A stretch of DNA of 64,000 nucleotides from Macrostomum lignano (GCA_002269645.1 NIVC01000753.1:1-64000), one strand, 5' to 3'; positions 1 to 64,000 are shown, counted from the stretch's first letter. Notes: generated by a model from the letters alone, not told the origin. Numbers and translations are program-made.

Positions 1-2079
1 CAAGTACTCCTATTAACATCAATAATTGAAACCAATATTTTACCACAAGGCTACTCTCAACAATTCGAACTTGTGTCGCACCACATGCAATCAAAGCCAT
101 CAAAAAGAATTCTCAAAGAAGCGGAGTACGTGGCCAATTGTTTAGCTCATAAAGCAAATTATTCATGTTTATTGCGTCAAACTCAGCTGTGCTCGATGAC
201 CGGCTAAAATGTATTTTCTAGCCATTCAAACTGGCTAGCCGCTTCTGAGTTGTGCTCAAAATGTTCAGCACAGGAGACTGGAGATTTCGGACAGGCAGCC
301 TGGTTGGAACATCAGTGTGGAGACTGTCTGACACCTCCGGCTGATTGAGTGCGTCAGCAAAGGAATGGAGTAAGTCGGCTACTTAGCACAGTATAAAATA
401 GGTTAGGGGGGGCTAGGTGCATCGCGATAGGCATGGCGGACAGCGGATATGACAGAGTAGGTCATTATTTTACACCTGAATGGCCGACTGAAGATTGCTA
501 GCAAAATACTGGGGGTAAAGCGGGGATCTAGGGTAACCAGGTTATCTACTATACTAATATTTTAATAAGTGAATAATTATTGTCATACTTCTACTGGTTA
601 ACGGTTTAATTAAGCAAATTCGTTTGTATCCTAATCATTACTAAAATACAGCGAGGATTAATCGAAGATATGAAAAGATAGAAGAGTATATATGTATACA
701 TATGGCTAGATAAAATATGCATTTTTAAGCTAACAGAGGCCGCTGGGAAAAATTGCAGTGATAACAGGCTGATGACGACAAGTTGACAAGTCACCCTGTC
801 GTCGCCATTGGCAGTCGACCAATCAGAGGCCGATAGAAAGCAGGCAGCGAAGCGGATTTGGAAGCGCGCATTTGCACGATACTACTGAGTTGAACAAATC
901 AAACTTATTTTAGTAAATCAATAGTAAATCGACAAGGCTGTCGTCTCTAGCCTGTAGTTGCTTGTCGTCAGAGTGTCGTCGCTGCAAAATTTTTCCCAGC
1001 GTTTAAGCTTCAATAATATCACAACTTGAGACTTTAAAAACTGTCGTCAATTTTAACAAAAAAATTCCCACTGGCTGCAAAATTGAAAAGAAAAAAGGCA
1101 GCACAGCTATTATATGGAAAATTTGCGAATTATGCTTTCAACTAAGCAAACAAGATCGGAAAACAACAGAAGCAGACTAAAGCGCAGAGAGGACTCGATT
1201 GTGTGCGAAAGGTGACCCAGAGCAGGGAACACTGGAGGCCAGGGAAGTGAAAAAACTCGCAATCTTGGTTTCAATTTAAAGCTAAAAATAAATTTTTTCA
1301 TAACTGACACAAGTGACATCTGAGAATAAGCACAAGCTCAGGATTTCTGCAGCTGAAAAGTTAAAGAAATAATTTTTGTTCGTTAATTTGCGACTTTTTT
1401 AAAAAATAAGTCCAGCTCTTTTTGTACTTCCCCGCGGCAGAAATACTGAAATTCTGATAGTTTTCCCATGAAACTCGTGCCAGTTGTGAGGAACTATTTT
1501 ATTCAACTTCTTGATAATTCCGAATTTCCGCCTGGGTCACCAAGTTTTGGTGACTGTTACATCCTTGTCTTCAGTGCTCCCTGCACGGGGAGAGCTCGTA
1601 TATGAAAAAGACAATTGTCTAAAAAGGAACGCTTTTTTTGCTTGTAAAAGTGAGCCACGGTGTAGAAGGTTAGTAATAATATATCAGTAGTAGAAAAACA
1701 CAGTTAAGAAAGCTTTCTTACTGTTAACTTGCATAGGATATTTGCACGTGCATATGCAATAATGCTACTAAAAGTACTATTATGCCTTTGAATGCGCCAA
1801 AGAGTCCAGCATAGCGTGTTTGGCGCAGCCGAACTGCCTACGGGGGAGATTAGACAGGAGAATGGAAAAGGGATGTGCCAGATAGCGAACTAGGAATTAA
1901 GGGGGATTTCAATGGCTTAGGCTGGGATTCTGGGAAACGCAGCGGAGGGGAGAGCAGGGGGGGGGGAGAAAATTTTGAGTACAGTTGGGTGAGCCGGAGA
2001 CGGTGGAGAGAGAGAGAGAGAGAGAGCAAACAGTCTTGAAAGCTGCACCATTGTGGAGTGAAAAGTCAACTGCATGGGG

Positions 2080-5000
2080 CTAAGCCCCCCCCCCCCCTAG
2101 CACAGGTCGCCTCATCGCTGTCCTCGTCGGCTCGTCCGGCCCGGACGTTGGCGGAGATTCGTCGGAGTCGCGGGCGACCTCCTCGGGCGCCTGTTTCGCA
2201 GCCTCTCCCGTTGCATTGTCGTCCTCCTCGGCCACCGCTGATTGCTCGGCATCGACAGGTACCGCCTCTGGCTCATCTGGCACCGCCTCAGAGACCAAAC
2301 CAGCCGCTTCATCTGTGGCCGCCTGGCCTGGTTCATCTTGCTCTTCCTGCGGCGGCTGCGGCTGCTGCTCGATCTGGGGTGATTGCACTTTTGCTGGAGC
2401 CTCGGCAGGCGCTTGCGACTTTTTAGCCTCCGCTCCGCTGCCGCCGCTGCCCAGACCAATGTCCAGTCCGAGTAGGTCGTTCAGGTTGAAGGACTGCGGC
2501 TGCTGCGGTTGCTGCTGCACGCTGGGCGCCTGCGCCGCTGCCTCCTCCGCCATGGCTTCCAGAGGGTCGAAAATGCCGCCATCGGAGGCCTCAGCCGCCT
2601 GGTCGACTGCCGAACCAGCGGACGGGCTGGGACCGCCGGACAGATCGACAAATGCTGACAGCAGCGACGCCCCAGCTGGTGGAGCCGCCTCGCCGGTTTC
2701 CGCGGCTGCTGCTGCCGCTGCATCATCCTCCTCATCATGAGACGCCGCTGCTGCTTCCGCCCTGTCTTGTCCTCCAGCCTCCGCCTCCGCCTCGTCGTCC
2801 GAGTCTTTCATCGGTGGCACATCGTCCAGGATGCTCTTCAGTGCGGCGTCCTTTCTCTCGCCAGAACGTACTGGATGCCCCAGTTGTAGCTGTACTTGGC
2901 AATGTATTTCACAAACTTGCGGGCGTCTCTGTGTGCTCGACTCCGATGCTCCGAATGGTGCAACCGGACACCGTGCTGCCCGGCATAGTGAACTCCACGT
3001 GTAGCGAGTCGTTCAGAGTCTCCCAGGCGGGCACCGTGTCGTGCGGGCCGAGTTGCAGTTTACAGGTGAACAGGTGACTCTTGTAGGCGCCTGTGCGTTG
3101 TTGGGTTGAAGAGATTGCGGGTCGGATTGCTACATGCTCAACTGTATGGATTCTTTGTGGATTTGCAAAACAGCCTATCGAATGGGAAATAATAGGCCAA
3201 GCCGACAGCTTCAAGTTAAAGCGAAGCCAGTCAGGAAATTAATATTTTCTTTTGACCTACGACACTGTTCGCCCATCAAAAGCATAGGAACGTAGAGATA
3301 ATCCCCGGCAACTACAATACCGTAGGGCGAGTACGTGTATTTGAATTGCTATAAGAGCACAATATGCTCTGGACATAAGTGCGGCAATGCGTGTATCGCT
3401 TGGACTAATGTACTGTTCATTCCATATGTCCGGTTTGGTTGGTTTCTTGAAGTAATTACGTGCTCTGAAGATGTCAATTTGACATGTTGGCTATAATAAT
3501 AATCTACGCTAATAATCCCCCCCCCCTCAATTACCGTGATGCTTCTCGGGAAGACGGCCGATGCGCCAGACGATGGCTCGGTAGAGGTGCTCGTACTTGG
3601 CCACGCCGGTGTCGGCCTCCATGATCGAGGGCGGGAAGAAGCCCTGCGCCATCTGGGTGAAGCGCTCAATGCCCTTGATTCGGCCTGGCCGGCGCAGCGT
3701 GGAGTGCACGGAGTTGTACTTGAATTTGCCCTCCTGTCGGAAGAAATACACCCAGTCCTCCGGCAGCGGGATGCGGATCTCGATGTCTTCGGCAGGCACC
3801 TCGTGGCACCGGGTGTGACTGCTGAAGAAGCCCCCACTACGACATCGCAGCGGATGTCTACGCGGTCCTTGTTTATGTTGAAGACGCATTTCAACTGCAC
3901 TGGCAGCTCCTGGTTGGCCTTGAGCGGCACGCGGAACCGCATCAGCTCAAAGCGGCACGCGTCCAACGGGTAGAAGCAGATCATGTGCGACTGCTCGTAG
4001 CGCTGCATGTCCACCACGGCGTGGAACTCCGGCTCGTACATCTCGATCCAGTCGTCGTGCATGATTGGGATGATGTCCTGCCGTTTCACCACCTCGTTGC
4101 CGTAGCGCCATTTGTCGTTGAGACCCAGCTCGACGAATGGCATGCCAGCAACGAAGGCCATGAAGAAGACTCTAGTGCGCGACTTCTGGTGCAGCGTATG
4201 GCCCTCCTTATCCACCAGGGCCTCGAACTCGTCCTGCACGTAGCCGCAGCACTCCTCCTTGCTGTAGTCTGTGGGCGCCTTGTTCCTGTCGCGGCCTACC
4301 GAAATTTTCATCATCTCGTCCTCGATGGCCCACATCAGCGACCGGATGGTGTACTGGTCCATGCTGCCAAACTTGACGATCTCGGTTCGAACCGGCATGT
4401 GTCGAACACGTCTGCAGTCTTGGGCTTGCTGATCATGGTCTGGATGGTCTTCAGCGACCACTTCTCGGTGCGCACGCCGACGATCTCCTTGTAGGTGAGC
4501 ATGTTCACCTGAGAATGGCGTGTGGCAAATTCGAGGTATTTAACAGCTGAGCAACTCTCATTGAGCCTTGCCGTCTAAGCAAAGATTGCAAGGGAGTCTC
4601 ACAGCCAGCAGTGAAACTGTGAGGCTTTGAGGCTGTGGCTGTACATGTGTACAGTGTGCATCATACTTTTACTTACCTTGAAAATGTGCAGCTTGCCGTA
4701 TTTGTCGTACTGCTGCAGCTTGTCCCGGCTCAGCTGATGGTGTGGCTCGAGCCGGACCGTCCTGTAGGGCGTGCTCGGGTCCTCCTGGTTGAACAACCTC
4801 AGGGTTGGCCTGTCCTGCTCCCATGCAATGCGCACGTGAATCTCCTTCCACCATCGGTCGGAGGTGAACTTGCTGATCTGCTTGCTCATCTTCTTCTTCT
4901 TCTCTGGCATTCGCACCATTACCCGCCAGCCGTCCTCCTCGTAGCGCGGGTGGAACGGCTCGAATGGCGCCATGGGCGGCGTCGGGCTGCGCAGCCGCTT

Positions 5001-8000
5001 GCGGGCCTCCATCGCTACATCTGTCACCGCCATCGGCGTTGGCGCGTTCGGCCGCTCCCAATTTACCTCGAAGGCGAGGTCGTCGCCGAAGCCTTCGCCG
5101 TCAGCGGCCTGAGCGCCTTCTCCAGCGTCGCCCCAGACATTGCCCTCGTCGCCGGCCGTTTCCCCCGTGCCCACTTCCCGGCCTTTGAGCTGCGGCGACT
5201 TGGCCTGCGACTCGTCGATGTCGAATGGATTGAAGCGACCTTGCAGTTCGATTTTTGGCGGAGCGGACAGCACCGGCACCGGGGCGGACTCCAGCGGCTT
5301 TTCCAGCACCGTGGTCTTCGTCCGGATGCGCACCTTTAGCCGGTCCTCCTCTTCTTCGTCGCTACTGTCGCTGTCATCTTGCGGATAAATTGTGCCCAGC
5401 GGGTTGAACGACTTCGGCTTCGCTTCTGCAGCCTCGGCCGGCGCTGCCGCGTCCTCCTCGGGTGCCTCGCCCTCCGCCTCGTTCCGCTCGGCACCGTCCT
5501 CGTTGGAGCCGCGGCTATCATCCTTGCGGAACGGTGTTGTTGCCGGACAGCGTGTCCTGCTGGGCCACCGCGGCGACGGCCTTCGGCCTCGGGCGCTCCC
5601 GGGCCACGGTTGAGCCGCCGGCCAGACTCTCCTCCATCAGGGCCTCCCTGGCCGCGGCTTCCTTCATCTCCTCAGTCACCGTGAATTCGTCATTGTCGAA
5701 CAAGCCAGCTCCGCCGTCGCCATCGTCTGCTGGAGCGGCGGCGGCAGCCCCGAAAGCCGCGCCGAAAGCGTCAGTGGAGGCCTGCTGCGGCGCAGCCTCC
5801 GACTCGTCTGCCTTTGGCTGCTCATCAGCTGATTGCTTGTCTTCCCTGAGAAAGTCGTCCACAATGCTCTCCGGGCCTTTGTACTCGGCCTCGCTCGCGG
5901 CCGTCGCTGCCGTCGCCACTTCGGCGAGGTCGTCCCGGCGGTCGTCGTGCTGATGGCCTCCCGGCTGTTGGAGGGCAGCAGCTGTCCCGTGCGCGGCTCG
6001 CCGAGGTCGGCCTCATCAAAGTCGTCGGCGTCGAAATTTCGCCAAACCTTCCGCTTCTCCTCCTCGGATTTCTTCACCTCGGATGGCAGCGGCGGCAGCT
6101 TGAAGCGGGCCGCCTCGGCCTCCTCGTCCTGCTGCTTTCGCTGCGCGTAGGCGGAGCTCATCTTCTGCGTTGTGGCCTGCGTAGCGCTGGAGATACGCAC
6201 TCGGAACTGCTCGAACTCCTTCCACTCGTCGCTCTCCGTCTTCTCGAAGTGATCGAACGGGTTCACGGTGTTCATGATCCGGTCCATCTCCTCTTGCTCG
6301 CGCTTCTCCCTTCGCACCCGCTTGCTCTCGCCTTTCAGCACCTGTTTGATCGCCTTCTTCGGGTTGGGCAGCTTCGGAAACTTGCTGAAGTGTGACTTGA
6401 ACGGGAACTGCACGTTCTGGCTGGGCAGCTCCGCTTCTTCTGCAATGAAGGAATTGAGCAGCGCTCCCGTTTTTCTACTTTTCATCAAACCTTTCAGGAG
6501 ATGCTCGAACTACTCAATGGGACAGGGCCGGCAGTGACCCCGTGATCCTGGCTGTGTCAGCTCTAGTCCTCATCTAGCCCCCGTTGATTCTGCAAGCGAG
6601 TACTCCATAGCGTCTCTCAGGCAGTTTCCGCTGGCCGTCGAGTCACCCCCCCTTTTGGTAGCAGCGAATTAGGCGAGGACAGGATGAGGGGGTGGCGATC
6701 TCCTTTCCCGCCTAGTGCCGCCTCATCGCGGTGCTAAGTCAGCGTCATCTTCGCCCTCCTCGCCCCCTTCCCAGTTCTTCTCCCTCGGTCTCGCCGAATT
6801 CCGATCAATGAATGCCCGAGCTCTCTGCTTCAACTTCTTTCTTCGCTGCCTCTCTGAGCAATCGATTTAGCTGGGCAGTTTGCGGGAATTTTATGCCAGG
6901 CTGCGAGGGGCGCGAGCGCATGGGAACAGAGCTCAGTCTCTCTCTTCTCTCTCCCCCCCCGCAGTTTCTCCAGACTTTTGACCAGCAACTGCTCGCCACA
7001 GTACTCTCCTATAAAGTCAGAGAAAGTTTAACTGAAGAGCGAGGCCCCGATAAAGGATGTTTATTTATTATAAAGCACGGCTCAACTCGGGCAAGGGGGT
7101 TGGTTGGGAAAGTCAATAGACAAGCTCGGTTAAGAAAGACTCAAATTTCTCTAGTTGGAGTGGCGTGGAGGTGTGTAAGGTCACATTGTCTCCGTGAGAG
7201 GACTGACGGAGTGACATAGTGACGGAGTGACATACTGACGGAGTGACATACTGACGGAGTGACATAGTGACGGAGTGACATAGTGACGGAGTGACATAGT
7301 GACGGAGTGACATAGTGACGGAGTGACATAGTGACGGAGTGACATAGTGACGGAGTGACATAGTGACGGAGTGACATAGTGACGGAGTGACATAGTGACG
7401 GAGTGACATAGTGACGGAGTGACATAGTGACGGAGTGACATAGTGACGGAGTGACATAGTGACGGAGTGACATAGTGACGGAGTGACATAGTGACGGAGT
7501 GACATAGTGACGGAGTGACATAGTGACGGAGTGACATAGTGACGGAGTGACATAGTGACGGAGTGACATAGTGACGGAGTGACATAGTGACATAGTGACG
7601 GAGTGACATAGTGACGGAGTGACATAGTGACGGAGTGACATAGTGACGGAGTGACATAGTGACGGAGTGACATAGTGACATAGTGACATAGTGAGTGACA
7701 TAGTGACGGAGTGACATAGTGACCGAGTGACCGAGTTCACTCTCGATAAACTTACCTGACTTGCTTTTCGAGTCCGTCGGTGGCGGTGGCCTGGCAGGCG
7801 GCGCCCCGGCCCCAGGCGGAGGTGGCCTCGGCGGCGCCCCTGCGCCGGAGCCAGGTGGTGGCGGCCTGGCCGGAGGAGCGGCCCGCTGAGAGCCCGACTC
7901 GCCCTGGTAGGTCATGTCCGAGTAGCCGTACTCGCCGTAGTAGCCGCCTGCCAGGGCCTCGCCGTACTGATACTGATACTGCTGGTCGCCGTTCTGATTG

Positions 8001-9979
8001 TAGCCATCGCCGTACTGATAGCCCTCGCCGTATTGGTAGCCTTCGCCGTATGGGTAGCCCTCGCCGTAGCCATACTGACTTTCGTAGCCTTGACCTGAGT
8101 AGTAGCTCGCGTCGTACTGGTACTGATCCTGTGAGTACTCCTGACCTTCAGCCGGGTAGCCTTCCTGACCTTCAGCCGGGTAGCCTTCCTGACCTTCAGC
8201 CGGGTAGCCTTCCTGACCTTCAGCCGGGTAGCCTTCCTGACCTTCAGCCGGGTAGCCTTCCTGACCTTCAGCCAGGTAGCCTTCCTGACCTTCAGCCGGG
8301 TAGCCTTCCTGACCTTCAGCCGGGTAGCCTTCCTGACCTTCAGCCGGGTAGCCTTCCTGACCTTCAGTCGGGTGGTAGCCTTCCAGACCTTCAGTCGGGT
8401 AGCCTTCCTGACCTTCAGTCGGGTAGCCTTCCTGACCTTCAGCCGGGTAGCCTTCCAGACCTTCAGTCGGGTAGCCTTCCAGACCTTCAGTCGGGTAGCC
8501 TTCCTGACCTTCAGTCGGGTAGCCTTCCTGACCTTCAGCCGGGTAGCTTTCATAGCCTTCATACCCGTAGCCGTACTGCTGCTGCCCCTCAGTGGGGTAG
8601 CCTTCATAGCCCTCATAGCCGGCATACTCCTGCTGCTGGCCCTCAGTCTGGTAGTCCGCATACTGCTGCTGATAATCTGTTGAGTAGCCCTCGTAGTGGT
8701 CGTCCGAATACGCCGCCGACTCAATGGGGTGCTGCTCTCCATCCTGCTTGTCTAGCATCTCCGGCGGCACGGGCGTCGTCGCCGACGGATAGGAAAAGTC
8801 GTAGCCCAGCGAATTGCCCGACGCCATCGCTGCGGCCACCTCGGCGGCCGCGGGGTCCGAGTCCTGCACGTAACACTCCTCTGGGATCACCTCCCGCAGC
8901 TCGCCGTAGCTGCCGTGCACAGACACCATGATCTCCGGCCGCGGCAGGTCCTCGCACTCTGTGACGCTCAGCGCCACTCCGCAAGCATTTTGTACTTCCT
9001 CGTCGAACACCGCCGTCTCCGTTGGCACCGCGGCCAGCTGCCGGAGCTCCTCTTTGTCCTCCTCCTCCTCCTTGGCGGGCGCGTCTCCTTCTAGCGAGTC
9101 GCCCAGTGACGACTTTGCGAAGAACTCCTGGATGGCTTCGCTGTCCCTGTCGCCACCGCCGCTGCCACCAACTTCGACTGGGGCAGCCGTCGCGCCCTCC
9201 CAGTCGTCTTCGTTGTCGACCCGGTCCAGGTTGAACTGCTCGCTGATGTCCCGCACCAGCTCGGTGAGCTCGGTGGACACCTGGCCAGGCTGGGCCGCTG
9301 AGGCCAGGCCAGGCGCCGCCTCGGTCTCCGCCGGCCCCGAGCCGCCCTGATCACCTCGACGTCGATCTCCGAGTTGCGTCGACTCGAGCCGCGCGAACTG
9401 CCCGTTGAGTATTTGCGGCTAATGTTGCGCGAGCTGTACCGATCGCGCGACATCGACCGGGTCCGGCTGCCGGCCTTCTGGAGAATCGCCGATCCCGGTC
9501 GGGCATGACGACGTCCTTCTCAGTGTACTCCAGAGACAGCGTGCTGGACTTGAAGGCCTCCTCGCTCTGCACGTAGGGCGAGCCGTAGTCGTCTGCGGCC
9601 ATGTAGTTGTAGTAGACCCCCTCTACGTTGCCTCGTGTGCGTAGGTCTGGCCGTACTCGAACTCAGTCGCATCGTACTCGGCAGCGGATGGCGAGTCGCC
9701 AGACCGTCTGGGCCCCGCTGCTGGCTGCTGGCCGACCGTTGCTGCCTGTAGGAGGCCACCGGCTCGTCCCGGCGGGCGGTTCGCTGCCCCCGAGACGGAG
9801 CTGGCGGAGGAGGCGCCCGTCTGGACGACGCCGACGCTGCTGAGGTTGACGCTCCGCCAGACTGTGTGGTCGCTGCGGAGCCGGCGGTGTCTGCGCCAGC
9901 GGCTGCTGCTGCTGCGGCTCCTCCCTCTGCTTCTCTTCTTCCGGCCGAACGGCAGGCTGCTGAAAAATCCTTTGTTCAT
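2080..9979 (-). CDS. stnB: Stonin / stoned-B-like endocytic adaptor (SHD + mu-homology domain); 4 exons ~9979-7756, 6439-4677, 4508-3535, 3090-~2080; multiple 1-bp frameshifts
   Basis: The translation shows a stonin-homology region (GWRVMVRMPEKKK...RWWKEIHVR...KLQQYDKYGKLHIFK) and a mu-homology domain (GMPFVELGLND...FYPLDACRFELMRFR...IVWRIGRLP...VEFTMPGSTVSGCTIRSI...KFVKYIAKYSY), plus NPF and WxxF motifs. Splice sites are canonical and phase-compatible: CAG|GTAAGT 7756/7755 to TGCAG| 6440; AAG|GTAAGT 4677 to CTCAG| 4509; G|GTAATT 3535 to CACAG| 3091. The exact start and stop are uncertain because of the frameshifts. Confidence 0.9.
7201..7735. repeat. 16-bp minisatellite (GTGACATAGTGACGGA)n in stonin intron 1
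   Basis: Directly visible 16-bp period built from two related 8-mers; it explains spurious ORFs 7113-7740. Confidence 0.95.
8134..8548 (-). repeat. Coding 24-bp tandem repeat, (EGYPA/TEGQ)n, ~17 copies, in stonin exon 1
   Basis: The plus-strand unit GTAGCCTTCCTGACCTTCAGCCGG is in frame in ORF 7181-9280. Confidence 0.9.
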
Positions 9980-11477
9980 GTCGGCTTCGGCGGCGCCGGC
10001 TGGACCGGAGAGCTGGCGCTAGGCGCGGGCTCCCCGCCGCGAGCTGGCCAAGGATTCGCTCTAATCCGGAGGTGGACGCTGGGAGTGGCGCGAAGAGCAG
10101 GAATTCGCTTCGGTCGCTGCGGTAGAAGTAAATTCGCTTGAGCCACTTTTACGATTGCTTGGCCTCGGCGCGTCTTTTTTGAATCTGCGACTCAGCGGGT
10201 CAGTGTGCTCTCCTGTTCTGGCGCCTTGAGAAACTTACTGGGGCTCTCGCGTGGAGAGAAACTTGCCGCTTTCTACGAGGGCAACCCTACGAGAGGAGAA
10301 CTGCAGCGGGGCGGAGTGCTGGGAAGAAAGGGGCGGGGAGAGGGGAGATTGGAGAAGGGGTTGAGAAAGGCCGGCGGAGGAGGAGGGGAGGTGAGCGAGA
10401 GAAGAGAGCTAGCCGAGATGAAGCGCCTCAGTCGCAGTTCCCATGGGGCGGTGAAGAACTTGGGGGCGCCCGTATTGATCGGGGCGGACTCCGTCGGCGG
10501 CCCAGCCTCCCGGAAGCCTCATCGTTGAGCGTACTCTCACGGCGACCAGCCCGTGATTCGCTCACCTCCCGCCTGTCCCAGCAGCGTAGATGAAGCAGAA
10601 TGGGTACGGGGATGGAGGTTGGCAGCCTGGGGTTGCACTGGCGCCGCGGCAGGAAAAGTACTCAGTAAGGCCAGTGTAATGAGCAGAGGAGGCCGGCGGG
10701 GGACGAGGAGGAGGAGGCTGAGGAGGATGAGGAGGATGAGGAGAAAGAATGATGAAGAGAGCTCAAAAGAGTTTTGCTTGGACGGCTGTGAGAATGGTGT
10801 GTGCGAGAGAGACTGGGCGAGATAAGGGGTTGGGGGGGGGGAAATAGATGCAGATTGAGCTCCCACTCCCTCAGCCTCCCCCGGCCTAAGTGGGCAAAGG
10901 AGAGATGGAGATTTCCAGCCTAGATTGAAAGGAGCGGACAGTTGCTGGGCACAGATGGGGAGGCTGCGTGCGTGCTTATGCTTGGAGATAGCTGAGAAAG
11001 TTTTGCAATGAACCCTGGCTTGAATTCATACGGACAGCGAAGGAATGTATATGAATACAGTGTTTGCTGCCCCCCCCCCACAACTCCAGATATCATTCTC
11101 TCGAGGAGACTGTGGCTGTTCTTCTTCATCATTGGGCCGGGTTAATAATTCATCGAGTGCCGCCTGTCTGGCAGGTTGCCTGGCTCCTGAGGAAGCTAGA
11201 AGGATAAAATCCGATGGGGTGAGGGAGATCAGAGAGCTCTTGATTGGATAGTTATATTGGAGTCATGGCTTCGCAGGCCTAATAATGTTGTACTTATCAT
11301 GCTGTCTCTCTTTCACTTGCTCTCATTACTTACTTTTTATGCCTCGCTCACTTCCGCAACTATATTTCCTGGTGGGGTGGCGGGTAAGGGATGTTGACAG
11401 CTCCACCACAGCTTCATTATCTGCACAATTCAAGTCTATCGCATCATTGTGCTGAACTCAGACACACTACCTCAGCG

Positions 11478-12120
11478 TGAGGGAGATGAAGGCTTTGGAA
11501 TGTAGAGGAAGGGAGAGGAAGGGTTAGGAATGTAGAGGAAGGGAGATGAAGGGTTAGGAATGTAGAGGAAGGGAGATGAAGGGTTTAGAAATGTAGAGGA
11601 AGGGAGATGAAGGGTTAGGAATGTAGAGGAAGGGAGATGAAGGGTTTAGAAATGTAGAGGAAGGGAGAGGAAGGGTTAGGAATGTAGAGGAAGGGAGAGG
11701 AAGGGTTAGGAATGTAGAGGAAGGGAGGGGAAGGGTTTAGAAATGTAGAGGAAGGGAGATGAAGGGTTAGGAATGTAGAGGAAGGGAGATGAAGGGTTTA
11801 GAAATGTAGAGGAAGGGAGAGGAAGGGTTAGGAATGTAGAGGAAGGGAGAGGAAGGGTTAGGAATGTAGAGGAAGGGAGGGAAGGGTTAGGAATGTAGAG
11901 GAAGGGAGGGGAAGGGTTAGGAATGTAGAGGAAGGGAGAGGAAGGGTTAGGAATGTAGAGGAAGGGAGAGGAAGGGTTAGGAATGTAGAGGAAGGGAGGG
12001 GAAGGGTTAGGAATGTAGAGGAAGGGAGAGGAAGGGTTAGGAATGTAGAGGAAGGGAGAGGAAGGGTTAGGAATGTAGAGGAAGGGAGAGGAAGGGTTAG
12101 GAATGTAGAGGATGAAGGGT
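11478..12120. repeat. 30-bp purine-rich minisatellite (GAAGGGTTAGGAATGTAGAGGAAGGGAGAG)n
   Basis: Visible 30-31 bp period, about 20 copies. Confidence 0.95.
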
Positions 12121-13548
12121 TAGAAATGTATAGGAAGCTGGAGAAGGGAGATGAAAGGCGGGTAAAGGAAAACAAATGGGACAGAAAAGCTAGCGAAGGA
12201 TCATCGGGGAACATGAGGATGCATCTAGCCAGGCAAAGGGATGACGAAGGATGAGCAGTTTGCCTTGAGCAACAAGTAGCAATGGGAGCTGAGATGCCCC
12301 AGTGCTCAGACAGAGAAGAAATACCACCGCCACAGCCCCGTGGATCAGCCAGTTCGACTCGATTTCCACTCGAAGCTGCGCCCCGAAAAATTTGCATAAA
12401 AGCGGCTCAGCAAGTCGCCGGTTTTGCCTGCGTCCGGCGCCGCTTGGATGCTGCGCCCCGGCCGGGAGGAAACCTTCATCATTTTGCTGACAGCATAAAT
12501 AACGCAATTTTTATAGCTGAGCAACTTTTGGCCATTTCAGAAGAAACAAAACTAGTTGCTATGGTAGCAGTTGATAGTCTGCTTGGAAGCTGCTCAAACG
12601 CTATCTTGTCACGTCTCATCTCAGATCTAATATCTCCAATCTGAAACAACGATTTTGAATCTCAAGGTTCCTAAATACTATTTTTTCTTATCTCCAGTCT
12701 CTCTAATCTTTCTAATTTAATCGTTACAAACTCTCTTATCTTTTATCTTTTAAATATCTAATCTCCTGTCTCTCTACTAGGCTCTAATCTCTGTAATATC
12801 TAATCTCTGTACTATTTAATCCCTGTAGTATCTAATTTCTCTAATCTCCTATCTCTGTAATCTCTAATCTCCCGGATATCAAATCTCTCTAGTCTCCTAT
12901 CTCTCGAATAGCTAATCTCTCAAAAACAAAGTCTGTCTAATCTCACTGCAATCTACTCTTTACCATATCAATTCGTTATAAGCTCACTTCTTTGCAAGGA
13001 ATTTAATGCTTTGCACAACTTTTTACACAAGTTCACCAATACTTAATTTAAATGTTAGACATAAAAAACGATTTTATTTTCAACTACTGACAGTAGAAAA
13101 ATATGAAAAAGTGACCTATTTTAATTAGACAGTCACGCAGATTCACGCAGCTAATTACAAACAGTCTATGCTGCCTTTCATCGGTGAGCTACAGTGCTCA
13201 GCGCCCAGAGACAGTTGTCAGTCCAGAGCAATCAGACAAAGTGGCAAATCGGGGGGACGGACACTCTCTAGTCCCTGGAAAGTCGCCACACACATTAATT
13301 AATGTTTCATAACCTTCACGGATGTCATGCGACCATGTGCGTGGTCACTCGGTTCGAAAACAATGGCAAAAATCCGCAGAGAGAATCCACCGAGCCATTG
13401 TCAGCTTCAATATCCGGATACAGAAGTTTGATTTATTGCTTCGGGGTACGAGTCAAAGCATGCCAAAATTGCGATCACGTGTCCAGTGCATCACATAATC
13501 AGCTTTCAAAATGTTTTAAGTTATTTGCGCCGATTATTGCCATTCTGT

Positions 13549-14875
13549 TTGCCTGTCTGTGTCTGTCCTAGTGTCTGTCTTAGTGTGTGTCCTAGTGTCT
13601 GTCTTAGTGTCTGTCCTAGTGTCTGTCTTAGTGTGTGTCCTAGTGTCTGTCTTAGTGTCTGTCCTAGTGTCTGTCTTAGTGTCTGTCTTAGTGTCTGTCC
13701 TAGTGTGTGTCCTAGTGTCTGTCTTAGTGTCTGTCCTAGTATCTGTCTTAGTATCTGTCCTAGTATCTGTCTTAGTGTCTGTCTTAGTGTCTGTCCTAGT
13801 GTCTGTCTTAGTGTCTGTCTTAGTGTGTGTCCTAGTGTCTGTCTTAGTGTCTGTCTTAGTGTCTGTCTTAGTGTCTGTCTTAGTGTGTGTCCTAGTGTCT
13901 GTCTTAGTGTGTGTCCTAGTGTCTGTCTTAGTGTCTGTCCTAGTGTCTGTCTTAGTGTCTGTCCTAGTGTCTGTCTTAGTGTCTGTCTTAGTGTCTGTCC
14001 TAGTGTCTGTCTTAGTGTCTATCTTAGTGTCTGTCTTAGTGTCTGTCTTAGTGTCTGTCTTAGTGTGTGTCCTAGTGTCTGTCTTAGTGTCTGTCCTAGT
14101 ATCTGTCTTAGTGTCTGTCCTAGTATCTGTCTTAGTGTCTGTCCTAGTGTCTGTCTTAGTGTCTGTCCTAGTGTCTGTCTTAGTGTCTGTCTTAGTGTGT
14201 GTCCTAGTGTCTGTCTTAGTGTCTGTCCTAGTATCTGTCTTAGTGTCTGTCCTAGTATCTGTCTTAGTGTCTGTCTTAGTGTGTGTCCTAGTGTCTGTCT
14301 TAGTGTCTGTCTTAGTGTGTGTCCTAGTGTCTGTCTTAGTGTCTGTCTTAGTGTCTGTCCTAGTATCTGTCTTAGTGTCTGTCTTAGTGTGTGTCCTAGT
14401 ATCTGTCTTAGTGTCTGTCCTAGTGTCTGTCCTAGTGTCTGTCCTAGTGTGTGTCCTAGTGTCTGTCTTAGTGTCTGTCCTAGTATCTGTCTTAGTGTCT
14501 GTCCTAGTATCTGTCTTAGTGTCTGTCTTAGTGTCTGTCTTAGTGTCTGTCCTAGTGTCTGTCTTAGTGTCTGTCCTAGTGTCTGTCCTAGTGTCTGTCT
14601 TAGTGTCTGTCCTAGTATCTGTCTTAGTGTCTGTCCTAGTATCTGTCTTAGTGTCTGTCTTAGTGTGTGTCCTAGTGTCTGTCTTAGTGTCTGTCTTAGT
14701 GTGTGTCCTAGTGTCTGTCTTAGTGTCTGTCTTAGTGTCTGTCCTAGTATCTGTCTTAGTGTCTGTCTTAGTGTGTGTCCTAGTATCTGTCTTAGTGTCT
14801 GTCCTAGTGTCTGTCCTAGTGTCTGTCCTAGTGTCTGTCCTAGTGTCTGTCCTAGTGTCTGTCTCAGTGTCTGTC
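13549..14875. repeat. 12-bp satellite (YTAGTGTCTGTC)n
   Basis: Visible 12-bp period, about 110 copies; it explains ORFs 13486-15113. Confidence 0.95.
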
Positions 14876-15242
14876 CTCTTAGTATCTTTATAGTGTATTT
14901 ATAGTGTATGCACCTTCTTCTATTTCGCAGGCTGCAGCACTTGTAAATATTTATGGCTTCTAAGAAAATTATTTTCTCCGAAGCGCTGGCTGGCTTGAAT
15001 CCACCGGCCCTGCTGCAGCACTCGCATTCCACGGCAATAAACTTAGTTCGAATCCATGCGCTGCTGCTACTTGCAAATTCCGGCCAGTTCAAATATAAAA
15101 TTTTGCGGCCCATTTAATTCAATGTGGGACGCCCTTCAAGCATAAAAGTTCCCACGGCTGTCGAAGTGCAAAACGAAGCGGCTGCGTTCGCTTGGTGGCC
15201 AAAATGCCGTAACACAGAGAAACACAGAACGGAGTAACGGGG

Positions 15243-16753
<1,511 letters not shown>

Positions 16754-17200
16754 CGCTACCCCAGCAATCGGGCAATCGGGGCTGCTGAACCGGACACAGT
16801 TCACAAACCCGTTCTCCCAATCAAACTGATGGAGTTGGACACGCATGCCCGCCCTGAGTCCGGCCCCGGGCTTCGCTTGCACCTTCCGCGTTGCAAGCGC
16901 CTTTATTCGATCGTGTCTTTCGAGGCGCGGGCGGTGAAATTATCGAATTTCCTTCAAATTATTTCCCGTAGAATCTGGAAATCTGGGAACCCGGTGTCCC
17001 AGCTTCCAGAGAACTGGCCCAACAAGGCAATCTGGAAATCGATTCCCCAGCTACTCGGCTCCCTCAGCACTGATTCAGCTGGCGTCCTGCCACATCAAAT
17101 CTGCATTGCTGCTATGCCACATTGAATCTGCTCAAAACACGGGTACTGTGCTCTTCCATAGTGCTTACATCTGATCCTTGTTCTCCTTGTTCTCTCTCTT

Positions 17201-18715
17201 TTAGGGAGATCTCTGTCGCTCTTATAGGGAGATCTCTATCTCTCTTATAGGGAGATCTCTATCTCTCTTATAGGGAGATCTCTGTCTCTCTTATAGGGAG
17301 ATCTCTGTCTCTCTTATAGGGAGATCTCTATCTCTCTTATAGGGAGATCTCTGTCTCTCTTATAGGGAGATCTCTGTCTCTCTTATAGGGAGATCTCTGT
17401 CTCTCTCGTATCATAGGGAGATCTCTATCTCTCTTATAGGGAGATCTCTGTCTCTCTTATAGGGAGATCTCTGTCGCTCTTATAGGGAGATCTCTATCTC
17501 TCTTATAGGGAGATCTCTGTCTCTCTTATAGGGAGATCTCTGTCGCTCTTATAGGGAGATCTCTGTCTCTCTCGTATCATAGGGAGATCTCTGTCTCTCT
17601 TATAGGGAGATCTCTGTCTCTCTTATAGGGAGATCTCTATCTCTCTTATAGGGAGATCTCTGTCTCTCTTATAGGGAGATCTCTGTCTCTCTTATAGGGA
17701 GATCTCTGTCTCTCTCACAGGGAGATCTCTGTCTCTCTCATAGGGAGATCTCTATCTCTCTTATAGGGAGATCTCTGTCGCTCTTATAGGGAGATCTCTG
17801 TCTCTCTTATAGGGAGATCTCTATCTCTCTTATAGGGAGATCTCTGTCTCTCTTATAGGGAGATCTCTGTCTCTCTTATAGGGAGATCTCTGTCTCTCTC
17901 GTATCATAGGGAGATCTCTGTCTCTCTTATAGGGAGATCTCTGTCGCTCTTATAGGGAGATCTCTATCTCTCTTATAGGGAGATCTCTGTCGCTCTTATA
18001 GAGAGATCTCTGTCTCTCTCGTATCATAGGGAGATCTCTGTCTCTCTTATAGGGAGATCTCTGTCGCTCTTATAGGGAGATCTCTATCTCTCTTATAGGG
18101 AGATCTCTGTCGCTCTTATAGGGAGATCTCTATCTCTCTTATAGGGAGATCTCTGTCCCTCTTATAGGGAGATCTCTGTCTCTCTTATAGGGAGATCTCT
18201 ATCTCTCTTATAGGGAGATCTCTATCTCTCTTATAGGGAGATCTCTGTCGCTCTTATAGGGAGATCTCTATCTCTCTTATAGGGAGATCTCTGTCGCTCT
18301 TATAGGGAGATCTCTATCTCTCTTATAGGGAGATCTCTGTCGCTCTTATAGGGAGATCTCTATCTCTCTTATAGGGAGATCTCTGTCTCTCTTATAGGGA
18401 GATCTCTATCTCTCTTATAGGGAGATCTCTGTCTCTCTTATAGGGAGATCTCTGTCTCTCTTATAGGGAGATCTCTATCTCTCTTATAGGGAGATCTCTG
18501 TCTCTCTTATAGGGAGATCTCTGTCTCTCTTATAGGGAGATCTCTGTCTCTCTTATAGGGAGATCTCTATCTCTCTTATAGGGAGATCTCTATCTCTCTT
18601 ATAGGGAGATCTCTGTCTCTCTTATAGGGAGATCTCTGTCTCGCTTATAGGGAGATCTCTGTCTCTCTCACAGGGAGATCTCTGTCTCTCTCATAGGGAG
18701 ATCTCTGTCTCTCTC
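17201..18715. repeat. 23-bp minisatellite (TAGGGAGATCTCTRTCTCTCTTA)n, copy 1 (copies at ~20901-22415 and ~24868-26382)
   Basis: Visible 23-bp period, about 65 units per array. Confidence 0.95.
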
Positions 18716-19276
18716 CTATCTCTAATCTCTCCCATCTCTAAACTCTCCCATCTCTGCCTCCATTTCTCTTAGGGCTCCTTTGTGAGCCTGGAGTCAAATG
18801 GGTGTTAGCCATCCACCCCTCCTCGCGCTGTACTTTGTGCCGCCTTTGTGCGCCGCTTATTTATCTGCGCACCGCCCTCTGTGCCACGTCGCTCGCACTG
18901 GCTTTGCAGCTCAAAATTGGTTAATAACCTCTTCCATCTCTAAAATCTCCCATTCTAATCTCTTCCATCTCTTCCATCTCCCATTCTAATCTCTTCCATC
19001 TCTAATCTTTCCCATTCCAATCTCTTTCATGTCTAATCTCTACCATCTCTAATCTCTCTCATCTCTAAATTCTCCCATCTCTAAACTATCCCATCCCTAA
19101 ACTCTCCCATTCTAATCTCTCCCATCTCTAATCTCTCTCATCTCTAGTCTCTCCCATCTCTAAACTCTCCCATTCTAATCTCTCTTATCTCTAGTCTCTC
19201 TCATCTCTAATCTCTCCCATCTCTAATCTCACCTATGTCTAATCTCTCCTATGTTTCGCATTCACTATCTCTAATT

Positions 19277-19707
<431 letters not shown>

Positions 19708-19739
19708 GTCTGTCTATCTATCTATCTATCTATCTATCC

Positions 19740-20218
<479 letters not shown>

Positions 20219-20230
20219 CATCTATCATCC

Positions 20231-20377
<147 letters not shown>

Positions 20378-22976
20378 CATCTATCCATCTATCCATCTAT
20401 CCATCTATCCATCTATCTATCCATCTATTCATCTATCCATCTATCCATCTATCGCTACCCCAGCAATCGGGCAATCGGGGCTGCTGAACCGGACACAGTT
20501 CACAAACCCGTTCTCCCAATCAAACTGATGGAGTTGGACACGCATGCCCGCCCTGAGTCCGGCCCCGGGCTTCGCTTGCACCTTCCGCGTTGCAAGCGCC
20601 TTTATTCGATCGTGTCTTTCGAGGCGCGGGCGGTGAAATTATCGAATTTCCTTCAAATTATTTCCCGTAGAATCTGGAAATCTGGGAACCCGGTGTCCCA
20701 GCTTCCCAGAGAACTGGCCCAACAAGGCAATCTGGAAATCGATTCCCCAGCTACTCGGCTCCCTCAGCACTGATTCAGCTGGCGTCCTGCCACATCAAAT
20801 CTGCATTGCTGCTATGCCACATTGAATCTGCTCAAAACACGGGTACTGTGCTCTTCCATAGTGCTTACATCTGATCCTTGTTCTCCTTGTTCTCTCTCTT
20901 TTAGGGAGATCTCTGTCGCTCTTATAGGGAGATCTCTATCTCTCTTATAGGGAGATCTCTATCTCTCTTATAGGGAGATCTCTGTCTCTCTTATAGGGAG
21001 ATCTCTGTCTCTCTTATAGGGAGATCTCTATCTCTCTTATAGGGAGATCTCTGTCTCTCTTATAGGGAGATCTCTGTCTCTCTTATAGGGAGATCTCTGT
21101 CTCTCTCGTATCATAGGGAGATCTCTATCTCTCTTATAGGGAGATCTCTGTCTCTCTTATAGGGAGATCTCTGTCGCTCTTATAGGGAGATCTCTATCTC
21201 TCTTATAGGGAGATCTCTGTCTCTCTTATAGGGAGATCTCTGTCGCTCTTATAGGGAGATCTCTGTCTCTCTCGTATCATAGGGAGATCTCTGTCTCTCT
21301 TATAGGGAGATCTCTGTCTCTCTTATAGGGAGATCTCTATCTCTCTTATAGGGAGATCTCTGTCTCTCTTATAGGGAGATCTCTGTCTCTCTTATAGGGA
21401 GATCTCTGTCTCTCTCACAGGGAGATCTCTGTCTCTCTCATAGGGAGATCTCTATCTCTCTTATAGGGAGATCTCTGTCGCTCTTATAGGGAGATCTCTG
21501 TCTCTCTTATAGGGAGATCTCTATCTCTCTTATAGGGAGATCTCTGTCTCTCTTATAGGGAGATCTCTGTCTCTCTTATAGGGAGATCTCTGTCTCTCTC
21601 GTATCATAGGGAGATCTCTGTCTCTCTTATAGGGAGATCTCTGTCGCTCTTATAGGGAGATCTCTATCTCTCTTATAGGGAGATCTCTGTCGCTCTTATA
21701 GAGAGATCTCTGTCTCTCTCGTATCATAGGGAGATCTCTGTCTCTCTTATAGGGAGATCTCTGTCGCTCTTATAGGGAGATCTCTATCTCTCTTATAGGG
21801 AGATCTCTGTCGCTCTTATAGGGAGATCTCTATCTCTCTTATAGGGAGATCTCTGTCCCTCTTATAGGGAGATCTCTGTCTCTCTTATAGGGAGATCTCT
21901 ATCTCTCTTATAGGGAGATCTCTATCTCTCTTATAGGGAGATCTCTGTCGCTCTTATAGGGAGATCTCTATCTCTCTTATAGGGAGATCTCTGTCGCTCT
22001 TATAGGGAGATCTCTATCTCTCTTATAGGGAGATCTCTGTCGCTCTTATAGGGAGATCTCTATCTCTCTTATAGGGAGATCTCTGTCTCTCTTATAGGGA
22101 GATCTCTATCTCTCTTATAGGGAGATCTCTGTCTCTCTTATAGGGAGATCTCTGTCTCTCTTATAGGGAGATCTCTATCTCTCTTATAGGGAGATCTCTG
22201 TCTCTCTTATAGGGAGATCTCTGTCTCTCTTATAGGGAGATCTCTGTCTCTCTTATAGGGAGATCTCTATCTCTCTTATAGGGAGATCTCTATCTCTCTT
22301 ATAGGGAGATCTCTGTCTCTCTTATAGGGAGATCTCTGTCTCGCTTATAGGGAGATCTCTGTCTCTCTCACAGGGAGATCTCTGTCTCTCTCATAGGGAG
22401 ATCTCTGTCTCTCTCCTATCTCTAATCTCTCCCATCTCTAAACTCTCCCATCTCTGCCTCCATTTCTCTTAGGGCTCCTTTGTGAGCCTGGAGTCAAATG
22501 GGTGTTAGCCATCCACCCCTCCTCGCGCTGTACTTTGTGCCGCCTTTGTGCGCCGCTTATTTATCTGCGCACCGCCCTCTGTGCCACGTCGCTCGCACTG
22601 GCTTTGCAGCTCAAAATTGGTTAATAACCTCTTCCATCTCTAAAATCTCCCATTCTAATCTCTTCCATCTCTTCCATCTCCCATTCTAATCTCTTCCATC
22701 TCTAATCTTTCCCATTCCAATCTCTTTCATGTCTAATCTCTACCATCTCTAATCTCTCTCATCTCTAAATTCTCCCATCTCTAAACTATCCCATCCCTAA
22801 ACTCTCCCATTCTAATCTCTCCCATCTCTAATCTCTCTCATCTCTAGTCTCTCCCATCTCTAAACTCTCCCATTCTAATCTCTCTTATCTCTAGTCTCTC
22901 TCATCTCTAATCTCTCCCATCTCTAATCTCACCTATGTCTAATCTCTCCTATGTTTCGCATTCACTATCTCTAATT

Positions 22977-23591
<615 letters not shown>

Positions 23592-23592
23592 G

Positions 23593-23687
<95 letters not shown>

Positions 23688-23719
23688 GTCTGTCTATCTA
23701 TCTATCTATCTATCTATCC

Positions 23720-24178
<459 letters not shown>

Positions 24179-24203
24179 CATCTATCTATCCATCTATCAT
24201 CTG

Positions 24204-24325
<122 letters not shown>

Positions 24326-27300
24326 CATCTATCTATCTATCTATCCATCTATCCATCTATCCATCTATCCATCTATCCATCTATCTATCCATCTATTCAT
24401 CTATCCATCTATCCATCTATCGCTACCCCAGCAATCGGGCAATCGGGGCTGCTGAACCGGACACAGTTCACAAACCCGTTCTCCCAATCAAACTGATGGA
24501 GTTGGACACGCATGCCCGCCCTGAGTCCGGCCCGGGCTTCGCTTGCACCTTCCGCGTTGCAAGCGCCTTTATTCGATCGTGTCTTTCGAGGCGCGGGCGG
24601 TGAAATTATCGAATTTCCTTCAAATTATTTCCCGTAGAATCTGGAAATCTGGGAACCCGGTGTCCCAGCTTCCCAGAGAACTGGCCCAACAAGGCAATCT
24701 GGAAATCGATTCCCCAGCTACTCGGCTCCCTCAGCACTGATTCAGCTGGCGTCCTGCCACATCAAATCTGCATTGCTGCTATGCCACATTGAATCTGCTC
24801 AAAACACGGGTACTGTGCTCTTCCATAGTGCTTACATCTGATCCTTGTTCTCCTTGTTCTCTCTCTTTTAGGGAGATCTCTGTCGCTCTTATAGGGAGAT
24901 CTCTATCTCTCTTATAGGGAGATCTCTATCTCTCTTATAGGGAGATCTCTGTCTCTCTTATAGGGAGATCTCTGTCTCTCTTATAGGGAGATCTCTATCT
25001 CTCTTATAGGGAGATCTCTGTCTCTCTTATAGGGAGATCTCTGTCTCTCTTATAGGGAGATCTCTGTCTCTCTCGTATCATAGGGAGATCTCTATCTCTC
25101 TTATAGGGAGATCTCTGTCTCTCTTATAGGGAGATCTCTGTCGCTCTTATAGGGAGATCTCTATCTCTCTTATAGGGAGATCTCTGTCTCTCTTATAGGG
25201 AGATCTCTGTCGCTCTTATAGGGAGATCTCTGTCTCTCTCGTATCATAGGGAGATCTCTGTCTCTCTTATAGGGAGATCTCTGTCTCTCTTATAGGGAGA
25301 TCTCTATCTCTCTTATAGGGAGATCTCTGTCTCTCTTATAGGGAGATCTCTGTCTCTCTTATAGGGAGATCTCTGTCTCTCTCACAGGGAGATCTCTGTC
25401 TCTCTCATAGGGAGATCTCTATCTCTCTTATAGGGAGATCTCTGTCGCTCTTATAGGGAGATCTCTGTCTCTCTTATAGGGAGATCTCTATCTCTCTTAT
25501 AGGGAGATCTCTGTCTCTCTTATAGGGAGATCTCTGTCTCTCTTATAGGGAGATCTCTGTCTCTCTCGTATCATAGGGAGATCTCTGTCTCTCTTATAGG
25601 GAGATCTCTGTCGCTCTTATAGGGAGATCTCTATCTCTCTTATAGGGAGATCTCTGTCGCTCTTATAGAGAGATCTCTGTCTCTCTCGTATCATAGGGAG
25701 ATCTCTGTCTCTCTTATAGGGAGATCTCTGTCGCTCTTATAGGGAGATCTCTATCTCTCTTATAGGGAGATCTCTGTCGCTCTTATAGGGAGATCTTTAT
25801 CTCTCTTATAGGGAGATCTCTGTCCCTCTTATAGGGAGATCTCTGTCTCTCTTATAGGGAGATCTCTATCTCTCTTATAGGGAGATCTCTATCTCTCTTA
25901 TAGGGAGATCTCTGTCGCTCTTATAGGGAGATCTCTATCTCTCTTATAGGGAGATCTCTGTCGCTCTTATAGGGAGATCTCTATCTCTCTTATAGGGAGA
26001 TCTCTGTCGCTCTTATAGGGAGATCTCTATCTCTCTTATAGGGAGATCTCTGTCTCTCTTATAGGGAGATCTCTATCTCTCTTATAGGGAGATCTCTGTC
26101 TCTCTTATAGGGAGATCTCTGTCTCTCTTATAGGGAGATCTCTATCTCTCTTATAGGGAGATCTCTGTCTCTCTTATAGGGAGATCTCTGTCTCTCTTAT
26201 AGGGAGATCTCTGTCTCTCTTATAGGGAGATCTCTATCTCTCTTATAGGGAGATCTCTATCTCTCTTATAGGGAGATCTCTGTCTCTCTTATAGGGAGAT
26301 CTCTGTCTCGCTTATAGGGAGATCTCTGTCTCTCTCACAGGGAGATCTCTGTCTCTCTCATAGGGAGATCTCTGTCTCTCTCCTATCTCTAATCTCTCCC
26401 ATCTCTAAACTCTCCCATCTCTGCCTCCATTTCTCTTAGGGCTCCTTTGTGAGCCTGGAGTCAAATGGGTGTTAGCCATCCACCCCTCCTCGCGCTGTAC
26501 TTTGTGCCGCCTTTGTGCGCCGCTTATTTATCTGCGCACCGCCCTCTGTGCCACGTCGCTCGCACTGGCTTTGCAGCTCAAAATTGGTTAATAACCTCTT
26601 CCATCTCTAAAATCTCCCATTCTAATCTCTTCCATCTCTTCCATCTCCCATTCTAATCTCTTCCATCTCTAATCTTTCCCATTCCAATCTCTTTCATGTC
26701 TAATCTCTACCATCTCTAATCTCTCTCATCTCTAAATTCTCCCATCTCTAAACTATCCCATCCCTAAACTCTCCCATTCTAATCTCTCCCATCTCTAATC
26801 TCTCTCATCTCTAGTCTCTCCCATCTCTAAACTCTCCCATTCTAATCTCTCTTATCTCTAGTCTCTCTCATCTCTAATCTCTCCCATCTCTAATCTCACC
26901 TATGTCTAATCTCTCCTATGTTTCGCATTCACTATCTCTAATTTCTCCCACCTTCTTAAGTCTTCTCCTATTTTTAAGTTCAATTCTTTTTTCTCTCTAA
27001 CATTAATGTTATCAATGCTCTCGAATCTCGAATCTCCTCCTCTCTCCTCTATCCCCACATCTTTACCATGCCCACCACCTTCAATTACTTTCATCTCTAC
27101 GATCCCGTCCGATTCTCCGATGGAGCTAGTAAAAAACGGTAGAAATGGATTGCTCAATAAAGAATTGAGCAGCCTGTAATCCCCAGAGGCGATAAACAAT
27201 CTCATAGCCACATCAGATTGCAAAAAAATATTTTCTGAAGAATTGGAAATTAAACTCGAGACTAAATATTCCCTTCGCATTAAAATTCGAGTGTGAAAGT

Positions 27301-27414
27301 CAATCTGTTTGCTACTGGCTTCATCTAATCGGGCATCAGAATCGCGCCTCGGACAGCATCTTCTTCATCTCGAGCCGCAGTGAGGCAGAAGCCAATTTTA
27401 TGCCAAAGGTGAGA

Positions 27415-27680
27415 TTTTAGCACCAATTTGGCGCCAATAAAGCGCTAATTTAGCGCCAATTTAGCATCAATTTAGCGCCAATTTAGCGCCAATTTAGCAC
27501 TAATTCAGCGCCAATTTAGCACCAATTCAGCGACAAATTTGCGCAAATTTAGCGCCGATTTTTCGTCGATTTTAGCCAATTTAGCCAATTTAGCTAGACG
27601 TGAGACTTTAGCGCCAATTTAGCGCCCAGTTAGCGCCAGTCTAGCATCAAAAACGAGATTTTAGCGCCGATTTAGCGCCT
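27415..27680. repeat. Degenerate ~11-bp (TTTAGCGCCAA) repeat cluster
   Basis: Visible motif reiteration; same core as the 28070-28500 array. Confidence 0.8.
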
Positions 27681-28067
27681 AAGGCGAGATTTAACCGCCA
27701 AACGAGAGGCAAAAAACAAGATAAAATTTCAGCTTTTGAATTTGTGTTCCTACTACTATTAACTAATTTATTGAGAAATAATTGTAAAAATTAAAATCCT
27801 AAATTCTGTGCCGACTGACTCCAGCCGCCCCTCCCTCTTGGCTAAGCCACCGCAGTGAGGCTCCAAGCAGTTTGCCTTCCTTTTAGTTAAAGTGAAAAAT
27901 GAAAATGAATTAAATAGATGAAGCTGCCAGTTGCCAGTTGCCACTGATTCTTATCAGCCCTTTTAAAATCCGATTTCATAACTACAGGGTAAGGTTGCAC
28001 CGGCTGACAAATGCACAGTTTTATCCGAGTGGCCGGGTGGAAAACTTTCTAACAGCAAACTTCTTTT

Positions 28068-28500
28068 TAGCGCCGAGATTTTAGCGCCAATCTAGCGCCT
28101 CAGCCAAGATTTTAGTGCCAGTATAGCGCCTCAGCCAAGATTTTAGTGCCAGTATAGCGCCTCAGCCAAGATTTTAGCGCCAATCTAGCGCCTCAGCCAA
28201 GATTTTAGCGCCAATCTAGCGCCTCAGCCAAGATTTTAGCGCCAATTTAGCGCCTCAGCCAAGATTTTAGCGCCAATCTAGCGCGTGAGCCAAGATTTTA
28301 GCGCCAATCTAGCGCGTGAGCCAAGATTTTAGCGCCAATCTAGCGCCTCAGCCAAGATTTTAGCGCCAATTTAGCGCCTCAGCCAAGATTTTAGCGCCAA
28401 TTTAGCGCCTCAGCCAAGATTTTAGCGCCAATTTAGCGCCTCAGCCATGATTTTAGCGCCAATCTAGCGCGTGAGCCAAGATTTTAGCGCCAATCTAGCG
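28068..28500. repeat. 31-bp minisatellite (GATTTTAGCGCCAATCTAGCGCCTCAGCCAA)n
   Basis: 31-bp period (e.g. 28201 to 28232), about 13 copies. Confidence 0.92.
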
Positions 28501-29070
28501 TCGAAAGCAAGATCTTTTTGAACAGAGAATCAGCCCACAGCTGTTTGAATATGAGTAATTTGGAGGAAGAGTTGCTGCTCCAGGCTCTGCTTCTGGGTCT
28601 CACTGGCAACACGCTGGGGAAACTCCGGCAACGGAGAAGAAATGAAAATCCCTTCGGGATGAAGCCGAAGCCGGCCCAGCGGATCCCGATCAACCCTTCC
28701 TCTTCCAATTAGGGATTTCGACTCGGTCGCAAAAGGGGATAAATCAAGGGGGATCGCGCCTTCGTTCCCCCTTACTGTGCGATCTGTGAAGGGAAAAACA
28801 CAGCAGCCCCTGCCAATCCTTTAGACTCGGGTGAGCACTTCTGCCACTTGCACTCTGTCTACTCGCTCACTGCTGCCCAACGCACCTCACGCCCTTCTCA
28901 ATCCTTCTGCGCCCGGTTTCCTCTCGGGTTCTTTCCGTCTTCCTTTCTCTTTCTCTCTGTCGAAACTCCCAATTAAAGATGGCTTGTTGAGAGCCCTTGC
29001 GAGCGAATTTGCGGCCGCTTTGTGACTTTTCCGTTCTCTAGCTTCTCTGACTGACTTTCTAGGCGTCGGC

Positions 29071-29800
<730 letters not shown>

Positions 29801-29991
29801 CATGTCCTGTCCCGTCCTTTTATGTCCTTTCCTGTCCGCTGAGTTTATCCGTCTCCTAACGTCGCCGTATCTAATTTACTGTATGACAGTGTCAAAAATG
29901 CACTCCCCCAGCAGTTTCGCGGCCGCATTGGAGGGCTCGCTGGGCGGCCAATCCCGCAAGCCGACCCTGCCTGGCCGTGTGCAGTGCGGCC

Positions 29992-29998
29992 TATAAAA
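29992..29998 (+). promoter_or_regulatory. Candidate TATA box for the GPCR gene
   Basis: TATAAAA in a GC-rich context about 85 bp upstream of the ATG at 30083. Confidence 0.3.
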
Positions 29999-30082
29999 AC
30001 CGATGGTTTCTGAAAGTCCCGTCCCGAATTGCGACGAAAACAGACGAGCACCACGCTGACCCGAGCGAGCCAGCAGCTCCGA

Positions 30083-31267
30083 ATGGGCAACACAACAAAT
30101 GCGCAGTGCACGGATCACTCTCTGCCGGAGTCTCCCCTAGTAGCGATCGGTTCTCTGGCTTTCTACTCCACCCTGGGCGTGCTCGGACTGTTCGGCAACA
30201 TCCACGTCATCCTCGTGTTCGCCTCCAGTCGGGAGAAGAGTCTGCGCTTCCTCATCACGGTACTGTCGGCCATGGATCTGTTTATATCGGCAGTGGTGCT
30301 GCCCACCGACTGCTACCGGGTGTACAATGACTACCTGGCCAGCAAGTACGAGCTGAAGGCCACCAATCACTGGTTCAGCACCGTGATCCTGTCGTCCAGG
30401 TATGCGGCGTTCGAGATGGAGGCCTGGATTCTGGTGTTCATCGCAGTGGACCGCTACCTGTGCATCGTGAAGGCCAGTCAGCAAGGCCTTACCTACAAGA
30501 AGACCCTCTGCGCCCTGTTCGCCGCAGCGCTGAGTCTTCTGCTCCTAGAGGTGTGCAACGTGACAAGCCACTACCTGATTGAAGACCAGTGCGGCCTGAA
30601 GCTCCAGCTGGAGTCCTACCTGCTGTACTTCTACGGCGCACTCGGCACCCTGTCAGTGCTGGTTGTCATGTCGCTTTATATCAGAATTTTCACCTTCGTG
30701 GCCTCCATGGAGAGGCGGCGCAGTTCGAAGCGCAAAGTCACCAAGCAGACGCTGGCGCTGCTGTCCAGGGCGGACGAAGTCGGCGCGACCAGCAACTGCG
30801 GGGACCTCGGCGGCGGTGGCGACGGCGCTGGTGACAAAAATCTTCAAGGTACCGCCAGCTACGCTTTGGAAACATCTTTAAAACCGACCAGCTGCTCGCT
30901 TCAGGTGACAGCCGACGGTCCAACCGGGTTTAACGGCATCTCCGAGTGTCCCAGCAGCAGCTTCGTCAGCAATGCGCTGCCGCCGCAGTCGGCGACCGCC
31001 GCCGCCGCCGCTGCCGCCGCCACCACCGAGTCATGGTTCCCCAAGAAGCTGGCCTGGATGCTGTTCGGCGCCACCGTGCTGTTCTACGGCAGCATGCTGC
31101 CGATGATCCTCATCAACTTCAAGCTGCTGCCGGACTCGCCGCTGCACCGAATTTTCTATTTGAACACGTCGCTGAACTTTTTCGTCTACGCCATGATGAA
31201 CTCGAAGTTCAGAGAGGAGCTGCGCAGAATTTACAGCAGGGCCTGCAGGTGCCGCTGCGAGCAGTGA
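30083..31267 (+). CDS. Intronless rhodopsin-like (class A) orphan GPCR, 394 aa
   Basis: Seven hydrophobic segments: TM1 GLFGN, TM2 LSAMDL, TM3 AVDRY, TM5 Y..IF, TM6 LFYGSMLP, TM7 LNTSLNFFVY, helix 8 NSKFREEL. N-terminal N-glycosylation sequon NTT. The ATG at 30083 is preferred over the GTG at 30029. Confidence 0.9.
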   Translation: MGNTTNAQCTDHSLPESPLVAIGSLAFYSTLGVLGLFGNIHVILVFASSREKSLRFLITVLSAMDLFISAVVLPTDCYRVYNDYLASKYELKATNHWFSTVILSSRYAAFEMEAWILVFIAVDRYLCIVKASQQGLTYKKTLCALFAAALSLLLLEVCNVTSHYLIEDQCGLKLQLESYLLYFYGALGTLSVLVVMSLYIRIFTFVASMERRRSSKRKVTKQTLALLSRADEVGATSNCGDLGGGGDGAGDKNLQGTASYALETSLKPTSCSLQVTADGPTGFNGISECPSSSFVSNALPPQSATAAAAAAAATTESWFPKKLAWMLFGATVLFYGSMLPMILINFKLLPDSPLHRIFYLNTSLNFFVYAMMNSKFREELRRIYSRACRCRCEQ

Positions 31268-31479
31268 CGGAACTGACTACAGATCCGCCAGCTGCTCAGG
31301 CCTGCGCTGAAGCAGGCGTGTCGGAATCGAATGCGAGCCGGGAAAGAAGAGCTTAAAAGACTTTTGTGTTGTGACTTTTTCTGCTTTCTCTTAAATATAA
31401 CGACAAGCTGTTGTAAAACTGTGTAACCAGACCAAACTTCTGTAACCAGAGTCGATCAGGGTTTTGAAGTGTCGCTCAG

Positions 31480-31640
31480 GACCCGGAAGCGTCACTTGGG
31501 ACTCGGAAGCGTCACTTGGAACTCTGAAGCGTCAATTGGGACTCGGAAGAATCACTTGGGACTCGGAAGCGTCCCTCAAGACTTTGAAGCGTCACCACTT
31601 AGGACCCAAAAGCGCCACTTGAGACTCGATAACGCTTCCC
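31480..31640. repeat. Short degenerate ~20-bp repeat (GAAGCGTCACTTGGGACTCG)
   Basis: About 6 imperfect copies 3' of the GPCR. Confidence 0.7.
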
Positions 31641-32339
31641 AAGACTTGAATGTGTCCTTTCTAACAGCTAGAATAAGTTTCCTGTCATTCCTGCCCAAGA
31701 TAGCCGCATGCATATCAATAATTCTGTCTGTCTGAAGCCAATGGTTCCTAACTTTGTTCTTTTTCTCAAAACGATAGAGATATCTGTTTTGTAGCCCGAC
31801 TATAAACTACGGCTCGTAAGTCAGAATCGCAATGTAAACGGACTCGCAGTTTCGTCTTGTTTCGATAATCAAAAACTAGAAAAATAAACCGTTTTCCTTT
31901 GAAAATAGCTAACATAAATTTATCAACAATCCTTTTCTAATTACTATATGAAATTTTATTTTTAAACGAATGGAATTACGGTTGTATTTTTGCTTGTTAT
32001 CTTCTCGGCAGTGTTAGTCCGACCGCTATGAGCAGAAGTGCAAGACTGCCGGATTCCCGACAAACTGATCATGCAAATGCGATGCTTTTAGTATACATGT
32101 ATAGGGGAACCGAGCTGGATAAAATAATGTTACAATTATAGTGAATTCGCCGGCGCGGCGCCACCCAATAATTCATCATCGCAATCCCGTGTCCGCATTT
32201 CGCCTGCTGAGTCTGCTTGCAGCGGCTAGAAATACGCTAGAAATGGCCGTGTGTTGTTAAAGTATGCGCGTCTGAGGGTTCTGCTGCTGGGGTTGGGAAT
32301 GAGACGGATACTCGTAACACTGATGAGATAATTAGATAT

Positions 32340-33220
<881 letters not shown>

Positions 33221-33927
33221 TCCGTTGATCGCCGCTTCGCTAAGAGATGCTTAGAGACGCGCACTTGATTGCAAAACTTGACTTCACTCAGCTGCTCGGA
33301 CTTGAGTGTTGGCAATAATTTTCAAGAATTTCAATCAATGCCGCACTGCACAATGGCTTAGGTAGTGCAGCTTGACCGATGCGAATCCAGCCCTAGCAGA
33401 GCATGTGTTTGCACTGGGCCGTGTCAATACTGAGCCCGCTAATTGAGGATTATTCGTTGGCATTAGTTAAACAGAAGATTACACCTGCCTCAGACGACCG
33501 CTCTGAGACAGAGAGCAATTCAGAGCTTATGGGCCTTGATTTAAACAAGCGCAGCTGCATCACCACAGAATTACCGCAGCGGGTAGGCAGAGGGCCAAAT
33601 GCGTTGAGCAAGCCGGGAGATTTACTGCCAGCTCAGCTCTATACGCATTGGAGCAGCGGCACTGTTGAGCGGCTAATGCTCAACCAGAATTTATGAGGCA
33701 TTTTAGTTTGTATGCAATAGCTATCTTATCTTATATAGCGCTTCTGCAGCTATCCAGAGCTTTCGCCAGCCTTCCCCTGCTATCCCGCCACAGCAGTTCG
33801 TGCCGTTGCTAAAGAGCCGCAGGGTTCTCCCCAGAAACTCTGCCAGCGTACTGGACTTGGCGTGGGGAGTTCGGATGGAAGGAAAGTGATGGGGAAAGAA
33901 AATTTGTCCGCTTTGATCCCCGGCGAA

Positions 33928-34485
<558 letters not shown>

Positions 34486-35438
34486 CTAAAAAACAAATGC
34501 CCTCTCCTGTCCTACAAGTCTCCATAAAAACTCAGTGCCCACAGCGGGAAGCGTGGACAAAGCAGGGGCATGGCAGTGTGCTCCGGCCAACCGCGCGGCT
34601 CGACCTGCTTTATGAACGCCCCGCACGGAGTAGGCAGGGGACCGGCTCTGGCCAACAGGAAATTGTCTGTCCGGGAACCCGTTTGTGGGCAATAAATATC
34701 CAGCAGCTACAGAAGCTTTTGAAACTCGCACAGCCAGCTAAGTCGGGGCGGTTAACTTTAATACCGATGAAAGCTAGCAGCAACAGAAATGAGAGGCACT
34801 TTTTGTTTTATTGTCTGTCTCTCTAAAGCCTAACGATTAATTATTGTCCTAGTTTATTAAAATATCATAAATGGGAATTGCACTAAAGCGCTGGCTTTAA
34901 TTGGCGACTTCCGGGACAGCTGAACGCACAGAGCACCTGCTATCCATACTCTTGTCCGGCCAAGCATTTCGAAATTTGCAAAAGTGCAATCGGGTGCATA
35001 TTATAGTCTAGAAAATAGATCAGCGGAAAATTGCCTCTGGCGACTCTCGTGCCACGACCCCTGGGCTCGACCGGGAGGTTGTCGAGCGATTCACACCTAC
35101 ATGTATGTGGGCCAGTCCCAAGGCACAAAGTATACATGTCTAACGATTAGAAAGTGAGACAGCCGCTGTACATTCTGTATCAGTGTGTATGAGTGCGTGC
35201 CTGTATCGACGATCAGGAGTCAGCGAAATGGGCAGAATTGCAGTCAGCGCTGCTTGCGGGACGATGTCGCAGGCGTTGCACCAGAGGGCCCACAGCCCTC
35301 CTGTAAATGAACGCTTATGAATAACTGGTTTTTATTTAATCAAACTATTTACGCCTTAATCAAACTATCGATACGATATTTATTGAAAACGTGGACAGAT
35401 CAAGTCTTATATTTTCTAAGAAACGAGCTGGATGCCGG

Positions 35439-36187
35439 CAGTGGTGTGATTGGCAAAGGGCCATTTTTTCGCGCCTCAAAAAAATTCGCGCCATTGTTTA
35501 CTAGTTTAAATAACATGCTAACTACATATATGTACATGTAGAAAACCCATATTTTTATGGTTTTTGCTTCTTTTTTCCAGCACTAAGGATCAATCCTTGC
35601 TGTGGCAGTACTTTACCACTGATAAAAGTTTGGCCTGCACAACTAAAAGCGAGCAGCAAATGTCCTTGGACAAAAATGGGTGTCAAAATTTCATGGTATT
35701 TGATTTCTAAACTTTTTTGAAGGACACTCTGGGGCAGGCAATGGCTATTCCTAACTTCCTGCTCAACAGCCTTCCATTTCAGCACTTGCTCAGCAATTCT
35801 TTCAGCTTCCTTCAATTTCTTCTGCTGGAGCTTGCATTTCTCCTGTCGAAGCTGTTCCAACTCTTGATCCTTCTCCTTGTTACGAGTCAGCTCCAGCAGC
35901 AGTCGTTGGAGCTCCCTTCAGTCTGCTTCCGTTTTGACTGGATCTCGTCTTCTTTCATTTTCAGCTGCTGCTCCAGATCAAGATTTGCATGTATTGTACA
36001 CCATAACATAAAGTTTAAATTTGAATAAAGCGTGCGTGAATAGACTAAACGTGATCAGTTCAAAATGAAACTTCGAAAATTGAAAAATCGCGCCTCTGCT
36101 TGACGAAAATTCGCGCCTGCCCTCAGAAATCGCATATTCGCGCCTTTTTCGCGCCTGGCGCGAATTCGCTCCTCAATCACACCACTG
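35439..36187. mobile_element. Non-autonomous TIR element (MITE-like), ~750 bp
   Basis: Perfect 14-bp TIR (CAGTGGTGTGATTG 35439-35452 / CAATCACACCACTG 36174-36187), CCGG on both flanks, and subterminal TTCGCGCC motifs at both ends. Confidence 0.6.
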
Positions 36188-39100
36188 CCGGTAAGGAACG
36201 CATAGTGCTGAATGGGGTTTCGCCATAGACAAATGCGTGCTAGAAAAATCCCCTTCTTTCTAAGAAACAACCTGCTCATGGTAAAGAAAATCGGGCATAG
36301 CGTCATTCTAATCCAGCTGTCCATGATAGAAAATTACTTGAGAAGATTACTTCTATCTTGAGACTTTATTTGCTCGATACAAAAGTAGCAAATAACGTAT
36401 TTCGCAACTAAATCACTTTCAGAATTTGTTTTAACTTTAGCTAAACTTTTGTGAAAATGAGCTGGAGGCTGGTAATGGAGCGTATACCTGTCGTATCACT
36501 CAACTGATATTATAATGGCTAATGCAAGAGGATCAAGGAAGACTGCAGTTTCCAGATGAAGCCTTCCAAACTAGCTCAAATGCACGATAATGGTTTTTGC
36601 GTCAGAATTCCCACAACAGAGTCGAATTCACGATCCTCTCTTCCCCGATCAAACTAGAAAGCACTATACCGTACACTCTACAACAACTGGGGGATAGGAT
36701 AAGGGATGAGGGAAAACCCACAGCGATGACAGTTTGTTTAACTAGGAACCCGAGTCAGGTCGACAATGCAAGAGTGAATCTGTTATACGTTATGCCTGCT
36801 AATACAAACAAATTCCCATCCAGCGTTCACAACTTGCTGAATTCATTTTCAGGATGCACTTTTGTCAAACCGCCGCATAAAGAGGCTATTGATAGTAGAA
36901 GTTGGCTGGAGCGGTTCAAATAGCAACAAAAAGTTCACGAAAGGTCGCACGAGCCCGTAGCTAAGGATTGATTTCTTCCTTCTCTTCCCACTCTGCAGCT
37001 TCGCTTCTGCCGTCCAAGCCAGCAAACACTAGTAGTGGGCTCAGCTGCAATTTATCAACTATGCGCTGGACGTACAGGAGCCGTCAGACTCCCGCATGCG
37101 CCACTCCTAAACCAGCCAAACTGCGCGATCGAGCTAATAAAAGAGAATCGGCCACAAAATTATTCTATTTCTACTAGCAGTAGTTTACAATCTTAGTAGC
37201 ATTATAATTTATTTACACTTCGATCGGCGACTGATGATCTTTTCTTTGATCACAAAATCAATGATAGCATTTGATCTGGCTAGGGCAGTGAAGATGACCA
37301 TTTCTTTAATTTAGCATGCGCAACATGCTACTCTGTTTGTATTTTATACAGCTGTGCATGCAGTGAAAGTTTCATTTTCATAATGACACAATCTTTGATT
37401 TTCACGTCCTGTTATACTACAGTGGACCTTACGATTGCATACTACCTCGCGCACTTATTCACTGCGATACTATTTTAATTGTTGTTTAAACGCGAAAACA
37501 AATAAAGACAAAAATCCAGTTTGCAATAAAAATGGAATTATTTTTGTCATTATTAGATCAGCTGGAGTCAACAAACTCCGAGCACTGCAATGAGAATATT
37601 GCATTCTGTTTGCTTTGCGTGTTAGTTGACGCAGCACATTGCGCTTAAAAAACACAAAACGCAGAGTATAGAGAAATCAATTTGTTGCATTTAAAAAAAG
37701 TGAATATGAACAAGTTCAATTGACAATTAGCAAGCCATTAAAAATTGTGGAGGGCAATGGACAAAAAAACTGGACTATATAGATTTTACTGCCGAATATG
37801 ACGAATATGGCCTTGCTTCAATTAAAGTTTAAACAGACTGATTATATAGAAAGCACTAATTAGTATGAGTAAAGGTAAAAGCATTATGTTGATTCAGACT
37901 GAAATTACGAAACGTGCTTTAATTATACATGTCCAAATCTGGTCGTTCTTGAATTTGAAAGCAGCATATTATATTGAAAAGTTAAAATAAGACCAAACTA
38001 TCCAAATACCTTACTTCCTTAAATCATTTGATGGTGCATGTGCTACTTAACTACTGCCAATTCAGTAGTATGATCTCTCTTTCCCTCAATTTCCTATTGG
38101 CTCATTTTATCTGCTTTTCATCGTTCGTGCCATTCCACGCAAACTGCACCCCGTCGCTTCTTTGCCACCTCTCCATTTTGTTTTTTATTGTCCCCATCGC
38201 AGGGTGGGGGGGGGGTTAAGCAGCCATGTACATTATCTGCTGCGCTGACCAATGTACACTGATTGTTCACCACACACGAATAACAAAATGTGTCACGTGA
38301 TTCTCTCTCTCTCTCTTTCGGGTCATTTTATTGGTTGAATTCCCTAGAGGAAAACAACTGCTTTTTTACTTGCTACTGAATCAAAAGTACAAAAGGACAA
38401 TTGGAAAATTTATAAATGTGTAGTTTAATTTTACTAATTTCTACAGAGGAAATTGCGGCACAAAAATTCGCGAGTGAGTGAGCAATTAACAAATACATGT
38501 TTTGAGTAGTGAGTTAATTAAAGCTTGATAAAGGGAGAGTACAGAAGTTGCAAATGGTAAAGCTCATCATGCAGGCTGATACATGTTGCATAATGATTGT
38601 AGTTAATGCACCGGCGGTATAATGCAAGTCACACATCATTTACAATTATTCACAATACTGCATGCACTAAATAAAGTCAGGGAAGATGCTAGGTAGCCAT
38701 GATGATTTAATCATGCTGACTAAAGTTTATTATGCCAATAAAAACCATATTTATGCATTGCAAAAAACGATATAAACAACTATTGATTAAAACAGATTGA
38801 TTCCACTTTTTCATCAAGAAACTAACAACAATTTTTGGACTAGAAAATAAAAACAAACTACTTATATAATCAGTGCATACTTTTAAACACACAAATATAT
38901 GTTATATACGAGGCACTGACTATTGGTGCTTATCAAACAAAATATCAGCTAGAAAGATGGAAAATATATAAATATAATATTTGAACAGAGAAAACCTGTT
39001 TTGGACCAAAATGAGACAGTTGGTAAAAATAATTTATGCCTAATTCCTACAAAATTGAAGATTAATTCATCTAATGTGAGAATTTATTCCACAGGCGCTA

Positions 39101-39556
39101 AGCAGCAATAAATAATGATAAAAATCCATTAATAGTTTTATGCGAATAGCTTAAAACACAGGGTGGCAATACATGCGTGATGTGTAGCCGATGCTCTTGA
39201 CATGCAAAAAATATTCGAAACAGAGCTCATAAGCACACAGTTGCCGATAAATAACAAAAAAGGCACACAACTAGTCGAGTGGTTGAGCTGGCCTATTATT
39301 AAAAATTCTTTTTTTCAGTTTCAATCAATGCTGATTGTATTGCCGTTGTTAAAACATCAATTAAAACAATTTGAAAGACTCTTAATTAGTAAAATCCCAA
39401 ATCTAGTCGCTTTGTTCTTAACATGCTATTTACTATAAACATACTACTTTTTCAGTAATAGTTTGTCCACTCACGCACTAGATTAGGGTTGTTCACGTGT
39501 TTCTCCATTTTTCAGTCAGTAGACATGTAAAATTCAATATTTCTTCTAGTCTGCAT

Positions 39557-39862
39557 TAATAATAATAATAATTGATTACACCTGCCCTAATGGCCAGATG
39601 TGCAACCGACAGCTCAGCCGCAGCCATTGTGCGGCGCATCTGAAGGCTGCGTACGGCTGTTCAGTTCAAGGACTGGGGGGTCGCCACACGCACCATCAAT
39701 TTCCCCAGCTAATGCTGGCACCTATTTCAGCTGTGTGAAATGAAGCAATGCAGAGTTAAATGTCTTGCTCAAGGACACAAAGTGTTCCAGTGGGATCAGG
39801 AATCGAACCCCCGACCTTTAAGTCGTGAGTCAGATGCTCTAACCACTAGGCTGCAACATCTG
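39557..39862 (-). mobile_element. tRNA-derived SINE with a conserved central domain and (TTA)n tail
   Basis: On the minus strand: A-box-like CAGCCTAGTGG (39853-39843), B box GGTTCGATTCC (39809-39799), central TGTGTCCTTGAGCAAGACATTTAA resembling CORE/V-type SINE domains, and a simple-repeat tail at 39557-39572. Confidence 0.8.
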
Positions 39863-40237
39863 CACTACAGCCTGCACTACAGCTATTATAAAGGCAAAAA
39901 AACGCGTCTTGCTACTGAAAAAAAGTAGAAGCGCATTTTGCGAGTGAAATATTCAGTTATTCTTGCATCCGTGCTGTTTACCAATTGGACTTAAAGTTAG
40001 GCATGATAATACACGCATCTTAACATTTGAAAACCGTCCATACTACTTACATGTACTTACATGAACACATCTACCCGATATCTAGTCAAGAAGGGACATT
40101 TTCACAAGCCCTTGTATTTTGTAAACGCTTAAATAATAAACAGTTTTCTTTGAACCTCCGCCCCATTTCAACCCACAGGACACCCTTGGCCGGACATGTA
40201 CTATTAGCACAGACAAGGATGCACCATATTATGATAA

Positions 40238-42193
40238 TCAGCCGGTCAGATCAGCCAGAGCCAGCTCGCACTGCGGAGCGCAGCACCTGAACCGGCAGCG
40301 GCGCAGCCTCAGGCCAGCTAGCAGGCGGTCAGTGAGCAGCAGCTGCTCAAGCCGGCGGGCTACAGTCTCGCTGGACAGATTGGCCAAGAACCGGCGCAGA
40401 CAGTCGGCCGTGGTAGCAGCCAGCTGGATCTGCAGGCCGCAGTAGGGATCAGAGCCAGCCTCCAGGCACAGCAGGCCGCAGTCCTGCTCCAGATAGCGGA
40501 CCAGGCGCTGCTCGGAGTCGGCCAGCACGGCCTGATAGAGCTCGGCCGATTTTTCGGCCAGCAGGCGGGCCTTTCGGACCAGCAGACCATCGGCTGCGCT
40601 GTCAGCAGCTGCAACCAACGAGTCGTTGCCGTCGAGTTGCTGCTGTTGCTGGGCCAAATACTTTCGATTCGAACTGCTCAGCATTGATTTTTTAGAAGCC
40701 GCCACAGACTGCGGCGTCAGCATCTGAGGCGTCGCCGCCGCCGCAGCAGCAGCTGCAGGTCGCTGACGCTTTCGCCGCCGACTAGAAAAGGGGAAACGAA
40801 ACAGTCGACTGCAGCAGCCGCCGAAGCAGCCGCAGCCTCCGCCGCTGTCATCGGTGCGGCCAGCCGCCGCCGCGGCCGTCAAAGTAGAGCAGAGCCGGCT
40901 GTCCTCGCCAACGGCCAGACTGACCAGATCGTCAACTGACCGGTTGAGCGCCTCGACGCTGATCCAGCAGGAGGTCGGCCGGTCGCCGCCAGCCGCCGGC
41001 GTGGAAACCAACACGGGGCCAGCTGCGGCGGCAGTGAACAGGCCGAAGTCGGCCGGGCACACCTGTATAGCGCTGACCTCCACTGTTAGCGCGAACTGGC
41101 CGCGTCTTCGGCCAGTCAGCCTTGCAGCCGAAGCCGACGTCGATAGAGGGGCGTCGATCCGACGCTCGACATCGTAGCGATTAGCCAGGTCGAGGCGGCC
41201 GGCGCAACGAAGCGCGTTGACCAAGAGGCCGCGTACAGCCGGCGGAGAGATGTCCAGCAGAGCGAGCAGCTGGCCGGGCTCCTGCGAAGTGTTGCGTTTT
41301 GTAGTCCTTTGTCACAATAAGCAGATTGCTTTACTGATGAGTAGCAAGATAAGAATGTAAAGTGAATTTATTGCAAAAGAAAACAGAATTGACCCATAAC
41401 ACCTATCGAGAATTCGATTTTGAATCAACAAAAAGAAAAGTTTTAGACAATTTCAAAGTCAAAGCGTTAGGCAGCTTGCAGCCAGCGAGAGCAGTCATGC
41501 TCATTTTGCTGACCCCTGAGCACGCATACGCAGACACACACAGGGTGTACAGCGGCCCTCACTCATCAGGTGCTGTACGCAAGCCAATTTTCATGTATGA
41601 GCACCAAAATTAATGTGGCGGAGGGCCGTAGCCCAGTGGTCTAGCGCGACACTCCTGTGTACCAGCGGCCCAGGTTCGATTCCCAGGCCCAGTCGCACTA
41701 ATTTGGGGCTCAATTGGAGTCTCAGCTTGGCTCTGCTTGTGCAAGTAACGTCATTGAAGGCTAACCCCCAAGGCGCAGTGAAGTGTACATGACTAACGAT
41801 AAATAAAGAAAGGGCCGCTGTACACTCCTGTGTGAGTGTGTGCCTGCTCAGGGGAGTTGGCGGAATGGGCAGTAATGCCTCTAGCTGGTTGTGTGACAAT
41901 GTCGCTTAAAGTGCGCCAGGGTGCACATAGCCACCTGACTCTAATAAAAGGGACTTTGATACAAAGGTTGGACATTTTACTAAACAGGTACTGTCAGCCT
42001 GTCTCATTATTTACTACACCAGAATTGAAGACCTAAACTCATTGCTGATAAAAGAAAAATATTTCACCTGCACTAGGCCAGGCTCGAATCTTAGAGCAGC
42101 TCTGTGCAGCCGCAGGTAGTCCTGCACCTGGTCCAGCTCGGCTGACCCAAGCTGCTGCTGTTGATTGGCATCTTCCTCAGCTGCCTTCTCCAT
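40238..42193 (-). CDS. 2-exon protein (~389 aa; exons 42193-42068 and 41281-40238) with an N-terminal death-fold-like segment and a C-terminal TRADD-N-like region
   Basis: ATG at 42193; CAG|GTGAAA donor and TTCGCAG| acceptor, both phase 0, give a continuous ORF MEKAAEE...YLRLHRAAL...LLVNALRCAGRLDLANRY. The coding sequence is GC-rich. Domain assignments are by recalled pattern only. Confidence 0.6.
41615..41810 (+). mobile_element. tRNA-derived SINE-like element inside the intron of the 40238-42193 gene
   Basis: A box TAGCCCAGTGG and B box GGTTCGATTCC with tRNA-like spacing, followed by a non-tRNA body and an A-rich end. Confidence 0.65.
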
Positions 42194-43007
42194 TGGATGG
42201 AGCCCGCAACTACAGCACTTGTAGATAGCTGGCAGTTGGACAGCTCAATAGTGACTACCAGCAGCAATGCAAAATAAAATAAATAATATCAAAATGCAAC
42301 TTAGCTGGCTCTGGTAGTCCACTTTTTAACTCCATTTTTGTTTTCTTTCTCCACTTCTTTGCTCCTGTGTTTGTGTTTCATTTCTTTTTCCCACTTTGTT
42401 TTATTCTTTTTTTGTACTTTTTGCATTTGTTTTAGGCAAGAGTTTAATTTTTGGGCTTATTTTGGCTAGGAGTCTCTCTTACCTAGCTAGATCAGCTACG
42501 TTGGTCAGGTATTATACATGCATGACAAAGACAAGGGTCATATTTTTCTTTGTTTTGCTAAATCCCTTGAGATAAAACAATTGATAATAGAGCTATCATT
42601 TAATAAACTTGAATAAGTTTTTTGCTTATAACGAAAATGCAAACAACTTTCTTTTCTAATTATATAAGTCTAGATAAAACTATGAATAGTGCATAGTTTT
42701 TACTATAATATGGCACATAGATATTCAGAATTGGGCAAAGTTCTGGCACTTCTGGCACTTTAATACTGGAAGTTACTTTTTTTAAAGTGGAACTTTTTTC
42801 CAGTTTTTATTTGAATGCCAGATTTGGGTAATAGAAGGTAACGGAAGTTATTTTTTGATAAGTCCAGTTTTCCAGAACTTGAAAATGAAATTTTAGGTGC
42901 CAAACAGCCAATTTAGCACAAAATATTTCCTAAAAGTGCAAAAAATTCACCAAAATACTTGTAGTAATGTAGTAAAATTATAAAAAGGTAAAGAGATGAT
43001 CCTAGAT

Positions 43008-45174
43008 GGCTTCCAGTTAATTCGGCGACAAGCTAATTTGGCGACAAGTCAGTTAGGCAACACCCAATTTGGCAAATGCTACAAAAGCTACGAAACTAGA
43101 AAACGAAATTTAACATATTGCCATTTGTCCTTGCCATGTTTTCAAAGAGGTTACACGTACACCCAGCTTACAAGTTGCATTTTGACGCAGTAATTATTCA
43201 TTAGAGAAGTATGCATGCACATCATATTTAATTTACAAGTTTATTTGTCATTGCATTTACAACTCATTTTATGTCAACAATCAAACAAATTAATGGATTG
43301 TGCAAGTATAAAAGTTAGTCTAAAACTTTTAAAAGTTTCAAAGCAAAAAAGTTTTTAAAATTGTTTAAAAAGTTAAAACTAGGTGGAGTAGGCTGTACAA
43401 CAATATAAAACTTAATCATTTTGGGCCATTCAGCAAGCTGCATGCATCTAGCAAGCCTTCGGTGGTCCACGCTCCTGACATGTATTTCACCCAGAAGCAC
43501 TGGTACTGTTGTTCCATTTGACAATAATTTGGTCTTTGTCGCCTTCGCTGAGCGCCTTGAGCAACAAGCCGCAATTCGATTGAGACTATCTGGGCCTCTT
43601 CGTGCAACAGCTGCACCAGCAGGTAAAATTGAAGTCAACCGCGCTGTGCTCTGGCATTTAGCTTCTTGTGCCACCCTTTGGTGTCACTGTTTGCACATAC
43701 ATGTCTTTTTTGAAAACACTGAGTTCCCGGATGCTCCAGATTGTGCTTTGTAGCCATTTAGCCTGCACATAGTCGCACAAAAGTTGTAGAGGCTCCAGCT
43801 GAACTACAGTTCATAGCCAAAAAAAACTGCTCACTAATTTTTTTATGTGGAAGAAATGGCAGCAACATTATCTTTTGGCACACAGATTGTACTTCAAAGT
43901 CAGATATGTACAAATTTTGCAGTCCAGAGCTTTGAATATGGCAATAGATGGCCTGTAAAATGCATGTGTTTGATGACACAAGTAAATTTAAGCAAGCAAA
44001 ACTTATAGTACAGTAGGGTCTGTAACAGTAATCTGTTTAACAGTATATGTTAAGGGTCCCATTCAAAGTTCAATTTCATCCTCTTACACACCTGCATTTA
44101 GTGAAAAACACAGCCTCTAAGTTGAGCATCTGGAAACTGCTGTTTGACAGCTTACCAAGCTGCAGCCTCAAAATCCATGACAACAGCTGTAGGTTGTGCA
44201 TGTGGCACAAGACTGCAGACAGCAGCAAGCAACAAGCAGTAGTCTTCACGCTGCTGCCCAGACATCAGTGCGAATAGGACTGGGACCTGCTTTTTATTGT
44301 CATTTGGACCACTTATGAAGACGTGGATACTGTATAACTGCGTAAATTGTGCATTTACTACATAGAAAGTACCATCCATGTACCATGTATTAGCTTGACA
44401 GAGCAGAGTAAGCATCAGCTTAGTTGCAAATAGCAAGTGTCATCTGCCTGGTTGCTTTAGAAAGAAAAGTAATAACTTCGTTCAGAAATAATAGACTTTT
44501 TAAAAATCTGTCTTTTAGTCGTACCTGAACATCCTTAGCCACAATATGTACAAATACTGGAATTACATTCTATATGTTGCCACTTGTGACATACATCACA
44601 GTCAATGGCGGCAGTGTAATTGGTAATAGTCTTCTTGCAAACAATGCAGTGGTCCATACTGTCTATTTGTCACAATTATTGCAAATTCAATTTCTACTCT
44701 ACCATTCTGAGTTGTCGCGCATTGAGCTAATATACATCACCACATAGACAAAAAATCAATCGATTGAATCCAAATGATGTACATGCTAAGACGGGCAAAG
44801 ACTGCATACTCAAAATATGTTGTAGCTCATTTTTTTTTACTTTTGATCTTTGCTTTGTATATTTTAAAAGCTAACTTAACTTTGTGTTCCCTTTATTCAT
44901 TATACTTTATATAGCAGTCATGCGATTTGATAGCTTATTTGATAGTGGTTGTGAATGAGCTTTTGAGTGGAATGCAGTTCATTGTGCATGTGCAATGTGC
45001 AATGTATATACAATATTGTCAATACGATGTTGATTTTGAAATCCATCTGAGTAAACATGCAAACTCAAACTCAATGCAATGGATGACAAAATGACAATAG
45101 ATTGCTCCCCCTCATGTTGCCAAATTGACTTGTCGCCGAATCAACCTGTCGCCAAATTAACTGGTTCTGGTTCC
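43008..45174 (-). mobile_element. Decayed Mutator (MULE) DNA transposon, ~2.17 kb
   Basis: Imperfect ~50-bp TIRs (CCAGTTAATTCGGCGACAAG... at 43013 / ...CTGTCGCCAAATTAACTGG at ~45164), GG...CC termini, a 9-bp TSD ATCCTAGAT (42999-43007) / CTCCTAGAT (45175-45183), and an internal transposase remnant. Confidence 0.85.
43416..44436 (-). pseudogene. MULE transposase remnant (stops and frameshifts)
   Basis: WYMDGTF, QLYSIH, VPVLFALM, VMDFEAAAW, LPFLP and NSDTKGWHKKLN match MULE transposase motifs, spread across several frames. Confidence 0.88.
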
Positions 45175-47739
45175 CTCCTAGATCATGTCATTGTTACTTT
45201 TTAAGTTAAAGCACATTTTTTAAGCATCATAGAATCATAGAATGAAGTGATTATTAGTAGGCCTAAGATCACTAGGCCCTAGTAGTATATCAGGATGCTT
45301 TTGTTTTTGATTCAATCAAAAACAAGCTCAAGATCAAGGCTAGGCCTAATCTTGAATGACCATCATAGGCCTAGTTAGCATTTTTACTTAACTGTTGACA
45401 TACTTGTTTGAAAACTGAATACTAGGCCCTAATTTATATGTAGGCCCCTAGGCCTAAGGCTTAAACAAAATATTAATACAAAACTGTCAAAAGTCAAAAT
45501 AATGACAATGTTAACATAGGCCTAACAGAAACATACATAGTGAGGCCCTAATAAATAATGAACACAGACTGCCATAACTTAAAGTTAGGTCTAAACACAA
45601 TCTATAAGCCTATTAATAGGCCTAGGCCCCTATGGTTAAAGATTGTCAAGTGAATCAGTGAATGTAGTAGCAGCACTCTTAAATTTAAGCATTAGGAATA
45701 TTTAGAATTTTTTAAATAATTGTTTTTAATCTCATATACTAAAATGAGTTGTCTGTAGCTAAGCTAATATTAACTAATAACGAAAATAATGAAGATAATA
45801 ACAGGGCCTCATAAGCTGAATTATAAGCTGAAGGCTATTTAGCCTCTTCTTGTTCTTAGTCCTTTGACAAACACGAAATGTGCCTAGTGAACTCTGAAAC
45901 CAAAATTTTGGCCAATTTCCTTTCTGAAAATCCCAATTAGAAACCTAGAATTAATAATGTTGCATTAGAGCACTTTAAAAGAGTTAAAATGGTTAGAATT
46001 AGCATGTTTTAGTTATGCTGCGAGTTTATAAATTAGAAATCATTATTCTCAAAGAAACCAATCCGTTAATTGCGTTGCGTCTATACCTTATTACACCCTG
46101 GATGATCGTGAGCCTCTTCACGGAAATCGATTCTCAAACCAGGTCCAGAATCGGTTCGGATTTTCATGAAAAAAGCAGTATAACTATTTAACTTTGTTGA
46201 ATGTTTGACTGCCTTAACAGCCTCACTTTGCACAATTTTTCACTTTCTTCTTGGCTATTGCCATTTAATAATCACAATTTTAAAGCACTAATATCCTAAT
46301 CCTTCTAGTTTAGAAGACAAAAAGTTATACTTTACAAATTGGTTCTGGTTCTAGAACTCAGAGCAAGCAATATGAAGAGCCTCTGTGAGTGTGAGTGAGT
46401 GTGAACAAATATGCTTATGGACAGAATTAGCAAACAGGTCATTTCCTTTTGTTGGTAGTATTGCCTATTATTGGTAGTAGAAAATTTTGACATAAATATG
46501 TCTTCTAGAATATGGGCATTTATATATTTATACCAAATGTGTTTTAATTTTAGTTAGAATTCATATTAGGACTTATATTATAAATATGATGTAAGTTAAA
46601 AGCAAGAGTTATAACAACTTATTGTAGGACTTATGCATCCTAATAAGAATTACTGATCATAAATTTTAGACAGCTTATGGTCAAGGGCGACTTGAGTCAT
46701 CCTTGCATATTTATTAGTATATATGCTTTTTTTATATAAATAATGACATGATCTAATATTAAGTCTATATTATGAAGTATAGAAAAGAATTTAAAATCTG
46801 TTTAAAAATATAGTTAGTAGGGGGGCCTAATGATTTTTACTTGTTTGTTTGCAAACTAAACTGAATATTAGTTTCTATTTTTTTGAATTAGGTATATCTA
46901 CATTCTACAAACAAAATAAATGTAATACTAATATTAATAGAAGTAATATTTTTTAAATTCTATTCTTATATCCAAGTCTATAAAAGCTTAGGCTCCTAAT
47001 TAATTATGTTATGACATTATTGTTATGTATTATTATTGCTATAGTATTATTTGTGCTACGCTTATATACAAATATAGGTATTTTGGATTGCATAAGTCAA
47101 AATTATATAAAATATAAAAGCATTAGAATTGTTTGCAAAATATTAGGGGGGGGGGCTATTAATAATTTTTTTAATTATGTCTACCAAAACCCCATATATA
47201 AATAAATTCTTGCCCTAATAAATGTACTAAATGCCAAGCCTTCAAGTTCCACTTTCTTGCATAAACACTTATTCTTTCAATATGCTTTGTTTAGAAAAAT
47301 TCTAATCTTATTAAGAAAAGGAGTTAGGAAATATTACTAAGAAATTATATTCTAAGAAGAAAGCTATAAACTCTCTAATTCAAATAATACCTAAGACTAA
47401 AAATAATACATAATATTTTATATTAATAAAACCATTCAGGCCAGAAATATACTAAGAAGTGCTATTAGAACTGCTATAATATATTATTAGAAATACCATT
47501 AGAAATAGGTCTATATTAATAATAAGAATTAGAACAACTAACTAAATTATACTAATAGCTTTTTAAAATTAAGAACATCTATTATACATTGGTGGTATCA
47601 GTAAGATAATTTTAGATGATAGAATCAATAACCCCTTTGGTGGTGGCAGCAGTGGGATTGCAATAAGCAGCACTACTATAACTTGATAGAAACAAGAAGA
47701 TATTCTAGGATAAAACAAAATGCCTATAACAAGTGAATA

Positions 47740-48000
47740 GCTAAGCAGACACTAAGTGAATAAGTGAATAGCCACTCTAAGTGAATAGGTGAATAAGCAC
47801 TCAAAGTGAATGGGTAAATAGGCACTCCAGATAAATGGGTGAACAGGCACTCTATGTGAATGGGTGAACAGGCACTCTATGTGAATGGGATGAACAGGTA
47901 CTCTAGGTGAATGGGATGAATAGGCAATCTATGTGAATGGGATGAACAGGTACTCTAGGTGAATGGGGTGAACAGGCACTCTATGTGAATGGGTCAACAG
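47740..48000. repeat. ~25-bp degenerate tandem repeat (GTGAATGGGTGAACAGGCACTCTAT)
   Basis: About 10 visible copies. Confidence 0.85.
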
Positions 48001-48298
48001 GCAGTAGATGAATGGAATAGCCAGGTGAATATGCAGTCCAGATGAGAAGTCTTTAGAGAAACCAATTTCGAATATCTTGTTTATGAATTCTTGAAAAAAT
48101 ATCATAATTTTTTGTTGGCTCACTAATTAGAAACCATGTTTTAAATTTGTTTGAGTAAAACAGGTACAACTGTGTGTCTGCAGTGAATTTTGTTGTCAAT
48201 CTGAGCCAGCAAATATTAGTTGCTATGGAAACTGGCTATCCAACAAGCATATGGTATTGTATTATTTCAGTTAGTTAAAGCTGTAAAACACTAAAAAG

Positions 48299-48694
48299 AT
48301 GTCAGCATCAGCGGCTTCGCTGAGCAGCCAGCGCCAGCGAGTGCTCAGCCTGTACCGTCAGATCCTTCGTTTGGCCAGGCAGTGGCCTGGCCGGCCAGGC
48401 GTGGCAGACCCGGCCACGGAGGCGGCCTACATCCGGACAGAGGCTGGCACCCTGTTCCGCCAGCACAAGTCCCTGTCAGACCCGGCCGTCATCGAGTCTC
48501 ACATTGCGGAGGCGGAGTCGCGCATTAATTTGGCTCTGCACTACAATATCCCGTATCCGCGCATGCCAAATTTGCCGCCTGGTTGCTTAGCAACGCCCGG
48601 CCAGCCGAAGCGTCGGACAGCCCGCGGCATGGACGACGCCCTGCCGGCTTATATGAAGAGCTACAAATCCGGCTACGCGCCTAAGATCAAGTAG
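48299..48694 (+). CDS. LYRM1: LYR motif-containing protein 1 (Complex1_LYR family), 131 aa, single exon
   Basis: VLSLYRQILRLARQW...YIRTEAGTLFRQHK...ESRINLALHYNIPYPR..LPP matches the recalled LYRM1 pattern (LYR...F...HYxIPYPR). Confidence 0.92.
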   Translation: MSASAASLSSQRQRVLSLYRQILRLARQWPGRPGVADPATEAAYIRTEAGTLFRQHKSLSDPAVIESHIAEAESRINLALHYNIPYPRMPNLPPGCLATPGQPKRRTARGMDDALPAYMKSYKSGYAPKIK

Positions 48695-48957
48695 TATTTG
48701 AGCAGCCGTTGTCGAACTTGAGATAGCGGAATTTGACAGCTTATTTAGTGACAGCAACTTGCTTGTTTGATGTACTTTTGCCATTTCCGAGTTCGAGTTT
48801 GATGCGCTAATAGCTCTGAGCTTCATCGGCTTTTTTAACCTTAGAAATCGCTCCCCCGCATTATTCAAGAATCACATTTGAGCTTTATAAATCAATAATC
48901 AATTATCGCTTTTCATCGCCCTTAAAAACGGCTTTATAATCATTTAAAAATTGCCTT

Positions 48958-49660
48958 TCATCGCCCTCCATCATCACCAAGAATCGCTTTCATTCATCAT
49001 CACCAAGAATCGCCCTCCATCATCACCAAGAATCGCTTTCATTCATCATCACCAAGAATCGCCCTCCATCATCACCAAGAATCGCTTTCATTCATCATCA
49101 CCAAGAATCGCCCTCCATCATCACCAAGAATCGCCCTCCATCATCACCAATAATCGTCCTTCATCATCACCAAGAATCGCCCTCCATCATCACCAAGAAT
49201 CGCTTTCATTCATCATCACCAAGAATCGCCCTCCATCATCACCAAGAATCGCCCTCCATCATCACCAATAATCGTCCTTCATCATCACCAAGAATCGCCC
49301 TCCATCATCACCAAGAATCGCCCTCCATCATCACCAAGAATCTCCTTCCATCATCACCAAGAATCGCCCTCCATCATCACCAAGAATCGCCCTCCATCAT
49401 CACCAATAATCGCCCTTCATCACCACCAAGAATCGCCCTCCATCATCACCAATAATCGTCCTTCATCATCACCAAGAATCGCCCTCCATCATCACCAAGA
49501 ATCGCCCTCCATCATCACCAATAATCGTCCTTCATCATCACCAAGAATCGCCCTCCATCATCACCGAGAATCCCCCTTCATCATCACCACCAAGAATCGC
49601 CCTCCATCATCACCAAGAATCGCCCTCCATCATCACCAAGAATCGCCCTTCATCATCATC
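48958..49660. repeat. 23-bp minisatellite (CCATCATCACCAAGAATCGCCCT)n
   Basis: 23-bp period (49101 to 49124), about 30 copies. Confidence 0.95.
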
Positions 49661-50507
49661 TCTCCTCGAGCATTGCCATTTGTAACGAGCATTTGTAAAT
49701 TGAATAAATAAAATTGTTTGACTCTGAACCTTGTTTTTCATATTAAACAACAAATTTTCGTCTATTTTTGCTTACTTTTCTACTTGTAGTAGTATTGTAG
49801 AATCGCTTTAGGATTTTATTCGATTGCCATGTTGCTTTTTGCCTTACATTGCTTGCTATCGCGTAGTTATACAAGCTGGCCTAAGAGCCCAGTAAATATT
49901 CGGTCAACTTGTTTCAAATAAATAAACGATTTTAATAAAAAATCTGCTCTTACCAGCTCGTAGTAAAAAGGGGTATAAAGTAGGATATTGGAAATCACCT
50001 GTGTCCGTCTAGCGGGTTTGTCGAAAATGATTTATTAGTTAATATCCTCTGGCAAGTGTTGCTTTTGTGTGTTTTCCATTTCACTCTTGTTGGTTGTTCA
50101 GTTCATTTCCTGTCGCGCTTCTTCTTGGATGAGGAAGGGCAGCCGCGGCGGCTGGGAGCTATAATTAGATTACTTTGAGCGATGAAGCACCGAGCGAGCG
50201 TGCAACCTAGCCTAGCTCGGGTCTGTTTATGTGGGCTGACAAATGCTTTTTGCTTAATAACATTCGCTTGCGTAAGCGGAATTTTCTTGTTTTTTTTCTT
50301 GTGCAAAAAAATGTAACTTTAAAAAACAGGGCGATTTTTTGCGCAAAAAAGTTCGCTAGGGCTTCTAAGAGATGTTTCTTTAGCTTTTCTAGGCTTTCTT
50401 AGCTGATTCTTTGCGGTTTTGAACGCGTCCGATTCTTGCATTAGGGTTCTCTCGGGTTCGATTCCTGCCGCGTGCTCAGGGTCAGCGGAATGGGCCCGAC
50501 TGCAACT

Positions 50508-50532
50508 GATTAACTAACTAACTGACTGACTG

Positions 50533-50563
<31 letters not shown>

Positions 50564-50716
50564 GACTGACTGACTAACTAACTGACTAACTAACTGAATA
50601 ACTAACTAACTAACTGACTAACTAACTAATTAACTAACTGACTAACTAACTGACTAACTAACTGACTAACTAACTAACTAACTAACTAACTGACTAACTA
50701 ACTAACTAACTAACTG

Positions 50717-50747
<31 letters not shown>

Positions 50748-50748
50748 G

Positions 50749-50781
<33 letters not shown>

Positions 50782-50802
50782 ATGACTAACTAATTAACTA
50801 AA

Positions 50803-50853
<51 letters not shown>

Positions 50854-50876
50854 TTGACTAACTAACTAACTGACTG

Positions 50877-50919
<43 letters not shown>

Positions 50920-50944
50920 GACTAACTAACTAACTAACTAACTG

Positions 50945-50999
<55 letters not shown>

Positions 51000-51052
51000 G
51001 ACTAACTAACTAACTAACTGACTGACTAACTAACTAACTAACTAACTAACTG

Positions 51053-51091
<39 letters not shown>

Positions 51092-51156
51092 GAATAACTA
51101 ACTAACTAACTGACTAACTAACTAACTTACTAACTAACTAACTAACTAACTAACTT

Positions 51157-51187
<31 letters not shown>

Positions 51188-51188
51188 G

Positions 51189-51219
<31 letters not shown>

Positions 51220-51310
51220 GACTAACTAACTAACTAACTAACTGAATAACAAACTAACTGACTAACTAACTAACTAACTAACTAACTGACTGACTAACTA
51301 ATTAACTAAA

Positions 51311-51361
<51 letters not shown>

Positions 51362-51388
51362 ATGACTAACTAACTAACTAACTGACTG

Positions 51389-51423
<35 letters not shown>

Positions 51424-51524
51424 GACTAACTAACTAACTAACTAACTGACTAACTAACTAACTAACTAACTTACTAACTAACTAACTAACTAACTAACTG
51501 ACTAACTAACTAACTAACTGACTG

Positions 51525-51559
<35 letters not shown>

Positions 51560-51560
51560 G

Positions 51561-51595
<35 letters not shown>

Positions 51596-51620
51596 GAATA
51601 ACTAACTAACTAACTAACTG

Positions 51621-51679
<59 letters not shown>

Positions 51680-51680
51680 G

Positions 51681-51739
<59 letters not shown>

Positions 51740-51812
51740 GACTAACTAACTAACTAACTAACTGACTAACTAACTAACTAACTAACTGAATAACTAACTA
51801 ACTGACTAACTG

Positions 51813-51859
<47 letters not shown>

Positions 51860-51860
51860 G

Positions 51861-51899
<39 letters not shown>

Positions 51900-51952
51900 G
51901 ACTAACTAACTAACTAACTAACTGACTAACTAACTAACTAACTAACTAACTG

Positions 51953-51987
<35 letters not shown>

Positions 51988-52056
51988 GACTAACTAACTA
52001 ACTAACTAACTAACTGACTAACTAACTAACTAACTAACTGACTAACTAACTAACTG

Positions 52057-52087
<31 letters not shown>

Positions 52088-52140
52088 GACTAACTAACTA
52101 ACTAACTAACTAACTGACTAACTAACTAACTAACTAACTG

Positions 52141-52185
<45 letters not shown>

Positions 52186-52208
52186 ATAACTAACTAACTA
52201 ACTAACTG

Positions 52209-52239
<31 letters not shown>

Positions 52240-52288
52240 GACTAACTAACTAACTAACTAACTGAATAACTAACTAACTGACTAACTG

Positions 52289-52327
<39 letters not shown>

Positions 52328-52328
52328 G

Positions 52329-52359
<31 letters not shown>

Positions 52360-52412
52360 GACTAACTATCTAACTAACTAACTGACTAACTAACTAACTA
52401 ACTAACTAACTG

Positions 52413-52455
<43 letters not shown>

Positions 52456-52536
52456 GAATAACTAACTAACTGACTAACTGACTAACTGAATAACTAACTG
52501 ACTAACTAACTAACTGAATAACTAACTGACTAACTA
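50508..52536. repeat. (CTAA)n / (TAAC)n microsatellite with CTGA variants, ~2 kb
   Basis: Directly visible. Confidence 0.98.
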
Positions 52537-52539
52537 AAA

Positions 52540-52630
52540 AACTAGCTGAGTGACCAACTGTGGCCACGGTGCGGAATCGAACCTGGGAGCCCTGACGCAA
52601 CGGTCTATACGCGCTACCACCCCAGTCCTC
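52540..52630 (-). mobile_element. tRNA-like SINE head (a second B box on the plus strand at 50455-50465)
   Basis: B box GGTTCGATTCC at 52583-52573 with an upstream degenerate A box; resembles the head at 41625-41690. Confidence 0.5.
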
Positions 52631-52643
52631 TTAGTTTCTACAG

Positions 52644-53030
52644 CAAGCGCACATCGCACTTCTGGCATTCCAGTCGCAATCCGGGCAGACGCACCAGCCG
52701 GACGAAGCCGCGAACTGGGAGGCGGTGGACGAGCGGCTGCTGCACGTCGAGCACGGCGGCCTGCTGCTGGCCGGCGGCGGCGGCTGCCGCGTCTCCGGCC
52801 TCGACTCGGCGGCGCCGCGGCTTCAACAGGGCCGGCTGGATCTGCGCGGCCGCTACAAAGACGCCGCTGGCACCGTGATGTACTTTGAGCTGTTGGACGC
52901 CGGGGAAGGCGCCGCCGGTCCAACATGTCGGCTGGTTGGCCAGACGGAGAAGCTGCTGCTGGTGGAGCCGCCTATGCAGAGCAAATCAGTGCTGGGCAGG
53001 ACGGCAGCTCGCGATAAGGCGGCCAACTGA
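52644..53030 (+). CDS. GTF3C6: General transcription factor IIIC subunit 6 (TFIIIC35-like), coding exon with no ATG before the conserved domain
   Basis: RLLHVEHGGLL...CRVSGLDSAAPRLQQG...GRYKDAAGTVMYFE...QTEKLL aligns with recalled human QLVLVELSGII...CKVLGIDTERPILQVD...GEYEDTLGTCVIFE...HTMKKL. There are phase-0 acceptors at 52643 and 52673. Confidence 0.78.
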   Translation, partial: QAHIALLAFQSQSGQTHQPDEAANWEAVDERLLHVEHGGLLLAGGGGCRVSGLDSAAPRLQQGRLDLRGRYKDAAGTVMYFELLDAGEGAAGPTCRLVGQTEKLLLVEPPMQSKSVLGRTAARDKAAN

Positions 53031-53099
53031 TGAATTCAAAGAGTATTTATAAGAGTATTTGGTGGGAAAATTGCTAAGGGCAAGTAGATTTTCCATTGA

Positions 53100-53390
53100 A
53101 TGGTTGGGGAGAATTTTCCCATAGATTAATTGGGGAGATTTTTCCCATAGACTAATTAGGGAGATTTTTTCTCATAGACTAATTAGGGAGATTTTTTCTC
53201 ATAGACTAATTAGGGAGATTTTTGCCATTGACTAGTTAGGGAGATTTTTCCCATAGACTAATTAGGGAGACTTTTGCCATTGACTAGTTGGGGAGATTTT
53301 TCCATTGACTTATTGAGGATATTTTTGCCCTTTGACTAATTAGGAAGATTTTCCCATTGACTGGTTGGGTAGGTTTTTCCCATAGACGGG
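53100..53390. repeat. Degenerate ~27-bp repeat (GGGAGATTTTTCCCATAGACTAATTA)
   Basis: About 10 visible copies 3' of GTF3C6. Confidence 0.8.
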
Positions 53391-53799
53391 TTTCAGTTTG
53401 TTTAGTTTAGTAAATTTTCCCCACAGTTGTATATTCTCTTGTCATTTGTCACTTTGCTGTTTTTGCTTTCGAGTTTATAGACTCGTAATTAGTGTTCGCT
53501 TTGTACGTTGAAATGTGTAAATATATTATAATTATTGTACAGTACATTTAGTGCAGAGTTGAGCACTTCTATACATGTACCTTCCAAGTTAAAATGCAAA
53601 ACATGTCTCCATATTGTTCCTATTCATTTTCTTTACTGTAATCTGCCCTTAGAATAGGACAGCCAAACAAGTCTGTATCTACTGGCACTGCAGCTGCCTA
53701 CCTTTCATTGGATGTCCTATTTATTTAGCGGTACCAATTATCCTGGTATGGCTAAATATTGCAACCTAAGAATGCGGTCATATCTAATAATCCGACTCA

Positions 53800-54740
53800 G
53801 AGATTCGCTTCCGAATCCGCCCCTCCAAAATCACATCTAAATCCGCCCCCCTCCCAAAAATCGCATCCAAATCTGCCCCCTCTAAAAAATCGCATCCAAA
53901 TCCGCCCCTTCCAAAAATCGCATCTAAATCCGCCCCCTTCCAAAAATCGCATCCAAATCCGCCCCCTCCCAAAAATTGCATCTAAATCCGCCCCTCTCAA
54001 AAATCGCATCTAAATCCGCCCCTCCCGAAAATTGCATCAAAATCCGCCCCCCTCCAAAATCGCATCCGAATCGATCCGCCCCCTCCCAAAAATCGCATCT
54101 TAATCCGCCCCCCTCTCAAAAATCACATCTAAATCCACCCCCTCCCAAAAATCGAATCAAAATCCGCCCCCTCCCAAAAATCGCATCCAAATCCGCCCCT
54201 CTCAAAAATCGTATCTAAATCCGCCCTCTCTCAAGAATCGCATCCAAATCCGCCCCTCTCAAAAATCGCATCCAAATCCGCCCCCTCCCAAAAATCGCAT
54301 CCAAATCCGCTATCTCCCAAAAATCGCATCCAAATCCGCCCCCTCCCAAAAATCGAATCAAAATCCGCCCCTCCCAAAAATCGCATCCAAATCCGCCCCT
54401 CTCAAAAATCGTATCTAAATCCGCCCTCTCTCAAGAATCGCATCCAAATCCGCCCCCTCCAAAAAATCGCATCCAAATCCGCTATCTCCCAAAAATCGCA
54501 CTCAAATCCGCCCCTCCCAAAAATCGCATCCAAATCCGCCCCCTCTCAAGAATCGCATTCAAATCCGCCGCCTCTCAAAAATCGCATCTAAATCCGCCCT
54601 CTCAAAAATCGCATCCAAATCCGCCCTCTCCCAAAAATCGCATCCAAATCCGCCCCCTCCCAAAAATCGCATCCAAATCCGCCCCCTCCCAAAAATCGCA
54701 TCCAAATCCGCCCCCTCCCCCAAAATCGTTCGCGAACCCG
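53800..54740. repeat. ~29-bp minisatellite (AAAAATCGCATCCAAATCCGCCCCCTCCC)n
   Basis: 29-bp period (54641 to 54670). Confidence 0.93.
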
Positions 54741-55244
54741 CCCTGAGATTCGCAAATGCGCCCAAAAACGGCTCCCAAGTCGGCCTCAAATAGCAATGTT
54801 GAATCAGAATTCCGCAGTTATTTTCGCCTGTTCGGTTTGAAAAATCGTATTAGCAGCAGCCCAGCGCAGTTGACCCTTCAGTCGGCAATAGAGGAATTCT
54901 GTGCAGGGAAGCAGTTGCCCCGTTTGAAGGTTATGTCCATGTCAACTGTTTTAGTTGCTAACCATAGGTAGCTGTGCTAAACTCTTCCCTGCGATTTGAA
55001 CTGTTCAGAATTGCTGCCCTCCGTCTTGAAATTTGTTTGTTCTTTCTGAACTCGCCGACAGGTCAAGCATTACGAACACGAAACCGTAAAGCTCTGAATT
55101 GTAAAGAAATCGGCCTATCATAAATCACTGTTATCACTGCGGTCGGGTACTGTATTGCTTTCAAGTGAAAGTAACTGCTTTGCCGTGTGTTTTCCATATT
55201 AGTTTAAGAAACGGTCACTAAATTATATCCGTACTATTACCACT

Positions 55245-55306
55245 ACCACTACTACCACTACCACGACTACCACTACCACGACTACCACAACTACTACTAC
55301 TACCAT

Positions 55307-55345
<39 letters not shown>

Positions 55346-55348
55346 CAT

Positions 55349-55387
<39 letters not shown>

Positions 55388-55423
55388 CATCACTACTACT
55401 ACTACTACTACTACTACTACCAT

Positions 55424-55459
<36 letters not shown>

Positions 55460-55462
55460 CAT

Positions 55463-55522
<60 letters not shown>

Positions 55523-55525
55523 CAT

Positions 55526-55561
<36 letters not shown>

Positions 55562-55564
55562 CAT

Positions 55565-55633
<69 letters not shown>

Positions 55634-55653
55634 CATCACTACTACTACTACTG

Positions 55654-55695
<42 letters not shown>

Positions 55696-55697
55696 TT
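55245..55697. repeat. (ACT)n trinucleotide microsatellite
   Basis: Directly visible; it explains the poly-Val ORF. Confidence 0.97.
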
Positions 55698-55879
55698 AAT
55701 ACGTGAGCGTACTACAAAAACGTCAATAAAATTCTTTAAAGCTATTTCAGTTTAAGTTTCTCTGCTTTTAAAAGAAAACCAAATGAAAAAAATTAAAAAA
55801 TATTTTTCATGCCACCGCTATTAGAAGCAGCAGCAGAAGACCCATAAAGACAGGCAACAACTTGCAATAGCTAGCTTTG

Positions 55880-58800
55880 ATGTGCGGTATTTTCGCGCTG
55901 TTGTGCGACAGCGAATGCCGCCACGGAGCTGACTGCCGACTGAGACAGGTAAGCTGCCTGCGTAGGACAACTCACAGTTTCACAAGCTCTTAGATTCACT
56001 CAGTCACACACTCACGTTATCATTCACTCAGTCACACACTCACGTTATCATTCACACAATCTCTCACAATCTCACTCATTCACACAATCTCTCACAATCT
56101 CACTCATTCACACAATCTCTCACAATCTCACTCATTCACACAATCTCTCACAATCTCACTCATTCACACAATCTCTCACAATCTCTGATTCACACAATCT
56201 CTCACTCTCACATTCACACAACTCTTACTCTCATTTACACAATCTCTCACACTCATTGACACAATCTCTCACTCATACATTCACACAATCTCTCAGTCTC
56301 ACATTCACACAATCTCTCACTCTCACATTCACACAATCTCTCACTCACTCATTCACACAATCTCTCAGTCTCTCATTCACACAATCTCTCACTCATACAT
56401 TCACATCTCTCACTCTCACATTCACACAATCTCTCACTCATACATTCACACAATCTCTCAGTCTTTCATTCACACAATCTCCCACACTCATTGACACAAT
56501 CTCTCATTCATACATTCACACAATCTCTCACTCTCACATTCACACAATCTCTCACTCACTCATTCACACAATCTCTCAGTCTCTCATTCACAAATCTCTC
56601 ACTCATACATTCACATCTCTCACTCTCACATTCACACAATCTCTCACTCATACATTCACACAATCTCTTACACTCATTGACACAATCTCTCACTCATACA
56701 TTCACACAATCTCTCACTCTCACATTCACACAATCTCTCACTCACTTATTCACACAATCTCTCAGTCTCTCATTCACACAATCTCTCACTCATACATTCA
56801 CATCTCTCACTCTCACATTCACACAATCTCTCACTCATACATTCACACAATCTCTCAGTCTTTCATTCACACAATCTCTCACACTCATTGACACAATCTC
56901 TCACTCATACATTCACATCTCTCACTCTCACATTCACACAATCTCTCACACTCATTGACACAATCTCTCACTCATACATTCACACAATCTCTCACTCTCA
57001 CATTCACAATCTCTCACTCACTCATTCACACAATCTCTTACTCTCTAATTCACATACTCATTCAGGCTGCTTCTCTCTATAAAATTGATGCTCAGAAGGC
57101 GGTTACTAGAGATTGCAGTGAGGCGGCAAGTGTGCTGCAATTGTAATTAACTCACTTGTCAATGTCAAAGCACGAGTGTCTCAGACTGTTATTATTCGAA
57201 TAAATTTGCCCTTGCTTATCGCTCCGCCGCCGCTGATTTCACAAAGTTAATAACTGTTGTTGTCTCTCGCCTTCAGCAGTTCTGGCCTATCATTACGCCT
57301 TTGCTAGACGCAGGCTATTTATCTGCTCATATTTACCTTTCTTATTGTGCGACATCCTAATTAGCGAGCAGTCGTGCTGTCCGTGTTTCACCGCCGATTT
57401 CACTCTTAACTTTTACTATTCTTTACGAATAACCAGATTGAGGATATTTGAAGGAATAGATTGGGGACATTTGAAGGAATAGATTGAGGACATTTGAAGG
57501 AAGAGATTGGGGACATTTGAAGGAATAGATTGGGGACATTTCAAAGGAATAGATTGGGGACATTTGAAGGAATAGATTGGGGAAATTTGAAGGAATAGAT
57601 TGGGGAAATTTGAAGGAATAGATTGGGGAAATTTGAAGGAATAGATTGGGGAAATTTGAAGGAATAGATTGGGAACATTTAAATGAATAGATTGGGGACA
57701 TTTGAAGGAATAGATTGGGGACATTTGAAGGAACAGATTGGTGACATTTGAAGGACCAGATTGGGGATATTTGAAGAACCAGATTGGGGATATTTGAAGG
57801 ACCAGATTGGAGATATTTGAAGGACCCGATTGGGGATTTTAGAAGGACCAGATTGTGGATTTTGGAAGGACCTGATTGGGGATATTTGAAAGACCAGATT
57901 GGGGATATTTGAAGGACCAGATTGGGGATATTTGAAGGACCAGATTGGGGATATTTGAAGGACCAGATTGGGGATATTTGAAGGACCCGATTGGGGATAT
58001 TTGAAGGACCAGATTGGGTATATTTGAAGGACCAGATTGGGGATATTTGAAGGACCAGATTGGGGATATTTGAAGGACCAGATTGGGGATATTTGAAGGA
58101 CCAGATTGGGGATATTTGAAGGACCAGATTGGGGATATTTGAAGGACCAGCAAGACAGCAGCAGGAGTTCATTGTGCTTCCCACGCTTAATTGTTTGCAC
58201 AAGTGAAAGTTAGAAAAGTTCATCCGGCTGAAATTGGCTTGCACTAAGAACGTCTGGTTCTCACGAAAACTGCTGAGATCAGCGCGCCCAAGATCTGCGA
58301 CATCGGTACTGCTGCAACACTGGTGGAGCCGCCAAATGACGCACAACGGCCGGGTCCGATCTCGCTGTTCACATGAAACTGGCATGCAGGCATCCAGACT
58401 TTCTTGCTATTGGGTTGCGCTAGAACTCTTTTGTGTCTTGGCAAACTATACATAGACGCCAATAAAAGTGCAGTACGCTATTATAAATATGTAGCAAATC
58501 GCGAGCAACTCAAATCACAACTTTCTACTAGCAAATTATCGGAGCTAAAGTCAAGCACAACAGGACCAGATTGGGGATTTTCGAAAGACCAGATTGGGGA
58601 TTTTGGAAGGACCAGATTGGGGATTTTCGAAGGACCAGATTGGGGATTTTGGAAGGACCAGATTGGGGATTTTGGAAGGACCAGATTGGGGATTTTCGAA
58701 GGACCAGATTGGGGATTTTGGAAGGACCAGATTGGGGATTTTGGAAGGACCAGATTGGGGATTTTGGAAGGACCAGATTGGGGATTTTGGAAGGACCAGA

Positions 58801-60559
58801 TTGGGGATTTTGGAAGGACCAGATTGGGGATTTTGGAAGGACCAGATTGGGGATTTTGGAAGGACCAGATTGGGGATTTTGGATGGACCCGATTGGGGAT
58901 TTTGGAAGGACCAGATTGGGGATTTTGGAAGGACCAGATTGGGGATTTTGGAAGGACCAGATTGGGGATTTTGGAAAGACCAGATTGGGGATTTTGGAAG
59001 GACCAGATTGGGGATTTTGGAAGGACCCGATTGTGTTCAATGCAACGCCAACAACCCATCGCCTCTCCAAAGCTGGACCTGTCCCAGCAGCTGTGGTGCC
59101 ACCGCGGCCCCGACGGCCTGGCCAGTCTGGCGGTGGACCAGCGGCTGCTTCTGGCCGGATGCGTGCTGCACCAGCGAGGCGATCGGGCGCGACTGCAGCC
59201 GGTTGAACGACTGGACGGTGGCCGGCGCAGGGTGCTGCTCTGGAATGGGGAGCTGTTCTACTGCACGGACCCGAGGGTGAGCAACTGAAACCAAGGGAAT
59301 CCGCCCCCTCCCAAGTATCCAAAATCCGCCCCCAGGTGTCCCACATCCGCCCTCGAATATCCGGATATCCCAAATCCGCCCTCGAATATCCCAAATCCGC
59401 CCCATAAATTGCTCCTAAATCCGCCCCTTAAGAACCGTTCCCAAATCCGCCCCCAAGGAACCGCTCCGAAATCCGCCCCCAAAAAACCGCTCCTAAATCC
59501 GCCGCCCCCCCCAAATAACCGCTCCCAAATCCGCCGCCCCCCCAAATAACCGCTCCCAAATCCGCCCCCCAAATAACCGCTCCCAAATCCGCCCCCCCCA
59601 AATAACCGCTCCCAAGTCCACCCCCCAAATAACCGCTCCCAAATCCGCCCCCCAAATAACCGCTCCCAAATCCGCCCCCACCAAATAACCGCTCCCAAAT
59701 CCGCACCCCCAAATAACCGCTCCCAAATCCGCCCCCCCAAATAACCGCTCCCAAATCCGCCCCCCCCAAATAACCGCTCCCAAGTCCACCCCCCCAAATA
59801 ACCGCTCCCAAATCCGCCCCCCCCAAATAACCGCTCCCAAATCCGCCCCCCACCAAATAACCGCTCCCAAATCCGCCCCCCCCAAATAACCGCTCCGAAA
59901 TCCGCCCCCCCAAATAACCGCTCCCAAATCCGCCCCCCCCAAATAACCGCTCCGAAATCCGCCCCCCCCCAAATAACCGCTCCCAAATCCGCCCCCCCCC
60001 AAATAACCGCTCCCAAATCCGCCCCAAAGAACCACTCCCACATCCACCTCCCCCCCCCAAAGAACCGCTTCAAGCATCGGGCTGATGCTAATAAACCAGG
60101 CATAGCTATTATCGCGTCTTTTGGTACCCCCGAATAGCTCGACAAAGCTCTGGTGGTTTTTCAAAGTACTGAGCAAACTTTAGGAGAACTTTTTGAAAAA
60201 CAGGATCGGTTTTGATTTCATTTATTGGTTCTTTAATTTTCTGATCAAATATGCGTACGGCTCGTAGAGGGTGGCCTTTTAACTAAATTAGCCATGATAA
60301 TTAATTTTGGCGTCGTGAATATCCCTGCAGTGGCGGATCTAAAGAGGAGGGTAAAAAAAGAGGTCGGCTGATTCCCCTCCCCGGTGAGAAATCCCCTCCC
60401 TATCTTCATGGTTTGTGCAACCAAAAACCGCTGCAGGTGGACCTGGCTGGCAGCGACACGGAGGCTGTGAGCCGGCTGCTTCATCAGTGCCTCTCTCTGG
60501 ATGAGCTGCTGGTCGCGCTCGGCTGCCTGGGAGGGCCGCACGCGTTCTTCTACTATGCG
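55880..60559 (+). CDS. ASNSD1: Asparagine synthetase domain-containing protein 1, 5' partial; exons 55880-55948, 59073-59276 and 60437-60559; continues beyond the window
   Basis: The joined phase-0 exons read MCGIFALL...|LDLSQQLWCHRGPDG...AGCVLHQRGDRARLQPV...VLLWNGELF...|VDLAGSDTEAV...GGPHAFFYYA. This matches class II GATase/ASNSD1 motifs (MCGI, RGP, VLHxRG..QPV, LWNGE.F, DT, GPWSFIYY). Donors are GTAAGC, GTGAGC and GTAGGC. Confidence 0.92.
55990..57060. repeat. Degenerate C/A/T-rich ~20-24-bp repeat (CATTCACACAATCTCTCACT...) in ASNSD1 intron 1
   Basis: Directly visible. Confidence 0.9.
57430..59031. repeat. 23-bp minisatellite (GAAGGACCAGATTGGGGATWTTK)n in two blocks (57430-58150 and 58562-59031)
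   Basis: Visible 23-bp period with a 410-bp unique interruption. Confidence 0.93.
59300..60050. repeat. ~27-31-bp minisatellite (AAATCCGCCCCCCCAAATAACCGCTCCC)n in ASNSD1 intron 2
   Basis: Directly visible; the C-run length varies. Confidence 0.92.
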
Positions 60560-60579
60560 GTAGGCAGCGCAGGGAGCTT

Positions 60580-62250
60580 CCCTAGATTAGCAATCCAGTC
60601 TGTTCGTATATGCGTGATTGGCTAGATTAGCAATCCATTCAATTCCTGCAACTATCATTGGCTAGATTAGCAATCCATTCAATTCCTGCATCTATCATTG
60701 GCTAGATTAGCAATCCATTCTATTCTTGCAACTATCATTGGCTAGATTAGCAATCCATTCAATTCCTGCATCTATCATTGGCTAGATTAGCAATCCATTC
60801 TATTCCTGCATCTATCATTGGCTAGATTAGCAATCCATTCTATTCTTGCAACTATCATTGGCTAGATTAGCAATCCATTCAATTCCTGCAACTATCATTG
60901 GCTAGATTAGCAATCCATTCTATTCCTGCATCAATCATTGGCTAGATTAGCAATCCATTCTATTCTTGCATCTATCATTGGCTAGATTAGCAATCCATTC
61001 AATTCCTGCATCAATCATTGGCTAGATTAGCAATCCATTCAATTCCTGCATCAATCATTGGCTAGATTAGCAATCCATTCAATTCCTGCATCAATCATTG
61101 GCTAGATTAGCAATCCATTCTATTCTTGCATCAATCATAGGCTAGATTAGCAATCCATTCAATTCCTGCATCAATCATTGGCTAGATTAGCAATCCATTC
61201 TATTCTTGCATCAATCATAGGCTAGATTAGCAATCCATTCAATTCCTGCATCAATCATTGGCTAGATTAGCAATCCATTCAATTCCTGCATCAATCATTG
61301 GTTAGATTAGCAATCCATTCAATTCTTGCATCAATCATAGGCTAGATTAGCAATCCATTCAATTCCTGCATCAATCATTGGTTAGATTGGCAATCCATTC
61401 AATTCTTGCATCAATCATTGGCTAGATTAGCAATCCATTCAATTCCTGCATCAATCATAGGCTAGATTAGCAATCCATTCAATTCCTGCATCAATCATTG
61501 GTTAGATTGGCAATCCATTCAATTCTTGCATCAATCATTGGCTAGATTAGCAATCCATTCAATTCCTGCATCAATCATAGGCTAGATTAGCAATCCATTC
61601 AATTCCTGCATCAATCATAGGCTAGATTAGCAATCCATTCTATTCTTGCATCAATCATTGGCTAGATTAGCAATCCATTCAATTCTTGCATCAATCATAG
61701 GCTAGATTAGCAATCCATTCAATTCCTGCATCAATCATAGGCTAGATTAGCAATCCATTCAATTCCTGCATCAATCATTGGCTAGATTAGCAATCCATTC
61801 AATTCCTGCATCAATCATTGGTTAGATTGGCAATCCATTCAATTCTTGCATCAATCATTGGCTAGATTAGCAATCCATTCAATTCCTGCATCAATCATTG
61901 GCTAGATTAGCAATCCATTCAATTCCTGCATCAATCATAGGCTAGATTAGCAATCCATTCTATTCTTGCATCAATCATTGGCTAGATTAGCAATCCATTC
62001 AATTCTTGCATCAATCATAGGCTAGATTAGCAATCCATTCAATTCCTGCATCAATCATAGGCTAGATTAGCAATCCATTCAATTCCTGCATCAATCATTG
62101 GCTAGATTAGCAATCCATTCAATTCCTGCATCAATCATTGGCTAGATTAGCAATCCATTCTATTCCTGCATCAATCATTGGCTAGATTAGCAATCCATTC
62201 AATTCCTGCATCTATCATTGGCTAGATTAGCAATCCATTCTATTCTTGCA
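60580..62250. repeat. 40-bp minisatellite (TGGCTAGATTAGCAATCCATTCAATTCCTGCATCAATCAT)n, ~40 copies, in ASNSD1 intron 3
   Basis: Exact 40-bp period visible. Confidence 0.97.
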
Positions 62251-62859
62251 TCTATAGCCGATACGCCTACTTCTCTAGCCGTGATAGCCCAGACTAGACT
62301 GGCCATTAACTATCCCATCAATTACCTTTATATCTTGCAGCTTAGTTTCAAAATTGGCTTGTTTTTCGCTGTTTCTAGTTTAAAAGTACATTCAACCTCC
62401 TCCCCCAATTTTCTGTCAACTTACGTCATTTTAGCCGTCTGCGCCTGCACATCATTAAACTTTGATCATTAAGCTTATAGTGAGAGTCGTATAGCTTAGC
62501 GAAGCAGGTGTTGCAGCCATGTTTCATACGCGAAGTGCAAAGCAGCTGCTATCCCGCTGCTACATCCCGCTGTGTTCCTTTCTTGACTTGTTTTTTGCGC
62601 TTTTGTAGTTACTTTTATAATAGTAATGGCGTCTTGCTGCAACTCCTGGGCCCCTCAAAGACTGACAGCTTGTCTAGTGATCATAGAGCGGTAATTTTGC
62701 GCTCAGGGTTAGAATTAGGTCTCAAAATTGTGATTTTTATTACAGTGATTAATTTGGGTCTTAGCGATTTTCTTGAGATTTTCAGATTTGGGTCGTTGGA
62801 TCAAAGAATGATCTTGATTTAAACGCTGACTGAAATTTAAATCGTAGAGTGAGATTTGA

Positions 62860-64000
62860 TTTCAAAATGAGATTTTATCATAGGGTGAGATTATTGTCTC
62901 AGGGTGTGATTATTGTCTCAGGGTGAGATTCTGGTCTCAAGGTGAGATTCAATCTTAGGGTTGAATTCGTTTCTAGCATGAGATTCGATCTAAGAGTGAT
63001 TTTTTTATAAAGATTGTGATCTCAGGATGAGTTTCTAATTCCAGGCTCAAACTATGCTTCTAGCTAAGATTCTGATCTCAGGGTGAAACTCTGATTGTAG
63101 TGTGAGATTCTTATTCCGGGGTGAAATTTAGTCTCGGGTGAGATTCTCAGGGTTAGATTAAAATCTCAGAGTAAGATTCTGGTCTCGGGGTGAGATTTTG
63201 GTCTCAGGGTGAGATTCTGGTCTCAGGGTGAGATTCTGGTCTCAGGGTGAGATTCTGGTCTCAGGGTGAGATTCTGGTCTCAGGGTGAGATTCTGGTCTC
63301 AGGGTGAGATTCTGGTCTCAGTGTGAGATTCTGGTCTCAGGGTGAGATTCTGGTCTCAGGGTGAGATTCTGATTCTGGGGTGAAATTCTAGTCTCAGGGT
63401 GAGATTATAATCTCAGGGTAAGGTTATAGTCTCAGAGTAAGATTCTGGTCTCGGGGTGAGATTTTGGTCTCAGGGTGAGATTCTGGTCTCAGGGTGAGAT
63501 TCTGGTCTCAGGGTGAGATTCTGGTCTCAGGGTGAGATTCTGGTCTCAGGGTGAGATTCTGGTCTCAGGGTGAGATTCTGGTCTCAGGGTGAGATTCTGG
63601 TCTCAGGGTGAGATTCTGATCTCAGGGTGAGACTCTGATTGTAGTGTGAGATTCTTATTCCGGGGTGAAATTTAGTCTCGGGTGAGATTCTCAGGGTTAG
63701 ATTAAAATCTCAGAGTAAGATTCTGGTCTCGGGGTGAGATTTTGGTCTCAGGGTGAGATTCTGGTCTCAGGGTGAGATTCTGGTCTCAGGGTGAGATTCT
63801 GGTCTCAGGGTGAGATTCTGGTCTCAGGGTGAGATTCTGGTCTCAGGGTGAGATTCTGGTCTCAGGGTGAGATTCTGGTCTCAGTGTGAGATTCTGGTCT
63901 CAGGGTGAGATTCTGGTCTCAGGGTGAGATTCTGATTCTGGGGTGAAATTCTAGTCTCAGGGTGAGATTATAATCTCAGGGTAAGGTTATAGTCTCAGAG
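62860..64000. repeat. 19-bp minisatellite (CTCAGGGTGAGATTCTGGT)n with a higher-order duplication
   Basis: 19-bp period (63241 to 63260); variant blocks recur at +544 and +563 bp. Confidence 0.93.

What the first reader, a model, noticed from the sequence alone, without database searches (positions are those of the whole stretch)
52620..53030. GTF3C6 has no own start codon: the ATG may come from the spliced leader
Seen: the GTF3C6 frame has no ATG before its conserved domain (first in-frame ATG is in GTVMYFE). It opens in phase 0 directly after two good acceptors, TTTCTACAG| (52643) and CATTCCAG| (52673). Known: flatworm spliced-leader RNAs end in a conserved AUG that can act as the initiator. 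Inference: SL + 52674 gives MSQSGQTHQPDEAANWEAVDERLLHVE, an N-terminus of about the right length for GTF3C6. Alternative: cis-splicing from an in-frame ATG-containing segment at 50182-50271 (GTAAGC donor), which would add a non-conserved hydrophobic leader.
Basis: partly seen in the sequence, partly recalled or inferred. Interest (0 to 1): 0.75.

Follow-up and report, generated by a model that had tools for sequence, protein, structure and literature searches.

The report
Flatworm GTF3C6 gene without own ATG
A small, conserved RNA polymerase III factor gene (GTF3C6) of the flatworm Macrostomum lignano has no start codon of its own and most likely borrows the AUG at the end of the trans-spliced leader, a mechanism already known in flatworms; this is inferred from sequence, because no transcript data could be checked here.

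Summary
The window is Macrostomum lignano contig NIVC01000753.1. A 118-codon reading frame (52674-53030) encodes the whole GTF3C6/TFIIIC triple-barrel domain. An in-frame TAG at 52632 closes it upstream, and its first ATG (52878) lies inside the domain.

Evidence that the gene is real and under constraint:
- All three assembly copies are identical over 394 nt here, whereas unique flanks vary about once per 24 nt.
- So the missing ATG is neither an assembly error nor decay.

Evidence for a leader-donated start:
- The published M. lignano leader ends in ...TTGCATG.
So are weaker AGs giving exon starts 52635 and 52689.
- GenBank annotates the gene as 5'-partial without Met on two copies, one starting at the equivalent of 52689, and not at all on this contig.
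- A same-strand LYRM gene 4 kb upstream, separated mostly by microsatellite, fits a repeat-expanded operon.

The only cis alternative, exon 50182-50271 with a GTAAGC donor, has poor codon usage and no model uses it.

No RNA evidence was reachable, so leader-AUG initiation is the best-supported inference (about 0.6). It would be a new instance of a known mechanism (Cheng et al. 2006), of modest interest.

The parts
52632..52634 (+). In-frame TAG that closes the GTF3C6 frame upstream. Its AG is itself a possible phase-0 acceptor (exon start 52635).
52635..52643 (+). Acceptor 1, TTTCTACAG|. Exon start 52644, phase 0, fits [T/C]TNCAG, 75% pyrimidines in the 20 nt upstream. Leader + exon would give MQAHIALLAFQSQSGQ...
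   Evidence: Motif from PMC8629364. The chimeric ML2 gene model P0006 also enters the exon here.
52666..52673 (+). Acceptor 2, CATTCCAG|. Exon start 52674, phase 0, fits [T/C]TNCAG. Leader + exon would give MSQSGQTHQPDEAANW... Position 52666 (-8) is the only variable site near the ORF: C>A in copy L002, which would change Ala to Glu if it were coding.
52683..52688 (+). Acceptor 3, GGGCAG|. Exon start 52689, phase 0, weak pyrimidine tract, does not fit the motif. The GenBank 5'-partial CDS on NIVC01000214.1 starts exactly here (THQPDEAANW...).
52674..53030 (+). GTF3C6 (TFIIIC subunit 6) coding exon: 118 codons plus TGA, a single exon with no initiator ATG. GC3 is 0.83. It is 100% identical in the three assembly copies.
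52716..52958 (+). Conserved triple-barrel core, from the invariant Trp (WEAVDERLL) to the invariant Leu near the end of the domain.
   Evidence: (invariant columns W25 to L105 of the 128-aa translation starting at 52644)
52878..52880 (+). First genomic in-frame ATG (GTVMYFE). Starting here would leave only 50 residues and lose more than half of the domain.
50182..50277 (+). Rival cis exon: ATG...TGC (30 codons, MKHRASVQPSLARVCLCGLTNAFCLITFAC) plus the donor GTAAGC at 50272-50277. GC3 is 0.47. A TATAAT at 50160-50165 lies only 22 nt upstream of the ATG.
48299..48694 (+). Upstream same-strand LYR-motif (Complex1_LYR) gene with its own ATG. Possible first cistron of a repeat-expanded operon with GTF3C6.
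50504..52544 (.). (AACT)n microsatellite of 2 kb that fills most of the LYRM-GTF3C6 spacer. Its length differs between the three copies.
52562..52644 (-). Degenerate tRNA-like relic antisense to the gene. Its complement supplies the pyrimidine tract and AG of acceptor 1. It contains a perfect B-box-like GGTTCGATTCC (52573-52583, minus strand).
   Evidence: no tRNA at normal thresholds; ARAGORN only at the 60% threshold

Best explanation
The locus is the functional GTF3C6 (TFIIIC 35-kDa-type subunit) gene of Macrostomum lignano, carried on one coding exon that has no initiator codon in the genome.

Proposed mechanism:
- The pre-mRNA is either the downstream part of a LYRM-GTF3C6 polycistronic transcript or an independent transcript with an outron.
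- It is trans-spliced to the 35-nt spliced leader CGGTCTCTTACTGCGAAGACTCAATTTATTGCATG at one or more of the phase-0 acceptors just upstream of the conserved domain. The consensus sites give exon starts 52644 and 52674. Exon start 52689 is possible.
- The leader's 3'-terminal AUG then becomes the first and in-frame AUG of the mRNA and starts translation. The result is a protein of about 114-129 residues with 10-25 residues ahead of the conserved Trp.

Shown here: the species; the ATG-less but constrained ORF; the acceptor motifs and their phase; the leader sequence (from the literature); and the absence of a credible genomic ATG exon in existing models.

Inferred: that this gene is actually trans-spliced, which acceptor is used, and that ribosomes start at the leader AUG.
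For: - Species and leader: the window is M. lignano NIVC01000753.1. Its single leader ends in ATG, about 30% of genes and 45% of human-conserved genes are trans-spliced, and the acceptor motif is [T/C]TNCAG (PMC8629364).
- Need for an external AUG: there is an in-frame stop at 52632, no ATG in any frame until 52878, and that ATG lies inside the domain.
- The gene is real and constrained: family hits. There are 0 variable columns over 394 nt (52667-53060) in three copies, against 25 variable columns in 599 nt of unique spacer. No other GTF3C6-like M. lignano protein appeared in two database-wide searches.
- Acceptors: exon starts 52644 and 52674 fit the motif, and all four plausible AGs (exon starts 52635, 52644, 52674, 52689) are phase 0.
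- Existing models: GenBank CDSs on the two other copies are Met-less 5'-partial single exons, one beginning directly after CAG at the equivalent of 52689. That annotation pipeline trimmed the leader and cut transcripts at leader peaks (PMC5730564).
- N-terminal length: fish orthologues place Met only 4 residues before the conserved Trp, so nothing but a Met is missing.
- Operon context: the same-strand LYRM gene lies upstream in all three copies. The spacer is about 0.9-1.0 kb after the tandem repeats are subtracted, near the published <1 kb operon criterion.
- Precedent: leader-AUG initiation is documented in flatworms and noted for Macrostomum.
Against: - No transcript, RACE, Ribo-seq or peptide evidence could be consulted.
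- The three copies are annotated inconsistently: no CDS on this contig, and starts at 52689 and 52713 on the others. The 52713 start does not follow an AG. The annotated 5' ends may therefore be ragged assembly ends rather than leader sites, possibly because reads multi-map among identical copies.
- An in-frame ATG exon with a consensus donor does exist 2.4 kb upstream and is invariant in the three copies.
- The phase-0 coincidence is not statistically strong.
- The poly(A) site of LYRM, and hence the operon spacing, is inferred from AATAAA motifs only.
Confidence: 0.6

Rival explanations
1. Conventional cis-splicing. Transcription starts upstream of 50182, and the exon 50182-50271 (ATG, 30 codons) is spliced from its GTAAGC donor to the acceptor at 52643 or 52673. 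This adds a hydrophobic, non-conserved 30-residue leader to GTF3C6.
For: It is the only ATG-open segment with a GT[AG]AG donor in phase 0 in the 3.9 kb spacer. The exon and donor are identical in all three copies, inside a 103-nt invariant run. The resulting 2.4-kb intron would be ordinary for this genome (PMC5730564). Flatworm acceptors are often shared between cis- and trans-splicing (PMC12582326).
Against: - GC3 is 0.47, against 0.83 for the ORF and 0.75 for LYRM.
- The peptide is Cys/Leu-rich and hydrophobic, with no counterpart in orthologues.
- No GenBank model and not even the chimeric ML2 model uses it.
- The invariant run is not significant. A 91-nt run occurs nearby, and the chance of one such run among about 25 intervals is roughly 0.3.
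- The only TATA-like box (50160) sits 22 nt before the ATG. A TATA-directed start would therefore fall at or after the ATG, leaving only out-of-frame ATGs (50229, 50243).
Confidence: 0.12
2. No leader and no upstream exon. The transcript starts in or near the tRNA-like relic and is translated from a non-AUG codon (for example CTG 52662) or from the internal Met 52878. Alternatively, the locus is a poorly expressed or decaying copy that makes no full-length protein.
For: This contig has no annotated CDS at all, and the other two have ragged Met-less starts. That pattern could reflect low expression. The family scores are borderline (23.9 against 22.7 bits).
Against: The frame is intact and has zero substitutions over 394 nt in three copies whose unique flanks differ by 2-7%. 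It is the only GTF3C6 homologue found for the species. Starting at Met 52878 removes the N-terminal half of the barrel, including 14 of the 21 invariant columns. Near-cognate initiation is rare and the CTG context is poor.
Confidence: 0.13
3. An ATG exon lies further away or is missing from the assembly, for example upstream of LYRM or in a collapsed repeat.
For: The region is extremely repeat-rich and the three copies differ by kilobases in repeat length.
Against: The three copies are collinear, with the same unique blocks. The (AACT)n array has stops in every frame and no ATG. The orthologues need no extra N-terminal sequence.
Confidence: 0.05

Closest known systems
[quoted passage not shown]
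   Same: The leader ends in AUG, the acceptor is in frame, and the recipient ORF lacks its own initiator upstream of the conserved region. [quoted passage not shown]
   Different: The species differs (free-living Macrostomorpha, not a parasite), as does the gene. Here the trans-splicing event itself is inferred, not observed.
M. lignano SL trans-splicing and repeat-expanded operons (Wudarski et al. 2017, PMC5730564; Ustyantsev & Berezikov 2021, PMC8629364)
   Same: The leader sequence and the [T/C]TNCAG acceptor motif are the same. A conserved housekeeping gene lies downstream of a same-strand gene, with a spacer made mostly of simple repeats.
   Different: Whether this pair is annotated as one transcriptional unit could not be read, because names are masked for window-encoded proteins. 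The repeat-adjusted spacer (about 0.9-1.0 kb) sits at the edge of their <1 kb criterion, far from the 100-bp mode.
slORFs: reading frames created by the spliced leader (slORFfinder, PMC9851317)
   Same: A start codon is supplied in trans by the leader.
   Different: Those cases were defined by ribosome footprints in nematodes, Oikopleura and trypanosomes, mostly with near-cognate codons. No flatworm Ribo-seq was available there or here.
GTF3C6 / TFIIIC35 family (Pfam PF10419; human GTF3C6 in PDB 8clk chain F)
   Same: The same domain is covered end to end. The W-E-x-x-[DE]-E-x-L start, GLDS..P..Q.G, G.Y.DA.GT..F and T.K.L motifs are conserved.
   Different: It is very divergent (about 30-38% identity to the closest hits). 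It is short (118 aa), with no acidic C-terminal tail, and single-exon.
Yeast TFC6 promoter ETC6 site: TFIIIC autoregulates one of its own subunit genes (Kleinschmidt et al. 2011, discussed in PMC3334521)
   Same: A B-box-like element sits immediately upstream of a TFIIIC subunit gene.
   Different: Here this is only a sequence resemblance inside a tRNA-like relic. The key B-box C is mutated in one of the three copies, and no binding data exist.

Membership tests
GTF3C6 / TFIIIC_sub6 (PF10419) | Significant match to the family profile over most of the domain | tested here: met
   23.9 bits against a gathering cut-off of 22.7, profile positions 28-91 of 98. The margin is small. The N-terminal strand is matched separately by pairwise alignments.
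GTF3C6 / TFIIIC_sub6 (PF10419) | Best database hits are named GTF3C6 proteins, and motifs are conserved | tested here: met
   fish GTF3C6 (XP_053742861.1 and others) at E about 1e-4 to 6e-4 against 1.84 billion proteins; human GTF3C6 8clk_F; 21 invariant columns.
GTF3C6 / TFIIIC_sub6 (PF10419) | Forms the triple-barrel heterodimer within TFIIIC | not testable with these tools
   No complex prediction or biochemistry was attempted.
mRNAs that take their initiator AUG from the flatworm spliced leader (Cheng et al. 2006 class) | The species' leader ends in AUG | tested here: met
   Literature...TTGCATG followed by GTAAG in the SL RNA gene (PMC8629364). The ATG is noted as a likely start codon in Macrostomum (PMC10468722).
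mRNAs that take their initiator AUG from the flatworm spliced leader (Cheng et al. 2006 class) | Consensus acceptor in phase 0 directly upstream of the ORF | tested here: met
   exon starts 52644 and 52674 fit [T/C]TNCAG, both phase 0.
mRNAs that take their initiator AUG from the flatworm spliced leader (Cheng et al. 2006 class) | No genomic in-frame AUG upstream of the conserved region in the mature mRNA | tested here: inconclusive
   This is true for the exon itself. One possible cis exon with an ATG (50182-50271) cannot be excluded without transcripts.
mRNAs that take their initiator AUG from the flatworm spliced leader (Cheng et al. 2006 class) | Leader actually joined to this mRNA | not testable with these tools
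   No read-level data were available. No leader-started protein for this gene is in the 15-billion-protein collection. GenBank 5'-partial starts are suggestive at 52689 only.
mRNAs that take their initiator AUG from the flatworm spliced leader (Cheng et al. 2006 class) | Translation starts at the leader AUG | not testable with these tools
   This needs Ribo-seq, N-terminal proteomics or a reporter.
M. lignano operon (Ustyantsev & Berezikov 2021 criteria) | Adjacent same-strand genes with a repeat-adjusted spacer under 1 kb | tested here: inconclusive
   From the LYRM AATAAA (49703-49712) to 52643 is about 2.9 kb. Subtracting the 2,041-nt (AACT)n array leaves about 0.87 kb. The poly(A) site is inferred, and no RepeatMasker track was available.
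M. lignano operon (Ustyantsev & Berezikov 2021 criteria) | Downstream gene is SL trans-spliced | not testable with these tools
   As above.

The most novel reading that the evidence does not exclude
GTF3C6 production in M. lignano depends on trans-splicing for its start codon. In addition, the acceptor and outron are built from an antisense tRNA-derived relic whose intact B-box-like GGTTCGATTCC (52573-52583, minus strand) binds TFIIIC itself. That would give the TFIIIC subunit gene an autoregulatory extra-TFIIIC site, analogous to yeast ETC6 upstream of TFC6.
Probability: 0.04. Interest if true: 0.6.

Novelty: new member of a known kind. Interest (0 to 1): 0.3.

Why it matters
If confirmed, this is a clean example, in a transgenic-capable free-living flatworm, of an essential housekeeping gene that cannot be translated correctly without the leader's AUG. 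The practical consequence concerns annotation. Pipelines that trim the whole leader, as was done for Mlig_3_7, turn such genes into 'partial' proteins or drop them. Here that gave 105 aa, 113 aa and nothing for three identical copies. Re-attaching the ATG at in-frame leader sites would repair an unknown number of gene models. It adds no new principle beyond Cheng et al. 2006.

Tried and rejected
- tRNA, Rfam and SL RNA searches of the window: no tRNA or RNA family at the gathering threshold, and only noise at E<=10 in 49660-52700. No copy of the leader is present in the window. The ATG is therefore not supplied by a nearby leader-like exon.
- Candidate exon 50176-50300 as a small RNA gene (TATA-like box, GTAAG, U-run): the fold z-score is -0.87 and there is no family match, so this was rejected.
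- Inverted-repeat or transposon explanation for the two tRNA-like pieces flanking (AACT)n: they share only 17 nt.
- Leader-started versions of the protein (MSQSGQ..., MQAHIALL...), Met-less versions and the internal-Met version: none is in the protein collection. Only the two GenBank partials exist.
- Locus tags and transcriptional-unit membership: names are masked for window-encoded proteins. Supplements of PMC5816591, PMC5730564 and PMC8629364 and a full-text search for Mlig025865, Mlig016337 and GTF3C6 gave nothing. A homology search with the ASNSD1 part of P0006, meant to read the neighbour's locus tag, returned no hit, so that search was wasted.
- The 'NKKEYK' mini-exon that the chimeric ML2 model P0006 places before QAHIALL could not be located in the window. 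It was treated as a prediction artefact.
- Conservation of the cis exon as evidence for coding: not significant.
- Structure prediction was not run. The domain is a heterodimeric barrel and the alignment is only 5 sequences deep.

Full report
**What is there.** The window is positions 1-64000 of Macrostomum lignano contig NIVC01000753.1 (assembly GCA_002269645.1, Mlig_3_7). The LYR-motif protein encoded at 48299-48694 matches the collection exactly and sits on that contig at the same coordinates. Near-identical GenBank proteins are named BOX15_Mlig025865g1 and BOX15_Mlig016337g1. The finding's frame reads *FLQQAHIALLAFQSQSGQTHQPDEAANWEAVDERLLHVEHGG...GTVMYFE...DKAAN*. The in-frame stop is TAG 52632-52634, the first in-frame ATG is 52878-52880, and the stop is TGA 53028-53030. 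No ATG occurs in any frame between 52635 and 52877.

**Is it GTF3C6, and is it a live gene?**
- Pfam TFIIIC_sub6 is hit just above its curated cut-off (23.9 against 22.7 bits).
- An exhaustive phmmer scan of 1.84 billion representatives finds only the species' own protein plus three weak relatives (E 1e-4 to 6e-4). Two are fish proteins named GTF3C6 or TFIIIC triple-barrel, and one is from an invertebrate transcriptome contig.
- The PDB search finds human GTF3C6 (8clk_F, E = 0.04).
- In the alignment, 21 columns are invariant, running from the Trp of WEAVDERLL (52716) to a Leu at 52956. The single exon therefore covers the whole domain.
- Fish orthologues begin M-x-D-E-W, only four residues before that Trp. 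Nothing except a Met is missing from the flatworm frame.
- Two further copies of the locus exist in the assembly: L001 = NIVC01001844.1 and L002 = NIVC01000214.1.
- From 52667 to 53060 (394 nt) the three copies show no difference. The unique spacer 49905-50503 has 25 variable columns in 599 nt, and the flanks differ by 2-7%.
- That excludes an assembly error as the cause of the missing ATG. It also argues for purifying selection (or recent conversion), not decay.
- No second GTF3C6-like M. lignano protein turned up.

**The leader and the acceptors.**
- M. lignano has one 35-nt spliced leader, CGGTCTCTTACTGCGAAGACTCAATTTATTGCATG, followed by GTAAG in the SL RNA gene.
- About 30% of all genes, and 45% of genes with a human homologue, are trans-spliced. 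The enriched acceptor motif is [T/C]TNCAG (PMC8629364).
- Among the nine AGs that give exon starts from 52635 to 52734, exactly two fit that motif. Both are phase 0, with 70-75% pyrimidines upstream.
- Two more phase-0 AGs exist: TCTTAG| (exon start 52635, formed by the stop codon itself) and GGGCAG| (exon start 52689).
- Leader joined at any of the four sites puts its AUG in frame and makes it the first AUG of the mRNA.
- The phase coincidence is weak statistically: 3 of the 4 AGs upstream of 52675 are phase 0 (P about 0.11), and CAG/GAG codons inflate phase-0 AGs inside the ORF.
- The one polymorphism near the ORF, C>A at 52666 in L002, would be Ala>Glu if coding. It lies between acceptors 1 and 2. 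This is a hint, no more, that constraint begins at or after 52667.

**What existing annotations say.**
- GenBank has a 105-aa protein on L001 starting NWEAV (equivalent to 52713). It has a 113-aa protein on L002 starting THQPDE (equivalent to 52689, the base after GGGCAG). It has no CDS on the window's own contig.
- Both proteins are Met-less single-exon models, so the underlying transcripts begin inside the frame with no upstream exon.
- The annotation pipeline trimmed leaders, cut transcriptional units at leader peaks and called ORFs with TransDecoder (PMC5730564). That procedure would yield exactly such '5'-partial' proteins for genes that start with the leader's AUG.
- The three identical copies nevertheless have three different outcomes, and 52713 does not follow an AG. 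These ends cannot be taken as proof of a leader site. Multi-mapping among identical copies is a plausible cause.
- A control in the same window shows that 5'-partial calls also arise without trans-splicing. The GPCR model P0003 starts Met-less about 40 nt after a TATAAAA box (29993) and has its real ATG 16 codons further on.
- The older ML2/UniProt model A0A1I8I6H6 (P0006) is a chimera of GPCR, LYRM, GTF3C6 and ASNSD1. It enters the GTF3C6 exon at QAHIALL, that is at acceptor 52644.

**The cis-splicing rival.**
- Between the LYRM stop and the ORF there is only one consensus donor preceded by an open ATG.
- It is identical in the three copies. However, the 103-nt invariant run is not unusual for this spacer, where a 91-nt run lies nearby.
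- Its GC3 is 0.47, against 0.83 for the ORF and 0.75 for LYRM.
- Its product is a hydrophobic, Cys-rich 30-mer with no counterpart in orthologues, and no model uses it.
- The only TATA-like box (50160-50165) is 22 nt upstream of the ATG. A TATA-directed start would fall at or past the ATG and would leave only out-of-frame ATGs in that exon (read).
- I give this rival about 0.12.

**Operon context.**
- LYRM lies on the same strand upstream in all three copies, at spacings of 2.9 to 5.2 kb between gene starts.
- In the window the spacer holds a 23-bp minisatellite (48960-49658), AATAAA motifs at 49703-49712 and a 2,041-nt (AACT)n array (50504-52544).
- From the inferred LYRM poly(A) site to acceptor 1, about 0.87 kb remains after the array is removed. 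This is just inside the repeat-adjusted <1 kb operon criterion of Ustyantsev & Berezikov.
- A LYRM-GTF3C6 operon is therefore plausible but unproven.

**Comparison with what is known.** Use of the flatworm leader's terminal AUG as initiator was shown for Schistosoma mansoni. There it is in frame in 28% of trans-spliced mRNAs and required by more than 40 cDNAs (Cheng et al. 2006, as summarised in PMC9851317). All reported flatworm leaders keep the AUG (PMC12582326). Wiberg et al. kept the ATG untrimmed in Macrostomum precisely because it is a likely start codon (PMC10468722). The present case would be one more member of that class, in a different flatworm lineage and for a Pol III factor gene.

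**Verdict.**
- Rivals: the cis exon (0.12), no full-length translation or non-AUG initiation (0.13), and an unseen exon (0.05).
- Novelty is low (new member of a known kind) and interest is about 0.3.
- The decisive test is a simple search of existing RNA-seq for leader-exon and exon-exon junction strings, listed under next steps.

Noticed in passing
window 52562-52644 (-), 50449-50465 (+): There are tRNA-like relics on both sides of the (AACT)n array. The right one is antisense to GTF3C6, is seen by ARAGORN only at a 60% threshold, and carries a perfect B-box-like GGTTCGATTCC at 52573-52583. It supplies the pyrimidine tract of acceptor 1. A B-box next to a TFIIIC subunit gene recalls yeast ETC6/TFC6, but the key C is mutated in copy L001.
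   Followed up: partly
window 48260-48301: The LYRM gene has a consensus acceptor TTTCAG| (AG 48269-48270) 28 nt before its own ATG (48299). If the leader is added there, the leader AUG opens an 8-codon frame (MLVKAVKH) ending at TAA 48292-48294, 4 nt before the real ATG. That would be the opposite situation to GTF3C6, with the leader AUG acting as a mini-uORF.
   Followed up: no
window 30029-31267 and 29993-30000: The GPCR gene is annotated in GenBank as Met-less (P0003 starts KQTSTT), although a TATAAAA box lies about 40 nt upstream and an in-frame ATG (RMGNTT) lies 16 codons downstream. This is a longest-ORF artefact, and it shows that '5'-partial' calls in this annotation are not by themselves evidence of a leader start.
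   Followed up: partly
UniProt A0A1I8I6H6 (P0006), spanning window ~24000-60000: The ML2-assembly gene model is a 1,366-aa chimera. It joins a repeat-derived start, the GPCR, antisense-looking filler, LYRM, GTF3C6 and ASNSD1 into one protein. Its presence also merged unrelated proteins into one 90% cluster.
   Followed up: partly
window 52674-53030 on NIVC01000753.1: The window's own contig has no annotated CDS for GTF3C6, although the ORF is identical to the two annotated copies. Three identical copies received three different annotations.
   Followed up: yes
window 48960-49658, 50504-52544, 53107-53387, 53805-54500 and many others (13.5-15 kb, 19-24.5 kb, 55-60 kb): The density of micro- and minisatellites between and inside genes is extreme: a 23-bp unit, (AACT)n of 2 kb, and 26-bp and 29-bp units. 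Array lengths differ by kilobases between the three copies while the unique blocks stay collinear.
   Followed up: partly
L003 (Logan SRR6291255_10558) 1-300: The closest invertebrate GTF3C6-like transcript has an upstream 97-codon ORF overlapping its ATG. It also has an acceptor-like TTCCCAG| 11 nt before that ATG, so it may be an unprocessed polycistronic RNA from another trans-splicing animal. The organism was not identified.
   Followed up: no
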